Position numbers and translations under genes: made by a program. A model generated the notes under the pieces. It worked only from the letters and a program-made list of their open reading frames with translations. It searched no databases and had not been told where the DNA came from. A stretch of 59,316 nucleotides of DNA, filler included, from Sphacelaria rigidula (Eukaryota): NCBI GenBank assembly GCA_964200075.2. It is 6 parts of 6 records of this genome, joined end to end, with 100 filler letters (N's around TTAATTAATTAA, not from the genome) between each part and the next. Parts side by side here need not be neighbours in the genome. Positions count along the whole stretch, not along the records: positions 49,515 to 59,316 come from CAXNAA020007732.1; 5 more parts are not named here. The stretch is one strand, 5' to 3'. The first letter of the stretch is position 1, and each line of letters opens with the position of its first letter. Below are positions 1-59,316 of this stretch, piece after piece.

Positions 1-60
1 GCAAATGTGAAAGGATGTCTGACACACTTATGAGCCTCTTTTTTCGTGCAACCAAATACC

Positions 61-102
61 CCCCCCTACGCCCCCCCACCCCCCCCTGTCGTAGGATGAC
101 TC
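61..102 (-). repeat. Terminus of the GAGTCATCCTACGATAG(G)n TIR-element family
   Basis: CCCCCTGTCGTAGGATGACTC is the reverse complement (1 mismatch) of the family terminus seen at 9721 and 19642, with a close variant at 58411. Confidence 0.75.
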
Positions 103-147
103 ATTCGTAGACAATCCATTCCAAACTGAGTACAACGATTGAGGTTG

Positions 148-819
148 CTAGCTGCCTAGGACTGATGCGTGGGCTGTGGTCGTCAGCCCACCCATGCCTA
201 AAGCCGGTGTTTCTCTCAGTGAAAAGGGCGTGTAGAGACCTCTATGTCCGTTCCTGCTTATGAAATATACAATGTCTTCGGTGGGGTCGGTGATACGTCC
301 CATGGGGGATTCATCGATAGGTTGAGCTGGTGTGGGCAAGCGTGAGAGGAAGTCGGCGTTTGCATTCTGGGGACCTGTGCGATACTTCAGTTGAAAGTTG
401 TAAGACGACAGGATTTCGAACCAGCGTTGGACCCTAGCGTTGTGTTCCGCCATTTTGGCAAGGCTTTACAAAGACTTGTGATCGGTATAAATAAAAAACG
501 GGATGTCATAAAAATACTGACGCAGACGTCGCACGCCCCAAACAACTGCGCCGGCCTCTTGTTCCATGACAGACCAATTCTGTTCATTCGGAAAAGTGGT
601 GCGGCTCAGATAGACAATGGGACGAACAGTAGCATCGACTTGATCCTGTTCTAAGAAGCAGTCAAACCCAACTTTGGAAGAATCTGTGTAGAGTTGGAAA
701 GGGCGGGAACCCTGCTCCGCGGCCGACCAGTCGGGGAAGACGAGAATCGGCGGGCGCGAAAGGGTGTCAAGAAGACGGCGGACGGTTTTTTCCATTTCCA
801 TTGTGAACACAAATTTCAC
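148..819 (-). pseudogene. Gypsy RNase H domain and downstream linker (disrupted)
   Basis: FQLYTDSS, PIVYLSR, NWSVMEQEAGAVVW and YTDHKSL, then RVQRWFEILSSYNFQLKYRTGPQNANADFLSR in the next ORF fragment. Confidence 0.93.
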
Positions 820-848
820 CCTTTTTTTGAGGAGGGTGGTGAGGGGTT

Positions 849-1600
849 TCAGCGTTTGGGCAAGTTTGGCAAGTACTGTCTGTAGTAGCTTAGACCTCCC
901 AACAAGGAACGCAGTTGAGAAATGTCCCGTGACATGGGCATATCGGAGAGTGCGGCGACCTTGTCAAGGTTTGGGCTACGACCTGCGGGGGTGATGCAAT
1001 GACCCAAGAACTCAATCTTCGTGGCGCCAATGCAGGATTTGGAGGGTGCAAGTTTCAAGTTGTGTTGTTCAAACCGATTGAAGAATGATGCCAACTGTTC
1101 GACGTGTTCAGCCGGTGTGGAGTTGTGGCACACTGCATCATCAAGGTACATACGACATTTGGGCAATCCATCAGTTACACGGAACATTACACGTTGAAAC
1201 GCACCTGGAGCTCCGGCGGCACCTTGTGGTGTAACCAGCCACTCGTATAAACCTGATGGCGTGCAAAACACTGTCAGTTCAATGGAATTTGGATCCATCA
1301 CGAGCTGGTGGTACCCAGACTGCATGTCAAAGTTCGAAAATACTTTACCCAGCCATAAGAGTCAATAATTTCATCAATCCGTGGAAGTGGCAGCCGGGCG
1401 ATTTTGGTGACAGCGTTCAATCGTTGATAATTGACCGTCAGTCTGATTCTTCCATTCTTCTTACGGACGACTACTAAAGGCGAGGCTCACGGAGACGCCG
1501 AATGCCGAATCAAACCGGCAGATAAGTAACCATCAAGAATTACCTGGATCTTATCCGCTAAGAGGAGGTTCGTACGGTACGGACGCATAGCGATAGGCGG
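849..1600 (-). pseudogene. Gypsy reverse transcriptase domain (disrupted)
   Basis: YLDD catalytic motif, SGYHQ, PQG..GAP..FQR, K.EFLGH and LRSLLG..SYYR. Split by stops between ORFs 1487-2575 and 849-1325. Confidence 0.95.
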
Positions 1601-4600
1601 AGTGCCATCAGGAATCTTGATCTTGAACGGTGTCGTGGTATATCGACCTACATCGAAGGGTACAGTAGAAAACCGTTCAGAGTATCCGATCAAGATGGGT
1701 TTCAATCTATCGATTACAGTGGGTGTCCAACCATCGCCAGATAGATCAAAAACAATATGCCGTAAGTGAGGGGGGATGTCATCCCACAACTCTTGAAAGC
1801 TGGCGCGTTGTTCTGAAGAAAATCTATCCAGTAATGCAGTCGGGGGTTGAGGGTCAGGCGCATCCGGTGGATTTGTCACCACCATGGGGTCAGGCATGTG
1901 TAGCGGAGGGGGGGCAGTGGATTTCGGGGGGTCGGTCGGCGAGTTGTTGTTCGCCGGGGGGCACACATCTGACAGGGCGGTTCGTATGAGAGGCGCTTGA
2001 GCATAGCCCAACAACTGAGCGTTGAGAATATCGAAACATGCAGGGGACGTGAGGTAAATGGCCTGCCTACCTTCATGGACAAAACCTTCGGTCTGTTCAA
2101 ACGTACCAACCTGTGCTTGGTCATGTTTGAGCAACTCGACCAAATAATGTCCTGTGAGGGCGGGCGATCCATTGCGTCTCACGAGCTTCACTTGGATTAG
2201 TTGGGGTTCACGAAAAAGCGAGATTGCCGGTTCACCAACATAGTACAGGCGGAAAGCATTACTTGTTCTCGTGGGGTCATCCTCATAAGCATGAGCTCCC
2301 GAATCAGTGTCGAAGTGACCCAGTGACAGTTTGCCCGTGACTGGACGGTTCGGGACAGGTGTGTCCGTCGTATACGTATGTGTGGAAAAACGAAGCCAAC
2401 TATCTCGATCGAACAAAACATCAAGATACATGGAACCGTCGGGCACAATTAGTGCCCATACGGACAACCGAGCAGTGGGAGTAGTATCCTGGTAGAATTG
2501 TACACTTAGTCTCACCGATTGATTGGCCGTAAGATATGTGGAGGAACTAAAGCCACCGAAGACACGGGGGTGCACGGTGGACAGACAATGCTCGTCCGCC
2601 GCGCCCGCGTTGATAATCTGTTACCAGCAGCTTGCTGTGACGAACGTTTGAGGCGAACCAGAAATTGGTAGTGCAAGAGCTATCAAATGACAGTTTGCAC
2701 GCGCTCCACTATGTAAACCTATCTTGGTCGTAAAAGAAGCATCATCCAGAGTTACAGTACCACTGACGAGGTCGGGCCCGAATTTGGGTAAGACGTCTGA
2801 CAAATCCTGCTTTGCGTTTTGAACGAAGGTGCTAGAATACACGCGTTGATGATCCTGCGGGACAAGCTTTTGCTCGGAAGGATGGTGCGTGCAGGGAGTG
2901 TCAGTGTTTGTGCCTGAAATATTTGTCTCATCAGTCGAGGGTTGAATCTCATATAATGCAACGGAGGGGCGATGCCGAGGAAGGGCAGTTGTTGTTGTTG
3001 GACCCGACAACTGATCTGTGCGTGGTGTTTCACCCTTATTGGCCAACAGAGGGGGTGAATCGTCATTGTGCAAAGCGGGATCAATTACATTATCCAGCTT
3101 GGTCGGAACAGGGGGCGATTCATCGGGGCGCGGTGTTGAGTTTGATACGCCAATCAACTCAATACCATCACTAGTTAGGGCCAACATGGAAGGTTTCGGA
3201 GACGATTCGTCAGAACGCGGGGTTGGTAAAGCTGTACTGTTCAACCCGGCGTCCATTAATGGGTCAACGTGGGCGAGTTAGGAGACGAGTCGTCTTGCGT
3301 AACACTTTGTTTGCCTGGTGACGAACACACGATCGAGGTGCCTTTATGACTAGGATGCGAACGTCCATGAGTCGGCGAAGTCTCTGTCCCTACAGACGGC
3401 AACGCTTCATCGGAAATGGGTTCTAACGCAGTGCACGCGGGGTGGCCAGATAGCAGTAATGATCTGTTCGAAATCTGGGAAGTACCGGCCGGTTCCACTC
3501 GAAGGTTTTCATCTGTCTGAGCCCACACGCAATCTCCTCCTTGGAGTTCACGTGCGCTTGCTACATCAGGATTATTTACATGATCATCTGGAGGAGCCCG
3601 TCTCTGGTGACGCGTGTAGCGCACGAAAGGATCGGCGGCTCCAGGAGCTATCGAAATGAGTTCTTGGACAGTCGAACCTAGGTCACGCTCTTGGCGCACC
3701 ACCTGAGTCGCTGTCACTTGGGGTGCCATTTCAACCCGCTGAGCGACGGAAAGCGTGGGTTCTTTGCGGTTGCGACCCTTCAAGGAATGGATACGCTCAT
3801 CAAATAAAAGGGAACCGGGTACCGTAGTTTTTGCGGAACTCGGTAGGGTGGTTAGCCGGGGACTTGAGCGGTTGGGGAGTGCTTGAGTGTGTGGCTTTGA
3901 ATTTTGTGTTCTCCTATGAACGGTCGGAGCAGCAGTGTCCATCGTATCAGAAGATATTTCGGCTCCTGACGCGTGAGAAACTGCACTAAATGACTTCCTC
4001 TCCCTCGAAGGGAGGGGATTCGAATATTATTAGTACCTGGTGAGTGTAAAACTGGGTGATCAACTCCAGGGTTAAAGCGTTGGGTTTGGTCACTGCTCAA
4101 TTGATAGCCATGCAACGGTGCACGGGCTTCGATTGTCTTGGAACCCTTCAAGGCAGTGTTAGCATATCCAGGGAACCAACCCCACATGGTTGAACCCGCG
4201 GTGGCCACCGCTGATTCGTGCGTGTGATGTGTGTGACCTGGCCGAGCGAAAAATAATGATGGCATAAAATTGTTGGAAACTTCTGCGGTGAATTACCGGT
4301 CACTGTTTATTTCTGATTGTGGGATTGTACCGACTGATGAGAAATGAACTACAGAAGTAGAAAATAAACAGGCAGGTGGCGGCGCTTATGTGTTGGGCTA
4401 AGCAACGCGTCCTAGGTCACCCCACTAAATGCTATTTGAATATCCGGAACTTGTAGAACGTTCCCAAAAGGTTGTCAATTTGTGAGGTGAGCATCAGTGT
4501 TGTGTGGGTACCGCCCTGGCGGGGTTCAGCCGCGGCACTAGGTCCACTTCATGTGAAACGTCGCCCGTTTTGTGAATGGGCCGGTGCATGTGATTGAAAG

Positions 4601-7600
4601 TGTGCCGGGTCAGGTGGGTCAGGCGGTGAATCAGCTGTCGCTTCTGGGGTGGAGCAGGCGACCGTACGAACGCAGTTGTGATTACCAGACTTGCCAACAT
4701 AGTCCAAAATGACGCGAAGCTTTCGAGAGTATTTTCGTCAACAGCTTATACTCTTTCTCCGCAATTTCCAGAGCCTTCGTGGATTCGCGGATGGCGCGTT
4801 CTAGTTTATTCTGTTCCGTTGGCTTTTTCTCGGAGTGGACATCTACATTATGGGAGACCTGAGCGCGCTCCTGGACACTTGTAGATACCTGTAGGCGGGC
4901 AAACTCCAACTCTCTGTGCTCAAGTTCAATGTGTGCTAGATCGTTGCTGCGGATCTGATTTCAGCACGCTGTCTGTTCGGCCTCTGATAAGTTGTACCAA
5001 TGACGCGTGGGAATGAAGGCTGGACGCTTTTGCCGAAGCCGGTCGTGTGTTTCGTCATGCGTGGGCAGGTATTGTTCCAATTTGGGCGACGTATCAAAAG
5101 CCAGAGTGGGGCGATCAGAGGGTTCAGCACCGGTTTGGGTGCGGAAGTCATCGTCAGGAAAGGTTTTCGTAGCATCAGGGCTCACGTGGAGTGATTCCAC
5201 CTGAGAAAGAAGAGTGGGAACACCATCAGCGTTTTGAGTGGCTGGTCGGTGTACAGAGGAGTGGGCACCAACGGGGTTAGGGTGAGCATGTGGAGGGGGA
5301 TTGTCTTCATCCACACTCACGTCCCTAAAAATACGTCCTGCAATGACGCTATCATCAACGTCACAACGTTCTGGTTCAATTTTGTCACTCGTCTCACTAC
5401 GCGTGGTGGATTTGTACGGTTGTTCACCATTGTCTGTAGAGAGCGACCCGTCCTTCGTGACATCGTGCTCCGATGAAGTCGAAGGGCGGTTGATATCAGA
5501 CATGGCTTGTACACCTACGCGATTACGCCAGATCGTTAACGTAAGGATGCGGGGGTTGAAAAGTGAACGTTTCGTCGTGGGAGACAGCATAGTTGTTGAG
5601 GACTGACGCGGAGCGAACAAAATAAAAGAAATAGAGTGGCAGGGTACTGTTGACAGTTTTCGATCGACATGTAGGTCCGCGCACTCCGCACATGTAGCGG
5701 TCTATCACCTTTTAAATCAGGTGCAGACGAAAGGAAAACAAAAAATGTCGAAGGCACACAACAAACCGTATGTGTGTGAGTGTTGATGGACAAAGTAACA
5801 GCAAAGAGACAAGGAAGAAGACAAAGGTTGTCAAAATCAACAGACATACAGTGACTGTCATCAGCGCAACAGCGCATTGGACAAACCTGCATGCCATGAA
5901 GGGATATACGTGTGGAACGCAGCGAACCGCAACCTCAAACCGCTCAGTTCTGTTGTGAGAACATGTTGAGGTTGAGATAAAAAAAACACAACTATCGGAT
6001 GCCGTATCGTATTTCCAGAGGCAATATCAGCGCAGCTGGCGATACTCATGTAACAGCACCGCCTAGTTAACTGTAAATAGCCGAGTTGGGGTCTCGACCG
6101 CGTATCATCGTGCAGGTAGAGTGATAAATGTACAAGCACAATCGTAATACAACTGAATAGGGCAGTACAGACAGCGACGTATGAAGCACCAGACAGCAAA
6201 ATGCACGGTGGCACACTATAGTACATATGATCTTCGCGTGGGGTAGCGGAGGGTCGGGTCAATGGTGCTGTGCCGACGTCAATTCGTTCGTATTACACGA
6301 AGAACACCCGACCCCCGCTATATCCGCGCCGTATTCATATCTACAATGCAATATAGATGGTTTCGTTCAGATAGTGCAGCAGTACCGACGTATGTACAGC
6401 ACGATACCTCGCCGTCAGCAATATATTGCCCGCCGAGACCATTTGGAACTCAGACGGTACTGTACTGTGGTCAGTACTTCAATTCGGAACAATATTTCAA
6501 CGCGAAAGGTACGCGGCCTTCTGGGCGATCAAGTGTGTACTGTAGTGCGTGTTGGTGGGGCGTCAATCAAACTTCAGTGTGCCCTGGTGCCGTGTGAAGT
6601 GAAAAGGGTACAGAGTCGAGAGCTTGTGTACAAGTAACATGAGCCTCGCGCGTCGACGTGTTCAATCATGCTCGTGTACAGATAACATTCTTCGTCCTGG
6701 CCCATCATATCGCATCGATATAGTTCGGTGCGCATGGTGGCTCAACGTTCCGTGTTTGGGCAAGAAGCGTCGTACGCACAGCGGGCGGCGATTGAAATAG
6801 CCCGCGTACTCCCTACCTGCAAGCATGAATCGGCGTGTGTTGAGACATATGTCGGTCGATTCGGTTGATACAGAATCGACGGACTGTGAGCAGGGGCGCT
6901 TGCGGGGGCAGGTGGTCGGGGGGGCGTTGAAAAAGCTACGGGCCTGTGAGGGGCGTATCTAAACAAGGAACGTGTGAGCGGCTGTATTTTCAGAGAACCG
7001 CCTGTGGGTGATAAAGGACACAGCACGTCAGATTGAGTGTGCATGAAAATGCGATGTGTTCTCTGTGCAGTGTATAACGTTACCAGTGAGAAAGCATCCG
7101 CCACAGTGGGTTGGCTTGAACCGTCGATATGACCTGCAGGTTGCGGGGAATGTGCTTGTGCAGCAAAAGAGGGCTTGCGTGTTCGCTGGTACCTGAAGCG
7201 CCTCATGGTTCGGTCGCCATTGCCTGAGACGAACATAAGTACTGTATGGCACATCGAAGACCTCAAGCTAGACCCGAGTCGGAGGGTTCGTCAACTCGAA
7301 GTAGAAAAGAAGGCAGCTGCCTTTTGAAAAAAAAAGTCAGCTGATCACCCGATGAAAGGTGTACACAAAATCAAGTGAAAATCAAAGACCGAAAATACAG
7401 GACTTAAAAAAACAAACAAACGAAAGCTTGTGGTTGGCTGATGCGTGCACAGTACATGGCAAGAGAGAAACCGTACAGGTTGAGGTCACAAGCTACCTCT
7501 GAAGCCCCACAATGTGGTGGTATAGGCAACACCGCAAGCAGTAAAACCGTATACGCCGAACGAAAACAAGCCACACCCTCGTGAGGTGTCAACAAGCGAT

Positions 7601-8430
7601 CCTGGTTCGACTTGCTACACTCAAGCTGTTGTTTCAATCTCTCAATCCAATAGCACAGCTGTCAAAGGGGGAAACCACACAGCCCCAAAGCCAGAAAACA
7701 AGTAATGATTGTGGATGAGGGTAGAAGTACAGCACAACTTAGACTCACGTCAATGCTGTGGCTCGCGACCGTGGAGGCGGAGAGACCGAGGATGGTAGGT
7801 GATGGGAAAAAGCTCTTCCTTTTCCAATAGGTGCTCGTAGGCTGCGGTCGATGTGTTCGAGTGAGACAGGTGGGTAGAACAGCTGGGGGCAGTTGTTCTA
7901 TCGGTCTGTCCGTCCGCCCCGCTTACAACCTCGTCATAATACAAAATCACCGTGACGTGCTGTGCCTTTAGTCAAACAACGCTGTAGTAGCAGCAGGTAC
8001 ACGCTGCTAATCGCGTACAATCTATCTACCTTCAACCAGCTGCGTCAACAGTAAAAAAACAGTCCAAATCCTGCCTTACCACAACTCACATTCGACAAGA
8101 ATCTTTCCATACCCGTCGGTCGTTTCTGGGGATCAACTACATCCCCCTAAGAACTAGTTTGATTCAGGCACTCAGTCATTTACCATCACACCGGTGGGAG
8201 TTGAGATGCAATGTGCCCGTGCTATGCCTTTTGCGAACGAATTACACCCGTGCCGTGTCTTTCGAGAATTTCCGTTAAAAAAGAAAACCTCGAAGGACGA
8301 GCACGGCGCCTCAACTACTCACGGTGCTATCAACTATTTCGATCCGGTTTCGAGAAGGATGTCCGTAAGTGATGGAAGAAGACTTCCACGTTCCAAGAGG
8401 GGATTTTCTTGTCGTGCTCTGTTCATCCTC

Positions 8431-8895
8431 ACTTCCAAATAGCAGCCGATCATCGAAATTGAGGATGGTTCTTTTCATTAAGGATGAGAACCCGAAGGAT
8501 TAAACTCTTCACATCCACACCAAATCTTCAAAATATGGTTCCACTTCTTCACCTACTAGTAGCTATTGACAACCGCTGCATACCCTACAAGTTTGTATTT
8601 TGATAACCGAAATGTTGGGGCCCTACATGAAAACCAATTTAGGGGTATCTAGGTGATCCGATCGGATCGCCGAAATTCCCCTAAACTGGTTTTTCACCTA
8701 GGACCCCAACATTTCGGTTATCGAAATCCAATTTTTTATGGCGTGTAGTACTTGTCAATAGCTACTGGTAAGTGAAGGAATGGAACCAAATTTCGAAGAT
8801 TTGGTGTGGATACGAAGATTTCGACCCTCCGAGTTCTCATCCTCGATGAAAAGCTCCATCCTCAATGTCGATGTTCGGCTGTTAAATGTGAAAGT
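8431..8895. repeat. ~465-bp loopless imperfect palindrome (foldback element or long hairpin)
   Basis: Two ~230-bp arms are centred on the perfect palindrome GATCCGA|TCGGATC (8655-8668). For example, GATAACCGAAATGTTGGGG pairs with CCCCAACATTTCGGTTATC, and ATCCACACCAAATCTTC pairs with GAAGATTTGGTGTGGAT. Confidence 0.95.
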
Positions 8896-8906
8896 AGTCT
8901 AACTCT

Positions 8907-9300
8907 GAGTCATCCTGCGATAGAGGGACGGTACTTTTCAAGGATCAGACGAATTAATGATTCGCCTGGAATTTTCTTGACTTTAGTGTGATTGATTCCT
9001 AGTACGAATCAATCCTTGAGCTTTGTTTTCAGCGTTGCAACTCGGGTACGCGCAGCCCAGGCACATGGAATGGCGCAAACATGGCGTGGAGACCTTTTTG
9101 ACCAGCGATCAACTTTTTTTCTCTCTTTCGAGCAATCAGGCCTGAACCGTCGTACATTTGGTGATTCGAACCGGCGATGATTCGTTCGAACCGTGGCATT
9201 TTTGGCCACTTTTTGCTCGAAATTCTCAGTCAAATCGTCTTTGAAAGCAGCAACGCTTGTTCGAACGAGTTTGTTATCGATAAATAGCGCTTGTGACGAA
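8907..9300 (+). repeat. Diverged member of the GAGTCATC family
   Basis: Starts GAGTCATCCTGCGATAGAGGG. Segment 9195-9290 resembles 19670-19706 and 58440-58530 (GAAAGCAGCAACGCTTGTTCGAACG...CGATAAATAGCGC). The end is approximate. Confidence 0.6.
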
Positions 9301-9720
9301 ATCACACCTTCGCGTTGAGTACATGGTGATTGGATGATGACTTGGGATCTGTAGTGATGAGATGGATCATGACATGGACACGAGGGTGTTACTCTGATGT
9401 GATTTATGGAGCGTATGTGCCCGCAAGGCACTCCAGGAATGGTTAGGTGTTGTGAAGGCTGACAACTGAGACCTTGAGGCTAGTGGAACTGGGGAGTCCC
9501 TTCACAGCATTTAGACGCTGTAGTACTAGCGACCTGCTGCCGTCACAATATCGATATTAGTGCTAGTGCTAGGCGTGCTAGTTGGTGCTATCGTTTGAGA
9601 CTGCTGAAACATTTTCAGCAGGGAGAGTCTGGACAGCTTATGATTAGTTTCGGGCATAGAGCTTCACGGACACGTGAGGAGGTTTCAACTTGAGTTAGCT
9701 GCAAAGGCGGCTGGCCCGTG

Positions 9721-9803
9721 GAGTCATCCTACGATAGGGGGGGCGTACTCATTTGTTGCTTGCCTTAGTCCTACGATAGGGGGGGGGGTATTCGGTTGCA
9801 CGA
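9721..9803 (+). repeat. GAGTCATCCTACGATAG(G)n element end at a contig break
   Basis: GAGTCATCCTACGATAGGGGGGGCGTACTCATTTGTTGC is followed by a second CTACGATAG(G)n and runs into the linker. Confidence 0.8.
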
Positions 9804-9903
9804 NNNNNNNNNNNNNNNNNNNNNNNNNNNNNNNNNNNNNNNNNNNNTTAATTAATTAANNNNNNNNNNNNNNNNNNNNNNNNNNNNNNNNNNNNNNNNN
9901 NNN
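9804..9903. other. Artificial contig linker (44N-TTAATTAATTAA-44N)
   Basis: Identical 100-bp spacer with stop codons in all six frames, recurring about every 9.9 kb. Confidence 0.99.
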
Positions 9904-12259
9904 CAATTTAAAAAATAAAGAAGTAAAATCAAGATGAGGCAAAAGAGAAATGTTCATTTTTCCTCGAAACCCCCCCCCAAAAAAAAAAAAAAATGTTAAA
10001 AGCTGTTTTTTTAGCTTTTTTATGCACCATCTGTTCTCCATACCAAATTTCATAGCACAACTGTCAAAACCTGAGACGCGATATCCAGATTTAGGGCATC
10101 TAGTGCCTCTGATCGTAGTATATTGGTTTTAGTATGAAACCTCATGTGCGCCATATCTCGAGATGGATTACGAATCGGGTGAAGTTGAAGGTATCTATCG
10201 TCTCCCCGTGCTCTAGGGAGGGTCCACACAAAAAATCGTCACCATCCGGCGAATGCATCGTTCGGGTTTTCATATAGATTTTGGTATGGACGCTATCTCC
10301 GCTAGGTATTGAAATTACTAGTATAGACATGAGGTTTAATCAACGATAAAAAAATTGGCCCAGATTTCTGAGCAGATGGGCACCTTCCCCTTGGAAAGAT
10401 GATCAATACGATATGCGGATCATGGCCCAACTCGTCTATGCCGATGAGATATTGCTTCCAGAGCTTAAATCCGTTTTTAGGCTGGCCCAGCTCGTAAGAG
10501 TATTGCGCAATTTGCAGCAGGTCATGTATTCCATACTATGCGCAGTACATTTTTTGGCATTACATACTGACTGTAGAAATATTTTTTCCTGGAGGTGGCA
10601 CATTTCCACAAATGAAATTACGCGACGAGTTCGTGAAATATCCGCAACATGTGGGCGAAGTGCAAGTAGGGCAATCGCCACAATATTCACGTGCAAACTA
10701 CCCCCAGCACACTGTAAGTTGACACCGCTAGAAGAACACCACCGCAACCATCTTACTGACTGCCAGACTGTCAGCACGCTGTATCCGTTAGCATTCGTAC
10801 TGTCTGTAAGGGTACGTTGCCCCCTTGCCAGGTACGCCGCCAAGGGTCTGTAGCAGAACGCAGTGATGGCGCGAGAGTGGCTCAACGTTGACCAGTCGAG
10901 CGACTTGGAAGGGAAACGTTCAGCCCCCAACCCTCAGACATATAACAGACCCTAGAAATACTTCTGTGCCGGGTTTCTTCGAGCGTTCATCCGTGATTGG
11001 AAGAAGATTTATGGTGAGGCCGGCAGGATCCGTTGCGGCCTGGGCGTCCGGCCGATACCCAGTACAATCGTCATCAGGCAGGAAGTGTTGGAAACAAAAT
11101 GTACTGCTACCGCTCGTATCCACCGTTTCGAGGCGGACCGGGCCCTCAGCGCCTTGCGCAGCTATAGATGTGGCTGACACCTTGCTGTAATACCAATCTA
11201 CACATCCTCCACGTTTTGGCGTCATTCCAAGCGAGGTGCGGATTATCTTGATGCCTAATCTTGAAAAACATCGCCTTCATGTTATTGAAAAGGAATAACA
11301 CTGAACCAGGATTTCCGGACACCTCGAAGGGGAACATACATGTCCTGTTGACTGGGGCATATGCAAAGGCTCGCAACAAACCCCAACATAATCAGAGCTG
11401 AACTCGAGGAACTTGGTGCTCCCGCAAAACACACAGCCCGAGTTGGAGCTACTCGTCGGCTGAGCACGTCGTGCGTAACCGTGCTCAAACCGGTTCAGAG
11501 TTCAATGAGAAATGATGGTTAGTGTGAGACGCGCGCACAGCACACGCACTTGAACGCTCAGCAGTAACACGTTTCCGATTGGAATACGACGCGCACGCGG
11601 GCGCTATTCCTCCAACACAGAACGGATTTCCGGCAAAGACTTCCGCGTGTAGGATGGCAAGGGCTACCGCTGGAACTGATACGCGTGAGTGGTGGGTGTC
11701 TGCATGTTCTTGCGGGAATGGCTGCAACAATGTTTTCGTCAGAGTGAGAGTCTAGGATACATTTGAGCGTGAAAAGCGCTCAATCAATTAATGATAATAT
11801 TTTCGGTTCCGAAATGCCCCTCCTGGCCTTACACGAGGCCCCATACGCTTCCTGTATAGCAACTTGCTACTGAAGCCTTTGATATCCCTTAGTATGGTGT
11901 AGCTGTGAGCACACGACATTGTTATAGGCAAAGACAACCACCAACGAAATGAAAAATTGGTCAAGTTTGAGCGAATGATAAAACTCACTCTTAATCAATG
12001 CTAGATTCTCAATGTCATGAAAAAAATGTTTCGTTTAGGCGTTGTATTGCCTTGTTGCATCTTTTCTGTAATAGTAAAGAGCTGGTGGACTAACGACCAC
12101 TTCTAGGACCGCCGCATTCCTGAACCTGTGTGCAGATGTGGGACTCGATCTGTACAAAACCGCTTCTCGGTAAGACTCAAGGCTGGTCGTTGTGGGAGCA
12201 ATCCCCGTTCAAAAGTGGATTTTGAAAAAGGGCAAATTCCCTTCGATAAGACCAACTTT

Positions 12260-12686
12260 AATGGGAGCCTTTCAAATATCCTGTTGAAAATTGCCTTTTG
12301 GGCCCTGATGTTGACACGTTAGAATCACTTGCTCTACTCTTCAAGACCGTTCCCGGGCAACCCTACATTTCCCGCTGGGCACAGTTTTATATTTGGCCAA
12401 ACTTACATTTCAACGAAAAACGGTGAAGTGATGAAAAAAAAGGGGGGGGTATCTGCCAATATTGTCATCACCTGACCGTTTTTTTATTGAAAATGCAAGT
12501 TTGGTCAAAAACAAAACTGCGGCCAACGGGCACAACGCAAAGTTGCCCTGAAACTGTCTCCACAAGTAGAGCAAGTTATTCCAAGGCTTTAACACCCACC
12601 TATTATTAGCTTCCTTTTTGGGCGTAAAACGACGGAGAAGGGCCCAAGAGGCAATTTTCAACAGGATTTTTGAAAGGCTCGCATTA
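12260..12686. repeat. Foldback element with ~165-200-bp diverged inverted arms; third arm copy at ~13920-14090
   Basis: GAGCCTTTCAAATATCCTGTTGAAAATTGCC (12265) pairs with GGCAATTTTCAACAGGATTTTTGAAAGGCTC (12650-12680). A similar arm starting GAAAATTGCCTTTTTGG occurs at 13921. Confidence 0.8.
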
Positions 12687-14571
12687 GAGTTGGCCTAATA
12701 AGCCGCCTTATAGGTAATTTCCACATGAATGACGTGGACAGGCCGTTTGAGAAATGCAAAAGTTGTGGTAGTATTAGGCCGCTTTTTTCTGTACGAGGTG
12801 TGGTGTTTGAGAAAACTATCCCCCAAAAGCCCTTTTTTTTGCTATCCAAAGCCGATTTGCGCCGGAATACGGGGCCTAGCGGATTATGCCAGCTCGGAAG
12901 GAATTGCTGTAGTCTCCGAGAAACTCCTAGTGCACTTCTCCAATTTCGATCTTTCATGCGCCCAGTTCACTTATGGTCAGACGAGAACTATTTATCTAAG
13001 GCCGGATGTTATGGCAACAGATCTTCGGCCCCGGATCTTCAAAATTCGTGTGACACCCATGTTATGGGTACAGATGTATCGAATTTTTGGGTGAAAAAAT
13101 CCGTGGCCAAGATTCGGGGCCCGAGTCCCACAGATTTTTGGGCAAACTGGCGGGGGTCAGCAAGCACAGGTTTTTACACACGGATTTTTGCGTTTCGGTC
13201 GGCAGACCGTCATAATGGGGTCACGGGGCGTTTTTGTTGGATGTGCCGGCGTGCTGGCCGCGCCTTTGTAAGTGATCCTGTCGACAACAACCAACAACAC
13301 ACGAAGCAACCACACGCCGCAGCCGATGCGTCATGGAGCCAGCTTCGCGTGTACGAGACAAAAAACGACACGCCTTGTTCGTCGGTCTCCTGGCCAAAGC
13401 AGTGCAAACACGTTAAGAGAGAATAGACATGTGATGCGGACTGTCTGGCGGGTAGCTCTGCGATCCTTCGATGAAGGATTCAACTTTAGCAGCAACGAGG
13501 GGGGCATGGTCGCTTACTCATGTGCTCGAAAGAACCGGCACTGGTGTTAGTGGGGTGATGATGACCTCTTTGCGGCAGTGACGCTACATCACTACAGCAC
13601 GCCACAACACACGAGACACCTCGGGACTGTGAGCTGTTGAAACAGGCTAAACATAAAACTCGAAACCCTGGTGGAGGTATACAAATCAGAACAGTATGGT
13701 ATGAAAATCTGTGTGCTGCCATAACATTGTTCCCGAAACCATATTGGCCGCGGATTTGTTTCACCAGAATTTAAAAATCTGTGGGCCAAAGATATGTTGC
13801 CATAACATCCGGCCTAACAAACGAGAAGTATTTCTCTAACAAACGATAAATAAATTTTACTCCTGAGATATCAGAGAAGTGCGCTTCTAATGACGAACAA
13901 AAATAAGTGAATGAATAACTGAAAATTGCCTTTTTGGACTTTCCGCGTCGTTTTACACCCCGAACAAGGGCTTGGCGGATTTTGACACCTTGGAACGCCT
14001 TGCTGTACTCGTTGAGACGGTTCCAGGACAGCTGTGCTTTTTTTCGATGGCCGCAGTTTTGTTTTTGGCCCAACTTACGTTTTTCTTGTAGACCTTTCAT
14101 TTTTCTCGGAGACCGGTCAAGCTCGGAAGAACTGCGACAGTACAGCAAAAGGCATTCCAGGGTGTCGGTGCAGCCCTTTGAGCTCCTCACCGCGAGGGTG
14201 GATCATCTAGCTCATGCATTAATTTTTCAAGTGGCATTTATCATGCCGATTCAACAGATGACATAGCTGACGGTTCAAGAGCTATCCATTGAATCGACAG
14301 GGTAGGCGAGCTGTTGGATCGGCACAATTCACCGTGGGTTTCAAGTGTCAATGATGCCGATTCTGCAGATCGCCTACCCTATCGGTCAAAGGGTTGAACC
14401 CTTTGACTACGAGCGTCGCCTCGGGACAGTTTCACAGGCTGACAGTCCAGGACATCCGGGGATTTCCTGGGGTCGTGCGTTTTGGCACGGGGGTGGGTCC
14501 CTGTTTACAAAACAGCCGTAAACCTTACAAGTGAACCACGCGTGTTTGGAAATTCCCCGGGGAAGTTTTAA

Positions 14572-15331
14572 CCCTTAAACAGCGAGCGTCGCCTCGGAAC
14601 AGTTTCACAGGCTGACAGTCCCGATACATTCGGGGGTTTCCAGTGGCCGGAGGATGTGGTTTTTGAGGGGGGAGAGGGGAGTGGGGGTCTGTCAGCAGAG
14701 GACCCGAAAAGGTCACCAAGTCAACCATGTGTGTTTTGAAGTCGCCCGCGGAAAATTATGAGCCATGCACGAGGCCCGAGAGGCGCGGGATGCCGAATCT
14801 GGCCAATCACGGTCGTCAAAATGAGCATGTTCTTCCGAATCGGGTCGACTACATTGGACTAATTCGCTGTCTACCCCCACGACTCATTTTGGTCATGGGA
14901 AATCAACCATAGATTACATGGGTACAAATAACTTGTTTTGTATTCTGCTCGTGATTTACGCCGCCTGCCTGACCCCTCATGTGCTGCCAGCATAGCGTCA
15001 CACTGTTTGCAGTGTTGTTGTTGAGCACTAGGCAGAGGCATCAGCAGCATGCAGTTAATTGTGTTCAGTGGAGAGCGATGGCACACTTATACTGTCTCTT
15101 GCGGTTATATCCAGTGAAGATATACAGCACACATATATACCGACTCTGCTCGCAATTGACTGCAGCGTCATTAATTGGTCAGGAGTCATCCGGGACTATT
15201 TTCTTTATAGATGACAAATTCTACATGTTCATGAAAAATTCGTTTTGTGTAGCAAGAGAAGGAGCAGTGCTAAACCCCAAATGTGGCATATTTCAACTCA
15301 GTCCCCCTGCGGGGGGGTCGCTGTCTAAGGG
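14572..15331. mobile_element. Non-autonomous piggyBac-like element (760 bp)
   Basis: TTAA|CCCTTAAACAGCGA ... TCGCTGTCTAAGGG|TTAA: a 14-bp TIR (1 mismatch) with TTAA on both sides. The left end is duplicated upstream at ~14399-14560. No transposase ORF is recognisable. Confidence 0.75.
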
Positions 15332-16250
15332 TTAAGCAAGGAAGGAAGCCCTAGAGTGGAGTGACCATTCTGACCCATCACTGCTATAAAAATGCGAGTA
15401 CGAGCTGGGCCAGCAGTAAACCCCGCATTCGCTTTCCACACCACAACTTCTCAAGTTCTCCAAATCAGCGCGACTTGAGCGTATTGCTGTAAAGTGCAGA
15501 CCAACCTAGTAGCACACGGCACCGCCGCTGAATGGAGAAGAAAAAATAGGGAAAATGTACTGCATAATATATATGACCCTCATGACAGACGAGAAAAAAA
15601 AAAGAGAATCTGTCGGGAGTGGAACTTATGACCTCCATAATTGTAGTCTACTGTATCACTTGAATTGAAGGGGCGGGGTCGTGTCACACGAAAAGTGCGA
15701 TGCCGCGCCCGTTTTGAGGTATTATTGGCCGAAACTTTACCAGATCGTCATTGACCCGAGTGCCCGCATGTGTTTGAGCGTTGTCGTTTTTATCCATTTT
15801 GAAGGAAGTTACAGCATTTTCCCTGTTTTTGCTGAAGTTTCAACTCGTTCTAACTTCCTTTTTTTTTTTTCCTTTGCACCCCCAATAGGGTTGCGCGGGT
15901 TGATGATCAAAATGTCGCGTCAAGCTTTCAGCGCCTGACTCTTCGAATTACCAAAAGCATCTCCATTTTTCGTTTAAAAATCAGTATCAGCTGGCCCAGC
16001 TCGTCGTCACTATCTTTCTCTACAGGTAGACTCCACGTAGACCACCTCGCAGCGTAGCCCCATTTGACTCTTGTGGTCACGGCCACTCAACCATGGAAAT
16101 CATACACAGAGGGAGTGCTTTAAACACTGCTGGTGGTACTTTTCCGTCCGACTGACCCTGCCTGTGTTGTAAGCATAGTAGTGCTTTATACTGTCGGTAG
16201 CGCTGTTGTGGAACATTGAGCAGAGACATGAACAACGTGCAGGAGACTGT

Positions 16251-16390
16251 TGGTTGATTGATTGTCGCACTCTAACTGGCCCCCAAGGATCCAGCCGTGG
16301 TCACATGGTATACGTACCCAAGACAACAACACTGAAACACTCGCTGCAGGAAAAAATAAATTAAAATAGAACAGAACAACACAGTAGACT
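16251..16390 (-). repeat. 3' end of a non-LTR retroposon/SINE with a short (AATC)n tail
   Basis: Reverse complement of the unit seen at 25551-25706 and 19340-19490 (..GGATCCTTGGGGGCCAGTTAGAGTGCGACAATCAATCAACC). Confidence 0.65.
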
Positions 16391-16949
16391 AACACGTGAA
16401 AAAAACACCGAGTACACTGGAAAGCGATGACAGGCTGAGAGTTCACCTAGTTCGGCCGTGTGTCGCAGAAAAAAAAAAAAATGTATATATATATATATAT
16501 ACTCTCAACATACGACATCGCCATCGACCGCACCACAAACAAACGTTTTGTAGCGAAGCTATAGCAAGCGTGTTCTTCCCCGCACCGATTTGCGCATGAG
16601 TTGAAATAACTGTCAAGACCTGCGGTAAGCCTGAAGAACAGTTTGGATTTTTTTTCGTCAAAACTGATGGTGGAAACTAGTTTCGGGGCGAGTATCACCA
16701 ACATGTTACACTTCGCCGCCGTTAGATGAAGTACATTGCGATGACTCTCACAATCGGCCATACTCGTTGAGTGATGTTTGTAGTCTGCAGTCTGCTCAGA
16801 GAAAACAGCGGTCAAGGGTGCTGGAAAACCTGCGATATTCTTCATTCACGATAATATGCAGATGATAAGAAGTGTATAAAGAAGAGAGAAGAATGGCCGC
16901 TGCAACATTGTACCAAATTGTTTCTCGGCAGGCGGGGGGACCTCGGCCC

Positions 16950-17030
16950 CTCCTCCGTCTCGAGAGGGATGCGTGCTCAATGATCAAACGACTAGGGCAG
17001 GCCACAAATGAGTACGCCCCCCCTCTCCCT
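16950..17030 (-). repeat. Subterminal fragment of the GAGTCATC family
   Basis: CGTCTCGAGAGGGATGCGTGCTCAATGATCAAACGACTAGGGCAGGCCACAAATGAGTACGCCCCCC matches 29465-29532 and is the reverse complement of 21421-21500 and 9736-9770. Confidence 0.7.
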
Positions 17031-19339
17031 CTTCTATGAGGTTGGCGTCGGTTGGCAATGACGCTGTAAAACACGCCACTCACTGCGTGAGCTAGGCAAC
17101 CGGGCTACCGTTCTTGCTTGCGCGCTTGTTTAATTTTTTGCCGTAACCATGATGGTGCTCAAGCTAGATCATGTTGTTCGGGGTGGGAGAACCTCAATTC
17201 CTTGCAAAGGGGATGATCATACTGTGCTGTGTTGATATGGTGAGACACCCATAAGAGAATGTGTAAGCCGGGGCTTTCTCAAAGTGGCGACACCAGAGAA
17301 TTCACCCTTTAGGGACAGGGCCTCCGGAACGACCAATTAGGCTGGTTAGGAATGTCGTGTCCTGCATATGCATGAAACAGTGGATTAATTTTCCCAAAAA
17401 TCCACGTCTGTATGTAACCGCAGGGTCAGAGAGCAAGACCGAAAGTTTCATCCAATCTATTTTCAGGTGCAGGTACGAACCAATTCCTGTACTATAATTC
17501 GGGTGTTGTGCCCATCAGGTGGTGTACAGATGTATCAAGCAGTATGAGTCGCCGTGGAGAGCTTTCAACAGGATGTGGCATCCGCCGCCCGCCACTTGTG
17601 GCCTTAGATATCGTCTCCATCACCTTGCCACACAGCTCTTTGTGGTCGCGGTGGACCGCGATTTACCCCTGTTGCAAGCGGCAAATTCTCTTCGAACGGC
17701 ATGGGCGTTGCGCCGCAGATACAGTACAGCACGCCTCTTCGAATGCAGCATCGCAGCAGCTGCCGCTGCATACTCCCTCACATGTTCTCGGCAGTTCTTC
17801 ACGACGGAGATCAGCTGCCTGTACACAGCTTGTTCGTTCCCGTCCATTACATGGAACCTCACCGCCGCTTGTACCGCTTCGACAGAGGGATGCGCAGAAC
17901 TCATGCTTCTAGCTCCGTCTCTCGTCCCACAGCGTTGCTAGATTGAGTCGCCTTGTAAACATGACCGCATATATAGTAGAGTACATTTATTCCCGAATTT
18001 CCCCCGAGCACGACGTGTTAGGGTTATTAACTAGGTTTCACTACAGGATGGTGACCCAACAAAAAATCGGGGGAGTGGAGATCGAACCTATATGAAATGC
18101 AAGTAAATGATGAAAAAATAATGGGAAACCGACCCCCGACCACTTGGGCTTTCTTTTGCGTCGAAGTCTTCTTTGTGGGCCAGGGACGGGGCAAACACAC
18201 CAATTTGGCAGTGACATCACTCCCGGCGACAGCCCCCCCACTGGTCGCTCGGATGTGGTCGATAAATTTCGTCTCGCCGTGATTGGGCACGTCGCTCCCA
18301 GACTTGTTCTTTATTGTGTTACTAATACACGGTGAACCCCTTGTTACTGAGCTGCAGTCCTAAAAGGGTTAAGCGACTCATTGGAGGCTGTCATCCACAT
18401 GCAAGGTAATCAGTACGCTTCGGGCCGAACAATATGAGCAGTGTGCAGCTCACTCTTCGTGCGACTCGCCGAACACATCATGGCGCTTCGCACTTGATGA
18501 TTAATTGCGAGCCTGGTCGGGCAAAAACCTGCTCCGCCCCGGCTTTGTAGGGATGCGAGTTCAGTGGCCATATTACTACGGCATGCAAGATCATGAGTAC
18601 ACCCCTCCTCTTCTGCCAGTCCCCTACATACGCTAGGCCAGGAGGACCTGTCACGTGCCTACTCACGACACGCGTGATACGTCCCGTGGCACCCCACTGA
18701 ATAAGAAGCTATCGCTCTAAACACCCACATTCCCAGATAGAAATAGGACGTACCCGCTGTCCGTGGGTCCCTCGAACGAATCTGTACATGAAGGGTTATG
18801 TTCTGAAGGCGTGCGGTATCGGTCAGTGTCGCGTTTCACATCACCCCCTTGAAAACAAGACACAACAAAGTCTATGAAGCATCGCCATCATGATAATATC
18901 GGTACAGCACTCTACGAGAAACACCCATAGGCACCCACGTAACCACCTCCCGGAACTCGGACTTATTTTTTTCGACCCGCAACGGCTTACAAACGTTCAG
19001 TGTTGTTGTCCTTCGTCATGAATTTTTAACCCTCACGGCTCCCAGTTTTGTGGTAGTGGCCTTTTGGTGGCCTACAAGCTATCCTGGGATATTCAGAATA
19101 GTAACAGAGTCTTGGCCCGCCGGGCCGTTTCCACCCACATGAACTTCTGTAGGGTTCATGAAAGAAAGGTTCATACCCAAACTGGTGAGGTGGTGGTGGA
19201 TGACTCGTAATTTGTCCCCACGATTTTTGTTTTCTACGACTGGGTATGAGTGATTTCTGCGCGAGACCTCTTCCACCGAAGCCATGTTGGTTGAGGCCAG
19301 CCTTTCATAGTTTTTTTTTCTTGTCTTTTCTTATATTTG

Positions 19340-19490
19340 CTTAGTTTGCTCTGTTTTACCTTTTTTTCTGTCTTTCTTCACTTTTCTTCAGCGAGTGCCT
19401 CAGTTTTGTTTTGTCTCGGGTACATCTATCGTGTGGGTAATGACTTCTTGGGGGATCATTTGAAGTGCGGCAAGCAATCAATCAATCAAT
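19340..19490 (+). repeat. 3' end of a non-LTR retroposon/SINE with an (AATC)n tail
   Basis: CGAGTGCCTCAGTTTTGTTTTGTCTCGGGTAC...TGGGGGATCA...CAATCAATCAATCAAT, homologous to 25551-25706. Confidence 0.65.
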
Positions 19491-19555
19491 ACATGCTATA
19501 TACCCGTTTCGCAGCGAGTATACTGTGCACATAGTACAGTACAGTACTATGCCGC

Positions 19556-19637
19556 CGCGTCCCGGTGGTGTAATGGTCCGAATTTCGCCATTAGGGTGGA
19601 GAGAATGGGGTTCGATTCTCGATGCGTCTGGTTTTTT
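19556..19637 (+). repeat. tRNA-derived SINE head or tRNA pseudogene
   Basis: Pol III A box TGGTGTAATGG and B box GGTTCGATTCTC at tRNA-like spacing, followed by a T6 run. The acceptor and D stems do not pair, so this is not a functional tRNA. Confidence 0.55.
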
Positions 19638-19641
19638 CTTC

Positions 19642-19706
19642 GAGTCATCCTACGATAGCGGGGGGGGTATTTTGGGCCATTTGTTGCTCGAAATTTCGAG
19701 TCAGAT
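19642..19706 (+). repeat. GAGTCATCCTACGATAG(G)n element end at a contig break
   Basis: GAGTCATCCTACGATAGCGGGGGGGGTATTTTGGGCC matches the left end of the element at 58411. Confidence 0.8.
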
Positions 19707-19806
19707 NNNNNNNNNNNNNNNNNNNNNNNNNNNNNNNNNNNNNNNNNNNNTTAATTAATTAANNNNNNNNNNNNNNNNNNNNNNNNNNNNNNNNNNNNNN
19801 NNNNNN
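19707..19806. other. Artificial contig linker
   Basis: 44N-TTAATTAATTAA-44N. Confidence 0.99.
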
Positions 19807-19832
19807 AAAAAAAAAAAGGGGGGGGGGGGGGG

Positions 19833-20210
19833 GGTCTTTGCATGTACGTCTTGTACATCATGTCGATATTTCATCAAAAACGACTCAAAATTGAGCTCAA
19901 GACTCGCGTCATTCTGTCGTGAATTACAAGTTGTTTTCGACGAAACTTTGACACTATATACAGGACGCATGTGAAAAGGCCCCTTTTTATTCCTCCCCCC
20001 CCCGCCCCCGTATGTTTTCTTCCTTCTTCGTGAGTTATTGGCAATTTTGTTCCTAAAAACTGTTCTGAAATGTTTCGTCGCCAATAACGCACGAAGAAAA
20101 AAACTACACGGGAGGAACGAAGAGGTGTTTGCACATACGTCCTGTACATCATGTCAAAATTTCATCAAAAATGGCAAAAAATTGAGCTTGGGAATTACGT
20201 CATTCTATCG
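19833..20210. repeat. Direct and inverted repeat cluster (foldback/satellite-like unit)
   Basis: TTTGCATGTACGTCTTGTACATCATGTCGATATTTCATCAAAAA (19837) recurs directly at ~20128 and inverted at ~19935-19980. Confidence 0.7.
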
Positions 20211-21420
20211 AAATCCAGTTCCTATGTGGAGATGGAACCTCAGCCGGAAGTTCGTCTTTGACTTGCCTTCTTTTACTTTCGGCTCGGAGGTCTTCACAAA
20301 CTGCTCGTTGGTTGGCACACTACTACCAGACGCCTTGGCGCGCTGGGGGCCTCGTCTGCGTGCCATTTTGGATACTGCGCGCCTAGTGCGACATGTGTTG
20401 TTGTACGATCGCAGCTTGTGCGGAACCACGCGGCACAACCCACTGTAACCGAAAATCCAATCAGCCGTTTTCTTCAAGCTATTTTCGCCGCACATGGCAC
20501 CCTCAACTCTCTACACTTTCGCACTTGACTACAGTTTGGTATCTCGTTTGATGAGACCTTATCGGATCGCACTGCTACATGGATTTCAAGACGCGCGCAG
20601 ATTTGCAGATTACCACGACGTGTCATGGTAGGCACAACTCGCGATACATGGTTGGTTTGAACGGACTGAAGGAAAGTGAGCTTTTTAGGCGGCCCGGCCT
20701 GTAGAGACAGTCGGTCGGCAGAAAACTGAGTGCTGCTGAAAGAGGAGTATGCGTGCTCGACAGAACTTTTCGAGCCCAAGCCTCTGTTTTGCCAGCGGTG
20801 GGGAGCTCCAACATGAAATTGGAGAAGGTTGTAAGTACATAGGGGTTGTGCATCAGTGCCGAACGTGTCGATGTATTACTTCTTATCGTATCGCACCGTA
20901 TCTATTATGAGCATCGATATCGCCACCCTGCCATCATCGGCTTCCAAGCAACGACATGAATTCATTCTCGGATAGTTACTCAAGTACGATGAGCCTGGCG
21001 TTCTCGCCCGGTGCCTGAAGTCGCAACCAAAGCACGTCAGCTTGACCAATATATAGCAATGCTATCATCAGATCCTTACAGACGATGGCACTATATATAA
21101 TCGAGCCTCACCGATACTGTACACAATCCTAAGCAATATGAAATGTATGCTCCGAGATGAACAGATGGTCGAATCCTCGGTGACTTCCAGTAATAAATTC
21201 CAGTCACTGTAGCGACATAAGAGACGTCTCAAACACGATAGTCAAACCGGTACACCAACCACCAGCTTCGGCGGACGTCGGATATCATCATCGTTTCATA
21301 AACCCTCTATTCGTCATTGAAGTCGGAGGGCGTAAGTAAGCAAATAGTTGAAGCCTGTGAAAGTCTACCGGGTGCCGGAGTGCCGATTGCTACAGGAAGG
21401 TACGGCCCTGCACTGATGAG

Positions 21421-21500
21421 CAGGGGGAGCGGGCGTACTCATATGTTGTTCGCCCTAGTCATTCGACCATCGACTACGCATCTCTTTTGAGACGGAGCAC
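21421..21500 (+). repeat. Subterminal fragment of the GAGTCATC family
   Basis: GGGCGTACTCATATGTTGTTCGCCCTAGTC...GAGACGGAGC, homologous to 9740-9770. Confidence 0.65.
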
Positions 21501-23062
21501 CGTTGTAATAGAGACACCTCCGACATCTGGGCGCTCATGACGTGTCTTCCGTACATTACATCAAAAGCTTTCACGTAGCTTGTCCCCTTCCTGTTCCGCC
21601 GTCTGTAGCCACCATTTATTTCCTAGAATAGCGATCGTTTCCTAGCTACTATCTAAAATGTGCCAAAGGATTCCATGTCACATTCGTTTGGTTCTCACAT
21701 TTCCCCCTGTAACACGTACCCTTCCTCCTTGTATAGGTCACATTCTGCCGCTATCTGAGTTCTACTCTGCTGGTTTCCCACAAGGGAAATTCTGTGATCT
21801 ACTTCCCCTACGCGACAACTATTAGTACGAGCTCTTGCAGGTTCAGATCCCCACCTGGTTCGCAGTTTCAGCTTTCTTGCGTATTTCATGGGCCATACAG
21901 ATGTGTCGTCATCCCTACTCGTTCTCTCAGCCCCCCGTATATCTTCAGGTGCTCTTTCTTGTCCACTTTCGGTCTTAGCGCTTGTTCATCTCTTACTCCC
22001 AGTATTTCGTTATGTTTGTCTTGTACTCCCCACATCCATCTATTGTATGGACATTATCTCTTTTTCGCTTTCGTCGTAAGGAGAGGTCCGTTCAGAACAG
22101 TTCCTTCATCCTGTGACACAGCACATAAGTACACTTTTTCTCGGGGTGGAGATCATTGTTTCGAAATTCAACATCACCGCTAAGGGCCCCGTCTTCGGGC
22201 GGAGACATCTCTGTAGAGTATTTTCAAGTGTTATTTTTTTGCGTCTTTTCATGTACAAAAGTCTGAAAATCTTGTTCGATGTTTCCTGGGGGGCATGTAT
22301 TTTTGCAGATGAATATAATTCTGACATCGGATTTGGACAGCTTATAGAATTTTTCCGAGGCTTTCTCTTCATATTTTTGAAAAAGTTAAGAATTGACGGA
22401 GATATTGGAGAAAGGGCGGATCCATGAGGTCATTCTGTTCACAACTAGCCTAATGATTTCAAAATAGAGGGCGACAAACGCTTCACGCCCCCGACAGGCA
22501 TTTTATATTTTTCTGGGAAAACGAAACTTCACGGGATTTTCTACAGTTTTTTTTTTCCGCTGCCTGGGAGCAAGGAAGCATCATGGTACGGTTACGGTGT
22601 GCATATTGTTTTGGCGTTGATCTGATCGTATGATGAATATATCATAATACCATGGCATGGGAACAACGATATTTTTAATAGGTGGGGGGGGGGAGGCCCA
22701 ACGATTCCGTAATGACGTGTAGGAACCACAAGAATTTCTCGAACAACGCATACAGAACTGCCACTTTATAAATCAGTGTGTTGACTTGGTTTCCACTGCT
22801 CTCGCTACACACCACGACACTCAATAAATCCCGTCACTCGAGACACTGATTTCGACCCCGGTTCGTTCCCCTGCTCCCTTAGCTAGATCTACATTCCTAT
22901 CCTGTTCAGGGGGTTGAGAAAAAAGGAAGAAAAAACTTTTGACGAAAAACTGAGACAGGCTATTTGTAGGAGAAAGGTTGAAAAAAAAACTGCATCGTAA
23001 TACTGCATCCTCACTGTGCCTCCCCCAGAAAAAAATCCATCGCGCTGGAGAAGGGTACTTAC

Positions 23063-23159
23063 GTGTGTGAGCGCTGCTCCCGACATGAGCCCGAACATAA
23101 CAACCGAAGACATCACCCTGTACGGCGTATAAAGCAAAATCGCGCACAGCACCTCCGTA
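23063..23159 (-). CDS. Internal exon of a TMEM35/NACHO/DoxX-like membrane protein
   Basis: cacag|T ACG GAG...ACA CAC|gtaagt. Encodes TEVLCAILLYTPYRVMSSVVMFGLMSGAALTH, which fits the DoxX-type G..E.....LL....M.GA..TH pattern. The family was assigned from memory of the motif, not from a search. Confidence 0.72.
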
Positions 23160-23595
23160 CTGTGCAAAGTGTCGAGGTTTCGCGTTTCGGGCACAGAAAG
23201 AAATCGAGTGGGCCAGTGCGAACAGGAGGACGGGGATAGAGAGGAAGTCGCAGTTTGACAACGCGTAAGGTTAGAGGGTGGGAAGGGAGAGCAGAGTAAA
23301 TGGGGCAATTGCTGCAATCGTCGAGACTGGAAAAATCCTACTTAGCTGAGCACAGTCGCGCAAATTTACCATGTCGACGCCGAGGAACGAATCGACGTAG
23401 ATGTAAATATACTGCATCGTCGATTCACAAAAACAGGGATGGCCGGTGTGGCAAAACGACGAAGAAAAAAGGTCGCCGTACCTGCTTCATGTGCGCTGGA
23501 TAAGACCCAACTGCGGCTTCTCTGCATGGTGCCGTGCCGGGGATAAATGACGAGCAACACGATACACGGGGTGATGCGACGCTGCCTAGAAACCT

Positions 23596-23645
23596 TTCAT
23601 TTCCTTTATTTTCCTTTCCTTTCCTTTCCTTTCCTTTCCTTTCGT
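23596..23645. repeat. (TTTCC)n microsatellite in an intron
   Basis: TTTCC pentamer array. Confidence 0.9.
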
Positions 23646-23812
23646 TCCGTTTCGTCCACCAAGTGCTGTACTACACAGCAATACCATGAAGAGGCTACGC
23701 GCTGTACGGTTTGATGCTACGCTGTACCAATAAAGGGTAGTGCAGTACAGGAGCAATGCATTGACTTGGTTTCCACTGCTCTCGCGACACACCACGCCAA
23801 AACTCCCATTAC

Positions 23813-23943
23813 CTTCCGAACATAAACTTGGAGACCGACGCTTCGACTTCGAGGCCTAAGGGACCGAATAAGGTCTCCTGCCAGAAGGGGTTTAGTCGCT
23901 CCCGAAATGCGACGTCCATACTCTCGTACACATCCTCACCCCA
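23813..23943 (-). CDS. Internal exon of a TMEM35/NACHO/DoxX-like membrane protein
   Basis: cag|TGG...GGA AG|gtaatg. The 131-nt exon encodes WGEDVYESMDVAFRERLNPFWQETLFGPLGLEVEASVSKFMFG(S), and its phase-2 end joins exon 23063-23159 in frame. Confidence 0.7.
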
Positions 23944-25550
23944 CTGTATCGCCGACCCTCGTCGGCAGATGTGCCATTTCGGGGGGAACAAGTAACAAGC
24001 GGATGAAAAAAAACAGCAATCGTGAAAAAAACACGGTTAGCTCATTTGTCAAGGGTTAGTTGAGACATGTACTGTACAGCGGTCGTCCATCCCTTTCCCA
24101 GCCGCAGATTGATTGGACCACTATTTTCATAGTTATGCCAGTCGTTGATCGAGAATGGAAAATGAGGCCCTGCTATTGAGACACAGATGATTCGTTTGGT
24201 CCAGACTAAAACTGTGAGAGAGGTGCACGATGACGCCGAAGGGTGTGGCTGGTACCGCTAGGATTGCACCTGCTCGATGGTGTACGCCCTATGTTTCAAG
24301 ACCAAGTGATGCGCTGATGACAACAGATATTTGAAAAACACCACCTAGGAGGTGGCCCATCGTTGCTCACCTCCACCCGGCATGTTTCTTGGCATTATAC
24401 AAATATTTTGAACATCGGCCAAAAACGCCGTAGAAAGCAGTAAGAAGGTCTCTGCGAGTAGCTGCATCGGCTGCAGAAGTAACCCAACGCACATGACTAA
24501 ATCTTCAGGACAGCTAATCTCCTTCCACACCCTTTCCAAGGGGTGTGGGATTGTCCCCTGGCAACTCCAAGTTTCTGCCGCCTCCCTGATTTTCATGTGA
24601 CACCTCAACCGTCGAGCAGATGGATTACCACCGTCACTGCTCAAACAAACCAACAATCCACTGTCCCATCCGTTCTCCTGATCAAGCATAGCGTGTGCTG
24701 TCTCTCTTGTGCTGTGCACCGCTGTTGCACTTGACATGTGTGACTAATTATCTGCTCAGCCGGTGGGTACGGAGATGTACAACTAACTCTTTACACTAGC
24801 TGCAGCGTGCTTGGTCAGAGGCGTCAATTATCAACCCTGCTCCCGACTAACCAAAGTGAATGACACCTTGATACCGTATCATATCACACCCCCTTGCGGC
24901 TAGGGTTGATATCTCCGTAAACGGCCTACTCCTCTCGACAAGATGAGCAAATATAGCGCTTGTTTATTACAAACTCCTGATGTGGAGGAACTTTCCATCC
25001 CGAACAGGGCATGTGAAAATGATATGGTTTCAGATAAAAGAAGACACTGGAACAAAGCCCCGGACTATTTCCAGGCTGAAGCCTTCCACAGAACGAACAG
25101 CGCGGTTTCCAGTGTTCAGTATATATTTCCCCTGAAAAACTCACTCACGAAGCATTATTATTTTCATTATTATTATTTCCGCGCATTAGTCCGATCTCGC
25201 GAACCCGTGATCACAGACGTAGGCTCGCCTTTCCAATACCGTCCTTGCTATTCCTTACCACACACATTACCAAAATAAAGAAAAAAACGATACATTCATA
25301 TCGTTGACCTCCAGGGTGGGTCAACTGGGTCTTGCGACCATTCTTCAAGTCAAAACCGTGCTGTAACACTCCCAGTACGCAGGAGCATGGCTGACAGAGT
25401 GTCCGTTGAGCTCACGCCTAGTACAGAGCCACCGATAATCAGAACCATGCCGTCGGGAAGCGATCGTGTCCGATCGGATGATAGTCCATCGTCGCGGTAG
25501 ACAACAGGCATGTAAATCATGCATGCGCACCTGATCTACTGTAGTCTACT

Positions 25551-25673
25551 CTGTTGTTCTGTTCTACCTTTTCTGCTTCTTCATTTTTCTCAACGAGTGT
25601 TCCAGTTTTGTCGTGTCTCGGGTGCGTCTATCATGTGGCCACGACTGGATCCCTGGGGGGTCAGTTAGAATGC

Positions 25674-25706
<33 letters not shown>
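25551..25706 (+). repeat. 3' end of a non-LTR retroposon/SINE with an (AATC)7 tail
   Basis: CGAGTGTTCCAGTTTTGTCGTGTCTCGGGTG...GGATCCCTGGGGGGTCAGTTAGAATGCACC(AATC)n. Three copies occur in two contigs. Confidence 0.7.
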
Positions 25707-25707
<1 letters not shown>

Positions 25708-28700
25708 TAAAAATACTTTCCAAGACGGAACGCGGGATCGCGTACACCGTAGAGGAAGCACTCTGTCATCTACTAGATTGTGACTTTTCCACGTTTTGAT
25801 CAGAAGTTCACGGGCTTCTGCCGTCGGAAAACGCCGAACACAATTCTGGCAGTGACAATGGCGTGCGGCATCAAAGCACGATTAATTACTTCGCGGGGGT
25901 GGGAGGGGGGGCGGGGGAGGAAATTCATTGATCGGGACAGTTTCGACTACTGTATGAATGCTGCCTAGGTCAGCCGTATTTTTACTTGAAGTTGGTGTGG
26001 CCATGCTTGCAAGAAAAGTGTCAATAACAGCTTTTACCAGAATAAAAATCCCCATCGGGAACGACGCAGAATGAAGCACGGTTTCGTGCCACCTCTGCGT
26101 CGTGATGCAGTTCTTCACGGCAGATGTTTAGGAATGGCGAAGTGTTACTCGTGAGAAGCCATGTCAGAGTGCCTACTACTAAGGACGGCAATACGAACGT
26201 GAAATACGATCCCAAAATCGATCACCAGAAAAGTCTCACGAGATCCCTGTTGCAACACGACGCTGCAAGTTGTGAATATGGTTTCCAGACATGATTGAGC
26301 TAGGCTATAGAGTGTCATTCCCAACTAATTCCAGGCCCCGACCTCGCGAGATGGAGGTAACAACCACCTCACGCTACATAGCACTCATTTATCTTCGTCA
26401 TCCCGTCCGAAACATGCCACAGCCGGGGATTCGAGGACATGTAAATCGACGAGCTTCGGAGCCGGAGAATCCCTGGGAGAGGTAGAGGCGGTAGGGGGGG
26501 ATCACGACGCCCACCGAGACACAGGACAAGGGGGGCCAACAACTCTATCCTCCGGGAAACATGCAGCGGCTGCAGCGCCTAGTATGTTGGCGCCATCATG
26601 CGCTTCCGTTGATGCGTTGTTGACATTCGGGGTGTGGCGAAGGGACCTAGCGACCACTGGAGAGCTGGGCGACAAACAAAAGGAAGGCGACCCGACGGAA
26701 AGGCCGCGAGCTGCAGAATGTCGACTTCATCGGCGTAGGGGCAAACCACACGAGAGTTCCCGACATCGAATTGGCCAGCAATAGCTGCCAACGGAGTCCC
26801 CACCACCTCGCGGGAAGGCGAGGGAGCTGCCGGCGGCAGACCCCGCGGCGGTAAAAAGCTCAACTCCGTCTTCCTAAGCGAAGAAAAGACGGCCCCGGCA
26901 AACTCCAGAATGAAAACACCCCAACACGCTCGAGTAGTATAGGTGTAGACGGAAGAAAAGTGCGAGTACTACCCGGAGGTCGGGAGCGAATGGAGACATG
27001 GCCCGAGCAAGAGAAGGATGTGCTGCAGCATAGGAATCGGAGGAAGGCAAATCAGGTCGAGACTTTAACCTCTCCCAGAGTAGCACTGATACCCACATCC
27101 ACGGACAACGCACGGAAAGGGCCCGCTGGAGAGCCACCGAGAGGGTTTTCAACACACGCACGATACGGTAACAAGCGACGAGGTTCACCGTGATTCTCAA
27201 AACCACCGGAAGGCCAGACGCCATCACCCGGGGGAGGTCCTGGTGAAAGTTCGGAGCGCGGTGAAACTGGAAGAGTACCGACTCGACCCAGTATTTCACC
27301 GGACCGTCCCCCAAAGCGCGCCAGCTGTCGGAGGGAGCAGTCTGCGCCAGCAGAGTCCAGCTCAGCGAGTGGGAGCAAGAGACGCGGACGATCTAGACGG
27401 AGTCGTGGCCGCCATGTGTGTGACATCGCATTCCCTCTTGTCAATGGCGCATGCTGCAGTTGCTCGTCTTGTGGCCGTACGCATACCATACCATCGACCG
27501 TGGAAGCGCGGCGTAGCGTCATCTCGGTGCGGCGCGCGTGGCGGAGGCGTGCCAACTTTTCGATTCATGCTCGTGTGCGGATGATCTCAACCTTCGCCCA
27601 CCAGCACTGCTTCAGGATTACCAAACCACCTTAGGCTGCTAATGCAGCCGGGAGGGTCCTTTTTGCGCCACTTCAAGCGACATAAACGGATCACTGACAA
27701 GACGAAACCCCCCTCGGCAGTTCGCGTTTTGCCACATCTCCCAATGCGGGCCTTATGCCAAACCCTACACCTACCAGCCGGAGCTCGTTGGAGAAGTACG
27801 CCTCGAGGTGATTGCTGAGCTGAAGGCGGGGCGATATGCGACAATGGGGGATGTCTACTCATGACTCGAGAAGCGCCGGTGAGGGCAGACACCCGGGTTG
27901 TCCCCGACAGTCGCACCAGGGCGCAAGTAGACGACACTGCAAAAACGGTGGTAAGATGCGTCGCAGCCAACGCAACGGGTGACAAAAGTGAGCAGGGTGA
28001 GATGTCCACAGGCGACGGTCGGCGGACGTTCAGATGTCTCCGGCCGTAAATCGTGCCGCCAGAGGTAGCCATCACAGTTGACTTGGTCCTTCGCAATATA
28101 CGTGCGAAAATGCAATAACTGAACGCTTTGGCCTCCCACCTTCACGCCCGGCTCGCGGGTCCCCGGTAAAGAAACGGGCAGTGGTCATAGCGGCTGGGTC
28201 TATCGGTAGGACGGATATCCAACGTACATCTATACTGTGTAGGAAAAGGGAGCTGAAAAATACACTGCAGACGTGCAGAGGAAGGTCCAACCCACAGCCA
28301 TTCCCCAACGCACTATAAACCGCTTTGACGTTATTGGAGCGTTTGTGTCATTTGGCTGTGCCGGGCGATGACGCCGACTTAGATTTTGCGGCGGCAGAGG
28401 ACGCGACGAGAGCGACCGGGGTGTCGGTAGATGCGCCTGCGACCCCCGCGGCGACCGCTGTTGATATACAGGCGGGGCAGGGTGGGGAGGCTGGAGTGAT
28501 GGACGCCGGTAAGGGCTCGGGTTGTGGTGCGGCATAACAGGCAAAGGATGGACAAGGCGATGGGGTGCGGGCCACGTCCCGCACCATCGCACCTCCGAAC
28601 AGCTCGACGATGGGGGAAAAGGCCTCAAGACAGACTGACAATAAGAGGAAGAGGCGGCTTGGAAGTCTTGACACGTTGGTGCAAAACCCCATCACGACCA

Positions 28701-29442
28701 TGTAGAGCGGGAATCTAGAGCAATGCACCAGCTCAAGCTGACGCAAGAAATTCATCTCCTCACCGCCCACTCAACCTACATTACAGAGCCCATGCGATAC
28801 AAGCGCGAAAAACATTTCATGAGGCTCGGAAAAGACAAGTTGCTCTTGTCCCTTGCGCTTAGCGCAGTCGCGATTCCTTGAGACAACTGCGATTTTGAGG
28901 CCACGACGGCTGCTACTGGGAGTGGGGTGCACGTATGTGCATTGCCGCGAGCTGCGTGGCTGTAAAAGCCTCGCCTGATATCGTCAGGTACAGAGGAATA
29001 CTGGAGGCTCGGAGAGCTAGTTGCTGTGGATATCACAACGGGACATGGCTGGTACCGGAACGGGGAGCCATGGGTGCGTTACCTCTTCGCATTCGACGAA
29101 GCAGAATTCCGGTTGGCAGTGGCAACGGTTGAGGTCAAAGGTGGTGTGATCAACGCGTGCTTGGAAATTCAAGTGCACCACGTGAAATAGGTTGTCTCTT
29201 GTCGTTTCCATTTGGTCCGGTAGTTCACGCAAACATGTCCACAGAATGTCCTCACCTCCGGAATTCACGAGAGCATTCGTGTGGTAGGATGGCCATCTAC
29301 TGTTTCCGCGCAAGTACGCCTTCCTTGTCTGTATGGCGATGAGTACACGTGAATCCTCGCGCTGTCCACACACGTACTTCAGCGTTTGTAGACGACGGCT
29401 GCTCTATCTGTGTCCACGATAAGGGAACTGTGTCCGACACAT

Positions 29443-29609
29443 GAGTCATCCGCCCCCCCCTGCTCGTCTCGAAAGGGATGCATGGTCAACGACCAAACGG
29501 CTAGGGCAAGCAACAAATGAGTACGCCCCCCCGAGTACGCCCCCCCCCCCCCCCCGCCCCCCCCCCCCCCCCCCCCCGCCCCGATACACCCCCCCGCCCC
29601 GGCCCCCCG
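29443..29609. repeat. GAGTCATC-family element running into poly-C at a contig break
   Basis: GAGTCATCCG(C)n...CTAGGGCAAGCAACAAATGAGTACG(C)n. Confidence 0.7.
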
Positions 29610-29709
29610 NNNNNNNNNNNNNNNNNNNNNNNNNNNNNNNNNNNNNNNNNNNNTTAATTAATTAANNNNNNNNNNNNNNNNNNNNNNNNNNNNNNNNNNN
29701 NNNNNNNNN
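29610..29709. other. Artificial contig linker
   Basis: 44N-TTAATTAATTAA-44N. Confidence 0.99.
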
Positions 29710-30269
29710 AAGCACGGCTTTTGAGTTGAACCTCATTTTTTTTTCAACCCCATTTTCGAAAATCGGCTGTTTGTTGGTGCATTCTTCGGTGGCCTTCCGC
29801 CGTGAGACTGGTTATTGTCGGTATTTTCTTTTCCCATATTTTTTGCTCTGTCAGCGCTTGGAATATTGAGGCGTCTGGACCGGGGACTGGAGGGGAGGAT
29901 TTCTAACGGGTGAAAAATACCACACCCTCAGGAGCGATTTTCAAACTTCGATAACTTTCTCTCGACGAGATGGTTACAACGCCGCCCAGTTCAGCCCTGG
30001 TATCGCTTCTGGGGAGGAGTAAGTGAGCTTTGAAAATCTGTCTCGGAGACGTGGTATCTTATGCGACCTATAATAGTGCGTGAGGGTGTCAGTGGGATGG
30101 TGTACTGCTCGGTCTTGTACATTGCGGCCATACCAAAACAGCCGTATCGTACGTCGAATATCGATACTCAATACGTATCGTGTCATTTCCGGAATATTGA
30201 CAAAAATATCCAAGGTTGTGTTCTGTCGGGGGTACGGTTTCCTGTCTGCAATCCGAAGCCCGAAACTTT

Positions 30270-30515
30270 GTCTACAGCACCACGGTGCTGTGGATTTCAA
30301 GCCACCTCTTCCCCTGGGAGACAGTGCCGTGAGGGTCGAGACGCACCGCTACACCAAGATAGCGATGAAGCACTCAGGGGAAGGGCTGCATATCGGATCG
30401 AGAACAGGCCGACAAGTCGATCGCGGACAACCGGCAATGGGCGACTGACACACGGGGCTTCGACCTTAACAGCCATCGTATGATGCTGAAAGTGTCGGGC
30501 TTCGGGACTTCTGTG
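30270..30515 (+). repeat. Repeat unit with a circularly permuted inverted copy at ~31598-31808
   Basis: Block A (CTACAGCAC...GCCGTGAGGGT...ATGAAGCACTC) and block B (ACAGG...GTCGATCGC...CTTCGACCT...TCGGGCTTCGGGACTTC) occur as A-B here and as B-A on the minus strand at 31598-31808. Confidence 0.8.
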
Positions 30516-32141
30516 CACAACAACAGACAGTACGAGTACAGCCTGTCTCTACCGTACACAAGGGACCTACAACAGTAGGACCGTTTCACGAATTTCACCG
30601 CCTCTTTTCGATCGAAAGACACGCCCTCAACCAGTCTTCTGTTGAATCGGCATCCATTTCAAGTGAAAACAAGTATGCATGATCCAGAAAAGCTAATCTC
30701 GCGGTCTAAGGGTTAACAGCAGTGAAGTTCTTACGCTGGCTTTAATCCCATCAACGCATGGGTCAGAGATACACACAAAACGCACAGCTCCCAACAGAGA
30801 GATGCACACAACTTCATCTCTCAGAACTTCGCTGAGTGAGCAAGCATGCGCCCATCGGCGGGTAGTACGGACCAGCGCTTCGCGCTTCCCAGCATGGTGG
30901 CAATCACGCGCACGGTGCGTGGCCGTCGTGGCACGGTCGAAACGCGGACAATCTCTCTACTGAGGAAGGGCAGCGACGGCAGCAGCACTATCGGCACCGG
31001 CTTATTCAGCCCCACCCCCAACCGTACACATCTGCTGGCAGTAAAATGTTGCTGCTGTTGCTGCTGCACGCTTTTGCTTCTCCTCCTTCCCATGCGGGAG
31101 GCGATCCGCGCTTCGACCTGCGACAATGCCCATAAACCCTTGCGCGTGATTGCAGCCCTGCTTGAGCTGGTCTGTCTGCGTGTTGTGACCGTCACTACAT
31201 CATCAGTGCGTGTCACTCCTCTTCCCTCTGGAATGGAACCGCGCGTGACTCCTCGTGATCATCAACAAGTTGTGTGCCGTCACCTCACCATCACTCTCAC
31301 GAAATGACTCCCATTTTCCTCGACAGTACCGTCTGTACCGTCGGTGGGAACGTGTCGAGTCTCTTCTCAAGTGTTCGTTGATAATCATCTCCCTAACGTT
31401 CACAGCCTGTACGACCGCTTCACGACAGGATGATGCCCACTATTTGCAGTCAAGTCACAAGCGGTTCTGTGAGTTATTTCTGCGCCAACACCGGTAAAAT
31501 CGTGGAGTGCATGCATACAAGCATCATATGCCCATCCAAAGAAAGACAACAGGAGGGAGTAGCTGCCATCTTTGACTCACCGGGATCAACACCGAGTGCT
31601 TCATGGCGGTTTTGATGCAGCGGTGCATCTCCACCCTCACGGCGCTGGCTTCTGCGGAAGAAGGTGACTCGAACTTCACAGCTCCGTAGTGCTGTAGGGA
31701 AGTCCCGAAGCCCGAAACTTTGAGCATCATAGCATGACTCCTGAGGTCGAAGCCTGGTATGTCGGTCGCCCATCGCCAGTTGTCGGCGATCGACGTGTCC
31801 GCCTGTCACGTTTTTCACATGTTGCGTTTCTGTGAAGGACGGGTAAGGCTATACTGACTGTTCTGTTGTACCGATGTGAGGCGACCGAGGAGGGACACCA
31901 AATATCAAATATCAAACATCGATTCTGAACCCCTGTGCCATTCTGTACACAATACATGGTTGCCTTACCCCTTGACGGAAAAATGGTTTGGAAAGTTTAC
32001 TTGAGTACAAAATACTGTAGTAGTCCCTTCCCATCCCTCTCATCCATGCACAATAAGTGTGCCGCTTCTTCCGAGGGAAACGATAGATACCAATTCGGAT
32101 AGTTTTTTCCCTCGGTTGGGCAAAGTCAGCTTGAAACATTT

Positions 32142-32346
32142 CAAGGGCAGGTCGAGTAGAGTTTACTCAATTGCGGGGTATTTTGAAAGTCGTACTTGAA
32201 GTACACAAATTGGGGGTAGGGTTTCAGGGATCGCTTTCCAGTTATATTTTGGGTACGACTCCCGCCACTCTACCCTCCTTTGAGTACCCCAAGTACGTCT
32301 TTCAAAATACCCCGCAATTGAGTATACTTTACTCGACCTACCCTTG
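32142..32346. mobile_element. hAT-type MITE (205 bp)
   Basis: ~60-bp TIRs starting CAAGGG(C/T)AGGTCGAGTA and a perfect 8-bp TSD AAACATTT at 32134-32141 and 32347-32354. Confidence 0.9.
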
Positions 32347-32575
32347 AAACATTTTCTATTTCTCAAAGACTACAGTACAAAAAAAAAGTCTTCCCGGCGT
32401 GGAACATCCCTGAACACAAGGATATATGTGGATCTACCGTGTGCCGTACGGTACAACAGTCCGCACTGCATCTTTTGGGGTCCCTTCGGCGCTCCAGTCA
32501 CGGTGCATCTCTCCTCCAAGTCTAAATCCTTAACCTACAATCAATCGATACCTGAATCGTGAGCACCCTCCTTAC

Positions 32576-32658
32576 CCTCGCGAAGCCAATTCCACTGTCT
32601 TCCATCTCTCCCGCGGCGTGGTCAAAAGCATCGATGACGGCGCGTGTGCTTGGATCGT
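32576..32658 (-). CDS. Candidate internal exon
   Basis: Strong pyrimidine tract + tag acceptor and AGG|gtaagg donor, with open frame DPSTRAVIDAFDHAAGEMEDSGIGFAR. Confidence 0.45.
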
Positions 32659-33772
32659 CTACAGACAGGAGCAAGAGAACAAAATGACCGTTTCGCGCGA
32701 ATGCACACAATGCGTGCATGATCAGAGATCAGACCTGGTCGAGCAGAAAACAATCGAACCAGCTTGCGCCCCGAAACGAGTGTTGTTCGAGGATTGCGCA
32801 AGATTCGTGGGCAGTTTAGGTATCTACACTCAAGGTTTGCGGTTCATTGAAACACGTCATCGCCGTTGTTGTGGCCAGCTGGATCGGCATCATATCAATT
32901 GAAGAATATATTTGAGTTGATAGCCCGGTCGCCCTCTCTGGGGATCAAATGGTTAACGGTACAGCAACTTACTACGAGTAGTACGAAACAGCGAAGTGCA
33001 CAAAGTTTCACTGTACCGCATATACGGTGCAGTACTGTGGCGCAACAGACAGTATCGCCGTGCGAGTAATAGGGCGTAGACAGGAAGTACTGCAACAACG
33101 AGCGGGGCTCACGAGAGTTCGTCACCAAATTCTTATCTTGTTGGCATATCCTGGTATATCTTGCATTTTTCGATCGCCATCATCATTTCCCAACCGTAAC
33201 CCCAATCAACTCGGCCGAATCCTAATTCAAGGCAAGGAAAATCCCTAGGGCAAGCATAGAGGGTGAACAGGGTGTAGGCAACGTGTGCGCTGGCAAAGTT
33301 TACAAACGTCGATTGAAAGACAAAATTGTTCTGCACATGCTGGAAGCACTTTCAGGGAGTACTTGCGATTGTCAGTCCTCTCAAGATTTGAATCTGTCAC
33401 GGTCAGTCATATAAACCCTCATAAAATCGGGTATGCAGACAAGAGTCACAACAGTAGTTGTAGAACAAGTATTTAGCATCTTCCGACCGTGAATTTTTGG
33501 AGACAGGCTCGTGATACGGCCGTAGAAATTGGTTCAAGACGATACTCGTGCACATAACAGATATACACAGTACAGTTCTGTATTATAATACCATCCTGCA
33601 GTCAGTACAGCACAGCACAGTACAGTTACAGCACAGTACAGTACAGTACGCACCACGTACAGAGCAGAAGGATTTTTACTTTCGGCGTGTGCGATCAAGT
33701 GTCACTCGAGGATTTCCCCGTATCATGATTCACCCACCTCCGCGAACGATTTGCAACAGTATTACACTGTAC

Positions 33773-33908
33773 TTGGGATGGGTGGCGTGGCGTAACATAA
33801 ACCCCGTGGCCTCCATAACCATCCCCGGCTTCTCGTCCGTTCCAAGGCAAACCCCGTAGTTGGTCACAGGATTGCACGATGCACGGTCGCCCGTAGCAAT
33901 GATATGAC
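33773..33908 (-). CDS. Candidate internal exon, possibly of the same gene as 35103-35382
   Basis: ttctag| ... |gtacag with open frame HIIATGDRASCNPVTNYGVCLGTDEKPGMVMEATGFMLRHATHP. No family is recognised with confidence. Confidence 0.35.
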
Positions 33909-35102
33909 CTAGAACGGACAACACGTCAGCATTGCAAGTCAATACTCGTACTGTACTCAAATGAAGTTTTCCATGGAACTCCCTGCACTGCTGCAAAAAC
34001 AGTATATGACTTGAGATCATGCTTGATCGGGGAGAGACGATGGATACTGCTGCCTTCGGGACAATCAAGCCAGGTTGGAACAGTTGTTCACAAGGTTACT
34101 GGGGGGGGGGGGTGGATGGGGAGGGAGACGAGTTTGCGATGTCTGACATCATAAAGATCCACACTACTCGAATAACGATCAGTAATCTGATGGCCCGATT
34201 CAAGATACTCTCGATAAAAAGAGGCGATCCTGAACAATGAGATCGAAATTTTCTACACAGTATGAGCCGATCGCGCCCCACGGTGGCTCAGTTGGTTTCC
34301 TCGAAACCTCCTGATGCTGGATGGTTTGGTCGTGTGCTCGAATCTCGGTACGGTCACACGATCCGGCATTACTCCTTGCCCACTGCCTAGAAATGGAGAG
34401 TGACCATGTCGTGGGTATGCAAAAGTCGAGTTTACGGTCGGCGAGGGAAAAGGATTATTTACTGAACCTCGCGACAAAAAATCAGGCAAGCACCACAGAA
34501 GACAGGTGGAGTACTAAACCAAAGACAAGAGACAAAACTCCTGTGGTGACCCCGGCTGATGCGCCCACATATACCGAAAGGTGTAGACTGGCGTCCAGAC
34601 TAGAGGGGACGACAACACACACACGAGGAAGAACTGAGGTCTAAACTGTATACTTCGAAGTATAGTATTTTACCCAGTGCCCGTGAAACTTGCCTCGAAA
34701 GACAACCGTTGGCGGATATTAGGTTCTTCATCACACATAATTTAGACCTCTGTTCGTTTCCATAGGACAAACTATTTTCCCGTTTCAGGATCGCCAGTTC
34801 GATCTTACTCGCTCTCCATCATACTCAACACCCACCACCTCCGCCTCTCAAGATTACTCGGAAAAACGACGCGCGATTGCATATACATCATCATGCCTCG
34901 CTGAAATAAACGTGCGTTACTCGGAACATATCCGAGTTCCAGGCTAGGTACACTACAGCCTTCCGTTTGAGAACGCAACAGCAAACAAAAAGCAAGTGCT
35001 TACACTACCTAGTGACTTTTCGGTTTTGTAGCACTCGGTTACACCCGAGAAGCGGGAGACATACCACCGCCACCTACTACATGCATGTACTCTCTCACGC
35101 AC

Positions 35103-35382
35103 CCTCAAGCGGCCGCGTTGTACGCCCAAGGTGGTGCTGGTCAACGCCGTAGGTTGTGAATGGCTCCCCCTTGATCGATTCATCCATAACAAAGTAGACC
35201 TCCTCAGGTTGATGCCTGTTATGTCCATCAGAATCCCCGGTTACTCGTTCGCCGTCGCCCTCCTGCCCATCCGCACTGTCATTGGTGCCTAGTCCCCCTT
35301 CTTGTGCGAAAGCAACCTTCCTAAAAGCACCGAGGGCGAAAAACGCGGCACCGCAGCACACCAGATGTTGGAGTACCCTCAT
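35103..35382 (-). CDS. Probable first exon of a secreted/endomembrane protein of unknown function
   Basis: cacaATG context, N-terminal signal-peptide-like MRVLQHLVCCGAAFFALGAFRKVAFA-Q, acidic Gly-rich linker and donor G|gtgcgt. Confidence 0.5.
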
Positions 35383-37818
35383 TGTGGTGTGGGTTGGCCC
35401 TCGCTATTTCCCCCCACTTTCCCGAATGACGCAGTTATTCTTATGTTACCAAGATGTCAAGTGGCGGGCGGGAACCGAGTTCATGGATACGGGTCGATAT
35501 GAAATAATTAAACTCAAATCAGCTATTTTTCGTTGTTATCCATGATTCTCGGACGGATTTAACCCGGGATTTCTGTGTTGGTGTACACACATGCGCTACT
35601 CAAGCCCCGTGTACCGCAGCGAGGTCAACAAGGTTGAATTGTTCGGGGGGGGGGCTTATGTCGAGGCCCGGTCTGGGCTTCATTTCCCTCCACCAGCTGG
35701 CTACAGCCCAGAACAGTACAGTATATCGATGATATTTTCACAAGCACCATGTCACCATGAAGCAAGCTTACGGTGCACCTTGGAAGGGGGGCGGTGCTCT
35801 AGCACACGGGGTCGCACACGCGAGAGATATACATGTTTACGTTAGCTGTCCTACGTCCGGTGTGTATAGTGCTTGGTTGTCTTTTCCGTTGCGCCTCTGA
35901 ACAAATAGTTTCTGGCGCGGTACCGACTTATCTTTACCGCAAGATCCGCCAACCCTGACGAGGCCGTGGGCATCGCGTGAGTACTGTCTGTGCGGCACCG
36001 ATCAACACGAGCCATCAAGAACAAAAGCGCGACGGCCAACAATAGGGAGCCAACAGCATTGATGCGGATATAGTCCCTTTTTCGGGGATGTTCCGTCCGA
36101 GAGCATGAAACAGCGCACAATGACGACGATAGCACCGTCTTATCTCATGCTCGGCCCGTATCCAAAGCCGTGGAGGGTACAGGGCGAGGAGGAGCAAGTT
36201 GAGCGCAAATGGAGACTGCGACGTCAAGCCCGGCAACCGCAACCATACCGCCGGCACAACGATGCTCATAGCGAACGTTTGGTACACCAACTCTTATACA
36301 GAAAGACAAAACACTCCTTGTGAGGCCTTTATTGTCCTGGACATCATCTCTCCACAGCACGGTCCTGTAATGCGGCAACGGGCGGCAGAAGACCGGTGAA
36401 CACAAGTGTGACGGTGTTCATACTAAGATCAAGTTTGCGTTATGAAATCGTTATGAAACGTAGGCGGAGTGGCAATAATGTAAATTAAATTACTCGATAT
36501 TGTTGCATTCGTTATGAAATTCGGTCCGTACCCATGGACGCAGCGATTGCTCAATCGAAGCTGTTTTGATATTTTCATTGTCGCACATTGGTCCGACATC
36601 TCGAGCCCATCGTCACAGACGTACGCTTGCCGTCAAATACGGTGCAAGTGTACTTATTTACAACTGCTGCGTGCCATACGAGTCTGGATTCCGATAGCCG
36701 AATTTTTGGGGGCCTTGGTGAGAAAAAAATATTACGAGGGTAGAGGATCAAAACGGTGTACATGTAGTACACTACTTCTCGATTTATAGCACCAGTAGGC
36801 GAAGAAATGCAACCATGAATTAACAGCGGATCCTGAAAAATGGGGTTCATCACAAAAATTGGGTCAAAATGTATTTGGAGTTTGGACGATTCAGCCGAAA
36901 CACTTCTGTCAGGGAAAGCGCTTTCGCTTGTCTTCGAGTGCCAAGTAGTTTTGAAAGCTGGCGTGGCTACGCGGACGCGTGTCGCCGACGACGGCATCGA
37001 AGTACCCATGACCGACGAGAAGGTCCTCGCTCGCGTCCTTCCTGTGTTCCTTCATGAACACAGTAGTCTAATCGCTGCCGTATCGCTTCGGTGACCGCAC
37101 GGCATGGTGCGTGGCAGCTAATATGGGTGTACATCTGTGTGCGTTGTGTGCGGTATCTGGCATCGACTACTAATAATGTGGGGACGTCACACGGAAGGAA
37201 GCCTTCCACACGATCAACTGCGACTGTCAACTTGCACGTGATACACAGCGACTACTTGGGCGATTGTGTCCCGCTTCATCGGCGGCGCAAGAGCAACGCC
37301 TTCCTTTCCGGATGTGTCTGTAGTTATTTCTTCACCTGCTCTTCTGCCCTGGACAAGGAGCGGGCATGGCCAACAATCGGAGTGGATCAACAGAAGTGAA
37401 ACATGGAAACGCCTGTGGCAACGACGAACAAAAAAGGTCCAGAACACGCCTCAACACTCTTGCCTGTCCCCTCCGTGCCCTAGTCGCTTAACCGCCACAT
37501 GTCTTGCCGCCTGCAATGAAGGACCAACCAACCACCGGCGTCTACTTTATGAAGGAGGAACCAGAATAACACCAACGCATGCCCGATGATGCACTCGTGT
37601 CAACCCGACATCATTCCTAGCCCCAGCCCCAGCAATAACACCACCACCATCTGCTTGACCATCCTTCATCCCGCGCCCGCCGACATCCCGCAACTCTCGC
37701 TGTTGCTCTCACCCCCTTTCAACATCCTCCTACTCGGCAGTCCTTTCTTCGCCGTCGGAGTTTATGTCGCCGCCGACACCATCTACACTATGTTCATCTT
37801 CACTGCCGGAATCGGCGC

Positions 37819-38906
37819 TCACGGACCCCTACTACGGCGACGGGATCGAAAATGTGCAGCTGTCAGACGGACTTCCGGGTCAATATCGTTTTTGGTTCCT
37901 GTCGTCGAATCGCTACCAGCTTCGTGTACGGCTCCTCCCGCAACCCGCTGCACACCCTCCCCCTTGTTCCCGCCGGCACCCGTGGGCACTCCAAACCCTA
38001 TCGTCTCTCGACTGTTGTCCCCGGCTTTGTTTTCTTCATTTTGCTCCCCGTACTCCTCCCGCTCGGCATGTTCGTCACGATCGTTCTCGTTGCTCACTCC
38101 CCTCAATCGCGTACTGTCTTCCTCCACCCCCTCCCTCTCGGGCGCGCGTTCATCTTGATCCTCATCGAGGATATCGCTGTCCCCGCTTCTCGGGACCTCC
38201 TCCCCCGACACCCCCTGCTTTCCCGAGGCCTGTTGGCCCCGTTCTCTGACTCCCCGTCCTCGACATGATCGTGATGACCGGCCGCCTCGAGAACATGCAA
38301 TATTGCATTATGAATGTATTTTCCCGCGCTCAGGCTTTCGCAATATGCAACGACATCCTCGCATGCCATCCAATCCACATCCGGTACCAGTTTCCGTCTC
38401 TTCTTCGTGCCCGAAATAACTCCTTCTCTGAAATCCATGTCGAAGACACCCTTCGCGTACTGAAAAGTAGTATACCTCGACGCGTTTTCCCGCACACGAC
38501 GGTCGGAAGGCGACAACCATTGCACCTCCACTTCGTTGCGATAGACAGCGACACCATCCTCTCCCATCCTGCGCGTACCAATAACTTGACCCGCCAGAAA
38601 AGGGGCATCATTGGCGAGGAAGAAGACGTACTCCCCCTTGGCCAAGGAAGGAATTTCAGGGGGTGAGTGTAGTTGTCCGCCGTCATCTCGCTCGTGTTGG
38701 CACGAATCGACGTCGTCGCGGGTGGGTCCACCTGCTTGAACTCCAGCCCCCGCGTTGTTGTCGCTGCCCAGGAGCGGTCCCGGAGACGGTAACGACCAGT
38801 CGTCGAGTTCCCACATGCAGAGGCCCTCTGCCTCCAGCAGTGTCGCAGAGTGATCCATCTTTGCCTTGATTTCTTCTCGTTTCGCGGGATCTGCACAGCG
38901 TGGCAC
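37819..38906 (-). pseudogene. Intronless, frameshifted ORF fragment, probably the TE-derived C-terminus of a protein
   Basis: The 267-aa ORF has a globular-looking core (GEYVFFLANDAPFLAGQVIG...VEVQWLSP...DVDWMACEDVV). It shifts frame near 38210 into an acidic tail (ORF 37819-38211) ending RLTAAHFRSRRR. No N-terminal part is visible. Confidence 0.5.
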
Positions 38907-39181
38907 GCATGCAGTGATGCGTCGAGGATCCGGATAGAAAACTCATTATACGTCACGATACATCGTTCGTAAGTCACTGTGCTTCCGCACCTCGCGCTCA
39001 GGTGTCACAGGACAAACGGCACGGCGTAATGTTGACACGGCGAGAGGAGGAAAAAGCCTATGTTAAATTTTGGGGTTCAACACTAAAATGGGGCTGAAGA
39101 CGCATTTCTCTATTGCAGGGAAGATACAAAAGAGTAACACAGAGCGAAAGTATCTTCCCCTCCCAAACTCCGCAGGAGGAC

Positions 39182-39293
39182 TTGACCGTCAGACCGCGAG
39201 AGAAGGTCACCTGCTGAATCGGCATCAATATTCACTGGGAAAAAGTACACGCGTGGTCCAGATGGACTACGGGCACCGCGGTCCAAGGGTTAA
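39182..39293. mobile_element. Short piggyBac-like MITE (family also at ~53825-53934, ~30640-30716 and ~14190-14395)
   Basis: Ends CGCGGTCCAAGGGTTAA. The internal GAATCGGCATCAAT..CACT is the reverse complement of 53884-53902. Confidence 0.6.
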
Positions 39294-39512
39294 GCAACTC
39301 TGGCTAGGTGCGCCCAACGAAATGCGGTGTACACGCGTGTCGATGACGATATCTCCGGAGAGAAAAGCAACGACAGAGAGGAAGCTCCTCGCCCATGCCC
39401 TTTGTGTGTCCCCGCTCGGTGATTACCAAACTCTCGAGAGACTGGCATCCTTGATCTTACCAGCACTTGCCAATTTTTTCATATGCCAGCGCATCCACGT
39501 GCGGAGAAATTC

Positions 39513-39612
39513 NNNNNNNNNNNNNNNNNNNNNNNNNNNNNNNNNNNNNNNNNNNNTTAATTAATTAANNNNNNNNNNNNNNNNNNNNNNNNNNNNNNNN
39601 NNNNNNNNNNNN
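39513..39612. other. Artificial contig linker
   Basis: 44N-TTAATTAATTAA-44N. Confidence 0.99.
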
Positions 39613-40437
39613 ATCAAGAACAACAACACAGGTCCACGACCTCTATTTCATACAGACCCGCGCGCTGAGTACAAGATTCAGCCCTTACAGACAACATGTA
39701 TATCACTTCTTGGTAGCACGTTTGGGGGTGCAGACGAATGAAACACAGCAAATACTGATTCTGGGCGATACCGTCGATACGCTCTCGCAACGGTTATCCC
39801 GCAGCCCAAAGTTCGTGCACCGTAAGTGGATGCATATGTGGACATAGTGTTCCACCCACTTCCACATCAGGAGCACCCGTGAGGGGACAGTGCTGGGCAA
39901 GCAAACATTGATCTGTACTGGGGTACCCTCTGGAAAATGACAATGTGTACACAAGTCATCCAGGCATCGTCTGTAGAGGTGCTCAGTGCGGGAGGCACGG
40001 CCGTGCACGTGCTGTCGTCGCTACAACGTCCTGAAACTTCGACCACATATTATGTAAATCACAGTCGACAAGCCCATATGCCTGGATCTGGGATTGCGAT
40101 GCGCAACAGTGCATGGCGGACTGAACAGAGGTCACGTTTTGCTCCGTTTTGTTTTGTTTTTGGCGCCAGAAACTGGAGGATTCACGGTCTGCAGTCGGTT
40201 GGGGTTAGGGTCAAGATTAGCTTTACATGGTTCGACAGAGACAGGGTGTGTGTGTGTGTCAACCACCGCGTATTTTCGCTGATCTGCGACAAAGCCGCAT
40301 CGACCAAGGACGAACCGATGACTACACAGGATGGTACAGTGCAGTTACTGGCAAGCGCACAGGGCTAGCAGTGTGGTACGAAACTGCAGCTACATTCACT
40401 ACTGTATGTAGTGTATGTTATTGTATTACGTTGAACT

Positions 40438-40583
40438 ACCGCGTGCTTTTTGGACCGCATCGGAATTTGAACACCCCAGGATCGACGTTTCCCAAGACCG
40501 CTCGGGCCAGTCCATAACACTGACACTAACACCAACACAAACCATAGGGGTATTTGAACTCCGATGCGGTCCAAAGAGCACGC
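40438..40583. mobile_element. MITE with a degenerate telomere-like internal tract (same family as 57741-57931)
   Basis: TIRs GCGTGCTTTTTGGACCGCATCGGA / TCCGATGCGGTCCAAAGAGCACGC, with internal CAGGATCGA...TCGGGCCAGTCC followed by TAACAC-type hexamers. Confidence 0.75.
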
Positions 40584-43073
40584 ACTCCTCTTACGCATTC
40601 TGCAGTACAGTCGATCGTGCGATACATGTACAGGGGTCAACCATTAAACTACTCGTGTTGTACCACGCATGTATCCTGTATGTACCAGGATCTCGCAAGG
40701 CATTATGATGTGACCGAGACAACCGACCAGCAACTGCTCTGAATAGACCAGTTGATACCAAAGCAGGGCCTTATCCCCTAGATATTTCCTCCATCCAGGC
40801 GGGTGTACGGGATATCTCGCCCTCACGTCAAAGCAGGTATCGTCGCGCTGCTATGCAGATACTGCACCATACAGGCAGTAGCTGCAAGATGACGAGGTAT
40901 AACACCCTCTTTCCACCCTCGTCGACAGAAAATTTCAAGCTCGATTATCCCGGATACGTGTTCGCTACTACATTTCAAGTATGTTCAACAGATGGAAATA
41001 TATGCATTACTGGAAATGACGCATCGCCAGTGCTACATGTACGCAGGTTCTACTTGCAGTACAAGTAGGGAGCATAGAGTATGGACTCCCACCTCCCGAG
41101 ATCAAGCTTGAACAACTTGAACAACTTCTCGAACGGGGTGGGACGCGCGAGCGCGCGCGGTGGAGGGGGCGTTATTCTCCGCTGCCTACCCAAAGATATG
41201 ACACCAACGTACTTCTCGACACACCAAGCTCATGCTCTAACTGATTATGCATTGCACATCACAGACAGCGTGAACACACACACGAAGACCACACACCGCA
41301 GTACAGGAGACATAATTATACCAAACGTCCCCTAGCAGATATCGAACACACTGCCCACGCCGATCACCCTTACCAGCGCGACACGTGTCTATCGCCGCCG
41401 CCGCCGCCGCCGCCGCCGCTGCCTCCCGCGGACGTCCAGATGCAAATTACGTTCGAGATGCGGCGACAACATCATGCAAAAGAATGCGCTACGGTTGCGC
41501 CGGCACTGCCACAAAAGAATCTGATGCAAGAGTAGCCGCAACGAGGGCGATTGCCGTTACTAGTACTTGCTTCGCTGATGCGCGAGATATACTGTGATTG
41601 CAAGTGTGAGCGTACCGCGTGTTTTTCTGCCGCCAAATTGAGAGAGAGAAGCCGCCGTGGTTAGAGGAGTACACTCATTCAAGCCCTGGTAGAGATGTCG
41701 GTGGACAGTACTTGAAGAGCAAGAGGATCGAAAGATGAACGTTCACATAAAAGCATACTGGCGTAATGAAACGTGTAGAGCCTACCTTACTTTCAGACCC
41801 GCGGTAAAACCATCGACTTGTACATAATTTTCCACCCCTCTGGGTGAAAATGTTTACCTCCGAAACACTAACTGCAAGGTAAGCTCTTTGCTCCACAAAA
41901 ACGAATAAACTACGTACGGGTGCCAGAAAGGAAGAATCTAAACAACGGCATGGCGACGGGAAGGCACAACAAGAATGACGAACACAATAAAACAAAATGG
42001 TTTCGAAATACAGAAAAACAGTGTGGTGTGAATTGCCACAGCAGCACTCGTGTTTGACCCCGGCTGATGCACCCACACATACCGAGAGGCGTAGCCTGGC
42101 TCCCAGGATAAGTAGAATAATAAACGCGCGCACGCACACACGCAAGAACCGCTTCGAAAATATGTCAAGTGTGTGGAATAAAAAATCGCCAGACACAAGT
42201 ACGCGAAGCACCAGGTACCACACATACGAGATTGGCGGCTGTCGTTCGCATGAGAATTTGGAATGTGACAATTTACGCGTAGCATTTGACATTGTAAGGA
42301 TCCTGAGTAGCCGTTGTAGACAGTTGTTGGTCATGCCGCTTCTCCCGACCCTTTGGATAGATACACATGGTGCTGACAATTGAGCGAGGTGCAGATCTTT
42401 GAAAGAGGTCTCGATCGTTGGGAGATTTGGCATCGGGAATGTGGCCGTCCGTGTCGAGGCCGAGATCACGTGGAATGGATGCAGTAAAGCCAGTATCAAG
42501 AACTGACATCCACGCATCGGTCACGAAAACCATAGGAGGCATCAAGATTCTCGTTGAGCCCACCGAGAAATATGACAATACCCGTACGTTAATCATGTAA
42601 CCATATCCTTTAATGCGGCGTAATGAGCGATACGAAACTTTATTTAGCACAAGGAGCAACCCGGGCAGAAAAAGGAAAACGCGTGATCCCGCTTGCTCCC
42701 CTATCACTGTTGACTGTGAGCAACACAGAACTTTCCAGCTTGAGCTACAAAGGCAACAATACAATACTGATACCTGAACCACCGGGCAGTATTGTTCAAT
42801 ACACTACGCCACATCTCGCAGCCAAGCTCAGGTCGACCCGTCCGGGATCATATCTTGTCGCCCGGCCGAACGTCCACGGTTAGCACCCATATGCCCATCG
42901 ACCGAGTTCGTGCAGCACAAGTTAGCTCAGTCTCCTCGACCGGTGGTCAATAGGAAACTACTGTAAACAAACAACAGCACGCCGGCCAGCAGCAGCTCAG
43001 CATTGGCATACACACAGAACTACATCATCACCAACAACAACAACACCATCAACACCAGCGTCGTATATACGCA

Positions 43074-43403
43074 ATGATGATGTTAATGCTGCGACTTGTC
43101 CTGGAGCTTGCGCTGCTCCTAATCATCAGCGCATTTTTTTCCCCCGAAGGCGACGCGTTTGTCGCCCCACCCCACGCCAAGGCGCCGTTCACATCATCAT
43201 CTCACCCCAGGCAAGGCGCATGGACAAAGTCCTACGTGTCACCTACGGCAACCCACGCAAACCGGGCGCCAATCGGATACCCGATCACAGACATGGCTGG
43301 TCCTATCTTCGACGGCGAAGCTCCTAGCGCAGAGGTGGTGGTGACGAGTCGTAGGAGCAGAACTCTTCTCTTTGATTCTTTCGGAGAAGCGGAGCCAGAT
43401 TTG
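43074..43403 (+). CDS. First exon of a nucleus-encoded plastid-targeted protein (function unknown)
   Basis: CAA-rich leader, hydrophobic signal peptide (MLRLVLELALLLIISAFF), GDA-FVAP cleavage motif of the ASAFAP type, Ser/Thr/Ala/Pro-rich transit peptide and phase-0 donor TTG|gtgaga. Confidence 0.65.
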
Positions 43404-44653
43404 GTGAGACTGTGCTCTTCTTGCGAAGTAAACTCACGGTGGTTGAAGGGTTTGTTGTGGGGGCACAAGCACAAGATGCCGTTTAGACTATTCAAAAGCG
43501 AATTGTCGAGCAACGACGTAGAGCGGTGGGGGGCATGCCCGTGCCTGTGTTTCCAAGCATTTGAGACCCCATAGAGTGCTCAGTTGTTCTCCTCTGCCTT
43601 GTTCACTGGAGATCGTCTGCATACAGAACGGCGCCACACAGAGAGGAGCTCTTGAGGCGTAGTCAAACATATAGAAAGTCTGCAGAGTTCCCTTTTGTTC
43701 GCGAGTCGAGATGAATCTCATGGTCGGCGACAATCTAACTGAACTGGGCGCCCTTTTTTGATGAACAGCGAAATGGGATGATAAGTGCTGCTGCTACCGG
43801 CATCATGCGGATAATAAATCGAAACATTGACTGTTCGAATACCTCATCTTGAAGTGGGACTCACAACTTCCGAGATTAGCACGGCGTTGCAGCCGAAAAT
43901 CCGGGGCATGCATGTGTTCTGCGCTGGTACAGAGCTGATGCGCTCGTGAACGACACAGCACTGTAGGGAGAAAACTCTGTGAAGAGGATACTCGTGCAAG
44001 GGAATGACCCTCGACACGTCGATTCTGTGCAATGACATACTGAAGAACGGATCCAAAGCGATTCAACGCAAACAAAATGCTGTACTTCTCGCAACAGGCG
44101 CACGAATTGTCCCCAACAGACACGATAAATGCTACAGTGAGACACTCTAGTGTTATTAGCCAGGTGGTGACGAAGATAAGCTGAATGCGCTTGTTGTTCC
44201 AAACAATGTGACTCAATCGATCGCTTTCGCACACGCTCACTCTTCTCTGCCTGTACTTCTACTACTACTGCAACCTGTATGAGACTGTTGCATGAAGAAT
44301 GAGCCGCTATACGGAGGGGTGCATGATCCTGGGTTACGGTTGTGCTGGCCCGTCTCTATTCTTCCTTGTTTGTTTGTTTCATTGTCAGTGTACTTCTCGA
44401 TCTTCCTTTAGCGGGTGTTTCTATGAACTCACGTTGGGAAATCACATCTATCTTGAGAGCAAGCCTGGGTTTTTAGCCAATCAACTAACAATATCAGACG
44501 GTGGTCAGGTAATGTCAGGGGAATAATTTATCAATGGACTAATGAATATTGATCTTAAGCTTCAAGCGAAGTCATTCACGCTCGCCCCTATCCCCTTACC
44601 CCGTGAGTAGGATCCATCTGATAGTCTCATGACTGCGGCATGCAGAATCATAA

Positions 44654-44960
44654 CACACGCGGTCATTTGGCTACCCCCCAAAATGCCTCCGGAGGGATGC
44701 GTGGCTCTTCAAAGGCAAAACAAGCCTCCGGAGGCCTTGAATCCCTCCCGAAAACACCAAAAACTACCGCTCTGGAGGGCCGAGCACCCCTTCGGAGGAA
44801 TTTGGGGTGAGTAAAATGCCTCCGGAGGGATGCGCGACCCTCCAGAGGCAAAAACAAGCCTACGAGGGCGTTTAGTTCCTCTGGGGGCGCTTTAACCCTC
44901 AGAGGTTCGAAAATTGACCGCTCTGGAGGAATTTAGGGGGTAGCTAAACGGCCGCGTGTG
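44654..44960. mobile_element. MITE with CACAC termini and internal CCTCCGGAGG subrepeats
   Basis: TIR CACACGCGGTCATTTGGCTACCCCC / GGGGGTAGCTAAACGGCCGCGTGTG, an internal tandem ~135-bp unit and repeated palindromic CCTCCGGAGG. No TSD is evident. Confidence 0.75.
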
Positions 44961-47900
44961 CAGTACACACCCCCTGAACAGGATAAAGGGTAAGCACGAG
45001 AGCAGGAGTGAAATAAACCAGGGTTCGAATCACATCCCCACATTCCCCACCGGCCGCCTTGATGTGCTTTGTATGCGCTGAGTATTCAGCTCCTCCCTTC
45101 GACCGCGACCGTTGGCGCTGACAAGAAGTCAGACACAAGTAAGTCAGCATCATTGGCCGCCACGTGGAAGGTGGACGCTGCCCTGGCGGTAGGCATCGCC
45201 GGTGAGAACAAGTGCAGTAGGGAACATATTGTTGACGACTCTTTCAGGGCGTAACGGGGTGCGTTCGTCTTTATCAAACACGATAATCTCACTAAACAAC
45301 GGTACTGCTGACATCGAGATATGTATCGATATTGGTAAGATGAACTTCCGCACAAAAACATTATCCACGAACGCACAATGGTCGGGGGTCCGCAAGCAGC
45401 TAAGTACGTGGTTGGTTGATTGTTTGAGGGATTCACGAAACATTGTTTCACGTGGAGCGATGTATTCGTAGAGATCACATCGCAGATCGAGGAACATACA
45501 TCCTAGTTTTCTGCAGGTCTGATCTCAGCGATGAACTGTGTAGCCAAGGCACCCTGAGTGAAGGCTGATGCCTCTATTCGTGGATACAATATATGCTGTG
45601 TATATGGTTTCAGTCGAATAGCATGCGGCCAAGGTACAGAACTCTGTCGGGAGTTTAAGGTGGGCCAGTAAGGGGAAATAAGGGCACTGTCACTGATTGG
45701 ACCACTTTGAAAAGACTGTTGTTGTAACTTCGCCAGATCTCATCGAATCGACGAACCAGACACGCCGTATTGTTTCCACCACGGAGGGCTTCAACCGCCG
45801 GGTGGGATGCATTGGCGGTATAGTCCGTCTTTCAGGACAACTGCAGAAACTAGGGAATGATGCTTGGCGTGAAAAATAAGGCAACGGGCTGACTGCTTTG
45901 CACATCCTGCTAATAAGTGACCCGCCACAAATTAGTCGTGATCGCAAGGTAAACGTTCCGGAATGTGTGGATAATCAAGACATTTGCTTACGTTAACTCA
46001 ACTGAAAGAAGTAAAGGAAGGAGGAAGTGGGATTGGCGAACAAGGGAACAAAGAACTCGTCGAAATGAGCCTTCCGTGTGCCTTTTTCGGGATACGATCT
46101 TACTCTAAATAGTACAAGATCTCCGCATTGGGCATAGGGCCAACCGAATAGTCGCGGAAGACGATAGCGAGTGCACTATCTGCTGAACTCTGTCAGTAAA
46201 ACGATTATGCAGGAAATTATGGATATCGTGGAGGGTCCCACGGACCCGCTTCGTCCCCTTTACAGATTGGATTTCCCGGAAACCAACTACCCACCGTGAA
46301 GGACGCGCAGTCATTGCTGAAGTTAGTTGTACTTTATACTGCTGCCCTGTCATCACACTTTTCCGTCCGTTACAACAGCGCTACACATGAGTACGTACAC
46401 CAATTAGGCGTGTTTGTCTCCATTTATATGCCTTTTTTCATGTAAATATAATCCCACTCCTGCATAAACCCTTGGCGATGATAGCCAAAGCGCTAGGCTG
46501 AGATGGGATAAGACCTGGCAAAACACGACATCCTTAGCGTTGACGGACTCCGCATATCCTTGCCCCCTTCCCACTCCCTCCCCTCCGCCACTCTTCATGT
46601 GTACAAAATACCAGGTCCATCCCGCGCGACTGACATCACTCAATCGTCGGCAGGAAGAATGGCGGCGGCCTATCGTTTCCACCACGGGGTGACAACACCC
46701 GACCCCGTGGGCAACGCTGATGCCACATCTCTTGACACGGCCCGTGGTACCATCATCATCGGCGACACCATCGCCGTCGATGCCACCACGCACACCGCCT
46801 CGACGGCCACCCACGAGGCGATCGCCACGATAACGACCACCGCCACGGCCGCGACAGTGGCTGCAGCTCTTCCGACGATGACAACGTCAGCTCCCACGAT
46901 TGTCACTAGGACAACGACGGTACCGGTGGCTGACACCGTCGTTTCATCTGCCACTACAGGAGAGTCGAACACGGCGAACGAAAATCGCCAAATTTCTCTG
47001 AAAAAGCAGAGTGCCGCTGCGGGGAACGATGCGCAGGTGAGGGGGTTGTTTCGGGTTACCTCATAAGAGCGTTCGGCCAGCGCCAAATCGTGAATGGTGA
47101 GTGGTGAGCAATTGCTTGTTCGTCTTGTGTCCCGTTTTCGTGGCGGTGTAGGAATGAGCCTTTCTGCGGATGGCGTTGGTGCGTTTGCAATATTTGGTAT
47201 TGGAGATGGACCGGAATTTTGCTCGTTCTCAGGATATAGATTGTCGGGGGAATGTTTGGCTGCAACCATTGCGATGTTTTCTCTATATAGGTATATAATA
47301 TGCTTCGACGGGTGTTCATTTCTCGCCTGGTTTATGTGTCTTGGTTTTAGCCCTCTGTGTCTTTGTGTTTCCTTTTGTCGTTTGTACTGGGTCCATCTTG
47401 GTGTTATTGTGTTTTGCCTTCGCTTCCTCCCGTTCCTTCAGTTCCTTCCCTCCCTTCACGTTTTCCCCTCCTCTCTATTTTTTGTTTTTGCATTTGCGTG
47501 CATGAGTGTGCCGGTGGTTTTTGTTTTCCAGCTTTTGTTCTGACCCTCGTTTTTCAGTTCACCGTGTCCTGTGTATTTGTGTATAGTTTCCAACATGCCC
47601 TACTATGGTGGCCACCAATAAGTTGAGTCGCACAATATTTCGCTCGATATTGTGCATGGCTCAACGAACATGGGTGCATAATGACCGAGAGTGAAATCGA
47701 CAAAGATTGGAATAAAACAGCTGACAGGAAAGGAAGTTTTGACCGGTAACAGGCATCGGCTGTCGGTTTTCTCCCTATCGCAGCCCCTGTAACAAGTGAC
47801 GGCTCAAATGACCGCACAGACAACTACAATTGAAAACAAAATGATGAGCAGAAGCAAATCGAGATTCTTGTTAAATGCGCTGGATTGTTTGAATTTTTTA

Positions 47901-49414
47901 ATAGAATGCAACGTTTTCTCACCCAATATTGACACTCATCATGCATCGAGCGATGTCTCAAAATGACCGCATGAACAGTAGGGCTCACAAGGAAAAAGAA
48001 AGGTAATATTAAAAATAGTAGCTACGAGTGTTTTGATCGAATTGCGATCGATAGCTGGCTCTTCTCCTTCCTTGGTGACCACTGTAGCACTGCAATGGGC
48101 GTACGGACGTTGACCCAGCAGCGACGTTAGGTGCTCGTTGTATGATTTCGATGAAGTCACTACTTTGCGGTCTGTTCAGTCATGGCTACTGCATTCAACT
48201 CGTGAGCGGTATCCCCTTCCTCTGGTATTCTTGCACCTGCCCCGCCCCCTTCAGCGTGCGTGCTCTGTCCTCATGAATTGCCTTGTTTTCATCGTGTCGA
48301 TCGACGGCCTGAATCAACACCCTCGGCAACGATTCCCCGATCCCCCTTGTACCCCAGGCATCGACGGCCTCGTGGAGCCTTGTCGACACGTCCACGCCTC
48401 TACCCCAACCACTACAACCACCACTAATAATGACTAGAATAACAACACGAAAAGAAAACATCGCAATCGTTGCCAACCTCACAACAGCCAACAGCAACGA
48501 ACGGCAAACAATCACAACTCCACGCCGCAAATAGTCACCGAACCAACCCACTACCCACGCGACACAGGACGGGGCTCCTCCCCCCGAAACAGCCGTCGAC
48601 GTCGTGGCTAACCCATCATCACGATCACCCGGCCTGCACAAGATACCGTGGGCCGAGCGACAGGTCGGGCGTCTGAGGAAGAAGGTCGAGACGACGTGGC
48701 GAAGGGGTCCAAAAAGGACAGTAAGGATCATCACGACACCGCCCTTGACCATGAAGGTTGCTGGCAGATGGCTACGTTCCTCTCGCGGGTTCGCCACATG
48801 GGCAGGGGGTAGAGTTGGGTGGTACTTTGGGGGAAAAGCCGGCGGGAATTTAGGTGGACTAGTAGGCAGGCACTTTGTAGCTTTGCTGGCTCGAAGGTTG
48901 AGCCTTGCACTGGGGGCTGCCGAAGGTATCACGAAAGCCAAAAACACTCCACGGTGGGTACTTTACTTTACCACTCGCTTTGATGTGACATTAGTCTCGC
49001 TAAAGACGGAGTTGAGGAGGGCAGCCCTGAAATTCTTCTGGCACCGATATGGCCAGTGAGCACGGCGACTGTAGATGTCTAGTACGGCAAGGGGTATTGG
49101 CTGCCCCCCGGTCGTCGCACACGTGCTACACAAGTGTTTCGGTGGGTGGATGGGGTGAGGGATGTGGAGTTTCGATTCCTGCATTATTTCCTTTGTGGAA
49201 GCATGATGGCGTTATGCCCTCTTTTATTTTAGGGTCTTACTATTTACGTCAACGTTGACGTAATCTGTTACATCCGTCAACGTTCAGCACCCGTCCCACA
49301 AGCCCCGCATGGACACAGCAACACATGGAAAACACTCACACAGTCTCTAGCTATCGTTCAAGCCATCGCACGGAGCAAACGGACCTATAACGGAAGCGGT
49401 ACATGCATGATGCA

Positions 49415-49514
49415 NNNNNNNNNNNNNNNNNNNNNNNNNNNNNNNNNNNNNNNNNNNNTTAATTAATTAANNNNNNNNNNNNNNNNNNNNNNNNNNNNNN
49501 NNNNNNNNNNNNNN
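49415..49514. other. Artificial contig linker
   Basis: 44N-TTAATTAATTAA-44N. Confidence 0.99.
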
Positions 49515-51485
49515 AAACCTCCTACAATGTCCCCTAGCTCGACTCTGTACACGAGTCACCCTACCCATCCGGGCGTCGGTCCTCAGAAAGGTGTTCGTTT
49601 GCCCTCCTACGACCCCCTATACGTGGTGAGGATTGGGTTATGGTCGGCGCATGACGGCACCGACTGTCGAAGTTTTTTTCCTGATAATCGGGTTTTTCCT
49701 CACAGAGTTTCACCGCTGGCTGGGTTTTCCCGCGGCAGCTCTCAGATATATTCGTTTCCGAGAATCCTTCCTCACCACCCGCCCGACGCCTTCGACGGAG
49801 GAAGTGGCGCAGAGGAGAGAGAGTGTTCAATGGGGGGCCCACCAGGAGTGCGATATGTGATGAGTAAGGCCTGCGCCCTTGCGGTGGACTGTTCGTTTTC
49901 CTTCTTTAATTCTGTTCAAGGGAACACGGTGCGGATCGTGAGCACGTAATCGTGAGGGAATCCATCCGATTCAAGTCGCAGGCGCGATCCCAGCGCTATA
50001 CACGTGGTGGATCGGAGCAGGCCGTGGATCGACAGAGCCATGGTACTTACTCCCTTCGTTTGCGGGCACACGTCGTCGCCTGTGATTCAGTGGGGTAAAT
50101 TGTAGGATGCGTTTTTTTATTCTCCATCTGGTACACGCCGGTGTGGTGTACAAAGTGGGTGCGGTGCACACGCAGGCTGGTGCGATTGCGCTCAGGGCAT
50201 TCCGCAGGTGGGAGTCGACGGTCATATACGCGAGAAATCACCCTGTTGTTGAGTGGGTGATTCATGAGGTTTTCTGTACCCCCCCTCCCCCCCCCCCCCC
50301 ATGCCGGGGGGGGAGGAGGGACGGGAGGGCATAGTGTGACAAAATTCGGAAGCAACTGCGAAAATAAGCGATAACCCGGTTGACTAGCTTGCGCAGTGAC
50401 TGATGTGTTTTACGTTTACAGTGTCAATGCCATCCGACGCCAACCCGATAGCGGGTCTGTTCCTACAAAGCTGGGAGGGAGCACGCAGGGTTTTCGCCGG
50501 AACAGGCTCGCACTCGATCACCAAGCACGAAGCGCTGTGGTGTGTATGGCGAATCGCATGAAGGGCGAGCCGTATCCTGCTCAAGACTGTACGGCCCGAA
50601 GCGTACCGACCATCTTGCATGCATGCAAATGACAGCCTGCAGTGAATGGCTTCATTTTCTGGTATCGCCACTTCCAGAGATGGCCCGCGGCTTAAACACT
50701 GCATCATGGGTGTTTTCATCATACAGAGGAAGGGGGGAGGGGGGAGTCGTTTGGCCACTGATCACGCAATCCTTTCGAGACGGAGGGAGTACTCATGATC
50801 TCGCATGCCGTTGTCATGGGGCAATTGGCCTTGCAACCCTGAAAAGCCAGGACGGAGCACGCCGGGATTTCGCCGGACCAGGCTTTTGAGAGGAGGGGGG
50901 GAGGGGGGCATTGCCCAAAATTCGATAATTTGATGATGCCTGACTATGACCGGATATAGATATAAGGGAAAGGGGAGCGGAGGGGGGATAGGAGTGGTCC
51001 AAGTGTCAGCAACGTCCGCCCTTATGGATTAGAACAATATTTACCGATTTCACTCTTTGACCGATACGTCGATTGATGTTTCGATCGCACTTTAGATTAC
51101 TGCATACAAAAAAATGAGCTGTATGCTTCAAGCGGTGTGTTCATCACCACCATGTGAATGTATGCCCCAGCGAAATGAACGAAACCAATCGCCGAGGGAA
51201 CCCCGACGACAAAGGTGCAGAAAGATGAAGAAAAGGGGAAGCTACGAAACACAGCCACACACACATAATCGAGAACCACCTCGGCTGCTCGCACAGTACA
51301 GCAGGCGCCTGTAAGACCTCCAAAAACATCCGAAGACATCTCACCGTGGGGTCTAGTATTTCGTCCGTGGGCAAGCGGGGAACCAGGAGGAGGAAGGGAC
51401 GCGGGGAGAAGATATAAAACAAGGCACCTACCAGCGATTGTAACTTCGGGAACCCTCCCTTACGCAACAGGACATGTTTGGTCAC

Positions 51486-51607
51486 CTCATTTGCTTGCCA
51501 CGTTAACGACGAGGAACGCCTTCTTCTCGCCCCGGTACGTCGACAGGTCCACCTCGCCTCCGGTGGCGTCCTTAACCTTGAAGTCGAAGATAGATTTCGT
51601 TGCCACT
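51486..51607 (-). CDS. GPX: Glutathione peroxidase exon 3 with in-frame TGA (predicted selenocysteine); gene continues beyond the recognisable sequence
   Basis: gacag|A GTG...AGC AAA TGA G|gtgacc encodes [41 protein letters not shown]. This is the canonical GPx N-terminus with TGA (51487-51489) at the peroxidatic residue. Confidence 0.92.
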
Positions 51608-52155
51608 CTGTCGTCATGACGGGTAGGGGGCATGATCCAACACAAGGAGGGCACGACAGACGGAGGCGGGGCAGATGAAGTGGGGGAAGGGTTTTGTCCG
51701 ATTAAGTTACTCACGCCTGGAACGCCCACGCCTTTCTGCTCCAAGAATCCGACCGGGCAGTTCCGAGGACATTTGGAGTATGGCCATTGCATGCAGTAAT
51801 TGCTCTCTCATGGCCTCTCTGAGCGCTCACAGGGATAAAGCCGTTTTTTCTTGAGAGTGTGGCGAGTGTAGCAATCTGTGCTAGTATCAACTATTCATGT
51901 GGTGGAGCGGGCGACGTGAACTTTGGGGGGAGTAGGGAGGGGGGGTCACCATGCTTGGCACTCACAGCTGTATCTACGGCAGGCTCCGTGACACCATTTA
52001 ACGCAGCCGCAGCACCTCCGTGTACTACGCAGTGCAATCGCCCTGCATCTACTCGGTACTGTCTGTACTGTCTGTACCGACGACGGCTAAGGCATGCGCG
52101 TGGCCAATCAGTGCATGCATGGATAAATCAATCAACATATGCAGCCCACACTCAC

Positions 52156-52336
52156 GCGCCCCCTCCGAAAAGTTTCCCCAGGTTGGCCATCATGGTGGAG
52201 CGGGTCGAGTGCTGTCGGTTCGAGGAGCAAGCGTCGTTGCCCTTGAATGATGCGGTGTTGCTCAAGTTTTCACTGCTACGGGAAGCAAGTGCGGCGCGTC
52301 CGGAGGTCGCGATCGCCGGAACGAATGCACGAGTGC
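52156..52336 (-). CDS. GPX: Glutathione peroxidase exon 2 (plastid transit peptide)
   Basis: tttcag|GC ACT CGT GCA TTC GTT CCG...GGC GC|gtgagt encodes TRA-FVPAIATSGRAALASRSS...STRSTMMANLGKLFGGG(A). Phases fit both neighbouring exons. Confidence 0.82.
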
Positions 52337-52469
52337 CTGAAACGCGGAAGAACGGATATGCGGCATGTACAACACAACACGTGGACGGAACAAATGCGTA
52401 CACGAAACGGAACACTTTTCACGTGAATCAGGATATAGCGAAACGCGCGAAGCGGAACACCGAAAAAAC

Positions 52470-53479
52470 CAAGGTTGTATTCTGTAGGGTACGGTTTTCT
52501 GTATACCCACGGTGTTTTGCCGGGTATTTACCGTACCCGAAACTTTCATATTGGTACCCAACAGTTCTGTAGACTCGAGTCTTTCATATCCTTACCCGAT
52601 AGTTCCGTGAGTAATGTAAGCCTCGAGGGTTGTGTCCTGTAGGGTACGATTTTCTGTATAACCGGGATATTTTGCCGGGTATTTACCGTACCCGACAGTT
52701 CTGTAGGCCTTCCGTACCTTTACCGTGGGGCACGGGTATGCTGTAGATGAGATACCCGGTCGCGGGTAAGATTTTCTGTGCAACCTCCATACCCTACCCG
52801 ACAGCTTCCGTGAGATATTCAAGCCTCCCATACCCTTACCCAATAGTTATGTGAGTTCTGTACAAGAACTTTACCCTAACCCGAGGGGCGGGTATGCCCT
52901 AAAAAAGTTACGAGATTGCCAGTACCGGTTTTCCGTAAGCCTCCCGTACGGTACCCAACAAGTTCTGTGTTTTCTGTGAGACTTTCATACCGGTACCCGA
53001 CAGTTCTGTAAGTTCTGTAAGCAATTTCATACCCTACAGCTACCCGTACCTTACACAACACGCCCTTCTTGCGCCTCCCCGACCGTTACCGGGGGCACGG
53101 GTACGCTCTCGATAATATACCCAATTGCGGGTACGGTTTTCTATGCAGCCTCCATGCCCTGTACGACGACAGTTTCGGTGAGTTTTGTACGCCTTCCATA
53201 TCCTTACCCGATAGTTATGTGTGTACTGTACGTAATGTATGCCCGTACCCGGAGCGCGGGTATGCCCTCAAATAAATACCCGATGACCGGTACGGATTTC
53301 TGTAAGCCTCCCATACCGTACCCGAAACGTTTTGTAATTTCTGCAACACTTTCAAACAGGTACCCAACAGTTTTGTAATACCTTTAAGACCGTCATACCG
53401 GTACACGATATTCCTGTAAGATCTGTACGGAATCCTATACCCTACAAAACATACCCGTACCCTACGGAACACAACCTTG
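52470..53479. mobile_element. hAT-type non-autonomous element (1010 bp) in GPX intron 1
   Basis: TIRs CAAGGTTGTATTCTGTAGGGTACGG / CCGTACCCTACGGAACACAACCTTG and a perfect 8-bp TSD GAAAAAAC. The interior is built from TACCCG/ACAGTTCTGTA subrepeats, and the left end is duplicated at ~52625. Confidence 0.9.
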
Positions 53480-54995
53480 GAAAAAACAACAGGCGATAAT
53501 CAATGACCGTTCCACGCGCAGGGGGTGGATCCCGATTTTCCTCAAGCAGACGCCTATTGGTTGCATGTCAAGGTTGACACGAGTGCTCGGCCGCTAGCGC
53601 AGGTCTATCAGCGTACGTTCACATCGGTGTCACATAACCTTCTCGACTCCTGGATCCTTGGTCTGGGGGGGGGGGGGGGGGGGTGTGTGGGGGGAGGTTG
53701 GTCGGCTTTCCCTTATCCCGTCGGTGCGGGCGGGGGTGGNNNNNNNNNNGATAGCGCGGCTGGTTGCGGGCGTGGGGGCGGTGCGGGGGGGGTGTGAACT
53801 GTTCGGGGGACGATTGTCTCGATTCCCTTAATTCCTAGGTCGCGATGCGGGTAGTCCATTTCGATCACGCATACTTTTTTCGAGTGAAATTGATGCCGAT
53901 TCTGCAGGCAACCTACCCTCGCGGCCAAAGGGTTGGCCGTACCATACCTGAGGTGTATAAGTACTGTTTTGTACTGACCGCGATACTACTACAGCTCTTG
54001 GATGGTAGTTTGCGCGAACGCGAAGCGGCGGTACAGCATGGTGTATCTATATACCCTGCCAGAACATACGTCAGTGCACGAACGCCATGACTTTAACGAG
54101 TATGCTCCTTCCGTACGGACAGCCGATACGGTCTCCCTGTAGACTGTCTACAGCCATTTGACCGTTTACGGACAAGGACGTTTTTCCGTGTGCTATGCTG
54201 ATTCAAGTAGTAGTACTGTCTGTACTGCTCTGACTACTGTGAACTATACATGGAACCGACCGCACCCCCGTGTGTTACACCAAACCGGTTTGGGCTTACG
54301 ATACTGTACATATCCACGGTCGAGTCAGCTTGGCATGTACCGAGTCATTCGCAGGTACACTTCAACAACTGTATACAGTAGCGTACGTACACCATCATCA
54401 GAGAGAGGCGATGGGTGTGTGACGGAGCGGGAGCAGATGCCAAAGGAAACCCCGCGTACTCCAAAGCACAACTGTACACGCAGCACAATATTGCAAATCC
54501 TTGCATTGCATGCGGGGTGTCCTCTCTTGAGGTGATATGACACATGTTTGAGTTCTGACTGACCGTGACTGTAATGTACCCAACTTACTGTCTGTACCAG
54601 CCGACTCTATTTTCCATTGCGGCATCTCTCGCCATGTGCGGATGTCGCACTGGCTGCGCAGAAGGCGGCGTCATAGTATAACCCAGTGGCGACATCCTCA
54701 ACTGAAAGTTTTCGAGGGACAGGATAGACCTGGTACCTCCTGGTAGAACCCTTGCGTTGAGAGGTCTTGAGAGCTTTCTTCCGTGCCGGTAGGAAACTGT
54801 AGAGTAGGGTATCAAACTATGGTGGTGTGATTTTACTCTTAGTTTCACAAAGGTTGAAACGACTAGTAGAGCGGGGGTGGGATACCCCTTCTCCGTAAGC
54901 CGCTCTACAGCTGTTTCCTCCTGCATAAAATGCACCGGGGCACCATGAGCCCTATTTTCCACCTTCGTGCGTGCTTGTGTATGTATGTATCTTAC

Positions 54996-55047
54996 CTGCA
55001 AGCATGGAAAGCAGCAATAATATCCCGCTGAGCCAGAGACGAACCAT
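54996..55047 (-). CDS. GPX: Glutathione peroxidase exon 1 (signal peptide)
   Basis: aagcATG GTT CGT...CTT GCA G|gtaaga encodes MVRLWLSGILLLLSMLA(G). The phase-1 end fits exon 2. Confidence 0.75.
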
Positions 55048-56169
55048 GCTTTGCTGGTGTGAAGGTGGACACAAACTGTGCCCTGATGATTGTTGATTAT
55101 TGAGGTGCAGACCGAACAAAAACTGACACAGCAGTATTGGAGGCGTGTTTTTGTAACGTCATGTTTTTTTTGCTGCTTGAGCTTGGGATCTTCGGATCGT
55201 GCATGTATCTGGATCCACCTATGTGTGGTAATAGTGACCCTATTAGTCATTTCACTGCCCTAGAGTAGGATCCATAGGCACGTTTCGTATGTAGGTGATG
55301 CACAGACGGATATCAGTTCTCGTCCACCTAGTTATATACCGGTATTCCATCCTCCATCTATCGGCGGTCAAGCTGAGAGAAATGGTATGTCGAGTCTCTG
55401 TTGGTTCTCATCCCATCTTCGGGATTGCCGGCGGTTTTGTCTGCGAGCACTTATCTTTCGGAAAGTCGAGGTCTAGATGCTCCTATTACGGGAGATATTC
55501 CTCATGATGGGCAGGGATACAGGCTCAGATTTTGGCTCCACATGCATCTAATGATCATGCGATCTACTTACATTTGTCACCCCAGTACATATACCAAGCC
55601 GTGTGTGTACGGGTATTTTGTCGTGTTCCACAAAGATCCATCCGTTCTAGACCCCGCGCGGGTGACACGTGGTGTGGAGAGTGCTCGTGAGTGCACGGGC
55701 CAGCGAGCATATTTCAAACACCACACACACCTTCAGATACAAACATTGGGTGAAGCATTGATTTAAAAAGTGGCCGTGACTCGTTCGTGCAGTTGACTCT
55801 TTACAGCAAAGACGTTGAAGAGTAACACGCCAAACGTCTGCTGCTGCCTTTCGGTCTTTTGGCTGACTTTCGTGTTGACCACCTGGCATAGTTCAGAACC
55901 GACACACGCCACAGCCATTGCCGTGGTTCACACTGTACGGCGATTGCAGTTAACAGAGGTGTCCACTGTGCTTTGCTTATTCACAGCTGGTGGTGTGCAC
56001 AACTCTAGTATTCAGCTGTTCCTTGATCTTTTGGTGCACACTAGCAGCGGTGCTTCTATCGCTGTGTGCACCACACGAGCGTATATCTTGTCCGAAACTA
56101 CATTAATCGTACACGTACCACACCCGCGCTGATAACTGATATTTTGGCGGTCATCAAGGTTTCGGCGAT

Positions 56170-56460
56170 ATGGTCTCCATCACCTTCGACGAGTTTCATG
56201 CGCTTCGCACACGCCAGCGTGCAGAGACACAGGCAGCAGCAACGGCATCAGCGCAACAGCAAGAGATCCGCACAGCTAGTGTTTTTACCACACCATCCCA
56301 ACGACCAGGGGAACAACGATTGACCATCCGGAGGGCGGTCGAAGCTCGTAGTAGTAGCATCAACAAGACTGGTGGACTCGGGTCGGTTTTTTACGATGGC
56401 AGCGAGGAGGACAGTGACGGGAAACCTACCGCCGGCGAAGTTGCGCCTAGATCAGGATCG
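56170..56460 (+). CDS. Candidate first exon of a gene divergent from GPX
   Basis: ATG-initiated 97-codon frame (MVSITFDEFHALRTRQRAE...GEVAPRSGS) ending at a consensus phase-0 donor TCG|gtgagt. No family is recognised. Confidence 0.4.
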
Positions 56461-57044
56461 GTGAGTACGCAGCAAGGTAGGAAGAAGTGTACAGTGCAAC
56501 TATGAGGGACATTTTGTACGGTAATAGTGACTTTGTTCGGTCGCCGTCTTACACAAGTTCGTCCTGCCGCACAAGACGCCCTGCTCATCTATGAGTAATT
56601 CATTGAAGCTCTACAAAGTACGAAGCATCATAACAACATTCCACTCGACGGCAAGCAGCGTACACGAATGCGATAGCCCTGCACACTCGGTTGGTATACT
56701 ATATCGTACAATACTCTGTGTTACACCACGAGTCATGTTTTGGAATCAGCCTAGCGAATGTGTGCAATAAATATGTGCAATGACCATGCGTCCCATATCC
56801 ACATCATGGTGTGTTTTGGTACTGAATCCGTTGCCAGCTACATATAAGTGGAGCTGGCCATCAGCTTATCGGTGAAGTACACACGCCACGGCTTGAATTC
56901 CATTTTTTCTGCGTATGTTTATGGCCGAGTGAACTGAAGCATATACGAGCCTGGCCAGGCTGAAAGCGGATTGGATAGCCACAGCCATGTCATATCGAAA
57001 CAGACGAACTCGGCCGTGATCCGCACATCTTGTTTATCGTGTAA

Positions 57045-57124
57045 GGGTGCCTTCAATCTCAAATTTGGACCTTACAGACGTTGCACAAGGTCTGTAACGT
57101 CCAAATTTGAGGTTACAGGCACCC
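57045..57124. repeat. 80-bp hairpin (39-bp arms, 5 mismatches, 2-nt centre)
   Basis: GGGTGCCTTCAATCTCAAATTTGGACCTTACAGACGTTG-CA-CAAGGTCTGTAACGTCCAAATTTGAGGTTACAGGCACCC. Confidence 0.85.
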
Positions 57125-57740
57125 CAGTGGCCAACCGTGTTGGCAGGTAGGTGCTCATCTCCTCAACAGCCCGGTCAGATACTTGTATCGTCGAGTAAAT
57201 CCCGTCAGTATGAATATACCCCAATACTGAATTTCATACGAAACCCTGAATCACAATATCAGCGGATGACGCTGATTTGAGGTGTGGAGATTTCTTGGGG
57301 CACGGGGAAACGACTATCATCCTCACCTTCACCTACTTCATTACCTGTCGAGACATGACACGAAGAAGATCCCATATCATATTTACGATACTTCGAGGAG
57401 ATATATACTAAACCTGAATCTAGCGGCTCGGCTTTGAGAGTTGTGTTTTGAAACCCGGCGTGGAGTATCGCGGGAGGTTTTCGAAACCTACTGTGGTTCA
57501 TCATGTATTTTTTCGCGAATTGCGGGCATTTTGTGATGAGCTGATGTAGGTTTTGGCCCTTGACTCACGCAAAAAATCGAAATTCCCCACAAGTTTTGTT
57601 GACGCTCCTCCCTGCGATGCTCCATGCCAAATTTCAAAGCGCAGCTCTCAGAACTGAAAAAGATATATCAAATTTCCAAGCGCATATTTCAGAACTGAGC
57701 GGTAAAGCGCCTGTCATGCAGAGATCCACGTGTAATGCGT

Positions 57741-57931
57741 GAGAGGACCGCATGCTTAGAGGACCGCCCCGTAGTTCAAAACACCTCAGGATCGATGTTT
57801 TTCGAGACCGGTCGGGCCAGTCCCTGCAGATACCACGCCCTTGACGATAACCCTAACACTAATCCTAACCCTAACCCTAACCCTAGGGACGTTCAAAATA
57901 CGATGCGGTCCTCTAAGCACGCGGTCTTCTC
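57741..57931. mobile_element. MITE containing a (TAACCC)n telomere-like tract
   Basis: TIRs GACCGCATGCTTAGAGGACCGC / GCGGTCCTCTAAGCACGCGGTC, with six TAACCC-like hexamers at 57848-57883. Confidence 0.8.
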
Positions 57932-58410
57932 ACACATTTCACGCGTCTACACTGGCTCAGCCCGTACCGTACGTAAGACTGAACGCGCTTTTATCACCAA
58001 TATCTACCTCGCGCATTTGTTCACCACATTATATCGACATGCAGGAGGCAGCGCGCCGTTTGCCGGCTGACACGGAACGCCCCGTGTGCATAATGTCTAC
58101 ATGCACCGAATGAAGGCAATGGTTTGGGTATAGACCGACAGTATATCAATAATATATATATATATGGACTAACCCACTGCCGTTGCCTGTGACATTGCAG
58201 TAGTATACTAAAGTTGTCGGTCTATGTTGCGATACGAGCGTTTTATTATGTGGAAGTGGAGCATTTCCTGCCTCTCTACCAAATGTTATGGCCTAGGCAT
58301 ATTTGAGAATCAATGCGCCATTCTCTGTGACAATGATACCGGATGGACTGTACTGGCAGCTTATCTCGCGGTGGCGTCCCTGTGGCCTCAGGCGATGAAA
58401 GAGCGATACT

Positions 58411-58664
58411 GAGACATGCTACGATAGGGAGGGGGTATTTTGGGCCGTTTTCTTCCACGAAATTTTACCCCAATCGCCGTTGAAAGTAGCAACAGTTGTT
58501 CGAACGCACTTGGTCCCGATAAATAACGCTAAGGCATACTGCATGACACCGACTTTACCCAAATTTAAGCGCGCCGCGAATGTGTGAGGTCGTTTGACGC
58601 ACCTATGAGCCCATTTTGTTCGTGGAATCGAACACTCCCCTCCCCCCCTATCGTAGCATGACTC
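58411..58664. mobile_element. Complete 254-bp member of the GAGTCATC(C/G)TACGATAG(G)n TIR family
   Basis: Left end GAGACATGCTACGATAGGGAGGGGG and right end CCCCCCCTATCGTAGCATGACTC. No clear TSD. Confidence 0.8.
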
Positions 58665-59316
58665 AATCATCTTCGATATGTGCACATCTTGTGTGTGTAC
58701 AAATTCTGAGCGTGGTGATGAATTAAACACCCGTTTGATGTTGGAGAGGCGAGGGGGGGTTCAGGTGGGTGCGGGAAGGGCGATATCCGCGGGAAATTGC
58801 GCTGTATCTTCGAATGTTATGCCCCAGCGGGGTGCGCGTGTACAGTAGGGTGGGGTTCTCATTATTGCGGTCACAATCTGCTACACGCCGCACATCTTGT
58901 ACTAATGTAAGGTACGTGTACGATAAAAGTATCGTGCAGAGTTCCAGCAATGTACGGCAACGTCAGGGTAGCGATCCATCGTACTGTGCTAGGACTCCCA
59001 CTGCACTGTGGCAATCAAGATCATACATAGGTAGGGGAATCTTACTGTAGTTCCGGTCGACTAAATACTATCACATGTCTTTTTTTATTGCCCTTCCATG
59101 CTACTTCTTCAGTAACAGGTAGTCATGAATCATCCGGAGGTTTGGGTGGTATGTTTCGCGGTTTCTGTCCGCATCCTTGTCAACTGCGTGTTCTGTAATC
59201 CACAGACAGTAGTACCATGGGACTACCAAGCAGGGTAGTTCATGTCAAGCAGTAAGTTTCGAGAGGGGGGGGGGGAGTATACAACGAGATACAAGGAGTA
59301 GCAGCAAGAGCCGAGA

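Follow-up and report, generated by a model that had tools for sequence, protein, structure and literature searches.

Brown algae have 5-6 selenoprotein genes, as a passage of PMC7539508 gives the number, and the same source reports GPX to be a selenocysteine (Sec)-containing enzyme in the majority of 36 algal genomes. Sec-GPX is recorded as observed in Ectocarpus siliculosus and Chlamydomonas reinhardtii in a passage of PMC12315940, and GPX1 and 2 of Chlamydomonas are named as the selenium types in a passage of PMC8873139. A brown-algal Sec-GPx is of a kind already known, and the locus that we describe here is a further example rather than new biology of kind. It lies in a window of 59,316 bases of DNA from Sphacelaria rigidula, by which we mean the whole stretch that was analysed. 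From comparison with related sequences we read it, with good confidence, as coding exons 1 and 2 of a nuclear GPx gene whose catalytic residue would be Sec, encoded by an in-frame TGA. This reading is drawn from the four short relatives of the encoded peptide, all of which stop at the same column, together with two of the papers above on brown-algal selenoproteins and Sec-GPX. In Chlamydomonas GPX1 and GPX2 and in the mammalian GPX4-type selenoenzymes, which belong to distant lineages, a UGA-encoded Sec occupies the same active-site column. For these enzymes the SECIS element and the incorporation of selenium have been demonstrated experimentally, whereas for the window locus both are predicted. 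In setting the locus beside them we assume that it belongs to a GPX4-like subfamily.

Closer counterparts are found among public protein models. The same N-terminal exon product occurs in P0137, an NCBI record from Ectocarpus sp. 13 of 51 aa (77% identity in alignment A2, 86% by BLASTP), which is a spliced model ending before the catalytic column and shares with the window both the start-region motif LGKLFGGG and a protein end at the same column. The window sequence is nearer to the Ascophyllum-type sequence P0139 (82% in A2, 91% by BLASTP) than to P0137, and Ascophyllum appears from these comparisons to be its closest named relative. We infer that P0137 and the window gene are orthologous to the published Sec-GPX of Ectocarpus siliculosus. 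A longer Ascophyllum nodosum protein, P0002, is deposited as an ‘unnamed protein product’ of 235 aa and is 88% identical over exon 2 of the window gene by tblastn. Its upstream extension aligns with the window too, and beyond the exon it has the downstream body to be expected, FPCNQF and WNFTKF included; the signal-like N-terminal extension of P0002 has its own Met, which is not in frame in the window. Outside the brown algae, the closest named full-length protein is the GPx of the raphidophyte Chattonella marina var. antiqua (P0021), with 58% identity to P0002. Chattonella P0021 and the window lineage have in common a two-residue KK insertion before the FLVVNVAS strand as well as an N-terminal extension, but the P0021 record has C at the catalytic column, unlike the TGA of the window. 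Among solved structures, the exon is matched best by plant Cys-GPXs such as poplar GPX5 (PDB 2p5q), at E 1.7e-7 to 5e-5; they carry Cys instead of the TGA and do not have the two-residue insertion.

Six pieces, each about 9.8 kb long, make up the window, and linkers of 44 N, TTAATTAATTAA and a further 44 N connect them at 9804-9903, 19707-19806, 29610-29709, 39513-39612 and 49415-49514. The GPx locus, a minus-strand gene, is on the last piece (49515..59316), where an extra run of 10 N is found at 53740-53749. Features near the ends of pieces are cut off artificially, the 3' part of the GPx gene being an example. On the first piece, retrotransposon pol remnants occupy the minus strand at 466-1361 and probably extend to about 4026. 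Pfam places RVT_1 (E 3.1e-21) and RT_RNaseH (E 1.2e-23) there in adjacent overlapping frames, so the element at 466-1361 is probably frameshifted; those of the adjoining long ORFs at 1487-4026 that were scanned match no Pfam family. On the GPx piece, an interstitial telomere-like repeat (TAACCC x 6.3, the complement of TTAGGG units) lies at 57848-57885, roughly 5.7 kb ahead of the GPx start. Directly upstream of the 5' end of the gene, imperfect repeats of about 41-42 bases fill 52400-53500. TRF rows at 52949-53033 and 53312-53408 fall in this field, with 70-81% matches, and in a six-frame listing the same short words reappear across about 1 kb of it. The field may represent a satellite that has decayed, or else a MITE array, within the promoter region.

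The minus-strand ORF at 51487..51807 ends in a GPx N-terminus with NVASK. A preliminary description of the locus had identified the peptide (...FLVVNVASK) as such from the sequence, and two kinds of search agree with it. When the TGA was read as U and passed on as C, the query matched the Pfam family GSHPx (PF00255) over 41 residues, at profile positions 1-34 of 108, with an E-value of 3.9e-6 and a score of 26.8 bits, which places a single exon just under the family's gathering score of 27; when the TGA codon was left out, the match fell to E 0.0074. A profile built from 9 GPx relatives recovered the ORF at E 1e-11 as the only significant match among 2,998 six-frame pieces of the window, and as the next best piece reached only E 8.9 the GPx match is beyond chance. 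Exon 2 encodes the N-terminal strands of a GPx together with NVAS-x-(C/U)-G, the motif of the active site. When the exon is set against the solved GPx chains 6vpd, 2p5q and 2v1m, its TGA column coincides with the C of their SKCG or CKCG motif, a residue that we take to be the peroxidatic cysteine. The TGA at 51487-51489 does stand, as had been proposed, at the Cys/Sec position of GPx, and the locus shows one of the marks by which selenoprotein genes are recognized, namely an in-frame TGA aligned to the Cys of homologues.

The gene model supports the same placement. Exon 1 as modelled (52156..52193, minus strand; 38 bases, phase 2) opens with ATG ATG at 52193 and closes at a GTGAGT donor (GT at 52155..52154). 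The frame stays open into exon 2 only if the junction falls after 52156, and the start of the joined product of the two exons resembles that of Ectocarpus P0137 and also the internal Met region of Ascophyllum P0002 (residues 53-64). Intron 1 (51608..52155, minus strand; 548 bases) runs from GT to AG, with a pyrimidine-rich stretch and then CAG at 51610..51608 as its acceptor; the genomic ORF P0139 and the spliced Ascophyllum-type P0002 diverge at the same point as the boundary of this intron. Exon 2 (51486..51607, minus strand; 122 bases) contains the GPx N-terminal strands, NVASK, the TGA and the first base of the Gly codon. Both exons thus have canonical GT/AG signals, with an open frame across their junction. 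The proposed Sec codon, the in-frame TGA at 51487..51489 on the minus strand, would be codon 53 from the modelled start, at the catalytic column. Bases 51489..51487 of the minus strand read TGA and are followed by G and then by GTGACC, whose GT (51484..51485, minus strand; G|GTGACC) is the donor of intron 2 and splits the Gly codon in phase 1. This GT at 51485 is the only one downstream of 51501 near the TGA, so a Cys codon cannot be formed by canonical splicing. These features agree with the preliminary description, which had noted the G and GT donor after the TGA, had argued that a spliced Cys codon is impossible, and had given 51607 as its end coordinate, the first base past the good acceptor at 51610..51608; our one addition to it is the strand, which is minus. 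Unspliced read-through past the TGA would give a non-GPx peptide that meets a TAA after nine codons. The presumed 5' part of intron 2 (49515..51485, minus strand) runs off the end of the piece.

Upstream of the modelled start, the stretch at 52194..52343 on the minus strand is in frame with the start codon, and its translation is like the N-terminal extension of the Ascophyllum protein, with which it shares TRAFVPA, a motif that we take to resemble the heterokont plastid-import motif. In tblastn, residues 16-64 of P0002 align to 52343..52158 (E 9e-5). The ORF at 52152..52418 holds no in-frame ATG ahead of 52193, and tblastn found no upstream exon matching residues 1-15 of P0002 on the minus strand of the window. 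An ATG at 52366 was considered as the start of a presequence, as it resembles the M-x-H-I of Ascophyllum, and was rejected as out of frame with the TRAFVPA stretch. A good acceptor-like site, with a pyrimidine run and CAG, lies just ahead of the conserved upstream stretch. The stretch at 52194..52343 is a 5' leader or else belongs to a targeting presequence that starts elsewhere, and possible readings of the ORF at 52194-52418 include an undetected upstream signal-peptide exon, alternative starts and a lost presequence. In GPX4, organelle and cytosolic isoforms arise from two starts; by analogy, the two possible starts of this lineage might give rise to organelle and cytosolic isoforms as well.

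The most telling comparison is with short proteins that end where the window frame meets the TGA. A search for relatives limited to 22-70 aa gave four candidates, all of which matched, at 82-91% identity by BLASTP. All four (P0137, P0138, P0139 and P0140) break off exactly one residue short of the catalytic column; in these relatives the stop is seen as the end of a protein and not as DNA. They are 74-82% identical to exon 2 over the aligned exon, and the residues just before the stop, S-K (S-Q in one), are kept in each of them. A stop held at one column within flanks of 74-82% identity across relatives points to selection rather than decay. Judged by this alignment, the five sequences, that is, the four relatives and the window, present the pattern of a Sec codon and not one of decay. 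A second mark of selenoprotein genes, conservation among orthologues of the stop at the catalytic column, is likewise seen here as protein ends in 4/4. This bears directly on the idea that the TGA results from a sequencing or assembly error, or from a recent nonsense mutation, that changed TGC or TGT to TGA in a Cys-GPx. Most of the GPx homologues found do have Cys at the TGA column, and Cys codons are one change away from TGA, but we regard such an origin as scarcely credible, since four independent relatives end at the same column and one error would not recur.

The short records could also be taken at face value. Ectocarpus P0137 is annotated as a protein of 51 aa, and the TGA of the window might truly terminate translation, so that the locus would give nothing more than a peptide of some 52 residues or a transcript subject to degradation. 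To this we give hardly any credence: no function is known for a GPx strand-turn fragment that stops just one residue short of the catalytic one, and the Ascophyllum model shows the same gene going on to encode a complete GPx body. If the UGA is instead decoded as Sec, the 51-aa Ectocarpus sp. 13 protein, which ends at the residue before the catalytic column, is an instance of the truncation by ordinary gene finders that had been predicted from the window sequence.

Mis-splicing had been predicted alongside truncation, and the 235-aa Ascophyllum model fits that prediction. P0002 reads N-P-A-R in place of S-K-U-G and then continues as a normal GPx body including FPCNQF and WNFTKF, whereas P0139 matches P0002 at each of the 38 residues that lead to NVA and then has S-K as its last two residues. 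Compared in this way, P0002 appears to be a gene model routed around the stop by a mis-splice, and the genome behind the Ascophyllum-type lineage carries a stop at the catalytic column. In the window, a GC dinucleotide (GCAAAT) occurs at 51494, exactly after the codon position where P0002 departs, and may show how a predictor could route round the stop. Such a splice might also be real: transcripts might pass around the TGA as in the Ascophyllum model, possibly from the GC donor at 51494, and yield a GPx-like protein with no catalytic Cys or Sec. The path of P0002 from NVA through N-P-A-R into a normal GPx body would be explained in this way, as would the position of the GC exactly at the departure of the model. 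We nevertheless consider a genuine splice of this kind highly unlikely. Its product would be without the catalytic residue, and the S-K (S-Q in one) between the GC and the stop is kept in 4/4 relatives, which indicates that these residues are coding. The P0002 model itself shows a second odd stretch, at residues about 143-158, where it has a longer unrelated run in place of the Q-E-P-G-S and then E-I-x-x-F of its relatives; this suggests another imprecise exon junction. Apart from P0001, which is the ORF of the window itself, the search for longer relatives yielded P0002 as its one close match, and the other longer matches were ordinary Cys-GPxs at 63-68% identity. A search with the P0002 body found no other close full-length protein, its best matches being GPxs of plants, Coccomyxa, Achlya and Chattonella at 41-60% identity.

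The minus-strand sequence available downstream, from the donor to the end of the piece, amounts to 1,972 bases. Only one coding base precedes the donor after the TGA, and exon 3 was not found in the window. Nor were later GPx exons found there by a six-frame motif scan (FPxNQF, WNF and similar), which returned only the known exon, by tblastn with P0002, P0003 and P0014 (best E 0.21 beyond exons 1-2) or by the profile search of the 2,998 six-frame pieces. The rest of the catalytic tetrad and fold (the Gln of the FPCNQF region and the Trp and Asn of WNF) is likewise absent from the window. The residual tblastn matches, at E 0.21 or worse, were discarded as glycine runs or as located upstream or in other pieces. 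Two candidate starts of exon 3 were also rejected: the ORF behind ‘ag|GT CTT ACA’ (G-L-T) at 51319..51311 is not GPx-like, and a second ‘ag|G-L-T’ site, at 49872..49864, is followed by non-GPx sequence. The window contains 7 copies of the pattern AGGNCTNAC, where 6.24 are expected, and 7 is reached in 41 of 100 shuffles, which is the level of chance. Rfam searches for SECIS gave no matches at the gathering score in the whole window; relaxing the limit to E 10 in 49515..59316 brought up 15 weak matches, all to families other than SECIS. The window contains no tRNA genes. Weak matches at 50263..50342 to miRNA and H/ACA snoRNA models fall on a hairpin of a C-run and a G-run and were set aside; this long hairpin, inside presumed intron 2, reaches no more than 31.4 bits, where the gathering score is 71, and is probably low-complexity sequence rather than an RNA gene.

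These absences invite the reading that the locus is a dead or partial copy, either a duplicated 5' fragment or a pseudogene of a Sec-GPx that has lost its 3' exons, in which the TGA would be ancestral and no enzyme would be made. Such a copy would explain why there is no downstream exon within 1,972 bases or elsewhere in the window, no SECIS in the piece and no in-frame start to the presequence-like region upstream, and the genome is evidently rich in repeats and retroelements. We think it unlikely, however, since exons 1-2 contain neither a frameshift nor an extra stop, both introns have canonical signals, and the exon keeps 74-82% identity to its relatives. The artificial end of the piece at 49515 would explain the missing later exons, and if intron 2 is longer than 1,972 bases the lack of further exons and of a SECIS is to be expected, so that the absences are uninformative rather than contrary. 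The 3'UTR most likely lies outside the window.

In arriving at our confidence in a Sec-GPx gene we have counted against it the single-exon Pfam score of 26.8 against 27, the presequence-like stretch that has no in-frame ATG, the C at the catalytic column of Chattonella P0021, the stop of the relatives being visible as a protein end, and the lack of a later exon, SECIS or tRNA in the window. Were the gene to work as we propose, it would be transcribed from the minus strand, and exon 1 (52193..52156) would be spliced to exon 2 (51607..51486), which would close with the TGA and the G that opens the conserved Gly codon. A long intron would then lead to exons beyond the 9.8 kb piece, of which exon 3 would complete the Gly codon, and the later exons would carry the rest of the thioredoxin fold (FPCNQF and WNF, as in P0002) and a 3'UTR with a SECIS. 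The SECIS would recruit SBP2, EFSec and tRNA-Sec, and the UGA at codon 53 would be read as Sec. The sequences themselves show the GPx family, the place of the TGA, the splice signals and a stop kept at its column among relatives; on this account we infer Sec insertion, a SECIS, downstream exons and enzyme activity for the locus.

The searches add that this lineage is represented in public records by models cut short or mis-spliced, as the preliminary description had predicted. The models found were the truncated one of Ectocarpus sp. 13 and the mis-spliced one of Ascophyllum, and no correct full-length model was found in a collection of 5.8 billion proteins. It is conceivable, at somewhat short of even chances, that the GPx lineage marked by the two-residue insertion, the N-terminal extension and the second internal Met is a Sec enzyme that is conserved throughout the brown algae and that has systematically broken public models. 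If this is true, brown-algal selenoproteomes and peroxide-defence inventories derived from annotation would be under-counted. The value of the locus lies mainly in a warning for annotation, its two named relatives representing the two classic failures, truncation at the UGA and a splice round it. A selenoprotein-aware annotation pass (Selenoprofiles, Seblastian) is needed: where standard models are the source, surveys of the antioxidant enzymes of brown seaweeds, or of their dependence on selenium, will miss or misread this gene.
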